A DNA stretch of 55,219 nt from Acidilobus sp. Lineage in GTDB: Archaea; Thermoproteota; Thermoprotei_A; Sulfolobales; Acidilobaceae. Position 1 is the first letter of the stretch. Every line of letters starts with the position of its first letter. A program made the translations under genes and the position numbers. The notes beneath the pieces are model-generated. The model was not told where the DNA came from. It saw nothing but the letters and a program-made list of their open reading frames with translations, and searched no databases. Below are positions 1 to 55,219 of the stretch, in pieces. Location: NCBI GenBank assembly GCA_049974445.1, contig JBMFIT010000002.1, positions 1 to 55,219 of the forward strand, written 5' to 3'.

Positions 1-161
1 GGGTTGCAAGGGCATACAGGGAGATAATGAAGGACATGAGCGATAAGGGCAGAAGCTACGTGTCCTCTGAGCTCTACGAGGACATGAAGAAATGGCTGCC
101 GCTCACCTATGATGAGTTCCAGGAGGCCGCTAGGAGAGCGCATGCCGAGGTTAAACTGTGA
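1..161 (+). CDS. 3' end of a CDS truncated by the window edge (product unknown)
   Basis: Open frame from pos 3 (VARAYREIMKDMSDKGRSYVSSELYEDMKKWLPLTYDEFQEAARRAHAEVKL) ending TGA at 159-161, with host-like codon usage. Confidence 0.7.
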   Translation, partial: VARAYREIMKDMSDKGRSYVSSELYEDMKKWLPLTYDEFQEAARRAHAEVKL

Positions 162-167
162 CATCAG

Positions 168-180
168 AAAGGCTTTTAAG
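168..180 (+). promoter_or_regulatory. BRE/TATA promoter of 5S rRNA
   Basis: AAAGGCTTTTAAG about 25 nt upstream of the 5S 5' end. Confidence 0.6.
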
Positions 181-204
181 CGAACCTCACAGAGGCTCCT
201 AATT

Positions 205-331
205 GCCCGGCCCGGCCATAGCGGCCGGGCAACACCCGGACTCGTCTCGAACCCGGAAGTTAAGCCGGTCGCGTTGGAGGGGCCAGTGAGGTCCGAAAGG
301 CCTCGCAGGCCCCTCCAAGCCGGGGCCGGGC
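205..331 (+). rRNA. rrf: 5S ribosomal RNA (stand-alone)
   Basis: Conserved 5S motifs GGCCATAGCGG, CACCCGGACTCGTCTCGAACCCGGAAGTTAAGCC; complementary ends GCCCGGCCC/GGGGCCGGGC; followed by a T-run. Confidence 0.95.
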
Positions 332-406
332 GCTTTTGCCGTCGACCTGGCCGTTATCCCCTGATAGGTTCAAAAACCCTTTTCCCGTGATCCTTTTAGG
401 AGAGCC

Positions 407-1357
407 GTGGGCGTACTCATAAAGGACCTGTACAAGAGCTACGGAAACCACCTTGTGCTGAAGGGCATAAATCTCGAGGTAAGGGATGGCGAGCTTTTCG
501 TGATACTCGGTTACTCCGGCTCTGGTAAGACGACGCTGCTGAGAAGCATAGCTGGCCTCGAAAAGGTTGACTCAGGAAGGATCTACATTGACGGCACCGA
601 TGTCACTGAGCTGCCCCCCTCTAAGAGGTCCGTCTCCATGCTGTTCCAGAACTACGTGCTATACCCTCACAAGACGGTCCTTGAGAACATAATGATGCCG
701 ATTGAGAGGGAGCCCGATGCCAGGAAGAGGGTTCTGGAGATAGCCGACGAGCTAGGCATCAGGGATTTGCTAAACAGGTACCCATCCCAGCTCTCCGGGG
801 GACAGCAGCAGAGGGTGGCGCTTGCCAGGGCCCTAGTTAAGAGGCCAAGGGTTCTGCTCCTTGACGAGCCCCTTAGCAATATTGATGCCCCGCAAAGGAT
901 TGCTGCGAGGAGGTTCATCAAGGAGCTCCAAAGGAGAGAGAAGATTACGACCCTATACGTGACTCATGATCAGATTGAGGCCATGGCCGAGGCTGACCGC
1001 ATGGCGATAATGATGGATGGGCGTATACTTCAGGCTGGAACCCCTGAAGAACTCTACATGGAGCCTGCTAACAAGTACGTCGCCTCCTTCATAGGTGATC
1101 CCCCCATGGCTATAATCGACGGTAAAGCGCTTAACGTGCAGGGCTATGTTGGCATTAGGGCTGACGATGTGGTAGTTGGCGAGGGACCCTATCAGGGTAT
1201 TGTCGAGGATGTTGAATTCCTCATGGGAAGATACCTGGTTCACATGGACTTTAATGGGGAGGAGCTTAGGGGATACTCTAACATGAGGCCAAAGGAGGGC
1301 GAGACTATCAGGTTCTCGATCCTGAAAATGAAGGTATTCAACGAGCAGAGGCCATAA
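407..1357 (+). CDS. ABC transporter ATP-binding protein (MalK/sugar-type)
   Basis: Walker A GYSGSGKTT, signature LSGGQQQRVALARAL, Walker B LLLDEP, VTHD. Confidence 0.93.
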   Translation: MGVLIKDLYKSYGNHLVLKGINLEVRDGELFVILGYSGSGKTTLLRSIAGLEKVDSGRIYIDGTDVTELPPSKRSVSMLFQNYVLYPHKTVLENIMMPIEREPDARKRVLEIADELGIRDLLNRYPSQLSGGQQQRVALARALVKRPRVLLLDEPLSNIDAPQRIAARRFIKELQRREKITTLYVTHDQIEAMAEADRMAIMMDGRILQAGTPEELYMEPANKYVASFIGDPPMAIIDGKALNVQGYVGIRADDVVVGEGPYQGIVEDVEFLMGRYLVHMDFNGEELRGYSNMRPKEGETIRFSILKMKVFNEQRP

Positions 1358-1397
1358 CTTAAAAACCCGAGCTTAACAGATGCGCAGGGTCCCTGGC

Positions 1398-1805
1398 ATG
1401 CCCGTAGAACTTTACACCGTCGAGGACGCGATTAAAATCGCCCCTAAGGCTATAGAGTGCCGCATTAAGAGGAGCACGAGGGAGGGGAAGGCCAAGATAA
1501 AGCTAAGGACCAAGCGCTACCTCTACACACTTAAGGTTGAGCCATCACAGGTGGACGAGGTCGTATCAAAGCTTGGTTGCAAGAATGTCATTGACGTAGA
1601 TGCCGAGATTGCCAGACAGAAGAAGGAGAGGGCGGAGGCCAGGAAGGCAGCTAAGAAGAGGGCGGAGGAGAAGGCAGCTCAGCCTCCTCCTGCGCAACAG
1701 GCCCCACCGCAGCCACAACAGGCGGCGGCCCAACCAGCACAACCCGAGCCTGAAGCTAAGGAGAAGCCTTCAGAGACCAAGCCTGAGCAGGGTAAGGGTT
1801 CCTGA
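1398..1805 (+). CDS. rpl38e: 50S ribosomal protein eL38 (L38e) with a low-complexity C-terminal extension
   Basis: KIKLRTKRYLYTLKV resembles the eL38 core (KFKxRxxRYLYTL); ATG at 1398 preferred over 1380. Confidence 0.8.
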   Translation: MPVELYTVEDAIKIAPKAIECRIKRSTREGKAKIKLRTKRYLYTLKVEPSQVDEVVSKLGCKNVIDVDAEIARQKKERAEARKAAKKRAEEKAAQPPPAQQAPPQPQQAAAQPAQPEPEAKEKPSETKPEQGKGS

Positions 1806-1808
1806 CCC

Positions 1809-2870
1809 TCAGTACATACCTACCTCGTCAGTACCCTCTATTATCTGAGAGCCCTCTCCACACGCTCGAAGTCTTGACCCTAACCTGGAAAGACTCTCAG
1901 CAACGTGCCTAGTAAGCAGCTTAGGCCACAGGTAGCTGAGCAAGTAGATGGCCAAGCTGACCCGCATTGACGCCCCTGCAGCCCTTGGGTGACCTCCCCC
2001 GCCCAGCTCCTTAGCTATTACCCGTACGTCGGCCCCTCCTCTGCTCCTGAGGGATAGAGAGACAAGGCCTAGCCTCCTTCTTTTCACCATGGCGGACACG
2101 CTAGCCCCTGTCCTAGATGTTAGCATGGAACCCATGACGCTGTCTGAGGGGGGCTCCCTCTTCCTTAAAATCGCGGCTACCGCGCAGTTACCCGTATTTG
2201 ACACGTGGAGGGTCGAGAGGTCCTTCGTTGAGTTCCTCAGCTCCTCAGAAAGGTAATCAAGGAGCCTCGCCCTCAGCTCGTCGTCCCAAAGGACGCCAGA
2301 GTAGAACTTCATGACCATATGTTGCTTCCACCTTGTCTTGGAAGAGCCATTTGGTGAGCTTGACGCCCTCATAAGCTTAGGCGCAAGAGGGTCTTGCCAG
2401 GTCCAGAGGTCTGCCGAGCAGACAGCGCTCTCAAGCTTCATCAGAAATTCGTCAGGCTCCACACCGTAAAGCTTTGATGCGTACTTAGTTACAACGCCTG
2501 CGCCGCAGGTAGACCTGTCAACGAAGATCTTAACGCCAGCCTTAGAGACCAGGTTGAGGTCATTATCGTCCCAGGCGTGGTGGTCATACCATTCGACGCT
2601 TACCCCCTGTTCTATGAGCTTCCCTAGCATGTCAAGGGCCCGTGGGGTCGAGCCCCTGTTGAATCCTATGTCCATTATAGCTATCCTATCGCCTCGCTGC
2701 GCCACTCTCAAAACTTCGCCAACGGCCTCGTGAAGGCTGTAGGGCTCCGTAAAGTAGATCATGACCCTTTCCGGCCCTACTGATGAGACCCTCATGTAGG
2801 AGGCCGCAGCAGCCTCCCCGTCAAGGTCAGAGTGAGTTATCAGTATTAGCTTGCCTTTAAATGACACCAT
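1809..2870 (-). CDS. DHH/DHHA1 family phosphoesterase
   Basis: HSDLDG, YDHH, SLRS and GGGGHPRAAG motifs; ATG at 2870 likely start. Confidence 0.88.
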   Translation of the reverse strand: MVSFKGKLILITHSDLDGEAAAASYMRVSSVGPERVMIYFTEPYSLHEAVGEVLRVAQRGDRIAIMDIGFNRGSTPRALDMLGKLIEQGVSVEWYDHHAWDDNDLNLVSKAGVKIFVDRSTCGAGVVTKYASKLYGVEPDEFLMKLESAVCSADLWTWQDPLAPKLMRASSSPNGSSKTRWKQHMVMKFYSGVLWDDELRARLLDYLSEELRNSTKDLSTLHVSNTGNCAVAAILRKREPPSDSVMGSMLTSRTGASVSAMVKRRRLGLVSLSLRSRGGADVRVIAKELGGGGHPRAAGASMRVSLAIYLLSYLWPKLLTRHVAESLSRLGSRLRACGEGSQIIEGTDEVGMY

Positions 2871-3390
2871 ATCTCCTTGCGGCCTCCTCAATTTTTGGCT
2901 TCAGCAGGTTGTACGTTTCCTCTAGGGCCTGAGATATGACCTTTGTCCCGCCTATCACGGTTATGTAGTTCGAGTCCCCCTTCCACCTGGGCACAATATG
3001 CACATGCACATGCCCTGGAACCCCTGCCCCCGCAACGTCACCTATGTTTACTCCGACGTTGAAGCCGTCAGGTCTGTAGGCCTGTCTCAGGGCCTGTATC
3101 GAGGCCTTGACAAGCCTCGAGATCTCGAGTAGCTCAGAGTCTGTGAGGTCCTCTACGTTGGCGACGTGCCTGTAGGGGGCGACCATTAGGTGTCCGGTGT
3201 TGTAAGGGTACTTGTTTAATATGACGAATGACTCCTTCCCCCTAAAGACTATAAGGGCCCTTTTATCGTCGCCCAGCGTCGGGGCCTCACAGAGGAAGCA
3301 TCCCCCTTCCCCCTTCTCGACCACGTTCGTTATGTAGCTCATCCTCCACGGCGCCCATAGCACGGAGTACCAGGGCCTTGGCCAGTCCAT
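2857..3390 (-). CDS. HIT family hydrolase (Ap4A phosphorylase-like)
   Basis: LWAPWRMSYI, CFLC, LNKYPYNTGH, HVHVHIVPRWxGD. Confidence 0.92.
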   Translation of the reverse strand: MDWPRPWYSVLWAPWRMSYITNVVEKGEGGCFLCEAPTLGDDKRALIVFRGKESFVILNKYPYNTGHLMVAPYRHVANVEDLTDSELLEISRLVKASIQALRQAYRPDGFNVGVNIGDVAGAGVPGHVHVHIVPRWKGDSNYITVIGGTKVISQALEETYNLLKPKIEEAARRYGVI

Positions 3391-4035
3391 TCAAGGCACC
3401 CTTAAGATCGCGCTCAGGGCCACCGCTACCGGTAGGGCAAGCAGAATAAAAGTGACGTATGGAAGGCCAGGCTGAGCCTTGACCTTATCTCCGTCCCCCT
3501 GGCAGGCCCTGAGAGCCGCCTCACTTGGAACCTCTGTAGTGAGGTCTGAGCCTGCTGGAAACCACCACCTCAGGTCTCTGACAAGACGTGAGCACGGGAC
3601 CTCAGCGCCTCCTAAGCACCTCAGGGACCTACACATCCTATAAGATATCAAGGCCCTTGTCAGTAGCTCAGCCGCTGATGCTACCACTATCACTAGGTAG
3701 ATTGGGGGCAACAGGCCTCCTGGGAAAGGAGCTGGCACAGTCAAGGCTATCGCAAGCGTGGCGAGGAAGTCCCCCTCTCCCATGAGCCCAAGAATTGAGG
3801 CTAGCCCGACAGCCCCCGCGCCGACAAGGCTAAGCCCATAGTAGATGGCCAGCGAGAGAGGCGAGTAGAACCTGAGGTAGGTGATTAGCGACACTGCGAT
3901 GCCTACCTTTGACCCAGTTATCCAGAACTGCTCCGGTACCTCTCTATATAACAGGTCAAGCCTGGCCGGCTCAAAGGTCATAAGTAACGCAACTACCCAT
4001 GGAAGCAAGAGGAACTGCCAGGGCTGGCCAGCCAT
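3391..4035 (-). CDS. A24 family prepilin/preflagellin peptidase-like membrane aspartic protease
   Basis: Multi-TM protein with first Asp in DLLYREVP, GxGD motif (MGEGDF) and C-terminal PGLPYV. Confidence 0.65.
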   Translation of the reverse strand: MAGQPWQFLLLPWVVALLMTFEPARLDLLYREVPEQFWITGSKVGIAVSLITYLRFYSPLSLAIYYGLSLVGAGAVGLASILGLMGEGDFLATLAIALTVPAPFPGGLLPPIYLVIVVASAAELLTRALISYRMCRSLRCLGGAEVPCSRLVRDLRWWFPAGSDLTTEVPSEAALRACQGDGDKVKAQPGLPYVTFILLALPVAVALSAILRVP

Positions 4036-5015
4036 TACTCCTCCTCGGCGTCCCTTACGCCGAACTCGGTTATAGCGAAGACGGTCTCGCCCTCAGGCAA
4101 ATGTGGGGCATCAACCACTCTCGCGATCCTTTTGTTACCTCTGCTTTTCTTAAGCTGTACCCTTATGCCTGGCGCGTGGGCGACAACGTTGCCGCCGACG
4201 GCAGCCGTTGGGTCCCCGTAGAACACGTCAGGCCTTGACATTACCTGGTTAGTTACCACCACAGCCGCGTCATATACTTCGGCCAGCCTCATGAGCTGAT
4301 GCAGGTGCCTGTTGAGGAGCTGCTGTCTTGCGGCCAAATTCTCCCTTCCAGGGAACTCGGCCCTGAAGTGGCTGGTTAGAGAGTCGACGACTACGAGCTT
4401 CACGTTATCCTTGCTCAGAAGGTCAAAGAGAGAGTCAACGATGGCCATCTGGTGATGGCTGTTTATGGCCCTTATCCAGTAGATGTTGTCCATAACCTTG
4501 TCAGGATCAAGGCCTAGGCCCCTGGCCATCTGATCTATCCTCTCCCAGCGGAAGGTGCCCTCGGTGTCTATGTAAACAGCCTTGGCTAAGAGGCCGCCCT
4601 TGTCCTCAGGCAGCTGGACATTAACGGCAAGCTGATGACATACCTGGGTCTTCCCCGTGCCGTATTCGCCGTAGAACTCCGTAATCTGCTTGGTCTCTAC
4701 GCCTCCACCGAGGAGGTCGTCGAGGGCCTTGCTGCCAGTGGTTATCTTGCGTATGGTCATCCTCTCCTTTTTTAGCTCAAGCGCTGTCTTGAACCTGATG
4801 TCAAGGGCCTGTCTGGCCGCCTCCACGATCTTTTGGGCTGTCTGTAACGGTATGCCTGCGGCCTGGGCGACCTCTTGAGGCGTGGCGACTGCTATGGCCT
4901 CAATGGTCGAGAACCCGTTCTCTATGAGCTTCTCGGCCGTGGTAGGCCCCACACCTGGCAGCTCAGTTATGTCCTTAGGCCTACGGCTCTCCTGCGCCAA
5001 TTTCACCCTACCCAC
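4035..5015 (-). CDS. radA: DNA repair and recombination protein RadA
   Basis: N-terminal HhH (LPGVGP), [39 protein letters not shown]. Confidence 0.98.
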
Positions 5016-5099
5016 CTGGTCTTAGACCCTACAGAACCTATATCTCCAAGTAAGGCTACCTGAAGCCTTTACCCCCTTTGAACCCCAGCCCTTAGAGTA

Positions 5100-5158
5100 C
5101 CGATGACGAAGGGGCACCTCAGCGAAAGGATAGATGCTGAAGCGAAACTTTTCTTAGA
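5100..5158 (+). ncRNA. Candidate box C/D guide sRNA
   Basis: C ATGACGA (5103-5109), 12-nt guide, D' GCGA (5122-5125), C' ATGCTGA (5134-5140), 14-nt guide, D-like TAGA (5155-5158); intergenic; terminal stem weak. Confidence 0.45.
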
Positions 5159-6401
5159 GAACTAGGAGAGCTGGCAACGCTGAGACGGCCGCGAGCGCGA
5201 GGGAGCCGGCTATGACTACCTTCCTGAAGGCCCCGCTCCTGGACAGGAGCGCTAGCGGCGCCTTCTCCGCAACTCCCGCCGTAAGGGCGATCAGGGCGAG
5301 AAGGCCAGCCTGAGAAGCGCCAACTATGTGCCTGTCGTAAAGTATTCCGACAGCTATGACTGCCCCCAGCGCGTTCCCAAGGGCGCTAGCGCCTATGGCC
5401 AAGGGTAACATGTGGGGGGCCGCCTCGCCTACTACCTTAGCTATCGCCGTAATCGTAAAGAGGAGCCCAGCGAACTCTATGATTCTCATGAAGGGCAAGG
5501 GGGTTGAGGGTGGCTCTAGGCCTCCCGGGTTCAGGCTTGACCTCTTAACGATCGCGACCCCAATGAGGCCAAGTCCCAAGACGACGATCGAGGGCCAAAG
5601 GGTCGTCAACGGGGCCCCGGAGCCTGTCGAGAAGTAAAGGGCCGCTGCGACCTGAACTATGGCGAGCGGCAGGTTAGATATGAGCACATTAATCGCTAAC
5701 GGTCCTTGCCTACTCTCTTCGCCTAGCTCGTTGCTCAGGTTAATTATACTTAATGTCACCGTAGTACTTGAGACAAGGCCGCCTATGAGTGTGAAGGCGA
5801 ATAAACCTCTGCTGGAGGCCCTTAGGGTGACGTACTGAATGAAGAATATGATGGCTACTATGGTGACCGTCAACCAGAACTGGAAGGGATTAAAGAACCT
5901 GTAGGGTCCGATGAACTTGTCTGGCAGAAGGGGGAGCATTACGGCCGATATTAGTAGGAGATTAAGGATGGCGAGGAGCTCCTCACGCCTGATCTTTGAT
6001 ATGGCGTTAAGCAGCTGCGTCTTGTAGAAGCTGAGGACTGCAACCAGGACCGATATGACAACGCCGTAAACGTAATATCCAAGGCCAACTAGCAGGCCTG
6101 AGGCAAACACCAGTAACATGCTGACATAGGTTGTTGCCCCCAACGACTTCAGGACCCTGGCCCTCTCGATGTAGATGGTCGCCGCGACGACCGTTATAGC
6201 GAGGAAGCCCACGGCTATCATTAAAAAGCCCCCCATGTAGCTCAGGGCGGCGAACACGAACCCCAGCATCGCTGTGAATATTGATGTCCTAAGGCCAAGA
6301 AATATCCTTGCCCCGGATATCTTCCTGTACTCGTTAACCAGCCCGACCACTGCGCCAACTGCAACAGCAAGCAGTAGGTATTGTATAGGTGGGAAGCCCA
6401 A
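5154..6401 (-). CDS. MgtC/SapB-DUF4010 family membrane protein
   Basis: N-terminal GLRT motif, LPLLPD...FNPFQFW, GGLVSSTTVT; many TM segments. Confidence 0.8.
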   Translation of the reverse strand: MGFPPIQYLLLAVAVGAVVGLVNEYRKISGARIFLGLRTSIFTAMLGFVFAALSYMGGFLMIAVGFLAITVVAATIYIERARVLKSLGATTYVSMLLVFASGLLVGLGYYVYGVVISVLVAVLSFYKTQLLNAISKIRREELLAILNLLLISAVMLPLLPDKFIGPYRFFNPFQFWLTVTIVAIIFFIQYVTLRASSRGLFAFTLIGGLVSSTTVTLSIINLSNELGEESRQGPLAINVLISNLPLAIVQVAAALYFSTGSGAPLTTLWPSIVVLGLGLIGVAIVKRSSLNPGGLEPPSTPLPFMRIIEFAGLLFTITAIAKVVGEAAPHMLPLAIGASALGNALGAVIAVGILYDRHIVGASQAGLLALIALTAGVAEKAPLALLSRSGAFRKVVIAGSLALAAVSALPALLVL

Positions 6402-6455
6402 GCAGTACCCCTCTACGCTTTCATGATTTGGGAGGACCTATTAAGAGGTAGGGGC

Positions 6456-7613
6456 CTACTCCCAGTAGACCACTGGGATGAGCATCTCCTGGGGTGTCAG
6501 CCCGCTGTGATGGCCCCTCAGCCTTAGGGCGGGGTCGTCGTCACGGTACGAGTAGTGATATTTCGTAATATTGTCTGTGGCCACACCTAGGTAGTCCCCC
6601 ATCACGTTAACCCTGACCCATGGGTCGACTCTACCCAACAGGCCAGAGCTTATCACCTCCTCCCTACTCATAACCGTCATCCTGTACCTCTCGGCCAGCA
6701 GGTCCTTTAAGTCCATTCTTGACCTGAACCAGACGGCCCTTGAGTCCCCGTAGGGAGGTACCTCAAGGATCTCGAGGAGTTGATCGTCGTTATTAAACAG
6801 ATAGACCCTTGAGACTGTGACCTGACCATGGTCTGAGATTAGGAGGAAAGAATACCTGTCTTTGTACTTCTCAGCAAGCCTGTTAATACGTTCAACGATC
6901 GTTCTAACCTCCAACACGGCAAGGTCCCTGTGGATGCTGTTCAACCCATAGAGGTGCCCAAAGTGGTCAGGGTTGTCATGATAGACATACACTAGATCGT
7001 GGGGGTCGCCTTCTAAGGCCTCCGATAAGGAGGCCAACATCTCGTAGGAGCTCGAGTGTGACCTGATAATCGTCAGACCCTGAGAGGGCCTGTTTAGTAG
7101 GAATGCCCTCGTCAGCTCACCGCTCGCCGAACCTGTTGACATAAGCGCGAGTACTTTGGCTTCAGTCTCAGCTAGCCAGGGCCTGACAGGGAAGGCCTGC
7201 GTCAGTGGCCTGCTTATCGTGCCAGAACCGCCTTCCCCCATATAGGAGTACTTTATCCCATTTATGATACCCCCCAGCAGCTTGTTGTATACCATGTAAC
7301 CTAGCATGCCGTGCTCGCCTGGCAGCTGAGCGCTCATCAGTGTTGACAGAGCGGTTGCCGTAGTTGAGGGGAACACCGTGATCCCCCTCTCAGTAGTGCC
7401 GTTTACCTTGGCGCCTGCCTCCTGGAATAGGTCCCAGCCAAGCGCGTCAAGGTAAACCAGCACTAGCCTTCTCCCTGATACCTGGAATGGCCTCCCGAGG
7501 CACTGCCTCTTGGCCTGGAAGAATGAGGCTAAACCACACGCAATCCCATAGAGCGACCTCTCGTCCGAGTAGTCGGGCAGCACAAACTCGGACTGCCTGA
7601 GAGACGTAGCCAA
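6456..7613 (-). CDS. Alkaline phosphatase superfamily / nucleotide pyrophosphatase-phosphodiesterase
   Basis: LDALGW, FPSTT, DHFGH, SDHG, GHHSG metal-binding motifs. Confidence 0.85.
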   Translation of the reverse strand: MATSLRQSEFVLPDYSDERSLYGIACGLASFFQAKRQCLGRPFQVSGRRLVLVYLDALGWDLFQEAGAKVNGTTERGITVFPSTTATALSTLMSAQLPGEHGMLGYMVYNKLLGGIINGIKYSYMGEGGSGTISRPLTQAFPVRPWLAETEAKVLALMSTGSASGELTRAFLLNRPSQGLTIIRSHSSSYEMLASLSEALEGDPHDLVYVYHDNPDHFGHLYGLNSIHRDLAVLEVRTIVERINRLAEKYKDRYSFLLISDHGQVTVSRVYLFNNDDQLLEILEVPPYGDSRAVWFRSRMDLKDLLAERYRMTVMSREEVISSGLLGRVDPWVRVNVMGDYLGVATDNITKYHYSYRDDDPALRLRGHHSGLTPQEMLIPVVYWE

Positions 7614-7660
7614 AGCCCTTACCTTTTTACCCTGATAAGAGGGGTTTATTTACACTAGCT

Positions 7661-9109
7661 CTAATGGTTTGCGGGCAGGCCTATCTCTGAAATCACCTTC
7701 TCGAGGAGCACCCTTACCATCTTAGGGTCGACGGCCTCGCCCTTCCTGGCCTTCAGCACTTCCCCAACTAAGTAGTCCAACGCCTCAGCCTTGCCGTTGA
7801 TATAGTCAATGACGGCCTTCCTTTCAGCTTCGACTATCGACTTAACCGTGTCCAAAAGGTCGTAGGCCTTAGGAGGGAGTAGTGTAAGTGGGTTCAGCTC
7901 AGGCTCGCTGGCAAGCCTAGGCAAAAGGTTGTACTTGACCTCGTCGTAAGTGTACCGCCTACTCGTTACTAGGTCAGATATGGCCTTTATTGATGAGGGT
8001 GGTGGCCATGATGCCTTTGAAAAGACGTCCTTGCCTTGCTTCCTCAGCAGACCCCTCAGGTCAATTGCGAGGAGCCTCGCAGCTATTGAGGGCTCTGCCC
8101 CCATGGAAACTGAGGCTAAAAAGACGCTGAGGGCAGGCCTAACAGCGACCAGGGCCCAGGCCATTCCCTTATCAACGCCGTAGCGCTGAACCCTTTCCAT
8201 CACCTTATCGGGGAGGAGTAAGGTTAGCGGCCTCGCTTCCTTTAGTAGGTCCCTCGTCGGTACGGGTGGGATGTCGGGGTCAGGGAAGTATAGGTATTCC
8301 TCCTCGGTCTCCTTGGTCCTGAGGGGCTTGGTGACCCTCCTCACGGGATCCCAGCTCCTCGTCTCCCTCCTGACCGTGCCCCTCTGCGACAAGATCTTAT
8401 CCTGCCTGAAGATCTCATAGGAAAGGGCCCTTTCCAGGTCCAGCGTACTGCCTATGTTCTTCACCTCGACCCTCTCCCCAGGGCCCACGCTTACGTTGGC
8501 GTCTACCCTGAAGGAGCCCTCGAGCCTGGGGTTCGTAGCCCCTATGTATTCAAGCGAAAGGAGCAGGTACTCGACGAGCCTTCTGGCGTCTCTCGGGCTC
8601 CTAACCTCGGGCTCCGTCACAACCTCAACCAGCGGGACCCCGCTCCTGTTATAGTCGACATATGCGTACTCGCTACTGAGTATGGAGCCCTCGTACTCTG
8701 TCCTAGCAGGGTCCTCCTCAATGTTTATCCTCCTGATCCCAACCTCCCTCCACACGACGCGGTCAGGGTCATAGTACCTCAGCCTTCCCCTAAGACATAT
8801 TGGGGCACCTCCTCCGCCCTGGTACTGGGTTATCTGGTAGTTCTTCGGCAGGTCAGGGTAGAAGTAGTGCTTCCTGGTGAATATCATGTACTCAGGGATC
8901 TCACAGCCCATCATAAGCGCTGCCGCGGCGGCCAGGACGAGGGGCCTCCTCTTTGGGACAGGAAGTGCCCCAGGCAGGCCAAGGCAGACCGGGCACACGT
9001 TAGAGTTCGGCGGCAGGCCCCTGTAGTCTGACTTGCAGTCGCAGAACAGCTTGGTCCCCGCCTCAGTTAGCTGCACATGAATTTCAAGGCCTATCCTGTA
9101 ATTTGTCAA
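7661..9109 (-). CDS. gatB: Asp/Glu-tRNA amidotransferase subunit B
   Basis: IGLEIHVQL, RKHYFYPDLPKNYQITQ, DYNRSGVPLVEVVTEP, VEVKN. Confidence 0.97.
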   Translation of the reverse strand: MTNYRIGLEIHVQLTEAGTKLFCDCKSDYRGLPPNSNVCPVCLGLPGALPVPKRRPLVLAAAAALMMGCEIPEYMIFTRKHYFYPDLPKNYQITQYQGGGGAPICLRGRLRYYDPDRVVWREVGIRRINIEEDPARTEYEGSILSSEYAYVDYNRSGVPLVEVVTEPEVRSPRDARRLVEYLLLSLEYIGATNPRLEGSFRVDANVSVGPGERVEVKNIGSTLDLERALSYEIFRQDKILSQRGTVRRETRSWDPVRRVTKPLRTKETEEEYLYFPDPDIPPVPTRDLLKEARPLTLLLPDKVMERVQRYGVDKGMAWALVAVRPALSVFLASVSMGAEPSIAARLLAIDLRGLLRKQGKDVFSKASWPPPSSIKAISDLVTSRRYTYDEVKYNLLPRLASEPELNPLTLLPPKAYDLLDTVKSIVEAERKAVIDYINGKAEALDYLVGEVLKARKGEAVDPKMVRVLLEKVISEIGLPANH

Positions 9110-10554
9110 GGGGCCTTCACCCCCCGAAGGCCTGTAAGTTCCTCTAGTAGCAGTCCGAGGGAGAGTAACTGAGGTTCGCTGAGCGGATTCCCCATCACCT
9201 GCATCCCAACTGGGAGTCCTTCATGGAAGCCAACGGGTATCGTGAGTGAGGGAACACCAGCCAGGTTCGCCACTACGGTATACACGTCAAGAGCGTAAAG
9301 CAAAAGGGGATCCGTTATCCTCTCCCCAAGTCTTGGAGGGAGGACAGGGCTAACTGCCCCAGCTATGAAGCACCTTGAAGTCAACTTGAGGACATCATCC
9401 CTTATGAGCCTCCTCCCCTTTGCGGCCGCCACATAGAACTCGTCACGGTAGCCCTCGCTGAGGGCCATGACACCCAGTAGGATCCTCCGCCTTACCTCCC
9501 ACCCAAAGCCCTCCCTTCTAGTCCCTGAGGCTGTCTCCGTGTAGGTCGGTCCCTTGGCCATGAATGGGTACAGCTTCCCGTCGTATCTGGCTAGATTACT
9601 GGCCGCCTCAGCGAGCGCTATCGTATAGTATACTGGGAGTGCCCTGGTAAGGGAGGGGATTGAGACGTCGTATTCAACACCGACGCCGTTTGCCTCCAGC
9701 CTATCAAGCGTTCTCATTATTGTCTTAGCAACGTGCTCCTCTGACCCTTCTATGAGCTCCCTTGGCACGCAGACCCTAGGTCTCTTATCATAAGAGGGTT
9801 TGATCGGGTAGTAGCTGGACCGCTCTATCCTGAGGCTTGTCGCGTCCCTGGGGTCATATCCTGCTATTACGTCTAGGAGCAGGGCGATATCCTCGACAGA
9901 CCTAGCCATTGGACCTATCTGCTCGAGGCTGTTAGCATAGGGGATGAGGCCATACCTGCTGACCAAACCGTAGGTGGGTTTTAGGCCGTAGGTTGCCGTG
10001 TAGGCTGCTGGAAGTCTTATTGAGCCGCCAGTATCACTTCCAAGTGCTAGGTCTGCGCCTCCGTATGCCAGGGCGGCTGCCGAGCCGCCGCTGCTGCCTC
10101 CTGGAACCCTTTCAAGGTCCCACGGGTTCCTAGTTGGACCATAGGCGCTGAGCTCCGTTGTGCTGCCCATTGCGAACTCATCCATGTTTGCCTTACCTAT
10201 CACGATTCCCCCCTCCCTGAGGATCCTCTCGACGACAGTTGCGTTAAAGGGTGGGACGTACCCCCGCAGTACCTTTGACCCCGCCGTCGTCGGCATGAAC
10301 GATGTTGAGATGTTGTCCTTAACAGCAACTAATAGGCCTGCTAGGCGAGGCCTTAACCCTGCTTGAAGAGCCTTCTCTACGCTTTTCGCAAAAACCTCTA
10401 GTTTTGACTCCTCTTCAAGCGTTATGTAGGCCCTTACAATTTCCTCACGTTTCCTGATCTCGTCTAAGATATCAGCTAGGTGATCCCTTGGTGTAAGGGA
10501 CCCGGTTAATATTTGCTCAATCGTCTCAGAGGCTGTCTTCATCCTCCCCGCCAC
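9106..10554 (-). CDS. gatA: Asp/Glu-tRNA amidotransferase subunit A
   Basis: Amidase signature AVKDN, MDEFAMGS, GGSSGGS, SDTGGSIRLPA; alternative start ATG at 10542. Confidence 0.97.
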   Translation of the reverse strand: MAGRMKTASETIEQILTGSLTPRDHLADILDEIRKREEIVRAYITLEEESKLEVFAKSVEKALQAGLRPRLAGLLVAVKDNISTSFMPTTAGSKVLRGYVPPFNATVVERILREGGIVIGKANMDEFAMGSTTELSAYGPTRNPWDLERVPGGSSGGSAAALAYGGADLALGSDTGGSIRLPAAYTATYGLKPTYGLVSRYGLIPYANSLEQIGPMARSVEDIALLLDVIAGYDPRDATSLRIERSSYYPIKPSYDKRPRVCVPRELIEGSEEHVAKTIMRTLDRLEANGVGVEYDVSIPSLTRALPVYYTIALAEAASNLARYDGKLYPFMAKGPTYTETASGTRREGFGWEVRRRILLGVMALSEGYRDEFYVAAAKGRRLIRDDVLKLTSRCFIAGAVSPVLPPRLGERITDPLLLYALDVYTVVANLAGVPSLTIPVGFHEGLPVGMQVMGNPLSEPQLLSLGLLLEELTGLRGVKAP

Positions 10555-10838
10555 GGTACCTTCACCCTATCCTTGTCGACCCTACCGTCGCCGAGCCACA
10601 CTAGCTTGACGCTCCTGTCATTGACGTCAACGCGTTCAGGTGGGATAAGGACTTCATCCCATACGTTGTAGAGGGGGCTGGCCTCTAGGTCCTTAAGCTC
10701 CCTAACCTTAGACAGGAGCTCCCTAACGGACCTAACTTCAAGGCATATCTTCTCTAGCTCTTCGTCAGATAACTGAAGCCTTGCGAGCCTGGCGAGGGAG
10801 ATTATGTGCTCAAGCTCAGCCTCATCGCAGGAACTTAT
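10539..10838 (-). CDS. gatC: Asp/Glu-tRNA amidotransferase subunit C (missing from ORF track; no canonical start)
   Basis: Read manually: (ATA)SSCDEAELEHIISLARLARLQLSDEELEKICLEV...RVKVPWRGG*; LARL-x-LSDEE and KVP are GatC hallmarks; lies directly upstream of gatA. Confidence 0.85.
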   Translation of the reverse strand: MSSCDEAELEHIISLARLARLQLSDEELEKICLEVRSVRELLSKVRELKDLEASPLYNVWDEVLIPPERVDVNDRSVKLVWLGDGRVDKDRVKVPWRGG

Positions 10839-10907
10839 CCGTTCCCCAAACTAGCCCACCTGCATTTTCGGAGGGTCTGATCGCGTAGCGGTTTATAAAA
10901 CTGACCC

Positions 10908-11948
10908 TTAGGAGGCCTCCAGGGGCCTCAGGCTTTCGAGGCCCATCAATGCCTCAAGGAGATCTATGCCCTGGGCAAGTATTCTCCTCAGACCGTCGAA
11001 TAGCGAGTAGCAGTCTCCCGCACAGCCCTTGCCTCTAACCTTTGAGTAAGCTCCTCCTAAGATGGCCGCCTGCGAGTGAAGGCTCTCATAGAGCTCTAGA
11101 ACGCTCTCCCTCTGGGGGTTCCTAACTAGATTAAGGGCGCTATCTAAGGCCTTATGGACTGAGGTAAAGAGTTCCTTGATCTCGTTATCAAGGGAGAAGT
11201 TGGAGTTGAGGTCGGCTAGCCACTGGGCTATTGAAACAACCTGGTCGGCTATCCTCTCGAGGCTCTTAACCATGGTGTATATCCCTATCACCTCTGCCAT
11301 GTCATTCATACCTAGCTCGTTTGGGCTCATTAGGCCCTGGAGGGCTAGGTTGAGCTGCTTAAAGATGTACAGGTAAAGTTTGTCGACTATGTCGTCCCTT
11401 CTGACAACGGCCTCAAGCACTTCACCTCCCTTGACTCCAGAGATCACATCATTAACGTCGACGAGCATGCTCCTCACAACCTTGACCAGGTTATCAAGGG
11501 CCGATTCGGCCGATATTGACGTAAGGTCAACGACAGCCCTCAATGTCATCTGGCTGTCAGACTCCTCAAGCAGCTCAAGGCCGACTACCTTTGACCTGAC
11601 CATGTTGATGACCCGCTCTGCTAGGTTCGTCATTGCCGGGCTGAACCTCACCTTAATCGTGTCATATCCTGCCAGGTAGGCCGCGATTATCTGCATCGAC
11701 ATGGCAGCGTCGCTTAGTCCATCCCTCAGGCTTATCTCAATTGACCTCTGCTCCCTCCTCCTGCCGCCTCTCATCGATGTGACCTTGATCCAGCCCTCCT
11801 TAGAAAGCTCAAGTGTGACCTCGGACCCCTTCTCAATATTCAGGGCCTTTGCCCACTCCTTAGGTATTGAAATTATGAAGGTCGAGCCCCCAGTCATCTG
11901 GACCCTTCGCTTGACGGTGATCGCAGGTGACTCGTCGTGCTTCGGCAA
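10908..11948 (-). CDS. phoU: Phosphate uptake regulator (AbrB domain plus PhoU domains)
   Basis: RRVQMTGGSTFIISIPKEWA, AYLAGYD, RDDIVDKLY, LERIAD. Confidence 0.88.
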   Translation of the reverse strand: MPKHDESPAITVKRRVQMTGGSTFIISIPKEWAKALNIEKGSEVTLELSKEGWIKVTSMRGGRRREQRSIEISLRDGLSDAAMSMQIIAAYLAGYDTIKVRFSPAMTNLAERVINMVRSKVVGLELLEESDSQMTLRAVVDLTSISAESALDNLVKVVRSMLVDVNDVISGVKGGEVLEAVVRRDDIVDKLYLYIFKQLNLALQGLMSPNELGMNDMAEVIGIYTMVKSLERIADQVVSIAQWLADLNSNFSLDNEIKELFTSVHKALDSALNLVRNPQRESVLELYESLHSQAAILGGAYSKVRGKGCAGDCYSLFDGLRRILAQGIDLLEALMGLESLRPLEAS

Positions 11949-11998
11949 AGCAATCCCTACCTATATAAACTAATTAGACCTTAAATATATGTTGCCCC

Positions 11999-13570
11999 CT
12001 ATGAGCCCACTAGGGGCAGCTCAGTAGCGTCAGCCTCCATTGACCTTGACGAGTGAACCCCGGACACCTTAACAGAAGGAACATATGAAAGCCTTGGCAA
12101 TAGGCCCTTGAGAACCACCATCAACGGATAGCTTCCGGCCTGTCTGGCGTAGCAGTACCTCTGCTCGCACTCCTCAATCCACAGGTCGGTCAGAATGCTT
12201 CCGGGGGGCGCTATCGTGGACAGCATCTTAACGTCGAACGTCTGCCTCACAAAGTGAACGAATGACTTGGCATGTCCCTCGAGCCTTGGCTTGACCCCCC
12301 AGTCCATCCTGAAGACCCTGGTGACCTCAAGGGCTAGAAGCTTTCTTACGTTGACCCTCCTCACCAGGAGCCTCCTCCGGAGTATCTCCTCAAGGAACTC
12401 CCTGTTCAGCCTGTAAGTTTCAGCGGTCTCCCCTGGCAGGCCAAGGATAAAGTTGATACCGGGCAGGAGCTCGGGGAGGCCAGAGGAGCCCCTGGCGGAT
12501 CCGACCCTGTTAATCAGCTCAACAGCGTAGAGGGCGTCCTCGTATGTGACCTTGAGGTTGTTCACATTTACTACTTTAGGATCAACGCTCTCTATGCCGA
12601 GGGCTGCCACGTCGCCAGACGTGTGATACTTCACGATAACCTTTAGCGCTTCCTCGGATTCCTCTGGGTAACGGGCTATGGTGCCGGGGTTCACGTTATC
12701 TATGTGAAGCACCTTAAGGCCCGGGGCTGCTGACCTCACTCCAACGAAGAGTCTCTCAAGGGCCTCTGGGCTTGGCCTAGGCCACTCCTCCTGACCAAGC
12801 TGAGAAGACCCGTATACCAGTATGTCGGCCTGACGGCCCAGCCTGAAGTGCCTAACCCCAAAGCTGTATAGCGCCTCAACTTCCCTCGATATTGAGGCTG
12901 GGTCCCTTTGTATAGGCCTACCCCTCAGAGGCTCAATGCAGAAGGAGCAGCCCCCGCTAACCCATCTAGCGCACCCCCTGTAGGTCTCTATTTCCGCGAC
13001 CAGGTTCTTCCCTAGGTTGGGGTGGTACCTAACTATCCTTGCCCCTAGCACAGCAAACCTGTCAACGTTGCCATAACCCTCCCTGACCCTGTGAGGCGAT
13101 GCCCTCTCCTCTCCCTCCTTGGCTAGATCATAGGCGTACTCCTCGACGTCCCCCGTGATAAGTACGTCTAATCCTCTCCCTTTGAAGAAGCTGGGCGGGT
13201 AAGCGGCCTTGCCACCCTCCAGCCCAAGACCCCACCTGGCCGCTGGGCCCGCGAGGACTTTCAGTGGGCCATCTATGACGGATGCCCAGTGAGCAAGCTC
13301 ATCTGCCCTAGCGGGCTTACCCCCTATATACTTGCCTGGTACCACGACACCTGCTATGAAGAGGACGACGTCGTAATTCATGGCTTTCCTCAACCATGCC
13401 TGAGATGACCTGAACTCGTCTACCGTGACGTAATGCACTGATATGGCCTTATCGACCGCCCACAGGGCTCCAGCGATGTACCTTGGGTAGACGTCTATGT
13501 AGGGTGGAACCCCGAGGCCTCCAGGCTCGTCATTGTAGCCATCTACTATCAGTACCCTTCTCGGCCTCAC
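11999..13570 (-). CDS. Archaeal radical SAM / Fe-S oxidoreductase of unknown function
   Basis: DGYxDEPxGLGVPPY N-terminus; EIETYRGCARWVSGGCSFC cluster motif; GLPGET. Confidence 0.85.
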   Translation of the reverse strand: MRPRRVLIVDGYNDEPGGLGVPPYIDVYPRYIAGALWAVDKAISVHYVTVDEFRSSQAWLRKAMNYDVVLFIAGVVVPGKYIGGKPARADELAHWASVIDGPLKVLAGPAARWGLGLEGGKAAYPPSFFKGRGLDVLITGDVEEYAYDLAKEGEERASPHRVREGYGNVDRFAVLGARIVRYHPNLGKNLVAEIETYRGCARWVSGGCSFCIEPLRGRPIQRDPASISREVEALYSFGVRHFRLGRQADILVYGSSQLGQEEWPRPSPEALERLFVGVRSAAPGLKVLHIDNVNPGTIARYPEESEEALKVIVKYHTSGDVAALGIESVDPKVVNVNNLKVTYEDALYAVELINRVGSARGSSGLPELLPGINFILGLPGETAETYRLNREFLEEILRRRLLVRRVNVRKLLALEVTRVFRMDWGVKPRLEGHAKSFVHFVRQTFDVKMLSTIAPPGSILTDLWIEECEQRYCYARQAGSYPLMVVLKGLLPRLSYVPSVKVSGVHSSRSMEADATELPLVGS

Positions 13571-13746
13571 AGACTCCTCTGGGATGCCAGGCCAGCCACA
13601 GGCCTTAATTCCTGTATTCCATGCGTGAGGTACACCTCCATGCTAAGTATCGCCAATCCGTTGAGGGACTAAGTGACGTGACCATCCATCACCATACCTC
13701 GCCTCAAGAGGACGTAGGGACAGACCATGCCAAAGCGAAAAGCCAG

Positions 13747-13812
13747 GTGGCGTCGGGAACCCTGATCCCTCAGCACGCTATCTAAGTCGGGTAAGTTCTC
13801 CTCATCCGCCAC
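13747..13812 (-). ncRNA. Box C/D guide sRNA predicted to target 23S rRNA (H71 and possibly H69)
   Basis: Minus strand: GTGGCG-g-ATGAGGA(C)-gaacttacccgac-t-TAGA(D')-tagc-GTGCTGA(C')-gggatcagggttc-CCGA(D)-CGCCAC; 6-bp terminal stem; TTTAAA about 22 nt upstream. Confidence 0.8.
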
Positions 13813-13833
13813 TTATCAGACTTGGCTGTGGTG

Positions 13834-13839
13834 TTTAAA
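13834..13839. promoter_or_regulatory. Palindromic TATA box (TTTAAA), probably shared by the sRNA and the epimerase gene
   Basis: Lies between the sRNA 5' end (13812, minus) and the TTG at 13871 (plus). Confidence 0.5.
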
Positions 13840-13870
13840 GTTAGATGGTGCCTGCCAGGAAAGGGGAACC

Positions 13871-14668
13871 TTGATAGCGATATCCGATGGAACCCTTCTG
13901 CTTGAGGTGTACGAGCTAGGGGCCTACGTTTCAACTCTGAAGCACCATGACGTTGAGGTGATACTGAGAGGTGAGCCTGCTTCACCGATGAGGGCAGGCA
14001 TGGCCTTCATGGCCCCTTTCGCCAACAGGGTGAGGGGTGGAGTTTACGAGTTTGACGGCGTTAGGTATTGGCTGCCTAGAAACGCTGAGGGCCATGCTAT
14101 ACATGGCCTCGTCCATGATAAGGAGTTCGAAGTTATTGACCTCCTTGATGACAGGGTCACGTTAAGTACAAGGCTTAGTCATGAGGGCTACCCAAGCGAG
14201 CTCTCCATCAAGGTCACATATGGGGTTAATGGTGCCTTGAGGGCGTCCACTCTCATCACCAATGTAGGTGATCGCAGGGCCCCGCTCGTCGTAGGCTGGC
14301 ACCCCAACTTCGTGGTCAAAGGCAGGTGGAGAGTTAGGCCGTACGGGGTTGCTATGAGGTGCGAGAGCGAGGGAAAGATCCCAACTGGTAGGCTCTCCCC
14401 GCATGAGTTCGATGTTGATGGTGATTATGACGACTGCTTCTTTATCGAGAGCGGTCACGTTGAGCTAACTAGCGAGACGGGCGCTATATTAATCGAAAGC
14501 AATAACATGAAGTACTTCCAGGTCTACACGGGTGTTAAGGGGGCGGTCGCCCTAGAGCCCATGAGCGGCGCCCCTGACGCCTTTCACAACGGGATGGGCC
14601 TCTCAATACTTTGCCCTGGCGAGAGCAGGGAGTTCTCGTTCTCCCTCCTCTTCAGACCTCAACCATAG
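13871..14668 (+). CDS. Aldose 1-epimerase family protein
   Basis: PFANRV, HAIHGL, GWHPNF, YDDCF, ALEPMSG. Confidence 0.9.
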   Translation: MIAISDGTLLLEVYELGAYVSTLKHHDVEVILRGEPASPMRAGMAFMAPFANRVRGGVYEFDGVRYWLPRNAEGHAIHGLVHDKEFEVIDLLDDRVTLSTRLSHEGYPSELSIKVTYGVNGALRASTLITNVGDRRAPLVVGWHPNFVVKGRWRVRPYGVAMRCESEGKIPTGRLSPHEFDVDGDYDDCFFIESGHVELTSETGAILIESNNMKYFQVYTGVKGAVALEPMSGAPDAFHNGMGLSILCPGESREFSFSLLFRPQP

Positions 14669-15444
14669 CCCTCCTCGTACCTAAGCCCATATGGGTCCGC
14701 CTGCTCAATTACCTTCATCTCATCGTCGCTGAGCGGGGAGATTACTTGGACCTCCTTAGGTATGAGGATCCTCATGAACGAGCCCTCAAGAACGTCGTTA
14801 ACAGTGAACCCCGTGAGGATCGCCCTCAGCACGGGACCCTCCTTCGTGAACTCTATCAGGGCCCTGTTCGTACAGAGGTGCTGCTTGAGCCCCCGGTCTA
14901 TCCTAACCCTGCCACTGCCCGTGACGAAGTCAACCTTGGGAACTAGAACCCTTCTCTCGTGCCTTGCCCAGACAACGATCTTCCTGACGAGAGGAAATAG
15001 GTACGCTGCTGCCGCCCCTCCTGGGAGCTTCACCTTGGGCCTTTCGTAGCTGCCAATCGTGGTCAGATTGATGTTGCCTTCCTCGTCAACCTGCGCGGCG
15101 CCGAAGAACATTAGATCCATCTTTCCCTTTGCGGCAAGGTCGAAGGAATCTATCGTAGTTAGGAAACCCAGAGGCTCAGGCTCCATTGAGGGGTCTCCGG
15201 TCGACGGCCTTATCTTAACCCAAGAGGGGTCCGGCATGAAGGGCTCCGCTACGCTGTGCCAGATGAAGTCCCTTCCCAGGTACTTGGCTGCATAAACCAT
15301 GGCTAGCGTTGGGAGTATGCTGTCAAGGCCGTGGTAAACGAAGTCCCCATTCTCTACGAATGAAGCCATACACTTTATCATGAGGTCGGTAGGCCTTGAG
15401 GGTCTCATGCGAGCCACCTCTCGATAAGCTTCTTGGATATCCAC
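14659..15444 (-). CDS. CoA-transferase beta subunit (glutaconate CoA-transferase-like)
   Basis: FGAAQVDEEGNINLTTIG...LPGG. Confidence 0.88.
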   Translation of the reverse strand: MDIQEAYREVARMRPSRPTDLMIKCMASFVENGDFVYHGLDSILPTLAMVYAAKYLGRDFIWHSVAEPFMPDPSWVKIRPSTGDPSMEPEPLGFLTTIDSFDLAAKGKMDLMFFGAAQVDEEGNINLTTIGSYERPKVKLPGGAAAAYLFPLVRKIVVWARHERRVLVPKVDFVTGSGRVRIDRGLKQHLCTNRALIEFTKEGPVLRAILTGFTVNDVLEGSFMRILIPKEVQVISPLSDDEMKVIEQADPYGLRYEEGYG

Positions 15445-16253
15445 TCAAGGGCCCTGCCCACCCTGGCCATTTCATAGTAATCTCTTATAGCGTCGTAGTC
15501 TGGATCGTAGTGGCCGTACACGCCAGTTGGCCATGCCCCGTTAGGGGCGCTGACGACAGCACTTACATGAACCGCTGAGGCTGAAAGCGAAACCCCCTCT
15601 GATTTCACCAGATCCTTCATCACATCAGTAGGCACGACCTTTTCTGCTGTCAAGATCACGCTCCGGGAGGCTCTTATCTTGAGCTCGTCCTCATACTTAG
15701 GGCCCCTTATTATGGCGTTGCCGTACTCGTCGCTTATCTGGACGTGAATTACGGCAACGTCGGGCTCTATTGACCTTACGGCAATGAGCTCTTCTCCGGT
15801 GAATGGGTCCTTAATTGTCCTCCAGGTGCCGAGCTTCTCGTGGAGCTGAACCAGGTCAGAGCCGACAACCCCCCTGACCGGCATGAAGGGAACCCCTTGC
15901 GCCCCTGCCCTCAGGCCGGCTATGATGGCCCCGCAAGTGTCCTCAACGTATTGGAGCTCCCCTCTCTCAGCGGCCCTCCTGACGCTGGGAGCTAGGCCAT
16001 AATGCTCGAAGGTAGCCATGGCTGTCCTGACCCTGGCCAGAGACCCCGAGGCGACCAGGACGTCGACCCCTAGCCCTGGCTCCCTGTCGACGAACGCCAG
16101 TCCCCTTTTGCCCTCCCTGATAAGGACTGCTATGAATGCCATTGGGTTCCTGAAGAACGTAATCCCACTTATTGTAATCTCATCGCCGTCTTTAACTAAC
16201 TGGACCGCATCACGAAGTGGCATAAGCCTTGGGGAGGGCAAGCAATTGCCCAC
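15405..16253 (-). CDS. CoA-transferase alpha subunit
   Basis: LRAGAQGVPFMP, DPFTGE, PDVAVIHVQxxDEYGNA; paired with the beta subunit. Confidence 0.88.
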   Translation of the reverse strand: MGNCLPSPRLMPLRDAVQLVKDGDEITISGITFFRNPMAFIAVLIREGKRGLAFVDREPGLGVDVLVASGSLARVRTAMATFEHYGLAPSVRRAAERGELQYVEDTCGAIIAGLRAGAQGVPFMPVRGVVGSDLVQLHEKLGTWRTIKDPFTGEELIAVRSIEPDVAVIHVQISDEYGNAIIRGPKYEDELKIRASRSVILTAEKVVPTDVMKDLVKSEGVSLSASAVHVSAVVSAPNGAWPTGVYGHYDPDYDAIRDYYEMARVGRALEWISKKLIERWLA

Positions 16254-16358
16254 CTTAAATAGATGTTTATGCTCCTACTATAAAAACTCTGTTCACAAAC
16301 CGCAAGTTCGGGCCAACCTTATTTATCAGGGAAGGGAGGCGCTCCGGGGGCTGAGGAC

Positions 16359-17687
16359 TTGTTAAAGGAAGGGTTCATAGCTCAGCTCTACGACCAAGCA
16401 ACCAGCCTGGTAGGGCAAAACGTCAGGGTGTGCGGATGGGTTGATAACGTCAGAGACCTGGGCGGGGTAAGGTTCGTCCTGCTAAGGGATAGGACAGGCC
16501 TGCTTCAGGTTGTTGTCAAGAAAGGGGTGACCCCGGATGAAGCTATTGAAGCCACTTCCCAGTTAGTGAAGGAGAGCGTCGCGTGCTTTGAGGGGCGGTT
16601 CGTCGAGGGAAAGGGGAAGCTTAGGTATGAGCTGCAGGCCATAAAGGTTACAGTCCTCTCCAGGCCGGTTGAGCCCATACCGCTTGAGCCCGCGACAAGC
16701 ACTGAAGCCCAGCTGAACGTACGGCTAGACTACAGATGGCTTGACGTTAGGAACAGGAAGGTCTCTTCCATATTCGTCTTCAGCTCCTGGGTCGCCCACA
16801 AGTTCAGGGAGTACTTTAGAAGCCTCGGCTTCGTTGAGGTCTTCACCCCCAGAATAGTTGCTGCCGGTACTGAGGGTGGAGCCGAGGTCTTCCCCGTGAT
16901 CTACTTCGGTAGGGAAGCCTACCTTGCCCAGAGCCCACAATTCTACAAGCAGATGGCGGTCATAGCCGGCCTTGAAAAGGTCTTTGAGGTGGGTCCAGTC
17001 TTCAGGGCCGAGACGCACCACACCGTAAAGCACCTCACGGAGTTCCATGGACTTGATATCGAGATGGGGTTCATTGAGGGACCAGAGGACGTGATGAACG
17101 CGCTTGAGGAGTTCTTTAGGAGGCTAGCGATTGAAGCTCACTCCGACATAGAGCTTAAGGGCGTGAGGGAGTTCTTCGACCTCAACGTGAGGGTCCCAGC
17201 CAGGATACCAAGGATAACAATCCGAGAGGCCTATGAGGTGCTTAAGGAGCGCTATAAGAAGGAGCCCTCCTATGGCGAGGACCTAGACCCACAGGCTGAG
17301 AGGCTGCTCGGCGACTATGCGAGTGAGGAATTTGACAGCGACTTCATCTTCGTAACAGAATACCCATGGAAGGTAAGGCCCTTCTACACCATGAGGAAGG
17401 AGGGTGAGGAGGACTGGACATTGGGGTTCGACCTTCTCTTCAAGGGGCTTGAAATAGCCACAGGGAGCCAGAGGGAGCATAGATATGACTACCTGCTGAG
17501 AAATCTCAGAGACAAAGGGCTTGACCCCGCCAAGTTCCAGTTTTACCTCAGCTTCTTCAAGCATGGGGCACCACCTCACGGAGGCGCAGGCCTCGGACTT
17601 GAGAGGATAGTTAAGCAGTTCCTTGGGCTCGAAAACGTGAGAGAGGCGAGGCTGTTACCAAGGGATCCCGAGAGGCTTACCCCGTGA
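16359..17687 (+). CDS. aspS: Aspartyl-tRNA synthetase (archaeal type)
   Basis: OB fold GWV..RDLGG, LAQSPQFYKQ, FRAE, GSQRE, PPHGGAGLGLER. Confidence 0.97.
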   Translation: MLKEGFIAQLYDQATSLVGQNVRVCGWVDNVRDLGGVRFVLLRDRTGLLQVVVKKGVTPDEAIEATSQLVKESVACFEGRFVEGKGKLRYELQAIKVTVLSRPVEPIPLEPATSTEAQLNVRLDYRWLDVRNRKVSSIFVFSSWVAHKFREYFRSLGFVEVFTPRIVAAGTEGGAEVFPVIYFGREAYLAQSPQFYKQMAVIAGLEKVFEVGPVFRAETHHTVKHLTEFHGLDIEMGFIEGPEDVMNALEEFFRRLAIEAHSDIELKGVREFFDLNVRVPARIPRITIREAYEVLKERYKKEPSYGEDLDPQAERLLGDYASEEFDSDFIFVTEYPWKVRPFYTMRKEGEEDWTLGFDLLFKGLEIATGSQREHRYDYLLRNLRDKGLDPAKFQFYLSFFKHGAPPHGGAGLGLERIVKQFLGLENVREARLLPRDPERLTP

Positions 17688-18226
17688 CTGAGCAGGCCTA
17701 CGGAGGGCTAGACCTCTCAGCTAGCCCGAGAAGAAGGAGCGCCGTAGCCCTGTTAGAAGCAGAGGAGATAAGGACCCTCTCGGTCAGAACGGATGAAGAG
17801 ATAGTTAACGCCCTCGCCTCATCGAAGTTAGTTGCCGTAGATTCCCCCTTGACCTTGCCAAAAGGTCTGGGGCACAGGAAGGTCGACAGGCTCCTACTAA
17901 GGATGGGCTTCAGAGTCTTGCCAGCCTCGTGGCCATCCATGAGGGCGCTCCACGAGAGGGCCTTAAGGATAGCAAGCGCCCTTCAAGGGCTTGGGGTCAA
18001 CATCATCGAAACGCACCCAACATCAGCTCTCATGTCAAGTGGCTGCGGGGACGTTGCTGAGCTCGTGGCTAGACTTGGCCTCCACCTTCGTAGCAGGCCC
18101 AGGACCAAGGACGAGTCAGACGCCGTTATCGCAGCAATTGTTGCGCTAGCCTACGAGCGTGGGCTGTCCTACATCATCAGTGCTGGCGATGGTCGTGTCG
18201 CGATTCTCACGACCTTTTGCAGGTAG
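17684..18226 (+). CDS. DUF429-like predicted nuclease (RNase H fold)
   Basis: GLDLS, VAVDSPL, IETHP, DA acidic motifs. Confidence 0.75.
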   Translation: MTEQAYGGLDLSASPRRRSAVALLEAEEIRTLSVRTDEEIVNALASSKLVAVDSPLTLPKGLGHRKVDRLLLRMGFRVLPASWPSMRALHERALRIASALQGLGVNIIETHPTSALMSSGCGDVAELVARLGLHLRSRPRTKDESDAVIAAIVALAYERGLSYIISAGDGRVAILTTFCR

Positions 18227-18297
18227 GAGCGGGGTTTTGACAGAAACCTAATTAGGGGTAAGTGAGCTAATTGAGAAGAGGGAGGACCTAACCCCTG

Positions 18298-19335
18298 ATG
18301 TCGCCAGAGCGGAGACCAAGGGTGCTGATAGTAGGGGACTGGGATGCCGATGGCGTCATAGCCGCCGCTGAGATCAATTACTCGCAAGAGACCCTTGGCG
18401 TCTTCCCGGTGAGGGGTAAGGCCGAGGTCGAGCTGAGGCCCGCCGGCCCACGGTCCTTTCAGGCAGCCGTGTCAGGGGGGTGTTGGGACTACCTTATAAT
18501 CCTTGACATACCGTTCACACAGGACGTAGAGAGCGGGCTTGACGCCCTCTTCAACGGCGGATGTAAGCCTAAAGTCTATTACTTTGACCATCACAGGACG
18601 ACCCTTGAAAAGGCCAGCTACATCGAGGAGAAATATAACGCGGTTGCTTTCGTAGGCGTGTCACCGACTTCGATACTGGTTAAGTCCTTCCTTGAGAGCC
18701 AGGGCGTCAAGCTAACGCCTAGGCTTAAAGACCTTGTCGCCAGCCTAGCGGTGTTAGAGAGCGGGGGGTGGCTTAGCAGGCAGGCTAAGGGGGTCTCGGA
18801 AGGCGTCATCAAGGTTGCTGCCTCGATTTCTAAGACAGTCAACCAGACCAAGGACCTTGAGCTTTGGAGGAAGTACGTGAAGTGGGCCTCTAGCGTTCTT
18901 CCGTTCGAGCCGTCGCCCCTCCCTAAGGATGAGGATATAGTTGCTAAGGGCCTCCAGACCTCAATGGAGACTGACCAGGAGGTGAAGGAGGCTGCGAGGA
19001 CGTTGGCCATGGAGGCTAGGACTATTGGCTTCGTCAAGTTCGTTGATGCCCGAGGGAGGTGGAGCAAGAGTGGGGCCTCGGCGCTCGCATCAGCGATCTA
19101 CAGAATAACTAAGATGACGACCGCTCTCCTCGTCTCCAAGGGGGATAGCACAAACATCCTGATAGTCAGGGGGTCACATGGTGACGCCATGAAGCTCGTT
19201 GAGGAGCTATACAGGCTCGGCGTTATTGAGGACGTTGGCGGTCACGAGAACATAGCCCTAGGGAGGCTGAAGCCTGGCATAGGCTTGAAGGAACTCGAGG
19301 ACGCCCTTAGAAGGGCCTCATTGAGCCTCAGGTAA
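18298..19335 (+). CDS. DHH family phosphoesterase
   Basis: DWDADG, LDIP, FDHH, GGH. Confidence 0.82.
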   Translation: MSPERRPRVLIVGDWDADGVIAAAEINYSQETLGVFPVRGKAEVELRPAGPRSFQAAVSGGCWDYLIILDIPFTQDVESGLDALFNGGCKPKVYYFDHHRTTLEKASYIEEKYNAVAFVGVSPTSILVKSFLESQGVKLTPRLKDLVASLAVLESGGWLSRQAKGVSEGVIKVAASISKTVNQTKDLELWRKYVKWASSVLPFEPSPLPKDEDIVAKGLQTSMETDQEVKEAARTLAMEARTIGFVKFVDARGRWSKSGASALASAIYRITKMTTALLVSKGDSTNILIVRGSHGDAMKLVEELYRLGVIEDVGGHENIALGRLKPGIGLKELEDALRRASLSLR

Positions 19336-19399
19336 CTTTTTCGTTAGGAAGAAATTTAACCTGTGACCAAGACGCCTACAGAGGCTAATGGTGTGTGCC

Positions 19400-19759
19400 A
19401 TGTCCCAGAGGCCGAAGTTCTGTCCAAAGTGCGGGACGCTGATGAGGCCAAGGGTCATTAACGGAAAGGTCTACCTTGAGTGCCCTAACTGCGGCTACAG
19501 GGAGGAGGCACAGGGACAGAACAGGACTGGCCTGACCATGGCCCAGAAAGTGCTTCACACGCCCAAGGAGAAGATAGTTGTAGTCGACACCACTTCTCCA
19601 CCCCCTACAGCACAGGTACTAAGGGGAAGCGTAAGATGCCCTAGGTGTGGAAACGATGAGGTCCTGGCGTGGATGATGCAGACAAGGGCGGCTGACGAGC
19701 CGCCAACCAGGTTCTACAGATGCACCAAGTGTGGCTACACGTGGAGAGAGTACGCCTAA
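19400..19759 (+). CDS. tfs: Transcription factor S (TFS)
   Basis: Two Zn ribbons (FCPKCG...CPNCG; CPRCG...CTKCG) and QTRAADEPPT with an intact acidic hairpin. Confidence 0.96.
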   Translation: MSQRPKFCPKCGTLMRPRVINGKVYLECPNCGYREEAQGQNRTGLTMAQKVLHTPKEKIVVVDTTSPPPTAQVLRGSVRCPRCGNDEVLAWMMQTRAADEPPTRFYRCTKCGYTWREYA

Positions 19760-19813
19760 CCCACTAGCTCCCTATTTAAGTGAAAACCGATTAAGCGGAG
19801 AAGGGGGGGAGTT

Positions 19814-20983
19814 TTGAGCGAGCCCATATTAGGGGATGTCATGAAAGGACAGGTCCTCTCAGTCCCCGCAGGGGAATACGCAAAGGCAGCCGTAACGGCT
19901 GACTGGACCCTGCTGACGCTCTACATAGCCATCCTTGCCATAGCGGTAATAACATACAGATCCCGTAGGTCCCCGACCAGGACATCAAATGTAGCGCTCG
20001 TGATACCTTCAGTTGCCAACGAGGACGTGAGAGACAGCCTATACGATACCTTGACCCATAACAGGTTCCTTGGAATCCCTATGTACGTGGTGGTCGATGA
20101 GGGGGCTCCCCTTAAAGATGAGTTAGAGAAAATTAGGTGGATAAACCTTGTTGTAGTTCCAAAGTCTTTTCGTCCTGACCTCGTCGGCAAGGGAAGGGCC
20201 CTCCGATACTTTGTTGAGAACTACGTTATAAAGAGGCCGGACATGTGGTACGTCTTTATCGATGATGACAACCTCGTTCTTGATGATAGGTTCCTTTATG
20301 AGATACCCTATTACGAGAGAAGAGGCTACGTCGCGTTTAACCCGGTCCTCGCACCGAGGAAGGGGAGGTCGTACATAGCGTATATCCTCGATCACGCGAG
20401 AGTCCTGGATGATATTTCATTCTTCAGGCTCTTCACAGGGGTGGTTGGGAGGCCCCTCGTAGGCCTCCACGGGGAGCTTCTCGGCGTAAAGGGGGATTTC
20501 CTGGTAAAGGTTGACGCCTTTAATGAGGCGAGCAAGGTGGAGGACTACGTGCTGGCCTCGAAGATCATTAGGCTTGGTGGAATGACTTGGCAGAGCAGGA
20601 CAAGGGTTAGCATACTCAGCCCCAACTCTATAAGAGACCTGGTCAAACAGAGGAGCAGATGGCATTCCGGAATCCTTGAAAGCCTCCCAAAGGTTCCTTT
20701 CAGTATGAGAGCTGCCACCCTGTTTAAGTCATTCGCAAGGACGATAGGGCTCATAGCCCTATGGGCCTTATTCCCATTCATGAACTCGGTGCTTTTCCTC
20801 ATTGTTGGACTGATGACAGGCCTTGTGTACTGGGGAGTTTACGCGTACGGTGCCAGCAGATCTGGTAAGCTCATTTACATATTCACAATACCCGCTTTCT
20901 GGCTAATCGAGGCAGCAGGCTTTCTTTACGGACTCTTCAAGGTAAGGAACAGGGATTTCATCGTGATAGATAAGAGAATTTAA
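19814..20983 (+). CDS. Membrane-bound GT2 glycosyltransferase
   Basis: VVDE, KGRAL, DDD, ED and QRSRW (QxxRW) motifs; N- and C-terminal TM helices. Confidence 0.85.
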   Translation: MSEPILGDVMKGQVLSVPAGEYAKAAVTADWTLLTLYIAILAIAVITYRSRRSPTRTSNVALVIPSVANEDVRDSLYDTLTHNRFLGIPMYVVVDEGAPLKDELEKIRWINLVVVPKSFRPDLVGKGRALRYFVENYVIKRPDMWYVFIDDDNLVLDDRFLYEIPYYERRGYVAFNPVLAPRKGRSYIAYILDHARVLDDISFFRLFTGVVGRPLVGLHGELLGVKGDFLVKVDAFNEASKVEDYVLASKIIRLGGMTWQSRTRVSILSPNSIRDLVKQRSRWHSGILESLPKVPFSMRAATLFKSFARTIGLIALWALFPFMNSVLFLIVGLMTGLVYWGVYAYGASRSGKLIYIFTIPAFWLIEAAGFLYGLFKVRNRDFIVIDKRI

Positions 20984-21336
20984 TGTGACGTTAAGAACCC
21001 TATAGCGTCTTTTATGGCCTTCTGTCTTTCGTCCTCGCTCTGGGCGCCGCAGGCCTCAACGACCTTTGCCAGGACCCTGTAGATCCTAATTATCTCGTCT
21101 GAGTGGGCCTTAACTGTCGACTCAATGCTCTTGTAGTTAGCATTTAGGGAATCTACGAGAAGCTCCAAGACGGAGACCACGTCCTCTATCTCCTCATGAA
21201 CGTGTTCGTGCTCATGGTAGTGTTCGTGATGGTGTTCGTGCCCTCTTTCCTCGACCTCTTCTACTATCTTCTCTAGGTCCTCCTTCTTCTTAGGTAGCTC
21301 CATCCTCTTCCTCTCATGTTGAGGCGCGCTGCTCAT
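20980..21336 (-). CDS. Hypothetical His-rich coiled-coil protein
   Basis: HEHHHEHYHEHEHVHEE tract; SD GAGGAGG upstream. Confidence 0.75.
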   Translation of the reverse strand: MSSAPQHERKRMELPKKKEDLEKIVEEVEERGHEHHHEHYHEHEHVHEEIEDVVSVLELLVDSLNANYKSIESTVKAHSDEIIRIYRVLAKVVEACGAQSEDERQKAIKDAIGFLTSH

Positions 21337-21471
21337 TATTCCTCCTCAAGGCGTAGGAGGCCCGAAATTTATCTGTCTTACCCTAAAGGCGAGAAGTCAC
21401 ATCAACCGACCGAAGGGGGTCCACTATTAAATTTAGCCTGCGAGGATTTGAACTAAAGGGAGATACGAAGG

Positions 21472-22344
21472 ATGAGCCGTGGCCCCCTGAGGAGGGAGCA
21501 GAGGGAACCGGCTGATGTGGTAGCTGTTGAAAGAGAAGCCATCGCGCTCGACCTAATAGAGGGCGGCTACTACCTTGATCCTCATAGGTGGCATAGGAGC
21601 AGAACAGTCGTACAGGCCATCGGCACCTATAGGTTCACCCTCCTCGATGGGGTGCCTCTGGCAAGGGTAGAGCCCCTCGAGAGAGTCGCTGTGGTGAAGG
21701 AGACCCTAATGCCTCTAGAGGAGCCGCTTGACCCCACAGGCAAGAGGACCAGGAGGATTGATATATCACTCGTGTGCCTTGAAGAGGCAGATATGAGGGT
21801 CTGCTCCCCCATGACCAGGGTCGAACAGAGAATCATGGATCTGCTTAGGATAGCACTTGGGGATCAGATAGAGTTGCTTCAAACCCCTAGTGACCTAAGT
21901 AAGGTCGCTCAGTCGCTTGGCCTCCCGCCGAAGCTGTTAGCAGCGCCAAGGACTCCGATCAGGTACGGAGACCTAACCGAGATAGCGAAAAGGAACCTCA
22001 GGGATGCAGTAAAGGCCATAATAACGTCCCATGAGAAGGACTTCGCGAATTTCTTCAATAAGGCCGCACCGATCAACATCAGGCTCCACTCCATTGAGCT
22101 CCTGAGGGGGGTCGGAAAGAAAACGCTAAAGGCACTACTTGATGCCCGAGAGAGAAAGCCCTTCCAGAGCCTTGACGAGGTCAAGAAGCTCCTAAAGGTT
22201 GACCCAGTCGATGTGCTGGCCGACAAGGTTGTTGAGGAGCTAAGCGGACAGTCCAAGTACAACCTGTTCGTTGAGCCCTCTGATCCCAGTATTCCATTCC
22301 TTGATTACTTGTCATTGATAAGGCCGGCCGGGCGTCAGAGGTGA
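21472..22344 (+). CDS. DUF655 family putative RNA-binding protein
   Basis: QAIGxxxFTLL, FFNKAxPIxxRLHSIELLxGVGKK, ERxPFxS; upstream of ksgA as usual. Confidence 0.88.
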   Translation: MSRGPLRREQREPADVVAVEREAIALDLIEGGYYLDPHRWHRSRTVVQAIGTYRFTLLDGVPLARVEPLERVAVVKETLMPLEEPLDPTGKRTRRIDISLVCLEEADMRVCSPMTRVEQRIMDLLRIALGDQIELLQTPSDLSKVAQSLGLPPKLLAAPRTPIRYGDLTEIAKRNLRDAVKAIITSHEKDFANFFNKAAPINIRLHSIELLRGVGKKTLKALLDARERKPFQSLDEVKKLLKVDPVDVLADKVVEELSGQSKYNLFVEPSDPSIPFLDYLSLIRPAGRQR

Positions 22345-23093
22345 CTCTGAGGGCCCACAGGCGACTTGGACAGCACTTCCTGGTTGACAATAGGGGCGTT
22401 GACCTGTTCCTAGAGCTCCTTGGGGCCTTTGAGGGCCGTGACTTCCTCGAGGTCGGTCCTGGACTAGGAGCACTCACGATAGATGCCTCGAGAATTGCGA
22501 GAAGGCTTGTCGCTGTCGAGATAGATCCGCTCCTAGCCGAGAGGCTCTCAAGGAGGCTCCCCCCAAATGCTTCTGTTGTCGTTGGGGACGGCGTCTCCTT
22601 TGTGCTGGCGACAACCCTAGACGTCGTCTTCTCAAACTCGCCATTTTACCTGACGGGGAGGCTCGTGGCAGCGGCCGCGAGAAATAACAACATCAGAACC
22701 GTTGTGATAGGCTGCCAGAAGGAGGTGGCAGATAGGCTTGTCGCCAAGCCCGGGGACCACGACTACGGAAGGCTGAGCGTTATGGCACAGGCGTTCTTTG
22801 ATGTCTCCCTGAAGGGGCATATCCCCGCCGAATGGTTCAGGCCGAGGCCAAATGTCGACGCAGCCCTTGTCATGATGAAGAGAAGAAGACCTTGGGGGCC
22901 TGATGGCGAGGTGCTTGAGAAGGTTACCAGGTGCCTCTTCACGCAAAGAAATAGGGTTGCCGGCAAAGTTGCCAGATACTGCCTCCCTGGTATACCCATT
23001 AAGGGGTGGGGCGAGAGGAGGGTGAGGGAACTAACACCAGATCAGCTTCTAGAGGTGTCATCATGGCTAGCCGGGGTGGCTGGAGGAAAGTAA
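22341..23093 (+). CDS. rsmA: 16S rRNA m6,2A dimethyltransferase (KsgA/Dim1)
   Basis: LGQHFL, EVGPGLGALT, EID, QKEVA, YGRLSV, FRPRPNVD. Confidence 0.93.
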   Translation: MTLRAHRRLGQHFLVDNRGVDLFLELLGAFEGRDFLEVGPGLGALTIDASRIARRLVAVEIDPLLAERLSRRLPPNASVVVGDGVSFVLATTLDVVFSNSPFYLTGRLVAAAARNNNIRTVVIGCQKEVADRLVAKPGDHDYGRLSVMAQAFFDVSLKGHIPAEWFRPRPNVDAALVMMKRRRPWGPDGEVLEKVTRCLFTQRNRVAGKVARYCLPGIPIKGWGERRVRELTPDQLLEVSSWLAGVAGGK

Positions 23094-23701
23094 TAACGTC
23101 AACTGGTGAAGTTACCTACTTCCAGGACCCCTGCGCATATGAGCCCTCTGATGACACATGGGTCGCTATCGAAGCCCTTGAGAGACTAAAGGGGTTAGGA
23201 CAGCGGTTTGAGAGAATCCTTGACATGGGCTCTGGCACAGGGATTTTGGGGGCGGTGGCGAGGGCGCTATTTAACCCTACCATTATCGCAGCCGTTGACC
23301 TGTCGCCCTTTGCTGCCCAGGCTTCTAGGCTAACCCTCGGGGCCGACGCATGCGTGGTCCAATGCTACGCGGCTAACTGCTTAAGGGGGAGATTTGACCT
23401 CGTAGTCTTGAACCCGCCTTACCTTCCCACGCCTAGGGAGGAAGATGATATCTGCGGTGGATTATCCGCGGCTTGGTCGGAAGAGGCCGGTCACGAGGTC
23501 CTCTGCGCAGCTGCAAGTAGGCTCGGCAGGTACGTCCTTATTGTAATGTCCTCACTGTCACGCCTGAACGTAGACTTCTGCCTAAGTTCGGTTGGGCTCT
23601 CAAAGGTCGCCGAGCTTGCCCGTCGTAGGCTCTTCTTCGAGGAGGTATGGGCCGAAGTCTGGTCAAGTGAGGCGACTTTGAGACCCTTTTTAAGGCCTTA
23701 A
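23063..23701 (+). CDS. HemK/Mtq2-like methyltransferase
   Basis: YEPSDDT, DMGSGTG, NPPY, FFE; start ATG 23063 preferred. Confidence 0.88.
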   Translation: MASRGGWRKVITSTGEVTYFQDPCAYEPSDDTWVAIEALERLKGLGQRFERILDMGSGTGILGAVARALFNPTIIAAVDLSPFAAQASRLTLGADACVVQCYAANCLRGRFDLVVLNPPYLPTPREEDDICGGLSAAWSEEAGHEVLCAAASRLGRYVLIVMSSLSRLNVDFCLSSVGLSKVAELARRRLFFEEVWAEVWSSEATLRPFLRP

Positions 23702-23763
23702 GCTTGGGCTTCGTCAGTTTAGGGTTATTTATCTCCAGGTACAACACCTTTTGGCTTTCAGAT

Positions 23764-24099
23764 ATGTCTACAAACCCCGTGACGGGGCCTGACGATGAAG
23801 GTGACATTATGGAGTTCACGTTAACAGACATCAGGAAGTCAAAAATCATAACCGTGAGCGCAAAGATAGCACAGCCCGAGTACCTTGCCCTTGAAAGGCT
23901 ATCTCAGGCCTGTCGCGCGTCTAAAAGCATGATAATCAGGGAAGCGCTGAGGGTATACGTTATGAGCCTTGTTGAGAGGAGTCCCGCCTTATCAAGCGTC
24001 GTAGGGGGCGAGCTAATTAGTGAGCTCTATGGGGAGGACGGCACGGCCTCCCTGCTTGAAAGGTGCCTGAGCAGGTCAGCCCTCAACGGGAGGCCCTGA
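23764..24099 (+). CDS. Ribbon-helix-helix (CopG-like) DNA-binding protein
   Basis: ITVSAKI...LERLS...SKSMIIREAL; TTATTTAT about 30 nt upstream of ATG 23764. Confidence 0.65.
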   Translation: MSTNPVTGPDDEGDIMEFTLTDIRKSKIITVSAKIAQPEYLALERLSQACRASKSMIIREALRVYVMSLVERSPALSSVVGGELISELYGEDGTASLLERCLSRSALNGRP

Positions 24100-24489
24100 G
24101 CGAGAAGGCCCCAGTGACTTGGCAACCTCACAGATGCTCTGAGAGACCTGGCCTATCACCGATGGGAGCCTTTCACTGACGCACCTCTTAGCGCACGTCC
24201 TCCTCTCACCCACTGTTTGAAGCCCTGAGCATGCCTCGTAAAGGCACCTCCTCTCTATGGCAGACCTGTCTATGTAAAGCACCACGTAGGGGCCCATGTC
24301 CTTAACCAGGAGAACTCCCCTGACGCCCGAGAGGTTCACAATCTTGATAAAAAGGTCGTAGTCGTCCTCCCTTTTATCCAGCACGAAGGCCTCTAGGCCT
24401 GACGAAAGCCCCTGGGCAATCCTTGAAGCCAGCTGAGCAGCCTGCGATGAGATATCGCCTCCACATAGTTGGGCCTCAGACGGGGACAA
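24076..24489 (-). CDS. Hypothetical protein (Cys-rich C-terminal half)
   Basis: 137-aa ORF with host codon usage, filling the gap between neighbours. Confidence 0.65.
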   Translation of the reverse strand: MSPSEAQLCGGDISSQAAQLASRIAQGLSSGLEAFVLDKREDDYDLFIKIVNLSGVRGVLLVKDMGPYVVLYIDRSAIERRCLYEACSGLQTVGERRTCAKRCVSERLPSVIGQVSQSICEVAKSLGPSRSGPPVEG

Positions 24490-24502
24490 GTCTCGTCACT
24501 TC

Positions 24503-24949
24503 TCAGCGGTAATACCTTTCATCACTGGCCCCAGGCCTCTCCACTATGAGGTCGCCCCACTGCCTAATATACAGGTTGAGCACCATAGCCTGTCTCCTGG
24601 CCTCGTCGTCACTCATGCAGCCAGTCCTGAGCATGCGGCCATTCTTCGATTTAGCGACTATGAACTTGTAACCCTTTGGTTTCCCGCAGTCCTGTAGGCT
24701 GAACGATTCCAGGAGGCCATTCATGGCAAGTCCCTCTATCTCTATTAAGCCACGAGGGGGCTCGGGCTTCTCCTTTCGCCGCACCTGCGTTCGCCCCTCA
24801 ACAATACTGTCAACAGCTAATATAGGTGTACCCCGCCTGACCGTTTGTCCTTCATCTTCATCCCCCGTTGGGGTCTCGGACAACGTGAGACGGCGGGGCG
24901 CTTTACTGTTCTCCTGCCTGTAGAGATAAAGCTTTACCGGGAAAGGCAA
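24503..24949 (-). CDS. Hypothetical protein
   Basis: 148-aa ORF, divergent from hxlB. Confidence 0.6.
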   Translation of the reverse strand: MPFPVKLYLYRQENSKAPRRLTLSETPTGDEDEGQTVRRGTPILAVDSIVEGRTQVRRKEKPEPPRGLIEIEGLAMNGLLESFSLQDCGKPKGYKFIVAKSKNGRMLRTGCMSDDEARRQAMVLNLYIRQWGDLIVERPGASDERYYR

Positions 24950-24995
24950 GTAAGATTTAAGATCAGAGGGGGCCTAGGTCGGTGGAGCCCTAGGC

Positions 24996-25607
24996 TTGGG
25001 GACCGAGCACCCTGCGGTCCGAGCTATGCGTGAGATAGCCCATTTCGCCCTGAAGGCAACAGAGGCTATAGATGTCGCCCAGCTCGAGCGCATGACCGAC
25101 GTCCTGGTAGACCTCTATAGGAAAAGAGGAAAGATCCTCGTAATGGGGGCAGGTCGCAGTGGCCTGGTCGGTAAGGCCTTCGCAATGAGGCTCCTCCACC
25201 TCGGCTTCAACTCATACGTCCTAGGCGAGACAATAGTGCCTAGCATAACTAGAGGTGACGTCACCGTCGCAATATCGGGGTCCGGAAGGACAGGTCTCAT
25301 CGTTGAGGCCGCTGACGCGGCCAAGAGAGTTGGAGCCTACGTAATAGCCATAACTACCTACCCTGAGAGCCCGCTTGGCCAGGTTGCTGACCTCGTCGTC
25401 CGGGTACCCGGTAGATCAAAAATTAGCAAAATGGACGACTACTTCGCCAGGCAGATATTAGGCCTCCACGAGCCTCTGGCCCCACTGGGCACCCTGTTTG
25501 AGGACACAGCCATGATCCTACTTGACGGCGTCATATACTACCTTATGATCAGGCTAAACGTGAGCGAGGAGGAGATGAGAAATAGGCACGCGAACATTGA
25601 GTTCTAA
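24996..25607 (+). CDS. hxlB: 6-phospho-3-hexuloisomerase (SIS domain)
   Basis: [32 protein letters not shown]. Confidence 0.95.
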
Positions 25608-25621
25608 TGGGCTGATGTCTG

Positions 25622-26365
25622 ATGAGGCTTAGGCTCGTTGTCGTTGGCCCTGAAGGGCCTGTCAACCTCGGCTATATAGCAAGGCTCGCTGAGAACTTTG
25701 ATGTAGATGAGCTGGCAATAGTAACCCCCCAGGCCAGCGTGGCTGAGGCCTACAGGTGGGCCGCAAAGGCATGGCCAAGGCTGGCCACCGCTAAGGTCTA
25801 CCCATCGCTAAGGGAGGCCCTAGCTGGCGTTGAGCTGTCGATCTGCACCTCTGATGAAAGCTCCGCTCATGATGTTCTCAGAACCGCAGTGACGCCTGAG
25901 GAGGCCGCGCTTGAGGGCTCCAGGAGGGGGTCTGTGGCGTTAGTCGTTGGAAGGGAGAGCGTTGGGCTGGCCAGAGAGGAGCTCTCCATGTGCGACCTTC
26001 TCTGCACGATACCAGCGTCACCGAGGTACACCGCCCTGAACCTAAGCAATGCGACCGCGATCATTCTCTACATGCTTTACAGGGAGTCCAGGCTCCAGAG
26101 ACAAATTGGCGAAGCGCCTGACAGGATGGTTACTACGTGGACTGAGGCCTACGCGAGGGCCCTCTGGAAGGCCCTCTCAACAGGTGTAGGCGAGGATGAG
26201 TTAGGAATCGCCGTTAGGAAAATGGCCTCAAGGTCACAGCGAGCTGAGAACTCTCTCCTCCTCAGACTCCTCAGCCGGGCCTGCTCAGCCCTCGGCTGTA
26301 AGGAGGTTGCTGAGGAGGAGGCTAGGAAGCTAGGGGTGAAAGGTCAGGCCGAGACCTCAAAGTAA
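25622..26365 (+). CDS. trmJ: SPOUT tRNA 2'-O-methyltransferase (TrmJ family)
   Basis: P..PxNLG, GRESxGL, IP...YxALNLS. Confidence 0.85.
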   Translation: MRLRLVVVGPEGPVNLGYIARLAENFDVDELAIVTPQASVAEAYRWAAKAWPRLATAKVYPSLREALAGVELSICTSDESSAHDVLRTAVTPEEAALEGSRRGSVALVVGRESVGLAREELSMCDLLCTIPASPRYTALNLSNATAIILYMLYRESRLQRQIGEAPDRMVTTWTEAYARALWKALSTGVGEDELGIAVRKMASRSQRAENSLLLRLLSRACSALGCKEVAEEEARKLGVKGQAETSK

Positions 26366-28152
26366 ACGCCCTTAGCCTTCTGGAGCCTATCCAGGTAAGA
26401 GCCTTCCTTGTTGATCCTGGGCCTGCCTGAATCTTTCTCCTGCCGCATCGTAACCCCTAGCTGTCCAAGCAGGTCGTTCATTGACTCCCTGACCTTCCGA
26501 GGGGTCCTAGCGATGCCATGAGCTCCCGGCTCGCCCGTGAATACCATTGAGCGGTCGCTTATCATTGCGATCATCATTACGTCATGCTCTGCCACGAAGG
26601 CCGCTGCCCCCCTGTTCTCGGTGAGCCTCCTTATGATCTTGGCAACCGCAAGCCTCTCCTCAATGTCAAGGTGAGCCGACGGCTCGTCAAGGAGGTAAAG
26701 GTCCGCCTCCTTGCTCAGCGCAAATGCTATAGCGAGCTTCTGAAGCTCACCTCCGCTGAGGCTCTTCACCTCCCTATCCATTAGCTTGACGAGGCCAAGC
26801 TTTTCGGTGAGCTCAAGGTAAAGCCACGTACCCGGCGTGACAGCCTCAGGGTTAGAGGCCCTTAACATGTCGGAAACGGTTACGCCCTCAGGGAAGAAGT
26901 CGGGACCGATGTACTGGGGTTTATAGCTCACCTTAAGCTCCTTAAAGGTGAACGATGACCCCTCCTCGGCCTTCAGCTCCCCAGCTATGAACCTTATAAA
27001 CGTCGTCTTGCCTATAGCGTTCGGCCCGACTATTGTGACAACCTCACCGTTGTTGATGTAACCTGGCTCGACATCAAGTTGGAAGTCGCCTAGCCCAATC
27101 CTTGCCCGGGTCCACTCGAGATACTTAAACTCAGCCTCCTGCTGCTGGCCCAGCAATGACTTAGAGAACGATATCTGCGTAGACCTGATCCTCACGTTCT
27201 CGCTTGGAAGGTACCCGTCTAGGAACGCGTTAATACCGACCCTGACCCCGTATGGTTGTGAAACTATCCCATAGACCCCAGGTTCGCCATATATAACGTG
27301 GACGTAGTCGCTTAGGTAATCCAGCATAGCAAGGTCATGCTCAACGACGATGAAGTACGTCGAGTGCCTGACGCTCGACCTTATCAGCCTCGCAACCCTA
27401 ACCCTCTCCCTTACGTCTAGGTAGCTGCTCGGCTCGTCGAAAACATAGACGGACGCGTCCTTGCTGAGCGTGGCAACTACGACGAGCTTCTGAAGCTCAC
27501 CTCCGCTGAGGCTCTTCACCTCCCTATCCCAGACTCTGTTAAGTCCTACCTCACGAGCCAGGTCACTGGCTAGACCGCTCTCGTCAGCCTTCTTTAGCAG
27601 CTCCCCAACGGTTCCCTTAAGGTACCTCGGGACGAGGTCTATGTACTGGACCTTATGAGCGACCCTTAGCTTGCCGTTGTAGAGCTTCTGGAAGTAGGTC
27701 TGAAGCTCGCTTCCTCTGAAGTGCCTGAGGACCTCGTCAGGCTCTGCCTGTCTCTCAGGGTTGCCCAAGTTCGGGCTCAGCTCGCCAGAGAGGATCCTTA
27801 TCGATGTAGTTTTGCCCGCGCCGTTTTTGCCGATTACGCCCACAATCCCCCCTTCCTTGGGTATTGGGAGCCTGAATAGCTTGAACCCGTTCACGCCGTA
27901 TCTGTGAACAGCCTCCTCGTTCAGCTCCTCTGGAAGGTTAACGATCGAGATGGCATCAAATGGGCATGCCTTCACACAAATGCCGCACCCTATGCAGGTG
28001 TCCTCGTGGATTACCGGCTTGGTCCTCGCCTCTATGTCAGCCTCTATGGCTATGCCCTTCCTGCTCTTGTTAACAGGGCAGACGGAGATGCATTGGTAGC
28101 TGCATCGCTTGGGTTTGCAGAGCTCATCATCGATAACAGCTACCCTAACCAA
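26344..28152 (-). CDS. ABCE1: Ribosome recycling ATPase ABCE1/Rli1
   Basis: N-terminal Fe-S domain (CKPKRC, CIGCGICVKACP), two NBDs with LSGGELQ, GRPRINK...D..QK. Confidence 0.98.
   Translation of the reverse strand: MVRVAVIDDELCKPKRCSYQCISVCPVNKSRKGIAIEADIEARTKPVIHEDTCIGCGICVKACPFDAISIVNLPEELNEEAVHRYGVNGFKLFRLPIPKEGGIVGVIGKNGAGKTTSIRILSGELSPNLGNPERQAEPDEVLRHFRGSELQTYFQKLYNGKLRVAHKVQYIDLVPRYLKGTVGELLKKADESGLASDLAREVGLNRVWDREVKSLSGGELQKLVVVATLSKDASVYVFDEPSSYLDVRERVRVARLIRSSVRHSTYFIVVEHDLAMLDYLSDYVHVIYGEPGVYGIVSQPYGVRVGINAFLDGYLPSENVRIRSTQISFSKSLLGQQQEAEFKYLEWTRARIGLGDFQLDVEPGYINNGEVVTIVGPNAIGKTTFIRFIAGELKAEEGSSFTFKELKVSYKPQYIGPDFFPEGVTVSDMLRASNPEAVTPGTWLYLELTEKLGLVKLMDREVKSLSGGELQKLAIAFALSKEADLYLLDEPSAHLDIEERLAVAKIIRRLTENRGAAAFVAEHDVMMIAMISDRSMVFTGEPGAHGIARTPRKVRESMNDLLGQLGVTMRQEKDSGRPRINKEGSYLDRLQKAKGVYFEVSA
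26733..26779 (+). repeat. 47-nt exact direct repeat, copy 1 (ABCE1 NBD2 signature)
   Basis: CGAGCTTCTGAAGCTCACCTCCGCTGAGGCTCTTCACCTCCCTATCC, identical to 27483-27529. Confidence 0.92.
27483..27529 (+). repeat. 47-nt exact direct repeat, copy 2 (ABCE1 NBD1 signature)
   Basis: Identical to 26733-26779. Confidence 0.92.
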
Positions 28153-28184
28153 TTCCTTGCCCTGCTGAAAGAAATTACAAGGGC

Positions 28185-28871
28185 TTAAAACTTGAACTCG
28201 AATCTCTCACCCGGCCTCAGGATAACTACGTTGGTCGGGACGCCGCGCGATGTGACTATGCGCTTGAACTCCTGCGGGTCGCCATAGAGCAAGGGGAAGG
28301 TCCCATAGTGCATAGGTATAACAATACGAGGCCTGAGGAGCTCAACAGCCTTAGCAGCCTCGTTGTGGTCCATGGTAAAGTGGCCACCTATTGGGAGCAG
28401 GGCTATGTCTGGCTTATACATCTCACCAATGAGCGCCATCTCGGCCATTATCCCAGTGTCTCCAGCATGGTAAATGGAGCCCTCTCTTGATATCACAACA
28501 ACTCCAGTGGGGGCCCCCCGTGAGCTTGTGTGGTTAGCCGGGACCAGCGCCACCTTCAGGTCCTCCTCGAGTTGTATTGGTCCTCCCATGTTGCCCCCTA
28601 CGACCCTGCCGAAGTCGCCAACCTGCTCCCCCACGTAGTTGGCGAGCTCGAAAGTTGCGACGAACTTGGCCTTGGGGTTCCTCTTCATGATCTCAAGGGT
28701 GTCCCCAAGATGATCGCCGTGGTCATGCGTTGCTACGATGTAGTCCACGCCAGTAACATAGTCAGGCTTGACAGGTGAGAGGGGGTTAGTTAGCCAGGGG
28801 TCTATCAGAATCTTCCTCCCATTAACGCCAATCTCAAACGCCGAGTGACCATAGTACACTAGATACCCCAT
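28185..28871 (-). CDS. Metal-dependent hydrolase (MBL fold, UPF0173-like)
   Basis: GHSAF, IDPW, THDHGDH, YHAGDT, LPIGGHFTM, PMHYGTFP. Confidence 0.92.
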   Translation of the reverse strand: MGYLVYYGHSAFEIGVNGRKILIDPWLTNPLSPVKPDYVTGVDYIVATHDHGDHLGDTLEIMKRNPKAKFVATFELANYVGEQVGDFGRVVGGNMGGPIQLEEDLKVALVPANHTSSRGAPTGVVVISREGSIYHAGDTGIMAEMALIGEMYKPDIALLPIGGHFTMDHNEAAKAVELLRPRIVIPMHYGTFPLLYGDPQEFKRIVTSRGVPTNVVILRPGERFEFKF

Positions 28872-28994
28872 GTTAGGTCCCTGGATTGGGGCTGCGCCTC
28901 CGTTAAAATCGATAGCCTATATGAACGTAAGAGGCGCCCTTCTATGTGCGAGGACATTTTAGTTCCTTGTGGCCCTAAGGGGCTGGGGGTCTAA

Positions 28995-29903
28995 GTGGAC
29001 GAAGAGCTTGAGAAGATACTGACAGCCGGCAAAATAGCCGCTGAGGCCCGTGATCATGGGGCCTCGTTGGTAAGGCCAGGGGCAAGTGCGAGGGAGGTGT
29101 GTGAGGAGGTAGAGTCGCTCATTCAAAGGAGGGGCGCCAGGCCCGCCTTCCCATGTAACTTCTCGGTCAACGATGTCGCAGCCCACTACACGCCTGGCAT
29201 CTCAGACAACGTGAGGGTGCCTGAAAGGGCCATAGTCAAGGTCGACGTGGGGGCCTCCGTTGACGGCTACCTTGCGGACACCGCCATAAGCGTAGTAGTC
29301 GGCGACGGAGGCCTCAAGGATCTATCCCAGTCGGCCCTTGAGGCGCTCCAGGCGGCAGCCTCTGTCATGGCCCCCAACGTGAGGATTTTCGAAGTTGGCA
29401 GGGCTATAGAGAGGGCGATAACGTCAAGGGGGTACAGGCCCATTAAGAACCTCACCGGTCACACTATGTCAAGGTATATGCTGCACGCTGGCGAGACCAT
29501 ACCCAATTATGCTGACAGGGCCACGTTCTACAGAAGGCTAAGGCCACCCCTCCTCGTCGCAGTTGAGCCCTTTAGTACCACAGGCAGGGGCTTCGTTGTT
29601 GACGGGTCAGCCGCGCACATATACTCAGCTACTGGACGTAAGCCAAAGGAGGCGTCAGACCTAGCCAGAGGGGTCCTTGAATACATCCTGAGCAATTATA
29701 GTACCCTACCCTTTGCGATCCGATGGCTTTACCCTCAGTGGAAGGAGGGTGAGATAGCGAAGGCCCTTGATGAGCTGACCAGGATGAGGGCTTTGGTCAG
29801 GTACCCTGTCCTCGTAGAGGCCTCAGGGGCGCCCGTGGCGCAGTTCGAGCACACGTTCTACATAACTCGGGAAGGCGTGATAGTGACTACAAAGCCCAGC
29901 TAA
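28995..29903 (+). CDS. map: Methionine aminopeptidase type II
   Basis: PAFP, AAHYTP, KVDVG, DTA, NLTGH, VEPF, AQFEHT. Confidence 0.96.
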   Translation: MDEELEKILTAGKIAAEARDHGASLVRPGASAREVCEEVESLIQRRGARPAFPCNFSVNDVAAHYTPGISDNVRVPERAIVKVDVGASVDGYLADTAISVVVGDGGLKDLSQSALEALQAAASVMAPNVRIFEVGRAIERAITSRGYRPIKNLTGHTMSRYMLHAGETIPNYADRATFYRRLRPPLLVAVEPFSTTGRGFVVDGSAAHIYSATGRKPKEASDLARGVLEYILSNYSTLPFAIRWLYPQWKEGEIAKALDELTRMRALVRYPVLVEASGAPVAQFEHTFYITREGVIVTTKPS

Positions 29904-29970
29904 GCAAGCACGTTTGTAAGCTACAACTTAAAAGCCTGCGACGAAGGAGGCACCTGGAGAGAGGCTGGCG

Positions 29971-31086
29971 ATGGCGTCAGGTACCGGGCTAACCACGTGG
30001 CTGACAATTGTCATCAATCTGCTATGGGTAGCCCTTCTGTTCCTCTGGCTCACGGGGCTGGGCAACTGGGTGCAGGTTTACTGGTACAGGGTCGACATAA
30101 GGAACAAGATTGGGATCTTAGGGGGTCTGGCAGAGGAGGCTAGGAAGGAGACTCTCGACTACATGACGAGGAACAAGGCCAAGGATGCGTCTTCCCTGCT
30201 GTCCAGGCTCCTGGACTTCTTCCTGATAGAGCCTGTTCAGCTGGAGCCCACGGACATAATCAACAGGTTACGGCACCTAATCAACGTCCGGGAGGCCAGG
30301 TTTAAGGACGTCTTCAACCAGGCTATGCCTGAGAGCGATGAGGTTACCAGGAGCATCGCGTCTACGGCAGCAGAGATCGCGTCAGCGCTGAACTTCATCT
30401 ACAAGTATGTAAGACATCTCCTCCTGTTCGCCGAGAAGACGAAGAACTGGTACCTGATACTACAGCTCGAGGTCTTCATGCCCCAGATAATACAGATAGC
30501 CCAGATGTACAGAAAGGCCCTTGATGACTTCCTTTACAAGGTGCCGGTAGGTGATGGGGCAGGCCCGCTCGTGGCCTTAAGGCTGGCCGGCTATGGCTCA
30601 CAGTGGAGGGAGGTGACTGAGGACACAGTTGTTGCCGAGACGCGGTTCGAGGGCAGGAACCTCCTCATAATTAAGGCAAAGGGTCCCGGGTCAACAGTCG
30701 GAAGGCCGGGCGAAGCAGCGGAGAAGGCCATAAGGGAGGCAATGGCGCAGGGTAAAAGAGTGTCCTTAATGGTAACCGTGGATGCAGCGCTAAAGTTCGA
30801 GGGCGAGAACACAGGTGATGTAGCGGAGGGAGTTGGAGCCGCAATAGGCGACCCAGGGCCAGAGAAGATAAGATTCGAGAGGGTTGCTGCTGAGTACGAT
30901 ATACCTCTGAGGGCTGTCATAGTTAAGATGGGCATGGATGAGGCCATACTTGCTATGAACCAGAACATCTACAACGGCGTCGATAAGGCCGTGGAGAGGG
31001 TCAAGCAGATAATAAGGTCAGAAAGCGAGGAAGGCGACACCATCATAGTCATAGGGGTCGGTAACACGGTCGGGGTGGGCCAGTGA
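29971..31086 (+). CDS. DUF1512 family protein
   Basis: PVGDGAGPLV, GPGSTVG, VDAALKFEGE, GVGNTVGVGQ. Confidence 0.8.
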   Translation: MASGTGLTTWLTIVINLLWVALLFLWLTGLGNWVQVYWYRVDIRNKIGILGGLAEEARKETLDYMTRNKAKDASSLLSRLLDFFLIEPVQLEPTDIINRLRHLINVREARFKDVFNQAMPESDEVTRSIASTAAEIASALNFIYKYVRHLLLFAEKTKNWYLILQLEVFMPQIIQIAQMYRKALDDFLYKVPVGDGAGPLVALRLAGYGSQWREVTEDTVVAETRFEGRNLLIIKAKGPGSTVGRPGEAAEKAIREAMAQGKRVSLMVTVDAALKFEGENTGDVAEGVGAAIGDPGPEKIRFERVAAEYDIPLRAVIVKMGMDEAILAMNQNIYNGVDKAVERVKQIIRSESEEGDTIIVIGVGNTVGVGQ

Positions 31087-31370
31087 TGAATGAGCTCCAG
31101 CTGTACCTCTTCATGTTCCTTCTGATCATGATCGTAGCGACCACTGCCATGACTATAAAGCAGATGAACGAGATAAAGAGGCTTCAGGAGGCGAGGAAGA
31201 GGCCACGGGTGATCACCGTTGAAGAGTGCGACGGGAAGACCTCAACCAGGGATTACAGGGAGGGCGACTACGTAGGCCTAGTTGTAGGTCAGTGCCCGGG
31301 CGGCGGTTCCAAGCGGATTATAGGCATCTACGCAATTAAGGAGGAGAAGCCCAGGCGCTCCCCAATTTAA
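31083..31370 (+). CDS. Hypothetical single-TM protein with two spaced Cys
   Basis: N-terminal TM helix; RDYREGDYV; overlaps DUF1512 stop. Confidence 0.75.
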   Translation: MMNELQLYLFMFLLIMIVATTAMTIKQMNEIKRLQEARKRPRVITVEECDGKTSTRDYREGDYVGLVVGQCPGGGSKRIIGIYAIKEEKPRRSPI

Positions 31371-31401
31371 GGCCTAGCGAGAACACCACAAGGGGTATGC
31401 C

Positions 31402-31650
31402 TTGCGCTCCACGCTGTCATGGGAAGTCTGCGACGTCTGCGAGCGGAGGTTAGTGACCACGACGTGTAGGCTTAATGGAAGGCTTGTCGCGGTGTGCCCC
31501 TACTGCCGCGCTCTCCTGGAAGGAGGGGGATTAGTCTGCGGCCAGTCCCAGCAGGCAGCGCTGATCAGGAGGAGAGTAACCGAGCCTAACGAGGAGTTGA
31601 TAAGGTCTGTCAGTGAGCGGAGGCCTTCTAGGAGGAGATCTCGGGTCTAG
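31402..31650 (+). CDS. Small putative Zn-binding protein
   Basis: CDVC...CPYC; TTTAA upstream. Confidence 0.55.
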   Translation: MRSTLSWEVCDVCERRLVTTTCRLNGRLVAVCPYCRALLEGGGLVCGQSQQAALIRRRVTEPNEELIRSVSERRPSRRRSRV

Positions 31651-31722
31651 CTCTAGAAAAGCTTTTATAGAGGCAGTCCCACGGTCTCACTTATGGGTTC
31701 AGCTCAAGAAGGGTGGTAAATC

Positions 31723-33378
31723 ATGGCATCCGGGATACCCGTGCTGATATTGAAGGAGGGGACGCAGAGGTCTTATGGTAGGGAGGCGCTTAGGAACAAT
31801 ATTCTTGCGGCAAAGGTACTAGCTGAGATGCTCAAGACTAGTCTAGGTCCCCGTGGCCTTGACAAGATGTTAATAGACTCCTTCGGCGACGTGACTGTCA
31901 CAAACGATGGCGCAACCATTGTGAAGGAGATGGAGGTTCAGCATCCAGCAGCTAAGCTGATGGTCGAGATAGCCAAGGCCCAGGATGCTGAGGTCGGGGA
32001 CGGAACTACAAGCGTTGTCGTGCTTTCCGGGGCGCTGCTAGACAAGGCTGAGATCCTACTGGAGCAAAACATCCACCCAACCATTATAATTGAAGGCTAT
32101 ACCAAGGCCATGAACAGGGCGCTCGAAACACTTGACAAGATCGCCGTCCCAGTTGACGTAAATAACGAAGAGACTCTCAAGAGGATTGCTATGACAACGA
32201 TAGGGAGCAAGTACTCTGGGCAGGGCCCTGAGAGGGACAAGCTAGTTGAGCTTGCCGTCAACGCGGTTAAGATCGTGGCTGAGCCGAAGCCTGAGGGCGG
32301 ATATAACGTAGACCTTGACAACGTTAAGATAGAGAAGAAGAAGGGCGGAGGTCTCATCGACTCCATCCTGATCAAAGGCATTGTACTTGACAAGGAGGTA
32401 GTCCACCCAGGCATGCCTAGGAGGGTCACCAACGCTAAGATAGCGGTGCTAGACGCCCCACTTGAGATACAGAAGCCGGACATTACGACCAAGATCAGGG
32501 TCACGGACGTTGAGCAGCTCGACTCGTTCCTAGAGGAGGAGACCAAGATACTTAAGGACATGGTCGACCAGATAGCCGCCACCGGCGCGAACGTAGTCAT
32601 AACCCAGAAGGGAATTGACGACGTGGCCCAGCACTTCCTCGCTAAGAAGGGGATACTCGCCGTCAGGAGGGTGAAGAGGAGCGACGTAGAGAAGCTGGCC
32701 AGGGCCACCGGCGCGAAGATAGTGACTAGCATAAGGGACCTTAAGCCTGAGAGCCTTGGCTACGCCGAGCTTGTCGAGGAGAGGAAGGTCGGCAACGACA
32801 AGATGGTGTTCGTTGAGGGCGCCAAGAACCCCAGGAGCGTTACGATACTCCTCAGAGGAGCCAATGACATGCTTCTCGACGAGGCCGAGAGGAACATCAA
32901 CGACGTGCTACACGGCCTGAGGAACATCATGAGGGAGCCGAAGATCCTGGGTGGAGGTGGCGCGCCGGAGGTCGAGCTCGCCCTCCAGCTCAGGAACTAC
33001 GCAGCCACCATTGGCGGCAAAGAACAGCTAGCCATCGAGGCATTCGCCGACGCCCTTGAGACGATACCCAGCGTGCTTGCTGAGAGCGCCGGAATGGACT
33101 CCCTCGACACCGTCATGCAGCTGAGGTCCCTGCACAGCAAGGGCCTGAGGTTTGCCGGCGTCGACGTGCTGAACTCAAAGGCTGTTGAGGACACGCTATC
33201 CATAAACGTCTACGAGCCGCTCCTCGTCAAGAAGCAGGTGATAAAGGGGGCTGCAGAGGCCGCCATATCGCTGCTGAAGATTGATGACCTCATAGCGGCC
33301 GCGCCGCCAAAGGAGAAGAAGGAGGGCGAGAGGAGGGAGGGAGGGGAGGAGGGCAAGCCCCCCTCTATTAGCAGCTGA
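31723..33378 (+). CDS. thsA: Thermosome (group II chaperonin), probably alpha subunit
   Basis: [20 protein letters not shown]; NNILAA and IDSFGD resemble crenarchaeal alpha; TTTTATA at about 31663. Confidence 0.95.
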
Positions 33379-33431
33379 TTTTTAGGCCGTCTGTGATTTA
33401 TCCTCTCCTGTCCACAATTAGGCCCTGGGAG

Positions 33432-36314
33432 ATGAACGGGGCCATACTAATGTTGCACCCTAGACTGCGAGAAGCCATTACTAAGCTGGGCTACCAAGCC
33501 CTTCTGCCCATACAGGAGAAGGCAATACCAGTTGTATTGAGGAGGTCCCATACATTAATAACATCACCTACGGGTACTGGCAAGACCGAAGCGGCGCTCT
33601 TCCCAGTTCTCTCAATGATGCTAGAGAGGTTCAGGCCTGGCGATGGCAAGATAAAGGCTATCTATGTGACCCCCTTGAGGGCCCTCAACAGGGACATAAC
33701 GCTGAGAATATCAAGGCTTGTGCGTGAGGTCGGCTTCAACATAGCGCTCAGGCACGGCGACTCAACGTCGTCAGCGAGGAGGAAGTTCCTCGAAAGCCCA
33801 CCTGACTTCATGGTGACCACGCCTGAGACGTTGAACCTCATCCTAACCGTGCAGAGGCAGTCCGACATGTGGGACCAGGTAAGCTTCGTGATAGTCGATG
33901 AAGTTCAGGAGCTGATAGACAGCAAAAGGGGGGCAGAGCTCTCAGTCGTCCTTGAGAGACTCCAAAGTAAGTCGAGAAACAACGTCCAGAGGATAGGCCT
34001 CTCAGCCACCCTGTCTGAGAGGTCAAAGAGGGCCGCAGCCGCCCTCTTGGCATATGGCAGGCACGTCGAGGTCGTTGAGGACAAGGGAGAGAGGACCTAC
34101 AGTATAAGCGTGGTCACAGTACCTGAAGAGTACGACTTAGGCAAAGCGGTTGATGTCATAGCCTCCATGTTAATGGACGAGAGGGGATCAGCCCTCCTCT
34201 TCACTAACACTAGGTCGGTTGCCGAGAGGCTCGGCGCGCTTCTCGCAAAGCCCCTCGGCGACTCGGTGATGGTTCACCACGGCAGTCTGTCGAGGGAGGT
34301 GAGAGAGGAAGCTGAGAGGAGGTTCAGGGAAGGCGAGCTGAAGCTTCTCGTAGCCACGTCGAGCATGGAGCTCGGCATTGACATAGGACACGTCGATAGG
34401 GTCCTGCAGTTCATGTCACCAAGAGAGGTGATAGCCATGACGCAAAGGGCAGGAAGAGCTGGGCACAGATATGGTTGGACGAGCAACGCGTCAATAATAA
34501 CTTTCGATAACGTCTTTGAAATGCTAGAGTCTGCCGTCATTGCGATGAGGACAAGGAAGGGCGAGCTTGAGGATCTGAGCTACCATAGAAACCCCCTTGA
34601 CGTAGCTGCTCACCAGCTGGTTGCCCTCGTGATAGAGGGGCTTGCGAACAGCCTCGGGGAGGCCTACGACATCTTGACTAGGGCAGGTCCACTGGCAGGA
34701 ATGGGGCTTGAGGAGCTCGAGAAGGTGGCAGATCACCTGGATTCCGTCGGGGCCCTTAGGTATGAGGCTGAGACTGGCAGGCTATCAAAGGGAAGGCGCT
34801 CCTTTACTTACCTCTATAAGGTCTCAATGATACCTGATGAGGCCAGCTTTAGGGTCTACGACGTGGCCACGAACTCGCAGCTAGGCGAGGTCGGCGAGAG
34901 GTTCATTGAGGCCATGCTCCTCTCGAACAGGGACGAGAAGCCCACTTTCGTGCTGGCGGGGAGGGCATGGAGGATAGTTAACGTTGACTATGAGGGCCTG
35001 AGGATAGATGCCGAGCCGCTCGCCTCAACGGAGGGCGTCGTTCCCTCTTGGGAGGGGGAATTGATACCTGTTAGCTATAAGGTTGCCAGAGAGGTCTGCA
35101 GTATCCTTGGCATAGCGTCCATTGACCCAGAGAACGCCTTCAATCTACTTAAGTCAAGGGGGATAAACGAAATTGACGCAAGGAAGGTCATTGATGTGAT
35201 GTCAAAGACCTCAGCCATGTGGGGGTTCTCTCTTACCATGACGGAGCCCGTCATTGAAGAGGTCAAGGGGGTCAGCATCCTCTACACGTGCCTGGGCAGT
35301 AAGGGAAACCTACTGCTCGCGCTTGTCCTGACCAAGCTCATGGAGCCCACAGTAAGGCCATGGTTTGATTACATACCTTACGCAATAGTGTTCTCATCGC
35401 CTCATGGTGTAAGCGGGGACGAGGTGAGACGATCCCTGCTCAGGGCAAGAGGACTTGACCTTCCGGAGCTCTTGTCGCTTGCCTATGACGCCGTCAAGTC
35501 AACACCCCTTTACGTAATCAGGTTTCTCCAAGTTGCTAAGAGGATGGGCGTCATAGACCCTGACGCCAGGGTTTCCCTGGAGCAGGGCAAGAGGATCCTG
35601 GAGGCCTACAGGGGAACAGTTGTCGAGAAGGAGACGCTTAGGGAGATAGCGTTTGACAAGCTTGACCCGGAGGCCCTGGATTACTTCCTCAGAACCATTA
35701 AGGACGTAAGGGTCATAAGGAGCGAATCGCCGAGCCCGCTCGCCGAGGAGGTAGTGAAGAACCCTTACCTCAGGAGAGAGATTGCGGTCAACCTAAAGGA
35801 CATAGCACTAGACTACATAATTAATGGGCTCAGGACATCAGCCATGAGGAAGGAGGCCATATTCGTCTGCGCCCACTGTGGCAGCACCTGGCGTTCCAAG
35901 GTCGCTGACCTGGCTCACCCCGTTAGATGCCCTCGCTGCGGCGCCATTATGGTGGCTCCTCTGCCTGCGTCACAGTGGGGAGAGGAGGTCGCCTCGCTCT
36001 ACGTGGCCTGGAAGAAGGGGGAGGCGAAGAAACTCGCTAAGGGGCAGAAGCGTTACATTGAGGAGGTCAAGGAGAGGGCAGCCATTTATATTAATTACGC
36101 AACCCAGGGCCTCGGAAGATATGTAGTCGAGGCGCTGATGACACAAGGGGTTGGACCTAAGGCAACCAAAAAGGTTATGGGCGAGCTGATGAAGGGCGGC
36201 GAAAAGGCCTTTTATGAGGCCTTGCTCAAGGCTAAGGAGGATTACCTTGTCTATAAAAAGTTCATAGAAAAGGAGGCTAAGGAAAAGAAGGGGTGGTCAG
36301 GGCCCCAAGCTTAA
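33432..36314 (+). CDS. lhr: Lhr-like SF2 helicase
   Basis: PTGTGKT, PLRALNRD, TTPE, DEVQ, SAT, HHGSLS, QRAGRAGH, PSWEGE, C-terminal Zn finger; start uncertain (33432 or 33450). Confidence 0.9.
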   Translation: MNGAILMLHPRLREAITKLGYQALLPIQEKAIPVVLRRSHTLITSPTGTGKTEAALFPVLSMMLERFRPGDGKIKAIYVTPLRALNRDITLRISRLVREVGFNIALRHGDSTSSARRKFLESPPDFMVTTPETLNLILTVQRQSDMWDQVSFVIVDEVQELIDSKRGAELSVVLERLQSKSRNNVQRIGLSATLSERSKRAAAALLAYGRHVEVVEDKGERTYSISVVTVPEEYDLGKAVDVIASMLMDERGSALLFTNTRSVAERLGALLAKPLGDSVMVHHGSLSREVREEAERRFREGELKLLVATSSMELGIDIGHVDRVLQFMSPREVIAMTQRAGRAGHRYGWTSNASIITFDNVFEMLESAVIAMRTRKGELEDLSYHRNPLDVAAHQLVALVIEGLANSLGEAYDILTRAGPLAGMGLEELEKVADHLDSVGALRYEAETGRLSKGRRSFTYLYKVSMIPDEASFRVYDVATNSQLGEVGERFIEAMLLSNRDEKPTFVLAGRAWRIVNVDYEGLRIDAEPLASTEGVVPSWEGELIPVSYKVAREVCSILGIASIDPENAFNLLKSRGINEIDARKVIDVMSKTSAMWGFSLTMTEPVIEEVKGVSILYTCLGSKGNLLLALVLTKLMEPTVRPWFDYIPYAIVFSSPHGVSGDEVRRSLLRARGLDLPELLSLAYDAVKSTPLYVIRFLQVAKRMGVIDPDARVSLEQGKRILEAYRGTVVEKETLREIAFDKLDPEALDYFLRTIKDVRVIRSESPSPLAEEVVKNPYLRREIAVNLKDIALDYIINGLRTSAMRKEAIFVCAHCGSTWRSKVADLAHPVRCPRCGAIMVAPLPASQWGEEVASLYVAWKKGEAKKLAKGQKRYIEEVKERAAIYINYATQGLGRYVVEALMTQGVGPKATKKVMGELMKGGEKAFYEALLKAKEDYLVYKKFIEKEAKEKKGWSGPQA

Positions 36315-36342
36315 ATAGCCTGACCCCTTGATGTCCCTAGGT

Positions 36343-36420
36343 GCCGCGGTAGTATAGCCCGGCCAAGTATGCGGGCCTCTCGAGCCCGTGACCCGGGTTC
36401 AAATCCCGGCCGCGGCACCA
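36343..36420 (+). tRNA. tRNA-Glu(CUC), intron-less, CCA encoded
   Basis: GCCGCGG acceptor stem, anticodon arm CGGGC-CT-CTC-GA-GCCCG, T arm CCGGG-TTCAAAT-CCCGG, ends ACCA; TTAAATA promoter at 36311. Confidence 0.96.
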
Positions 36421-36545
36421 TCTGCGCGGGTCACTGTTGTCAGCCAACCCTTCGGAGAGTAAAGAAGGCTGCCCCATGACCGTGCCTTACGGCGTCGATG
36501 AATCTTGTGAGGAAAGCCCCTATCTCGCTGCCGACGCCGCGCCTT

Positions 36546-37493
36546 TTATCGCTGGCCCACTAATAAAAGGGACAGGTCAACTACTTTAACGTCCTCCTGC
36601 GCGACCCTCCTAAGGTTTCCAAGGCAGACTGGGCACGCCGTGACTATTGTCTTTGAGGCCCTGACGAGCTGGGACAGCCTCCTCCTTGCGACTAAGCTAG
36701 AGAGCCTGGGGGAAAGGGCCTCCATCGGCCCCCCGCAGCAGAACGTCATTGGCCCGTGGTTCCTGGCCTCCCTTATGGAGACCCCAGCGCCACCGAGCAA
36801 CTCCCTTACCTTGGCCCACATGTTGAGGTCACGTGAGTAGACGCAGGAGTCGTGGACCGTGACGACGTCATTAAGGGAGGCCTTTGAGGGCTTGACGAGC
36901 TCGAGGTACACCTTGACGGCAGGCCTGAGCCCATACCTCACCCTGTATTCCATGAGCGTGAGGGCCGTGTGGGGGTCCACTACTATAACCTCGGATGCCC
37001 CGGTCGAGTTAATGGCGCTCACGACCTTCTTTGCGTGGTCCTCCAGGCCGTCCATTACCCCGTAGTCAAGGAGCAGGGCCCCGCTGTACATGTCCGAGAC
37101 CGCGGGGTCGTAGGCGAAGTCGACCCCTGACCTGCCTAGAAGGGTCACAATCGACCTGAGTATCCTGGCGGACTCCTCGACCTCGCCCCTTTGGGGCCTC
37201 ACCAGCCCGTACACGGCCGAGGGCCTTATGTTGGCGAGCTCAATTACGCTCGGGAGGAGAAGCGAGAGCCCCCTCGACTCAAGGACCTCGAGGAACCTGA
37301 TCGTCGCGTTGATGTACGGGACAAGCTGGTACAGGGCGCCGGTGAAGAGGAGCCTGCCGGAGCCCTCCCCGTTAAGCTCAAGCCCTCTAGACCACTCCGA
37401 GGCGAACCCGGGCGGGGCGGGCACTGGGTAGCCTGTCAGCCTAGTGTACTCCCCCATGAACCTCAACACCTCGGATACCCTGAGGCCGCTCAC
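36546..37493 (-). CDS. CCG-domain Fe-S protein (GlcF/HdrD C-terminal-like)
   Basis: HDSCVY, CCGG, TACPVC. Confidence 0.85.
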   Translation of the reverse strand: MSGLRVSEVLRFMGEYTRLTGYPVPAPPGFASEWSRGLELNGEGSGRLLFTGALYQLVPYINATIRFLEVLESRGLSLLLPSVIELANIRPSAVYGLVRPQRGEVEESARILRSIVTLLGRSGVDFAYDPAVSDMYSGALLLDYGVMDGLEDHAKKVVSAINSTGASEVIVVDPHTALTLMEYRVRYGLRPAVKVYLELVKPSKASLNDVVTVHDSCVYSRDLNMWAKVRELLGGAGVSIREARNHGPMTFCCGGPMEALSPRLSSLVARRRLSQLVRASKTIVTACPVCLGNLRRVAQEDVKVVDLSLLLVGQR

Positions 37494-37825
37494 CTGGCCT
37501 TCACCACCGCCCTCGACTCTAGCACCCTAGGCCACAGTAGCCCCCTGACCTCCCTGACCAGGTCTCCAACCCTGATCCTTGCCGGACATACCGTGCTACA
37601 GGCATTACACAGTAAGCAGCTATAAAGGCTCGACACCACCTCGTCGGTTAACGTAATCTCAGACCTAATAACTCCCTTAACAATTGTGACCCTTCCCCTT
37701 GGCCCATATCCTCTGTGGGGGCCGAAGGGTATCGTGGGGCATACGCTTTCACAGAAGCCACAGAATACGCACTTGTCAGCTTCCTCCAACACTGCGCCAG
37801 CGATGTCGGGATGGCATCCCCGCAT
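37490..37825 (-). CDS. 4Fe-4S dicluster protein (GlcF N-terminal-like)
   Basis: CVFCGFCESVCP, PRGR, CLLCNACSTVCP. Confidence 0.9.
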   Translation of the reverse strand: MRGCHPDIAGAVLEEADKCVFCGFCESVCPTIPFGPHRGYGPRGRVTIVKGVIRSEITLTDEVVSSLYSCLLCNACSTVCPARIRVGDLVREVRGLLWPRVLESRAVVKAR

Positions 37826-40227
37826 CTGTGACGCCCCTTCGCTGGACTCGTGGGGACAGTGGATGCCGACTTAATATTTGAGGTTCTGTTCAGTACTGTC
37901 AGTAGGGCCATCAACGTAAAGACGAGGCAGGCTAGGGAATACGAAGGGTCCATGTGACCCATAGCGGTAAGCGCGCTAAGTGATGTAATTGGCAGGAGCC
38001 AGGAAGGGAGGGAACGATCTTTGATAAAGAAGGCCATTAGGGGCGGGACTATGAACGCCATAACCTCAGATATCCCTAACAGCAACTGTAACGTGCCTAC
38101 CTCAAGGTAGACGTTGAGGTACTTTGGCGCCTCTTCAACGAAGGTGACCACATAACTACCTCTGAGAATTAGCAACAGAGGGATTGAACCCAGTATGGCC
38201 GCGGAGGAGGCCTTTCTTGAGCTTCCTTTAGCCATTATGATGGTGCCCAAGAGGCCTATTGGTGAGGCAACAGCTGCGGCTCCCTCTAGGACAGCCCTGA
38301 CGTAAGTGAACCTTTCTCTTATAAATGAGGCGACTACTAAGAGGGAAAGCGCTAGGGCGGCTGGCCATCCAGGCCTTAAGAAAACTATGGAGTCCACTGA
38401 GAGGCCCATCATCAGCATGGTTAAAGGGGATCCCTCAGATAGGACATATGCTATAACTAGCGCTGACATGACGAGCGAGGCCCAAAATGGGGACTCTGAC
38501 GACAACCATGGAACTAATGCAGTCTTTAGTTGAACGACGCCGATGGGTGGAAGCTGTGAGCTATACGGCAACGTCATGTAAGCCTGGTAAGTCATGGTCG
38601 CCACCTTTAAACTAGATGTAAATGCGTCATAGAGCCTTGGACCATGTAATGGTTCCAGCCTATTGAGGGACGTGGAAAGCGGTATTGATACATCTACCCT
38701 AGGTGACCTGGCATAAATTCTGGCGACCAGGCCTGACACAACAAGGCCAGCAACGAGTGAGGTCGGGACTGCATAGTTAAGGGTCTCCAGGGACCTTATA
38801 TAAGTCGTGAAGACAATTGATGTCGCTATGACAATCCAGGCCAGGCCGATCAATAAGCCATTTCCCTCAATTCCCATTGATGAAATGGATGCTACCAATG
38901 CGGAAATGGCGGCAATAGTTGATAACACGGATGCGGTGACGACCCTACTCTCGGATGAGAGTATCGCCTGACGGCTGACGTCATTAACGACATAATCCAC
39001 CGCCGCGACAAAGGCAAACCATAGCCAGTAGGAATACAAAGGCCTTGGATAAGCCAGAAAAGCAACGGCAGGTATTATGTAGGCAAGCCCGCCGAGATAG
39101 TCGTAGAGTGCGTACGTAAGCACCGGCGTGATGGCGACCAGTGCCGAAGCGATCACTGACAGGTAATTTCCTGGTATGACATGACCTGTCACGAAGTATA
39201 TACTGGAGACTCCTAGCCCCTCTAGGTCTAGTCTGTACCTAGCAGGCGCCATCACGTAATCTAAAAAGGATCGCCCGGCCAACGTGAAGAAGGGCAGGTT
39301 AACGGCCATAACCGTTAAGATGAAGGAGAGAAGCCCAAGCTTAACGTTCCTTACCCTCCTCCTCAGGGCAAGAGGGAAGTACACTAGCGCAGCTGCCACC
39401 GCATATTGCCTGTACGACGCCGCTAGTCCCAGCAAGGCCCCAGCGGCTACTGGGTTACCCGTGAACGAAACTGCGAGGAGAACCATGGACAGCCAACCAG
39501 ACAACGGATCGAAGACAACAGGGTCCGTGATGAAGTAAAGGAGCCCCGATACAAGGATCGGAACCAGCATCCATCTAAAGGGCCTCCTTGCCCTCAGGAA
39601 GATAACGGCAAGGACCGTGCCAAGCACTAAAGCGTCCCAGACATTGCCTGGGATCCTCATTAGTACTGCGGGCACATAGTAAAGAAACGAGAATGCCGGA
39701 TAGTCAAGTATGTCGACGATGCCCACTGACTTGGATACGAAATAGGGCGGGCCTGAGGAGTAGATGAAGGTTAACTTTGTAACTGGAGCTGCCCTGAGCA
39801 GCTGGCCTGAGTAGTTAACGAGATAGGGGTCCTCGCCAGCAATGAAGTATTTTGCCGCCGCGATTTGAATTACGTACGAGTCCTCCTTGCCGCCGTACAG
39901 GCTAAGCTTCGTCAAACCATCTACCTGGGACGCTACGAGGCCGGACACCACGACGGCCGCCAGTAGCGAGGAAGCCAGAAGGACCCTTCTCACATGCTCC
40001 TCAATGTTAAGGTTGGCTGAGATCAGCAAGAAGATACCGAGGGCAACTAGGACGAAGCCACCGATCACAGAGCAGGCAGTCGGTATGTAATAGAGCACAG
40101 GCTCGCCGTGATAATAACCGATAACAACATCAGTACCGACATAACCGTACAGCATGACCGCAAGGGCCAGCACGTTAAGGCCAGCGACTACTAATGCGAG
40201 CCGGCCCTCAGCAGCCCCCTGGTTCAA
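37648..40227 (-). CDS. Large polytopic membrane protein, GT-C (GT87/DUF2029-like) glycosyltransferase candidate
   Basis: D...AA...GEDPY, DYPA, GLAASYRQ motifs; many TM helices; 3' end overlaps the next gene by 178 nt. Confidence 0.65.
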   Translation of the reverse strand: MNQGAAEGRLALVVAGLNVLALAVMLYGYVGTDVVIGYYHGEPVLYYIPTACSVIGGFVLVALGIFLLISANLNIEEHVRRVLLASSLLAAVVVSGLVASQVDGLTKLSLYGGKEDSYVIQIAAAKYFIAGEDPYLVNYSGQLLRAAPVTKLTFIYSSGPPYFVSKSVGIVDILDYPAFSFLYYVPAVLMRIPGNVWDALVLGTVLAVIFLRARRPFRWMLVPILVSGLLYFITDPVVFDPLSGWLSMVLLAVSFTGNPVAAGALLGLAASYRQYAVAAALVYFPLALRRRVRNVKLGLLSFILTVMAVNLPFFTLAGRSFLDYVMAPARYRLDLEGLGVSSIYFVTGHVIPGNYLSVIASALVAITPVLTYALYDYLGGLAYIIPAVAFLAYPRPLYSYWLWFAFVAAVDYVVNDVSRQAILSSESRVVTASVLSTIAAISALVASISSMGIEGNGLLIGLAWIVIATSIVFTTYIRSLETLNYAVPTSLVAGLVVSGLVARIYARSPRVDVSIPLSTSLNRLEPLHGPRLYDAFTSSLKVATMTYQAYMTLPYSSQLPPIGVVQLKTALVPWLSSESPFWASLVMSALVIAYVLSEGSPLTMLMMGLSVDSIVFLRPGWPAALALSLLVVASFIRERFTYVRAVLEGAAAVASPIGLLGTIIMAKGSSRKASSAAILGSIPLLLILRGSYVVTFVEEAPKYLNVYLEVGTLQLLLGISEVMAFIVPPLMAFFIKDRSLPSWLLPITSLSALTAMGHMDPSYSLACLVFTLMALLTVLNRTSNIKSASTVPTSPAKGRHRCGDAIPTSLAQCWRKLTSAYSVASVKAYAPRYPSAPTEDMGQGEGSQLLRELLGLRLR

Positions 40228-40300
40228 GCTTCCCTAGAGATTTAACGCCCCTGGGGACATTTCTACTTAAGGCCTAAGCTAAGGGCAGAGGTTTAAGGTC

Positions 40301-41071
40301 TTGCCCAGGAAGAAGGTCGAGGAGCGCGCGATTCAGTCAAGGAAGAGGAGGACGGAGAGCAGCAGAAGGCAGCATACACAGGCCGACCTCTCACCTATCG
40401 TAAACAGCGTGACCCAACAAGTCTACGAGTCCTTTGGCCTTGATGCCTATGGCATTACGTTAGACGACGCTAAGGGGGTTATATCTGACATGGTCTACGC
40501 GATCGCAGAGAGTAGGTCGTCGAAGCTGACTGACGAGGTTGCCCTTAAGAAGGTCACTGCTGCCAAGGACAACTTAATGAAGGCACTGGCCAACGTGATC
40601 CTATCCAGGGGGACGCGACTTACCAGGGAGCAGCTGGAGTTCATAGTGAGCTACGCCCAAGAGGCCGCTGGAAAGGCAGCCCCCTACCTATATCATGAAG
40701 CCAAGAGGCTCGGGGCCGACGACATTGTCGACACGCTTAGGTCACTGTGGCTGCAATACGGAAAACCAACTCCCGTTGAGTGCCCCAGGTGTGGCTTCAG
40801 GGCCGTCACACCTGACCTGGCATGCTTGGTGTGCGGCGCCCAGCTGTCTGAGCGTGAGCTAAAGGAGCACATGGGGTTCTCGAGGCTTCTAATTGAGACC
40901 GCCAAAAGGCTTCACTCTAGGCTGGTTGAGGAGATGATCTCTGCTGGTTACGTTGTACTTAACGGTGAGATACGCCCTCCAAGCCTTGCCCCAAGGGACG
41001 GCTTCGCTATAGTTATTCACCTCAGCAGGGCTGAGAAGGACTCCCTCAGGTCGCTTATCCAGGGCACGTAG
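40301..41071 (+). CDS. Hypothetical protein with Zn ribbon
   Basis: Basic N-terminus; CPRCGF...CLVCG. Confidence 0.75.
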   Translation: MPRKKVEERAIQSRKRRTESSRRQHTQADLSPIVNSVTQQVYESFGLDAYGITLDDAKGVISDMVYAIAESRSSKLTDEVALKKVTAAKDNLMKALANVILSRGTRLTREQLEFIVSYAQEAAGKAAPYLYHEAKRLGADDIVDTLRSLWLQYGKPTPVECPRCGFRAVTPDLACLVCGAQLSERELKEHMGFSRLLIETAKRLHSRLVEEMISAGYVVLNGEIRPPSLAPRDGFAIVIHLSRAEKDSLRSLIQGT

Positions 41072-41945
41072 GGGCCCTCTGGGTCTCACCAATTTGTGCC
41101 ACTGAGAGCTCTGCTAGGCCGAGTCTACTGCAGTAGCCACAAAGGGAGCTACTTGAGGGCGCACCGCACGCCCTGCAGATATACGGCCTCCTAATCGCCT
41201 GGACAAACCTGGGCGTTATTTCAAGGGCTCCGTAGTCCCTCTCTGGTGCGCCTATGATAGAGAACAGGACTGGCTTGGTAATGATTACAGGCATACAGGC
41301 CGCCTTAAGGTCAAGCGACTCGACGTACTCTAGCGCTGCCACGGTCTCCCTCTCTATATACGCGAAGAGGTTGACTAGTTTCCTCTCCCCAACCACCAAG
41401 TGTGCCTGAGAATCGAAGGAGGCCTCAGGCTTCCCGGTGAGGAGGGCCTCGAGCAGAACTGCTGTTAAGTCAGTCCTAGCGAGGGGGAGAACTATGATGT
41501 CAGCCCCTACTATTGACGCCGCCCTCACCGCCCAGGCCCTATCGTACCTAATGCAGGAGATCACGTCGGCGGTAGATGGCGGCGGGGGTGAGATCCTGAA
41601 CCTAAGCACGCTTAGGTTTGCGGGCTTGTTCTTTAACTCAGGAGTCTCGTAAAAGGAGGGGACGGCTAGGAAAACCGAAGAGGGGAACCTCCTCTCTATG
41701 CGGGCGAGTATAAGGGACGCCAGGAGGCTGGCAGAGGGAGCGAACGAGGAAATGGGGACAAGGAAGCGGGACCTCGGAGTCGGCCTTGCCATAGATAGGA
41801 TCTTAGAAGATGAGCTAGAGACCTCGTCCCAGATGCATCTCACACACAAGGCCTCACCGCTTGACACCCTCAAATATACGGCTGGCCTCCTTCCACACCT
41901 GGAACACAGTGGTGCTGGCAGACCCCCAGTGCCGGTGTGCGTCAT
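41055..41945 (-). CDS. Degenerate TtuA/Ncs6-like (PP-loop superfamily) Zn-finger protein
   Basis: N-terminal CSRC...CVRC and C-terminal CRAC...CGYC fingers; A..VGADII segment; PP-loop motif absent; ATG at 41945 preferred over 42125. Confidence 0.6.
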   Translation of the reverse strand: MTHTGTGGLPAPLCSRCGRRPAVYLRVSSGEALCVRCIWDEVSSSSSKILSMARPTPRSRFLVPISSFAPSASLLASLILARIERRFPSSVFLAVPSFYETPELKNKPANLSVLRFRISPPPPSTADVISCIRYDRAWAVRAASIVGADIIVLPLARTDLTAVLLEALLTGKPEASFDSQAHLVVGERKLVNLFAYIERETVAALEYVESLDLKAACMPVIITKPVLFSIIGAPERDYGALEITPRFVQAIRRPYICRACGAPSSSSLCGYCSRLGLAELSVAQIGETQRAPTCPG

Positions 41946-42187
41946 ACGATTCCGCTGATCTCTGTTAGGGTAATTAATTCGGATTGCCTCATATAGCGCC
42001 GGTGAAGTAGTATCGCTGGTACCTGCGGTGCTCTTACAGCTATTGCCAGTATTACCGTGGACCCTATTGTCGACCAGAGATTCCATTAAGTATGATAAGA
42101 GAGTCAACCCCTCTTTTGTCCACATGAAGGCGACCTCCTACTATATGGAGGAGTTGGGAGAAGGCCCCTGTCTGGCCTATACCTCCC

Positions 42188-45163
42188 TTGCCGAAGGGGG
42201 TGTCCGATAATTTGTCGTCCGAGGCTAGACAGCTCGAGCTCATGAAGGAGTCACTGACGAGGCCGGAGGCGGAGCAGGAGGCGAAGAGGCTGTTACTCTC
42301 AGAGATCTATCAACAGGTGCTTCAGACTTTTCCTGAGTCCAAGGGGAGGGCCCCTAATGAGGGCCTCCTGGCCCCACTCCCCTCCTGCGTTGAAAGGGGC
42401 CTGTGTGAGGACGACCTCAGGTTCTCCTATAACGCCATAAGAGTTCTCATGAGCAGGTACATGACCAAGGACCTCAGGGGCAGGTTCCTTGAGACCCCCT
42501 CAATGGTTATGATGAGAGTAGCAAGGGGCTTCAGCCCCAGGGTGGACCCAGAGGCGCTGTACAAGGCGCTCGTTGACGGCAGGTTCGTGTTCAACTCTCC
42601 TACCCTCTTCAACATGTACGCCGACGGCGCAAAGGGGGCCCTTAGCGCGTGCTATGTCACCCCAGTCCACGACGATATGAGGGGCATCATGGATGGAGTC
42701 ACTGTGCAGGTCATGACGTTCAAGTATGGGGGAGGTGAGGGCTTTAGCTTCTCGGAGCTGAGGCCTAGAGGTGATGTCGTTGCGGGGACTAGTGGTGTTG
42801 CTAGCGGGCCGCTCAGCTTCATGAGACTCTATGACGTAGCCACAGATGTTGTTAAGCAGGGGGGCAAGAGGAGGGGGGCCAACATGGGTATAGTCCATGA
42901 CTGGCACCCTGACCTCTACGACCCCACCTTCGACCCCTGGAAGGCTCTCTCTTCCACCTTGCCTCCTCAGGTAGTGTCCCTGCTAGATCAATTTAAGAGA
43001 ACGCTTGAGCAGCTTCAGAAGGACGGATACTATGAGGTTCATGGGGACACGCTTGAGGCCTTAAAGAGGGTCCTGGAAGGTGGCCTTAGCCCCGAGGACG
43101 CAGGCTTCATACAGGCCAAGAGGGCCCCGCTCAGCGACGCCTTCCTCACAAACTTCAACATAAGCGTGGGCATGCACGACGCCTTCATGGAAGCCGTAGT
43201 AGAGGGTTCAGAGTGGTGGATGGTTAACCCAAGGTATAGCGACAGAGGCGACGGCGTCTACAGGCTCCACTACTCGATCTCAAGGGCAACCGGGGAGGGC
43301 AGGACGTTGAGGCTAATGATTGAAGGGAGGCTGCCTTTGACGCCGTACATGAACGTCCTGGAGGACTTAGTTAGGGAGGCGAAGCAGAGGATACCCCAGG
43401 ACGTGGATACCTCGCGGAGGAATCCGCACGGCTGGCACTACCCAGCCAGGAAGCTATGGGAGGAGATTGTGAGAGGCGCATGGGAGGGAGGCGACCCAGG
43501 CCTCTTCTTCCTTGATAACCACAACAAGTGGGTTCCAACGCCGTGGCTGGGCGCCGTCTCCGCCACCAACCCGTGCGGTGAGGAGCCTCTTTACCCCTAT
43601 GAGAGCTGTAACCTAGGCTCCATATCACTTGACAAGTATGTGAATGAAGGCAGGTTTAACGTCGAGGCGTTCGTCCATGACGTTGACCTGGCCGTGGACG
43701 GACTTGACGCGGTTATCGACTACAACAAGCAGCCAGATCACAGGCAAGACCTGGTCAATAAGTTCACTAGAAAGGTTGGCCTGGGAGTCATGGGCCTCGC
43801 TTCAGCTTTAGCTAGGCTTAACCTGCCGTATGATAGCGATGAGGCCGTCGCCTTTACACTTGCTGTCACGGCGCTCCTGGAGGCGGAGGCCTGGAAGAGG
43901 AGCTGGGAGCTGGGCGCAAAATTGGGTCACGCACCTGCTTACGAGTGCAAGAGGTTTAACTGGAGCTCTCTTAGGTGTGTTGAGAAGGCTGAGCCCGAGG
44001 AGACCCTCGAGCTCCTGACGCCAGCCCTGTTAAAGGCCTCAGAGGTTGCCAGGTTGGAAGAGGACTTCCTCGTGGCTAAGTACCACGATGCGAGGCTCAC
44101 GGACTACGTCATGGGCCAGCTGGAGGGGGAGACCGCCAAGAGGGTCAGACCTGATGGGTCGGTCGTACTGGTCAGGAGGGAGGCCCTAGAGAGTGTGCTG
44201 GCTAACATATTTGACGTTACCCCAGAACTCCTTAATGATGCACTGAAGATGCCACCGCAGGAGCTTGTGAGGAGTCCAAGGCATCTTCTAGTCATGGCCG
44301 TCTACGCGCCCAGAAGGCTGTGGGAAGCGCTGAAAGCCTATGGTAGGTCTTTGGGGGCAAGGGCGCCAAGGCACACCGCTGTAAACACCGTAGCGCCCAC
44401 AGGGACCATCAGTATCATAGCCGGTACAACGAGCGGAATCGAGCCCTACTTCGCCCTAGTCTATCTCAGAAAGGTCCTTGTCGGTGAGCTCTGGGAGGTC
44501 GCGAGGGAGTTCAGGGATAAGTTGATGGATCTCGTAAAGAGGACTGGGGCCCCTCAGGACGTTGTTGAGGCTATACTCGCTGCCATATCGCGCCACAAGG
44601 GGAGCTTGAGGTGGGCAATGGAGGACGTTGAGAAGGTAGCCAGGCAGATGGGAGTGATCAATCAAGACGGCAAGCTGGTCAGGGCCGGCTGGGACGTGGA
44701 GGGCCTCATAGCCGGCCTTAAGGACATGGCTAGGCTCTTCCCAATGGCGATGGACTTCGACGTATGGTATCACATAGCACATCAGGCGGCCGCTCAGCTC
44801 TACACGGACCAGTCAATCAGCAAAACGGTGAACCTATCGAGGGAGGCCTCCGTTAACTCTGTAGCCACGGCCTACTTGGCCGCGTGGCTCAGCGGGCTGA
44901 AGGGAATTACCGTGTACAGGGACGAGAGCAAGGGGGCCCAGGTGATATACTTCGGCGGCGAGCAGAGGCAGATCTCACAGCTGCCCATCAAGCTCGTCAG
45001 GAGGCAGGCGGGCCTAAGGATGGCTATCGTAAGGAGGGAGATAGCGGTGGAAGAGGCCACCTCGGACGCTAAGGTCGCCTCTTTATTCAAGCTGAAGTCA
45101 GAGGGAGGCGTTGTAACCGTGGAGTCTGACGAGAACAGCACATGTAAGACGTGCAACATCTAA
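42188..45163 (+). CDS. nrdJ: Class II (adenosylcobalamin-dependent) ribonucleotide reductase
   Basis: [61 protein letters not shown], terminal CxxC; no intein motifs seen. Confidence 0.95.
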
Positions 45164-45238
45164 AGTTCCATTGCCGAAGTCGACAATGGTGACTTAAGGG
45201 TTTAAACCTACTTCTATGCTGTCCATGAGGGATGTAGA

Positions 45239-45757
45239 ACGAGGCCGCTTAAGGCAGGCCTTGTAGTAATTACGATACTCCTTGTCTTCCTCGTTAGCAC
45301 CTTCATTGCTACCCTCTACCTTCACCCGTCGTCTCCGACACCACTTACGGTCGTTGTCGTTGACGGCAGGAGCATGCTTCCTACTCTACAGTCGGGGGAC
45401 CTGGTATTCGTCGTCAAGGTACCACCCTCGGACATACGGGTTGGGGACGTGATAGTCTATAGGTTCACTGGTAACTTTTACGGTATCCCCCTGAATAACG
45501 TCTTAATAATACACAGAGTCATCGACATCTATTATCATAATGGAACCCTATGCTTTGTGACAAAGGGTGACAATAATCAGCTCCCAGACCCCGGCTACCC
45601 AAGCTACTGCGGCTACGTTTCGCTGTACGGCACAGATGTCTCAGGGGTCCCGTACTGGTTCATCCTGGGTAAGGTTATTGGAGGCAGGACGCCATTTACA
45701 ATACCATACGTTGGGGCGCTATCGTTGATAATGAGGCCTCAACAGGGGGTCACTTGA
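45239..45757 (+). CDS. sec11: Signal peptidase I (Sec11 type); N-terminus lacks a canonical start
   Basis: In-frame upstream of the ORF-track ATG lie a TM anchor and the catalytic GRSM(LPT); also GDVIVY, IIHRV, TKGDNN, IPYVG. Confidence 0.85.
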   Translation, partial: TRPLKAGLVVITILLVFLVSTFIATLYLHPSSPTPLTVVVVDGRSMLPTLQSGDLVFVVKVPPSDIRVGDVIVYRFTGNFYGIPLNNVLIIHRVIDIYYHNGTLCFVTKGDNNQLPDPGYPSYCGYVSLYGTDVSGVPYWFILGKVIGGRTPFTIPYVGALSLIMRPQQGVT

Positions 45758-47774
45758 GACCCTTTAGCATATAGTCTGCTACCTCGCGGACCCACCTTCC
45801 AGCAGGCCTCCTCTTAGCAAGGGTTCGCAGCACCCCATACCTGTCGCTTCCAAGCCTTGCCTGAAGCTGTGACATGTTTCTCTCTATCTCGCGCAGAGCT
45901 GCTAAGTGAAGCTCGCACAGGTCACCGTCAGCAGGCCTCCCACATATGTGGCAGCTTTTACGTGGTTTCAGCGATCCAGCCTGCTCGGCAAGGCTCCTAC
46001 CTATCTGGTCCACCAGGCCCATGTACTTGTTAACGAGACTGGCGACGTACTTTTTCGCATCGGAAACTACCTCGTCCCTTGACAGCTTTCCGTCGACTAT
46101 TAGCTCAAGCTTCCTTTCGAACTCCCTCGTCAGGTCAACAGAGACGAGCTCTGAGGCCATAGAGCTTAAGGCCTTATAAACCGCATAGCCAAGGTCTGTG
46201 ACCTCAAGACCCCCTCCCTTGACCTGGAGGAAGCCTCTCTTCAGTAGCGTCTCAATAATCTTTGCCCTGGTGCCCTTCGTACCCAGACCGTTCGACTCCA
46301 TCCACTGAAGTAGGGAGAGTCTTGAGAGCCTTGTTGTTGAAGAGGGCCAGACGACCCTCACCGAGACCCCGAGAACTGCGACTCTAGCATTTTTCTCAAG
46401 GCGTGGGAGCGTTACCTCCTCTATTCCAACAAATGGATAGTAGTGAATCCATCCCTCCTTGAGTATAACGACCCCATGAGCTGTCCAGGCCCTCCCTTGT
46501 GAGTCCATAAGAACAGCCTTAGACTTGCCAAAGACGGCGGCGGGGGCGAAGGCAGCCATGAACCTCCTGACTATGAGATCGTAGACGGCCTTGTGATACT
46601 TATCAAGGGGCTCAGATGGCGCTTCGCCAGTAGGGTAAATGGCTGGATGAGCGGGGTCTGTCCTCCTCCCCTCCACCGGCCTCAGCAGACCCCTTGTCTC
46701 CATGAGTAGGTTAGAGACCAGACCTGTGTAGTCTCTCTGCCTCGCGAGTGAACGAAGGATGCCGTGATAGTCGAGGTCGCGAGGCAGTCTCTGGCTCTCT
46801 GTCCTAGGGTAGCTTATCAGTGCGGAGAGGTAGAGGTCCTCAGCTATCCCCTGCGTCCTATAAGGCGAGAGCCCGTAGATCCTCGTTACCTCCTCCTGAA
46901 GGTCGGTGAGGTTGAATGGTGAGGGCGGGTTGACTACATCCTCCTCCTGGCTGAAACGCAAGACAGTCATGTAGCCTGTCGACCTCACTTCCTGCGCTAC
47001 TTTTAGCGCCTCATCCCGATCCCTTGGTCCCCACCCTTCTGGCCTGGCCTTAAACCTCTGACCCGCGTAACTCAGCTCCACAGCAATGCTTACTGAGGGT
47101 ACAGGGACGTAGGAGTTCCTGGTAATCCATCTCCTGACAGCCTCCGCAAGCGTGGGGGTTTGCACCCTCCCCGCACTAAGCGAGGCCCTCTCGCCGACGG
47201 CTCTTGAATATGACCTCATTAAGAGCCTAGAGAAATTTATGCCCCAAAGCCAGTCCAGTTCAGCCCTCGCTATGCCAGCCATTGCGTTATTGACGTCAAG
47301 CGGTAGAAGGTTTGAGAAGGCCTTCCTCAGCTCGCCCTCTGTGAGTGATGAGAACTTAGCCCTCCTAGCCTTCTCTAGGGTTCCGAAAGCCTGTATTATC
47401 TTGTAACAGATAGTGCTGCCCTCTATATCATAATCACACGCACTTACGTAGGCGGAGGCCGCAGGGAGAATCTTAGCAAGTACCTCGTAATAGGCCTTGA
47501 GGTGCCTGGATCTGTACTCAAAAGCCCATAGGGGCTCCCACCTAAGGTCAGTGACCGGTAAGCCCTTGACTAACGTAGTTGGCCCAAACATGTGGCCAGC
47601 GCTGCTAACTACAACCATGAGCTGTCCATTACTCGTAAGAATGTACACTGGAACCCCGTTAATGCGGCAGATGCTAGGTTGGCCTAGGGCGTTGGCTATC
47701 CTGGCGGCGGCCTTAGGTTTCTCAGCTATGATGACAACGTATTGCCCATATGGCCTGCAGGCGTGTGGAGGCAT
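45750..47774 (-). CDS. topA: Type IA DNA topoisomerase
   Basis: IAEKP, AGH, DYDIEG, SAGRVQTP, catalytic SYPRT, AHPAIYPT, GLGTKGTR; start 47774 or 47789. Confidence 0.96.
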   Translation of the reverse strand: MPPHACRPYGQYVVIIAEKPKAAARIANALGQPSICRINGVPVYILTSNGQLMVVVSSAGHMFGPTTLVKGLPVTDLRWEPLWAFEYRSRHLKAYYEVLAKILPAASAYVSACDYDIEGSTICYKIIQAFGTLEKARRAKFSSLTEGELRKAFSNLLPLDVNNAMAGIARAELDWLWGINFSRLLMRSYSRAVGERASLSAGRVQTPTLAEAVRRWITRNSYVPVPSVSIAVELSYAGQRFKARPEGWGPRDRDEALKVAQEVRSTGYMTVLRFSQEEDVVNPPSPFNLTDLQEEVTRIYGLSPYRTQGIAEDLYLSALISYPRTESQRLPRDLDYHGILRSLARQRDYTGLVSNLLMETRGLLRPVEGRRTDPAHPAIYPTGEAPSEPLDKYHKAVYDLIVRRFMAAFAPAAVFGKSKAVLMDSQGRAWTAHGVVILKEGWIHYYPFVGIEEVTLPRLEKNARVAVLGVSVRVVWPSSTTRLSRLSLLQWMESNGLGTKGTRAKIIETLLKRGFLQVKGGGLEVTDLGYAVYKALSSMASELVSVDLTREFERKLELIVDGKLSRDEVVSDAKKYVASLVNKYMGLVDQIGRSLAEQAGSLKPRKSCHICGRPADGDLCELHLAALREIERNMSQLQARLGSDRYGVLRTLAKRRPAGRWVREVADYMLKGLK

Positions 47775-47804
47775 GCTCCCTGCTTTCACGTAACCGGAAG
47801 AGGA

Positions 47805-48167
47805 TTAAGCTTGGGGAGGGGACTGGGTCCCGCAGTATGAAGATATTATTACCTTTATCTTTGAAATGAGCTCATCCGTTATAGTAAGGCCCTCCTCGCC
47901 AGAAAGTATCAGGTTGATAAAACCGTCGTCCTGGGGGCACATATTTACGAGCTCGACCGCCACATGCTCGTTAAGCCCGGCCTCAAGGAGAGACTCAACG
48001 GCCTTCCTAGCTGCCGCAGACTCTCTTTGCCCGAACATCTTGAGGAATTCCCATGTCCTCTCCTGGATTGGGTTTATAGAGCCCCCTGACTCGTTTAGCC
48101 TCCTCTCGAGGACCTCACGGGCCTCAGAGTACGTCAGGTATTTTCGAGACTCTATTTTCCTGAACAT
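47805..48167 (-). CDS. rpo4: RNA polymerase subunit Rpo4 (F)
   Basis: YLTYSEAREVL, QERTWEFL, LVNMCP; follows rpl21e. Confidence 0.88.
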   Translation of the reverse strand: MFRKIESRKYLTYSEAREVLERRLNESGGSINPIQERTWEFLKMFGQRESAAARKAVESLLEAGLNEHVAVELVNMCPQDDGFINLILSGEEGLTITDELISKIKVIISSYCGTQSPPQA

Positions 48168-48181
48168 GCGCCCGACCCTCG

Positions 48182-48481
48182 CTATGAGGCGAGAGGCCTG
48201 AGGTGGGCAGGGTAGGTTATGATTGTCTTCTCCTTATCGCCCAGCGTTACCTTTACTACATAAGCCCTTCCTCTTCTCCCAACTATTACGCCCGTTAATC
48301 CATGGTACCTCCTGTGAGGCATCCCGTCATGATATGAGGGGTTGATTATTATGGCAACCCTATCCCCTTCCTTGTAGGGGTAGAACATAACGCTTGTTCT
48401 TGGTATTGCCCCCCTCTCCCTGACGTGCTTTTTCAGCAGCCTCCTTGTCCTATGCCTGTAGCCCCTTGGCGCCCTAACCAA
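48182..48481 (-). CDS. rpl21e: 50S ribosomal protein eL21
   Basis: GYRHRTR, GMPHRRYHGLTG, PAHLRP. Confidence 0.97.
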   Translation of the reverse strand: MVRAPRGYRHRTRRLLKKHVRERGAIPRTSVMFYPYKEGDRVAIIINPSYHDGMPHRRYHGLTGVIVGRRGRAYVVKVTLGDKEKTIITYPAHLRPLAS

Positions 48482-48539
48482 GTCTTTACACCTCTCCTTG
48501 ACGTTTAAGGCGCAATTTAAAAGCGTTCAATAGACTCCT

Positions 48540-48833
48540 TCACCCTACCAAGAGCCTAATTGGTATGACCTGCGTCCTGCCAGCAGGCATGTGCCTAACT
48601 ATTGAAAGGGGCAGCAGCCCATGATCAAGCTCATACCTAGCTATATCTAATGGATCCTTCTTGATCCCTAAAGCCTCCACGTCAACCATTGGGAAAGCCC
48701 CATAGTCGAGCTGGAGGGCCCTGAGGCCTATTATCTTAGCCCTTTCATACTTAGTGAGTAAGGGTGGACCTACCTTGATCTCCTCCTTTGTCACCGGGTA
48801 CAGCTTTATCTCCTGGGCACACATAGCGACCAT
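48540..48833 (-). CDS. rpo6: RNA polymerase subunit Rpo6 (K)
   Basis: [33 protein letters not shown]. Confidence 0.95.
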
Positions 48834-48909
48834 CCTTTAGCGAAGGTGGTGATGTCTCAAAAGTATTTAAGTTTAGCAGACAAGCGGGTGAAAGCATCGG
48901 GGTCCCGCA

Positions 48910-49269
48910 GTGAGCGCTGAGGAAGAGCGGTCTGAGGAGGCCGAGGGGAACGGGGAGGCCACGGAGGGGTCTACGGAGGAGAAGACAGAGAGCGAAGTGG
49001 AGGCCGTCGCTGCCGAGTATAGGTTAGGAAGCCCCGAGTTAATCGAGGTTATGCTTAACGCATTTGACGTCCTAGAGCAGGCCAGCGAGGGCAGGATCTC
49101 TATTGACCAGGCCAAGGCGCTTATGTTCGAGAACGTCGACGAAGCGCTCAAGAAGGCGGGAGAGGCTGTCAGAAAGAGGGCGAGGCGCAGACCTGCTAAG
49201 AAAACCGAGAAGAAGTCTCAGCGGCGTAAGAAGGCCGCAAAGTCTTCAAAGAAGAAGGCCGCTAGCTGA
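48910..49269 (+). CDS. rpo13: RNA polymerase subunit Rpo13
   Basis: Acidic N-tail, helical core with GRISIDQAK (cf. GKISVDEAK in Sulfolobales Rpo13), Lys/Arg-rich C-tail. Confidence 0.75.
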   Translation: MSAEEERSEEAEGNGEATEGSTEEKTESEVEAVAAEYRLGSPELIEVMLNAFDVLEQASEGRISIDQAKALMFENVDEALKKAGEAVRKRARRRPAKKTEKKSQRRKKAAKSSKKKAAS

Positions 49270-49273
49270 CCAC

Positions 49274-49678
49274 TCAGCTGCCTGAGAGCAGCTCTGACAT
49301 GTTGTGCCTTACCAAGTTGACTTCATAGCCTAAGTCTTTCAACACGGCGATTATCACGTCCTCACTAACCCTCCTATCGAAGGTTACAGTCACCTCCTTC
49401 TCGCTGTCTCTCCTGATTAGCTTAAGGCTGTCAACGACGACGGCCCCCCTTATCATGTCACCAATGTCCTTATCTGGCACGACGTAGTCCTTGAACTTCT
49501 TTTCTTGGAACTCATAGAACTCGTCAAAGTTCCTGACGATCCTTAGCGCCTCTATAACGTCCTTCGATTCCACATTAAGCCTCCTGCTAACCTCAACTAT
49601 TAGCCTCTCAGCGACGTCGAGTGGTACAGTTGCGCTCTTGTACTTGCCCATGTCAATCTCAAGCGTCACGGAGGGCAT
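49274..49678 (-). CDS. Hypothetical protein
   Basis: 134-aa ORF with strongly host-like codon usage. Confidence 0.75.
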   Translation of the reverse strand: MPSVTLEIDMGKYKSATVPLDVAERLIVEVSRRLNVESKDVIEALRIVRNFDEFYEFQEKKFKDYVVPDKDIGDMIRGAVVVDSLKLIRRDSEKEVTVTFDRRVSEDVIIAVLKDLGYEVNLVRHNMSELLSGS

Positions 49679-49740
49679 CGGACTCTCCCAGGAGCCTGTA
49701 ACACTCCAAGCTTAAAGCCTGAAGGCTCTCAGATGGTACA

Positions 49741-49797
49741 GGCCGATGATGTAGGTTAAAAGCCGTGAACGGTGAACGGGGCCAGGCGGCTGAGGTC
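49741..49797 (+). ncRNA. Box C/D guide sRNA predicted to methylate U34 of tRNA-Lys(UUU)
   Basis: GGCC-g-ATGATGT(C)-aggttaaaagcc-GTGA(D')-acg-GTGAACG(C')-gggccaggcgg-CTGA(D)-GGTC; 4-bp terminal stem; CTTAAAG about 25 nt upstream. Confidence 0.78.
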
Positions 49798-49806
49798 GGT
49801 TACCCC

Positions 49807-50493
49807 TTGACGGTAAGGGCACCAATAGTCGTTAAGCTGAGCGGCTCTCTTGTGTACCCTCTATCCCAGTCCTACCTCTGGAGGCTGAGGGCCGCAATAG
49901 AGTCGTTGGTGAGGGAGCGGGTGAGGGTTGGCCTAGTCGTAGGTGGCGGACCAATAGCAAGGGACTTGATAACGCCGCTTAGATCGCTCGGCGTCCCGGA
50001 GTCGCTCCTCGACGAGGTTGGCATTGAGGCCGCGAACCTTAACGCTTTGGCCGTTTCCCTCGCCCTTTACCCCCTTGCCCTCCCGCAGGTTCCCAGGGAC
50101 GTAAGGGACGCTGTGAGGATCTCCTTGGAGGGCCTGGTGCCGGTGATGGGCGGGCTCCAGCCTGGGCAAAGCACTAACGCGGTCGCAGCTGTTATGGCTG
50201 AGGCCCTCGGAGCCAAGCTACTCATCAACCTCCTCAGTGGTGTTGATGGGGTGTATACCGGTAGGCCCGGGGGGCCAGACTCGAGAAGGCTTGAGAGTCT
50301 TACCTATAATGAGCTTGAGCGTATAGTACTTGACAAGAGTCAGACTGCCGGGACCTACGAGCTCTTCGACCACGTAGCCTTAGGCGTAGTCAGGAGAAGC
50401 AGGATAACCCTCGTCTTTGTGAACGGCGGGGACCCCGATGTAATAGTTAAAATAGCAAAGGGTGAGAGGATAGGGTCCTGGGTCACGCCTTAG
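49807..50493 (+). CDS. pyrH: Uridylate kinase
   Basis: [34 protein letters not shown]; TTG 49807 preferred because the ORF-track GTG 49765 lies within the sRNA D' box. Confidence 0.92.
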
Positions 50494-51895
50494 CCTGGGC
50501 GCTGTACTTCGGGTGATACTTCTTTATCATCTCCTCCTTTATGTTGGTCAGCTCTTCCTCGGGCAGCTCTGACAGGATCTCCCAAGCCAGGTCAAGTGTC
50601 TGCTCAATGCTCCTGTTCTCCCTTATGCCCTGACCAAGGAACCTCTTCTCAAAGGAGTCAGCGAACCGCAGGTACTTCCTGTCAACCTCGCTCAGGCTCT
50701 CCTCCCCTACAACGGCAGCCAGGCTCCTCAGCTCGACACCTCTGCTGTAGGCAGCGTAGAGCTGGTCGCTCACCTGGGCATGGTCTTCCCTAGTCTTGCC
50801 AGACCCGATGCCCTCCTTCATCAACCTCGACAGGCTCATGAGGACATTGATTGGGGGGTATATGCCCCTGTTGTACAGGTCCCTGCTTAGAACTATTTGA
50901 CCCTCAGTAATGTAACCTGTGAGGTCAGGTATCGGGTGAGTTATGTCGTCATTTGGCATCGTCAGTATAGGCATCTGCGTTATGCTGCCCTTCCTGCCAT
51001 GAACTCTGCCTGCCCTCTCGTAAATGCTGGCCAAGTCGCTGTACATGTAACCGGGGTATCCCTGCCTTCCAGGGACCTCCTCCCTGGCTGCGCTGATCTC
51101 CCTCAAGGCCTCGGCGTAGTTAGTCATGTCGGTAAGTATGACAAGCACGTGCATGTCCCTCTCATACGCAAGGTACTCCGCCAAGGTGAGCGCGGCCCTG
51201 GGCGCGACAAGTCTTAGCATAGCAGGCTCATTGGCCAAGTTAACAAACATCGCAACCCTCTTCATGGCACCTGTCTCCTCGAAGAACTTCCTAAAGAACA
51301 TGAAGTCATCATATTTTATCCCTATCGCCGCGAAGACCACGCTGAACTCCTCCTCTTCACCCCTTACCGTCGCCTGCCTCGCGATCTGTGCGGCGAGCAC
51401 ATTATGGGGAAGCCCGCTTCCACTGAATATCGGCAGCTTCTGCCCTCTCACCAGCGTGTTCATGCCGTCTATCGCGCTGACACCGGTCTGAATGAAGTCC
51501 TCAGGGTATGCCCTTACGGCAGGGTTTATTGGGGCCCCGTTAATGTCATACTTCTCCTCAGCGATTATCTCCGGCCCTCCGTCAACAGGCTTACCAAGCG
51601 CGTCGAAGATCCTGCCCAACATATCATCAGAGACCGGCATCTCAAGCGTCCTGCCTAAGAACCTGATCTTAGTCCCTATTGTTGATATCCCCGTAGTTCC
51701 TTCAAACACCTGTACGACGGCGGTATTCCTAGTGACCTCAAGGACCCTCCCCCTTCTCCTCCCACCGTTGTTAAGCTCAACCTCGACGACCTCGTCATAA
51801 GCAACCCTGCTAACACCTTCAACTACCAGAAGCGGGCCCCTAATTTCAGATACCTTGCTGTACTCCTTGATACCAACTATGCTCATGCTAGCCAC
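50483..51895 (-). CDS. atpB: A/V-type ATP synthase subunit B
   Basis: [43 protein letters not shown]. Confidence 0.98.
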
Positions 51896-53687
51896 CTCCG
51901 GCCTTATTTATGGCCTTAACCACGGTCGCCGTAAGCTTCTCTATGTCCTCAATCCTGTCATTCGGTATCGTGAATCTCGCCTTCACCATGTCCGTGTAAA
52001 GCCTCCCTACAGACTCCCTTATCTTTGCTACGGTCACGTTCCTCTTAACAGCCTCAGTGGCAGCGCTGTAGAACTCGACGAACATCTTCATCATCGCCAC
52101 CTGCTTCTTTGGCGTTGTGAACGTGTCAATTGGGTCGAAGGCGTTCTGTTTGAGGAGGCCGTCCTTTATCAGCCTGGCGGTCTCAAGGACTAACTTGTCC
52201 TGCTCGCTCAGGCCCTCAGTGCCTATTAGCCTCACGATCTCCCTTAGCTCGTTCTCCCTTAGGAGGACGTCCATTATGACCCTCCTGTACTCAGCCCAAT
52301 TCTCGTCGACGTTCTTTCTCCACCATCCCTCAACTGTTTCTGCGTAAGCGCTGTAGCTTGTTATCCAGTTAATCGCTGGGTAGTGCCTGCTGTAGGCAAG
52401 GGCCGTGTCGAGGGCCCAGAAAACCTTAGTGAACCTCCTCGTGTGGGTCGTGACGGGCTCGGTGAAGTCTCCGCCTGGCGGGCTGACGGCGCCTATCACG
52501 GTGGCGCTGCCATTTCTGTCTGGCCTCCCAAGGGTCCTGACACGGCCTGCCCTCTCGTAGAACTCGGCAAGCCTTGTGGCCAGATAGCTCGGGTAACCCT
52601 CCTCCGCTGGCATCTCCTCAAGCCTGCCCGCTATTTCCCTGAGCGCCTCGGCCCACCTGCTGGTGGAGTCGGCGACGAGAAGGACGTCATAGCCCATGTC
52701 CCTGTAGTACTCGGCCATCGTTATACCAACGTAAATGCTCGCTTCTCTCGCTGCGACAGGCATGTTGCTGGTGTTGGCTATCAGTATAGTTCTCTCCATC
52801 AAGGGCCTGCCTGTCCATGGGTCCTTATAGGTTGGGAACCTCTCTAGGACCTCCGTCATCTCGTTGCCCCTTTCGCCACATCCTATGTAAACGATTACGT
52901 TCGCCGAGGACCACTGGGCCAGGCTATGTAGGGTCACAGTCTTGCCCGTGCCGAAGCCACCAGGTATCATGCCAGTGCCTCCCTTGGCCATTGGGAACAG
53001 TAGGTCGATTATCCTCATCCCCGTTATGAGGGGCTCTGTTGGATCAAGCTTCAGCGAGTAAGGCCTCGGCACTCTGACAGGCCAGCGGTGAGCAAGGAAG
53101 ACCTCCCTAGCCTCGCCACCACCAATGTCTACTTCTGCTATTGGGTCAGTGATTGTGTAGTCGCCCTCTGGCGCGATCCACTTCAAGACACCGTTGATAT
53201 CCGGGGGTATCATCACCTTGTTGACGACAAGTGGGGTCTCCTGTACGATACCAATTATATCGCCCCCTGTTATCTTATCACCTATCTTAACAGACTCGCT
53301 TGGTGTAAAGCGCCACCTCTTATCCCTTGGAATTGATGGAACGCTCACGCCCCTCTCGACGAAGATGCTCCTGGCGGGGTTCGCCTTGGCTACCTGCTGC
53401 GCGATAAGCGGAAGAGGCCTCTGTACGCCATCGAAGATGCTCCCTATGAGACCTGGTCCCAGCTCGACGCTCAATGGAGCGCCTGTGCCCTCAACGGGCT
53501 CGCCAGGCCTGAGACCGCCTGTGGACTCATAGACCTGAACGTAGGCCGTGTCGCCCCTTATCCTCGTGACCTCTCCGATGAGACCAACCTCACCAACCTT
53601 CACCATTTCATACATCTGAACTCCACTCATGCCATCAGCTACTATGAGGGGCCCCGAGATCCTTACTATCCTCCCCCTGACAGGCAC
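51888..53687 (-). CDS. atpA: A/V-type ATP synthase subunit A (no intein)
   Basis: [37 protein letters not shown]. Confidence 0.98.
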
Positions 53688-53688
53688 C

Positions 53689-54288
53689 TCAGGCCACCTC
53701 GAAGAGTCCCCTTGAGGCCAATCCCCTCAGCAGGGTCTCGTTCTCCTTAACTATTTGGTCGATCGTGTAGTCAAGCCTCGCTGTACCGTCCTTTGAGGTT
53801 GCCACTACCCCACCCACCACCATAGCCGGCTCGTCCGAAAGCTCCAAGCCTCTATAACCCTTTATCAACTCCCTAACAAGAGGCTGGTCCTCAGGGGCAC
53901 ACCTAATGATGAAACCCCCGTACTGCTCACTCTCCGTTGAAAGGGCCTCAAACACCCTCTTCAGGAACTTGACGTACCACTCCCCCCTGTCAGACTTGAG
54001 CCTCCTTATGACCTCCTCCATTACCTTGCTCGACTCCTCTGCCTTTATCGACTCCTCCTTCAGCTTGACCTGTAGGTCCGCCTCAGCTGCCTTGCTTCTA
54101 AGGAGCTCGCTCAGATCCTCCGCCTTGCGCTCAATAGCTGCCCTCATCTCTTCTAGCGCCTTGTTATAGGAGCTCGTCAGGAGCTTCAGGGCCGCTGACA
54201 GCGCCTCCTCAAGCTGCGAGTCCAGCTGATTAATCGCCTTGCCCGTGACGGCATCAGCTACCTTACTAGGGTCACCGCTGACGCTCAT
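53689..54288 (-). CDS. atpE: A/V-type ATP synthase subunit E
   Basis: Coiled-coil N-terminus, VGGVVA...DG...DYT; lies directly upstream of subunit A. Confidence 0.85.
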
Positions 54289-54292
54289 GGGC

Positions 54293-54598
54293 TCACCCAA
54301 GGCCAAGCGCTTGGGCCAATAACATCTCGATATTTATGGGCTCCGCCTTGGACCATTTCGTCGGTAAGGTGAGCAGGACTGCGCCTCCCTCACTTGCGAT
54401 TCGCCTTAACTTCTCCTCGTCAGTAACTATGTGCTTTAGCACGACTATTAGGCTATAGCCCTGCTGAACGCCCTTTCTCACAACCTCCTCGGCCTCCGCT
54501 TGACTTGAGGCTGGCATAACTGACAGCCCTATCATCCTGAAAAGCGGCAGGCTCTGTTCATCTCCGATTACAAGAACCTTAGTCTCACTAGCCGACAA
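54293..54598 (-). CDS. atpF: A/V-type ATP synthase subunit F
   Basis: KVLVIGD...FRMIGL...ALG; TTG 54598. Confidence 0.85.
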   Translation of the reverse strand: MSASETKVLVIGDEQSLPLFRMIGLSVMPASSQAEAEEVVRKGVQQGYSLIVVLKHIVTDEEKLRRIASEGGAVLLTLPTKWSKAEPINIEMLLAQALGLG

Positions 54599-54729
54599 AC
54601 TGCATCCTTTCGCCAAACAGGCGAGCCGTTTTTTAAGCTGTGGGTTTTTGAGGAGCAGGCCAAGGCGCCCTGGGCTAAGCCCTTGCAGGCCTTATTAACC
54701 CATGCTAAGGTCCCTAGGCGGGGCCTCTA

Positions 54730-55219
54730 GTGATAGTCTCAAACAAGCTCGAAGAGGTGCTGATAACGGTTCCAAACGAGTGCTACGATAGGGCCCTCGC
54801 AGCTCTCGCCAACACCAGCATGATCCACGTTGAGGAACCACCGGGGGAGCTTAAAGACTACCTCAACAGGGCATACAGGAAGGTCGCCCTTGAGGCCACT
54901 GAGAAGAGGTCTAAGCTTGAGGGCATATTCAAGACCATAGGCGTTGACCCGGTCCCCACTGGCGTCGTCGAGGTCAAGGTAAGGGACTGGGAGGAGGCCT
55001 TCCATGAGGTAGTTAAGTCAAATGCCGATCTTGAGGTCAAGGCGGAGAGGGCCGCCTCCAGGATAGCCGAGCTTAACGCCAGGAGCTCTGAGCTCCAGGC
55101 TCTGTTGTCGCTCCTCTCGCCTCTTTCCGACATAACTGCTGATATCAGGGCAGCTCTTAACAGCTCGCACGTTAAGGCCGCCGTCGGGGCTGTCAGCGCC
55201 TCCCTCTTGCCCAACGCAC
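54730..55219 (+). CDS. atpI: Probable A/V-type ATP synthase subunit I, N-terminal part (truncated by the window edge)
   Basis: Read manually: GTG-IVSNKLEEVLITVPNECYDRALAALANTSMIHVEE... open to the window end; beta-alpha-beta start followed by coiled coil; TTATTAA upstream. Confidence 0.7.
   Translation, partial: MIVSNKLEEVLITVPNECYDRALAALANTSMIHVEEPPGELKDYLNRAYRKVALEATEKRSKLEGIFKTIGVDPVPTGVVEVKVRDWEEAFHEVVKSNADLEVKAERAASRIAELNARSSELQALLSLLSPLSDITADIRAALNSSHVKAAVGAVSASLLPNA

What the first reader, a model, noticed from the sequence alone, without database searches (positions are those of the whole stretch)
49741..49797. C/D guide RNA predicted to 2'-O-methylate the wobble uridine of tRNA-Lys(UUU), at the head of pyrH
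The D' guide GGUUAAAAGCC is the exact reverse complement of GG-CU-UUU-AA-CC, a Lys(UUU) anticodon loop with its closing stem pairs. The N+5 rule from D' (GUGA) lands precisely on U34. Boxes, spacing, terminal stem and an upstream TATA all fit. The RNA ends 9 nt before the likely pyrH TTG, so it is probably co-transcribed as the mRNA leader, and L7Ae binding could regulate UMP kinase. The D guide target is unresolved; I see only a partial match to 16S CCGCCUGG.
Basis: partly seen in the sequence, partly recalled or inferred. Interest (0 to 1): 0.7.

Follow-up and report, generated by a model that had tools for sequence, protein, structure and literature searches.

The report
Two-armed guide for both lysine tRNAs
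This is a conserved archaeal box C/D guide RNA whose first arm pairs perfectly with the anticodon loop of one lysine tRNA (so it is predicted to methylate its wobble base) and whose second arm changes in step with the intron of the other lysine tRNA across many lineages, which suggests that tRNA introns likely serve as docking sites that let one guide handle a second, imperfectly matched tRNA.

Summary
The C/D sRNA at 49741-49797 is real. Its D' guide has one exact complement elsewhere in the genome, the tRNA-Lys(UUU) anticodon arm, and N+5 falls on U34. The family spans the class (161 of 351 genomes). Expressed homologues are catalogued without this target: Sac-sR26, Iho sR154, Tte sR106 and Pyrobaculum sR125. 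This scan met the family before on other DNA.

The D guide does not target 16S. It pairs with the intron of pre-tRNA-Lys(CUU), whose anticodon arm matches the D' guide except at N+5. Guide and intron co-vary, with compensatory changes: 57 of 70 genomes pair at 7 bp or more, and own pairs average 7.8 against 5.2 permuted over 28 genera (0/2000). Where that tRNA lacks the intron, the guide fits its D loop (5 of 5). Three other wobble guides in this genome also point a second arm at a pre-tRNA intron.

The pyrH link is confined to one family; co-transcription is likely and L7Ae control is untested. No methylation was measured.

The parts
49711..49717 (+). TATA-like box (CTTAAAG), between this RNA and a divergent 134-aa ORF
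   Evidence: same position in 12 of 12 genomes of the genus; function inferred
49741..49744 (+). 5' strand of the terminal stem
   Evidence: pairs with 49794-49797; compensatory changes in 2 of 4 pairs in 13 homologues
49746..49752 (+). box C (AUGAUGU)
49753..49764 (+). D' guide; 49754-49763 pair with nt 31-40 of tRNA-Lys(UUU); A49760 (N+5) faces U34, and faces C34 as a mismatch in tRNA-Lys(CUU)
49765..49768 (+). box D' (GUGA)
49772..49778 (+). box C' (GUGAACG)
   Evidence: the same C' is annotated in two Pyrobaculum sR125 members
49779..49789 (+). D guide; 49780-49787 pair by 8 Watson-Crick pairs with the intron of pre-tRNA-Lys(CUU) (G000:C26:12185-12192, minus-strand gene), N+5 on an intron C 21 nt after C34
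   Evidence: co-variation across 28 genera
49790..49793 (+). box D (CUGA)
49794..49797 (+). 3' strand of the terminal stem; with box D it holds GAGGU (49792-96), complementary to the 16S 3' tail of relatives, 10 nt before the pyrH start
   Evidence: sequence; 16S tails printed; a role as ribosome-binding site is inferred
49807..50493 (+). pyrH, UMP kinase (likely start TTG 49807)
   Evidence: TIGR02076 E 1.5e-54; start position

Best explanation
This is a box C/D sRNA whose D' guide pairs with the tRNA-Lys(UUU) anticodon arm and is predicted to direct 2'-O-methylation of U34, and whose D guide is complementary to, and co-varies with, the intron of pre-tRNA-Lys(CUU), which likely anchors that second, mismatched substrate on the same particle before splicing. 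Steps: (1) L7Ae, Nop5 and fibrillarin assemble on the two box pairs (inferred from the family; the genes are present). (2) The D' guide opens the Lys(UUU) anticodon loop with 10 pairs and U34 is methylated (predicted, about 0.9). (3) Pre-tRNA-Lys(CUU) is held at two sites, by 9 pairs plus an A-C mismatch at C34 and by 8 pairs in the intron (complementarity and co-variation shown; binding inferred, about 0.85). (4) The most likely purpose of the anchor is to obtain Cm34 on Lys(CUU) despite the mismatch (inferred, about 0.45; see rivals). (5) In this family the RNA is likely cut out of, or left as the leader of, the pyrH transcript (inferred, about 0.65).
For: Unique perfect target with N+5 on U34. 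Ten of ten pairs with the genome's own Lys(UUU) in 72 of 72 genomes, 70 of them fully Watson-Crick (partly forced by the search patterns). The 18 homologues found by pyrH synteny rather than by guide sequence all keep A at N+5. Homologues are expressed: Sac-sR26 has count 5170, Iho sR154 1360 and Tte sR106 169892 in the supplement of PMC4644070, and Sac-sR26 is L7Ae-enriched in PMC5539422. Fibrillarin, Nop and L7Ae families are in G000. D guide against own intron: 7 bp or more in 57 of 70 genomes, 8 or more in 42; one genome per genus gives 7.80 against 5.17 permuted, 0 of 2000. Compensatory changes occur inside the genus: G004 at -6, and G001, G005, G006, G009 at -7. An inserted A is met by an inserted U in g14. 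The CUU intron beats the UUU intron in 22 of 36 genomes, ties in 13 and loses in 1. Intron-less Lys(CUU) genes carry the match in the D loop in 5 of 5. No separate perfect guide for Lys(CUU) C34 was found in G000. Three other wobble guides of G000 aim their second arm at a pre-tRNA intron: 12 of 12 pairs for Thr(UGU) (0/300 shuffles), 11 for Thr(CGU) (3/300), 10 for Pro(CGG).
Against: Nothing was measured: no RNA data or modification data for this organism. PMC6009581 states that a Watson-Crick pair at N+5 is essential, and PMC1635284 reports a significant though incomplete drop with a mismatch there in a reduced complex; both argue against step 4. 13 of 70 genomes pair below 7 bp, among them 5 of 6 in g19 and 3 of 4 in g21. 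In G000 alone the 8-bp intron match is no better than chance over all tRNAs and rRNAs; the case rests on co-variation. Lys(CUU) was not retrieved in f11, f15 or f16, and the one f14 intron seen (G061) shows no match by eye. In several f13 genomes the intron shortens the D' duplex on the CUU precursor. In most f28 and f36 genomes N+5 is U, a mismatch to both Lys tRNAs. The D' duplex is weak as free RNA at 80 C (-2.5 kcal/mol).
Confidence: 0.7

Rival explanations
1. Same binding, other purpose: the particle methylates the intron C and holds pre-tRNA-Lys(CUU) as a chaperone or splicing timer, and C34 stays unmethylated because of the A-C mismatch.
For: N+5 of the D guide is a Watson-Crick pair on an intron base in every scored match. 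Conserved N+5 mismatches are read as chaperone contacts in PMC6009581. U at N+5 is kept in most f28 and f36 genomes.
Against: Where there is no intron, the anchor moves to the D loop of the same isoacceptor, so splicing is not the common factor. In the other G000 guides the anchored substrate keeps a Watson-Crick pair at position 34.
Confidence: 0.3
2. The sRNA presents C34 of Lys(CUU) to another enzyme, for example the acetyltransferase that makes ac4C34, as yeast snR4 and snR45 guide acetylation.
For: The mismatch leaves C34 unpaired. ac4C-34 is listed for archaeal tRNA in PMC2584109, and ac4Cm34 in PMC7668247. snR4/snR45 were seen only in a search listing.
Against: No data on Lys(CUU) position 34 in crenarchaea were found in text I could read. 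The boxes are canonical.
Confidence: 0.07
3. The D guide is an independent guide for C17 in tRNA D loops (Gly, Leu, Pro) or for 16S C848, and the intron match is incidental.
For: 9 bp with 2 G-U on Gly(CCC), 8 bp on Leu(CAG, GAG) and 8 bp on 16S of relatives. Pyrobaculum sR125 is predicted on tRNA 'C15'. Position 17 is methylated in S. acidocaldarius (PMC7668247).
Against: Guide variants that fit no D loop still fit their own intron (g5, g14, g23, g36, g63). For 16S, 49 of 51 guides with the core have a purine at -9, where 16S needs a pyrimidine. D-loop methylation may be a side activity.
Confidence: 0.1
4. The main role at this locus is an L7Ae-bound leader that controls pyrH translation.
For: Start codon 10-13 nt after box D in 11 of 12 genomes of the genus with no TATA-like box between. 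A GAGG motif lies in box D and the stem. L7Ae represses its own mRNA by masking the ribosome-binding site (PMC5539422).
Against: The link is limited to part of family f1 and the spacing reaches about 120 nt in other genera. sRNA genes within 25 nt of ORFs are common and are processed from longer transcripts (PMC7994747). It can only be an added role.
Confidence: 0.2

Closest known systems
Sac-sR26 (Sulfolobus acidocaldarius) and Iho sR154 (Ignicoccus hospitalis), PMC4644070 supplement 1
   Same: Same box order and the same D' guide core; expressed; Sac-sR26 is L7Ae-enriched.
   Different: Sac-sR26 is listed NP/NP; tRNA targets were not compiled in that paper. D guides differ. Identical sRNAs in G335 and G054 match their own Lys(CUU) introns with 9 and 10 pairs (by eye).
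Pyrobaculum sR125 family (PMC6009581) and Tte sR106
   Same: The same two guides.
   Different: Guide order is swapped. In Pyrobaculum N+5 is U and the guide is listed 'No tRNA prediction'. The other guide is predicted on tRNA 'C15' of R, M, T and K.
Known wobble guides: Pyrobaculum sR26, sR27, sR45, sR46, sR51; Pyrococcus guides for Leu(CAA), Leu(UAA), Met, Trp; the Sulfolobus guide for Gln(UUG) U34
   Same: C/D guide aimed at position 34.
   Different: None is for Lys in the passages seen. Each is described with a single wobble target, and about 80% of tRNA-targeting sRNAs are said to have an orphan second guide.
Pyrococcus sR49 / Haloferax sR-tMet, and the pre-tRNA-Trp intron guide
   Same: Part of the intron pairs with the sRNA, so methylation precedes splicing (PMC2584109).
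   Different: In the passage seen, the pairing serves a correctly matched target. Here a separate guide binds a separate intron site on a tRNA that is mismatched at N+5. The original papers were not available to check this.

Membership tests
Archaeal box C/D methylation guide sRNA | Boxes C, D', C', D with 10-12 nt guides | tested here: met
Archaeal box C/D methylation guide sRNA | Terminal stem closing the C/D k-turn | tested here: met
   92% paired, 2 of 4 pairs compensatory in 13 homologues
Archaeal box C/D methylation guide sRNA | At least 9 Watson-Crick pairs to a target, with a Watson-Crick pair at N+5 | tested here: met
   D' guide on Lys(UUU). The D guide has only 8 pairs in G000.
Archaeal box C/D methylation guide sRNA | L7Ae, Nop5 and fibrillarin encoded | tested here: met
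Archaeal box C/D methylation guide sRNA | Discrete RNA, bound by L7Ae, methylates the target | not testable with these tools
   Only homologues have published expression and L7Ae binding; no methylation data seen
Sac-sR26 / Iho sR154 / Tte sR106 / Pyrobaculum sR125 family | Shared anticodon guide core at the same register before a D-type box | tested here: met
   N+5 differs in Pyrobaculum
Rfam C/D families (sR1, sR41) | Score at or above the gathering threshold | tested here: not met
   25.8 against 45 bits and 11.5 against 54 bits
Double-guide sRNA acting on one tRNA | Both guides pair with the same tRNA, each with a Watson-Crick pair at N+5 | tested here: not met
   On Lys(UUU) the D guide does not pair; on pre-Lys(CUU) both pair but D' has A-C at N+5
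L7Ae-regulated k-turn leader (l7ae type) | K-turn overlapping the ribosome-binding site of a co-transcribed gene and repressing it | tested here: inconclusive
   The geometry fits in this genus; transcript and repression are untested

The most novel reading that the evidence does not exclude
Crenarchaeal tRNA introns carry docking sites for the 'orphan' second guides of wobble-methylation sRNAs. One guide RNA thereby serves a perfectly matched tRNA and a near-cognate pre-tRNA, and in this family the intron anchor overrides the Watson-Crick rule at N+5, so both lysine tRNAs are methylated at position 34.
Probability: 0.4. Interest if true: 0.8.

Novelty: new variant of a known kind. Interest (0 to 1): 0.62.

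Why it matters
Why archaea keep tRNA introns, and what the orphan second guides of tRNA-targeting sRNAs do, are both open (PMC4090602 passages; PMC6009581). The co-variation ties the two together and gives a direct test in a genetically tractable host through Sac-sR26. It also assigns a target to a catalogued, L7Ae-bound orphan and predicts a ribose methylation at the lysine wobble base across a whole class. The wobble guide alone would be an ordinary new member of a known kind.

Tried and rejected
16S or 23S target for either guide: G000 has no assembled rRNA, so rRNAs of G002, G003 and G006 were used. One search had two 16S sequences in the wrong orientation and was redone; the best matches are at chance level.
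D guide on the D arm of tRNA-Lys(UUU): significant in 23 of 72 genomes, not in G000 (p 0.29).
Longer pyrH start at GTG 49765: rejected.
The collection-wide pattern scan was too loose: most of 120 loci were bacterial chance hits, and 11 archaeal records showed the full layout.
The sigma-70 scan does not cover archaeal promoters. No RNA holder was listed. One search used wrong columns and was redone. A free fold of the CUU precursor did not give the cloverleaf and was not used.
Literature: ten searches gave no paper, among the listings and passages I saw, that assigns Lys U34 to this family or describes guide-intron co-variation. The paper on tRNA guides in Pyrococcus (PMC92551) is not held. The Lowe snoRNA database and several subscription papers could not be seen and may list the Lys target. 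Supplement file 2 of PMC7668247 was not searchable, and its Table 2 is not held as text.

Full report
Observation. The window is archaeal (A-type ATPase, RNA polymerase subunit K, archaeal PyrH). At 49741-49797 lie box C, a 12-nt guide, D' (GUGA), a 3-nt loop, C', an 11-nt guide, box D and a 4-bp stem. It is the only such layout that a simple pattern finds in the window. The complement of the D' guide occurs once elsewhere in the genome, in the anticodon arm of tRNA-Lys(UUU), with N+5 on U34. Lys(CUU) and Asn(GUU) have the same arm but for position 34. Chance is excluded: 0 of 300 shuffles and 0.0008 expected within tRNA genes. No Rfam family reaches threshold. Fibrillarin, Nop and L7Ae families are encoded.

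Conservation. A strict pattern finds the RNA in 101 of 351 genomes of the class, with no hit for the reversed control. A looser one finds 161 of 351, with 12 control hits by my count of the table. Families missed there carry degenerate D' boxes: 16 of 19 in f2 and 44 of 44 in f13, where I judged the layout by eye. A swapped form, with the anticodon guide before box D, occurs in f28 (22 of 23), f36 (12 of 12) and f32 (8 of 24) of a 401-genome phylum sample; in most f28 and f36 genomes N+5 is U. Named records with the RNA are labelled Desulfurococcales, Sulfolobales, Thermoproteales and Thermoprotei. In 72 of 72 genomes with both RNAs in hand, guide positions -2 to -11 pair with the genome's own Lys(UUU) arm; the search patterns force part of this. 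The 18 homologues reached through pyrH synteny are free of that bias and all keep A at N+5. Position -1 is free (C in 3 of 102 parsed loci, of 106 tried), so the working duplex is 10 bp.

What is in print. Supplement 1 of PMC4644070 lists Sac-sR26, Iho sR154 and Tte sR106 with this guide; Sac-sR26 is marked NP/NP, and tRNA targets were not compiled (passages and supplement rows seen). PMC5539422 shows Sac-sR26 enriched with L7Ae (supplement rows, passages). PMC6009581 has the swapped family as sR125, with this guide listed 'No tRNA prediction' and the other guide on tRNA 'C15'; its wobble guides are for Trp, Gln, Val, Thr and Glu (sections 16 and 24 read). PMC7668247 (passages, sections 8 and 11, part of the supplement) reports Um34 in other Sulfolobus tRNAs and a methyl at position 17, and gave no data on Lys position 34 that I could read. 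PMC7994747 (passages, section 9), PMC4090602, PMC11408192, PMC4033218, PMC2584109 and PMC13520502 (passages) and PMC1635284 (abstract, section 13) were also consulted. Earlier notes of this scan report the same family on other DNA; one mentions a second guide that follows an Asn intron. That note prompted the next test.

The D guide. In G000 alone it cannot be assigned: 16S (8 bp), tRNA-Gly and tRNA-Leu D loops (8-9 bp) and the Lys(CUU) intron (8 bp) tie, and 280 of 300 shuffles do as well. Across genomes the tie breaks. I scored each D guide against the region 3' of the anticodon in its own intron-bearing Lys(CUU) gene, or Asn(GUU) gene in f10, where Asn was the intron-bearing gene retrieved. 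Of 73 genomes set up, 3 were dropped because a sequence did not parse. Own pairs reach 7 bp or more in 57 of 70 and 8 or more in 42. With one genome per genus (28 genera) own pairs average 7.80 against 5.17 after permutation, 0 of 2000. Kin are not independent, but the changes are compensatory within a genus: G004 has U at -6 facing A and scores 10 on its own intron against 4.5-6.5 on the other 11; G001, G005, G006 and G009 have U at -7 facing A; g14 has one extra base on each side. Unrelated guide sequences in g5, g23, g36, g63 and g91 each fit their own intron. The CUU intron beats the UUU intron in 22 of 36 genomes, ties in 13 and loses in 1. In G000 the scores are 8 against 4 (shuffle p 0.005). 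Failures: 13 of 70 below 7 bp, mostly g19 and g21. Where Lys(CUU) has no such intron, its D loop fits the guide with 8-9 pairs in 5 of 5 genomes, better than Lys(UUU) in 4 of them; 2 f10 genes retrieved of 5 sought have the same loop. G409, with the swapped form, scores 9 on Lys(CUU) against 5 on Lys(UUU) and Asn. In f3 the guide fits a D stem shared by several tRNAs, f32 is mixed, and Lys(CUU) was not retrieved in f11, f15 or f16.

Generality inside G000. Among 27 generic C/D candidates, three more wobble guides show the same plan. C1:14050(-) pairs 12 of 12 with Glu(UUC) at U34, and its other guide pairs 12 of 12 with the intron of pre-tRNA-Thr(UGU), whose anticodon arm fits the first guide at 10 of 12 positions, including U34. 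C31:11997(+) targets Val(CAC) C34, and its other guide fits the introns of Thr(CGU) (11 bp) and Met(CAU) (9 bp), whose precursors fit the first guide with G-U pairs. C53:7277(+) targets Leu(CAG) and Ser(CGA) C34, and its other guide fits the Pro(CGG) intron (10 bp). ARAGORN mislabels several of these genes; I read the identities from the sequences.

Mechanism. Um34 on Lys(UUU) follows from the N+5 rule (predicted). The second guide binds a near-cognate precursor (complementarity shown, binding inferred). In the Glu and Val guides the anchored substrate keeps a Watson-Crick pair at 34, so anchor-assisted methylation is the plain reading. For Lys(CUU) the mismatch falls on N+5 itself, which published rules say blocks methylation. 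I put Cm34 at about 0.45, chaperone or intron methylation at 0.3, and other outcomes lower. No dedicated Lys(CUU) guide was found, and AAG outnumbers AAA about ten to one in a crude count over long ORFs, so the CUU tRNA is likely the main lysine decoder here.

pyrH. The start is most likely TTG 49807. One TATA-like box lies before the sRNA and none between it and pyrH, so co-transcription is likely in this genus. A GAGG motif in box D and the stem could be masked by L7Ae, as in the l7ae leader. But the link is found in 18 of 30 pyrH loci, all in family f1, with spacing up to about 120 nt, and in 0 of 24 long-flank loci of other families. Such placement is common for archaeal sRNA genes. Regulation remains a possibility (0.2).

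Verdict. A real member of a catalogued sRNA family. The Lys U34 target and the guide-intron co-variation were not found in the ten searches made; closed papers and the Lowe database may hold the first. New variant of a known kind, interest 0.62.

Noticed in passing
G000:C1:14050(-) (L386): C/D sRNA with a 12-bp guide for Glu(UUC) U34 and a second guide exactly complementary (12 bp) to the intron of pre-tRNA-Thr(UGU) at C12:23235.
   Followed up: partly
G000:C31:11997(+) (L387): C/D sRNA with a guide for Val(CAC) C34 and a second guide matching the introns of Thr(CGU) (C1:16422) and Met(CAU) (C41:3096).
   Followed up: partly
G000:C53:7277(+): C/D sRNA with a guide for Leu(CAG)/Ser(CGA) C34 and a second guide matching the Pro(CGG) intron (C24:8929). 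Other candidates at C8:7503(-), C5:3415(+), C3:17912(-), C22:15559(+), C29:5491(-) and C46:10533(+) also match tRNAs.
   Followed up: no
L211-L228 (families f28, f36): Guide order is swapped and N+5 is U in most genomes: a mismatch to both Lys tRNAs and a wobble to G34 of Asn(GUU). Genus g135 and G531 keep A.
   Followed up: partly
G044:C1:179742-179766(-): A variant with G at N+5 before CUGA, which would be a perfect guide for Lys(CUU) C34. Two similar hits (L199, L213) look like coding-sequence chance matches.
   Followed up: no
window 49274-49678 (-): 134-aa ORF with no NCBIfam match, head to head with the sRNA and sharing the 60-nt promoter region.
   Followed up: no
G000:C42:4092-4191 and C26:12139-12245: Both tRNA-Lys genes carry introns in the variable loop. 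ARAGORN mislabels several intron-bearing tRNA genes of this genome, for example Lys(CUU) as Glu.
   Followed up: yes
window 208-328 and 36343-36420: 5S rRNA gene and tRNA-Glu(CUC).
   Followed up: no
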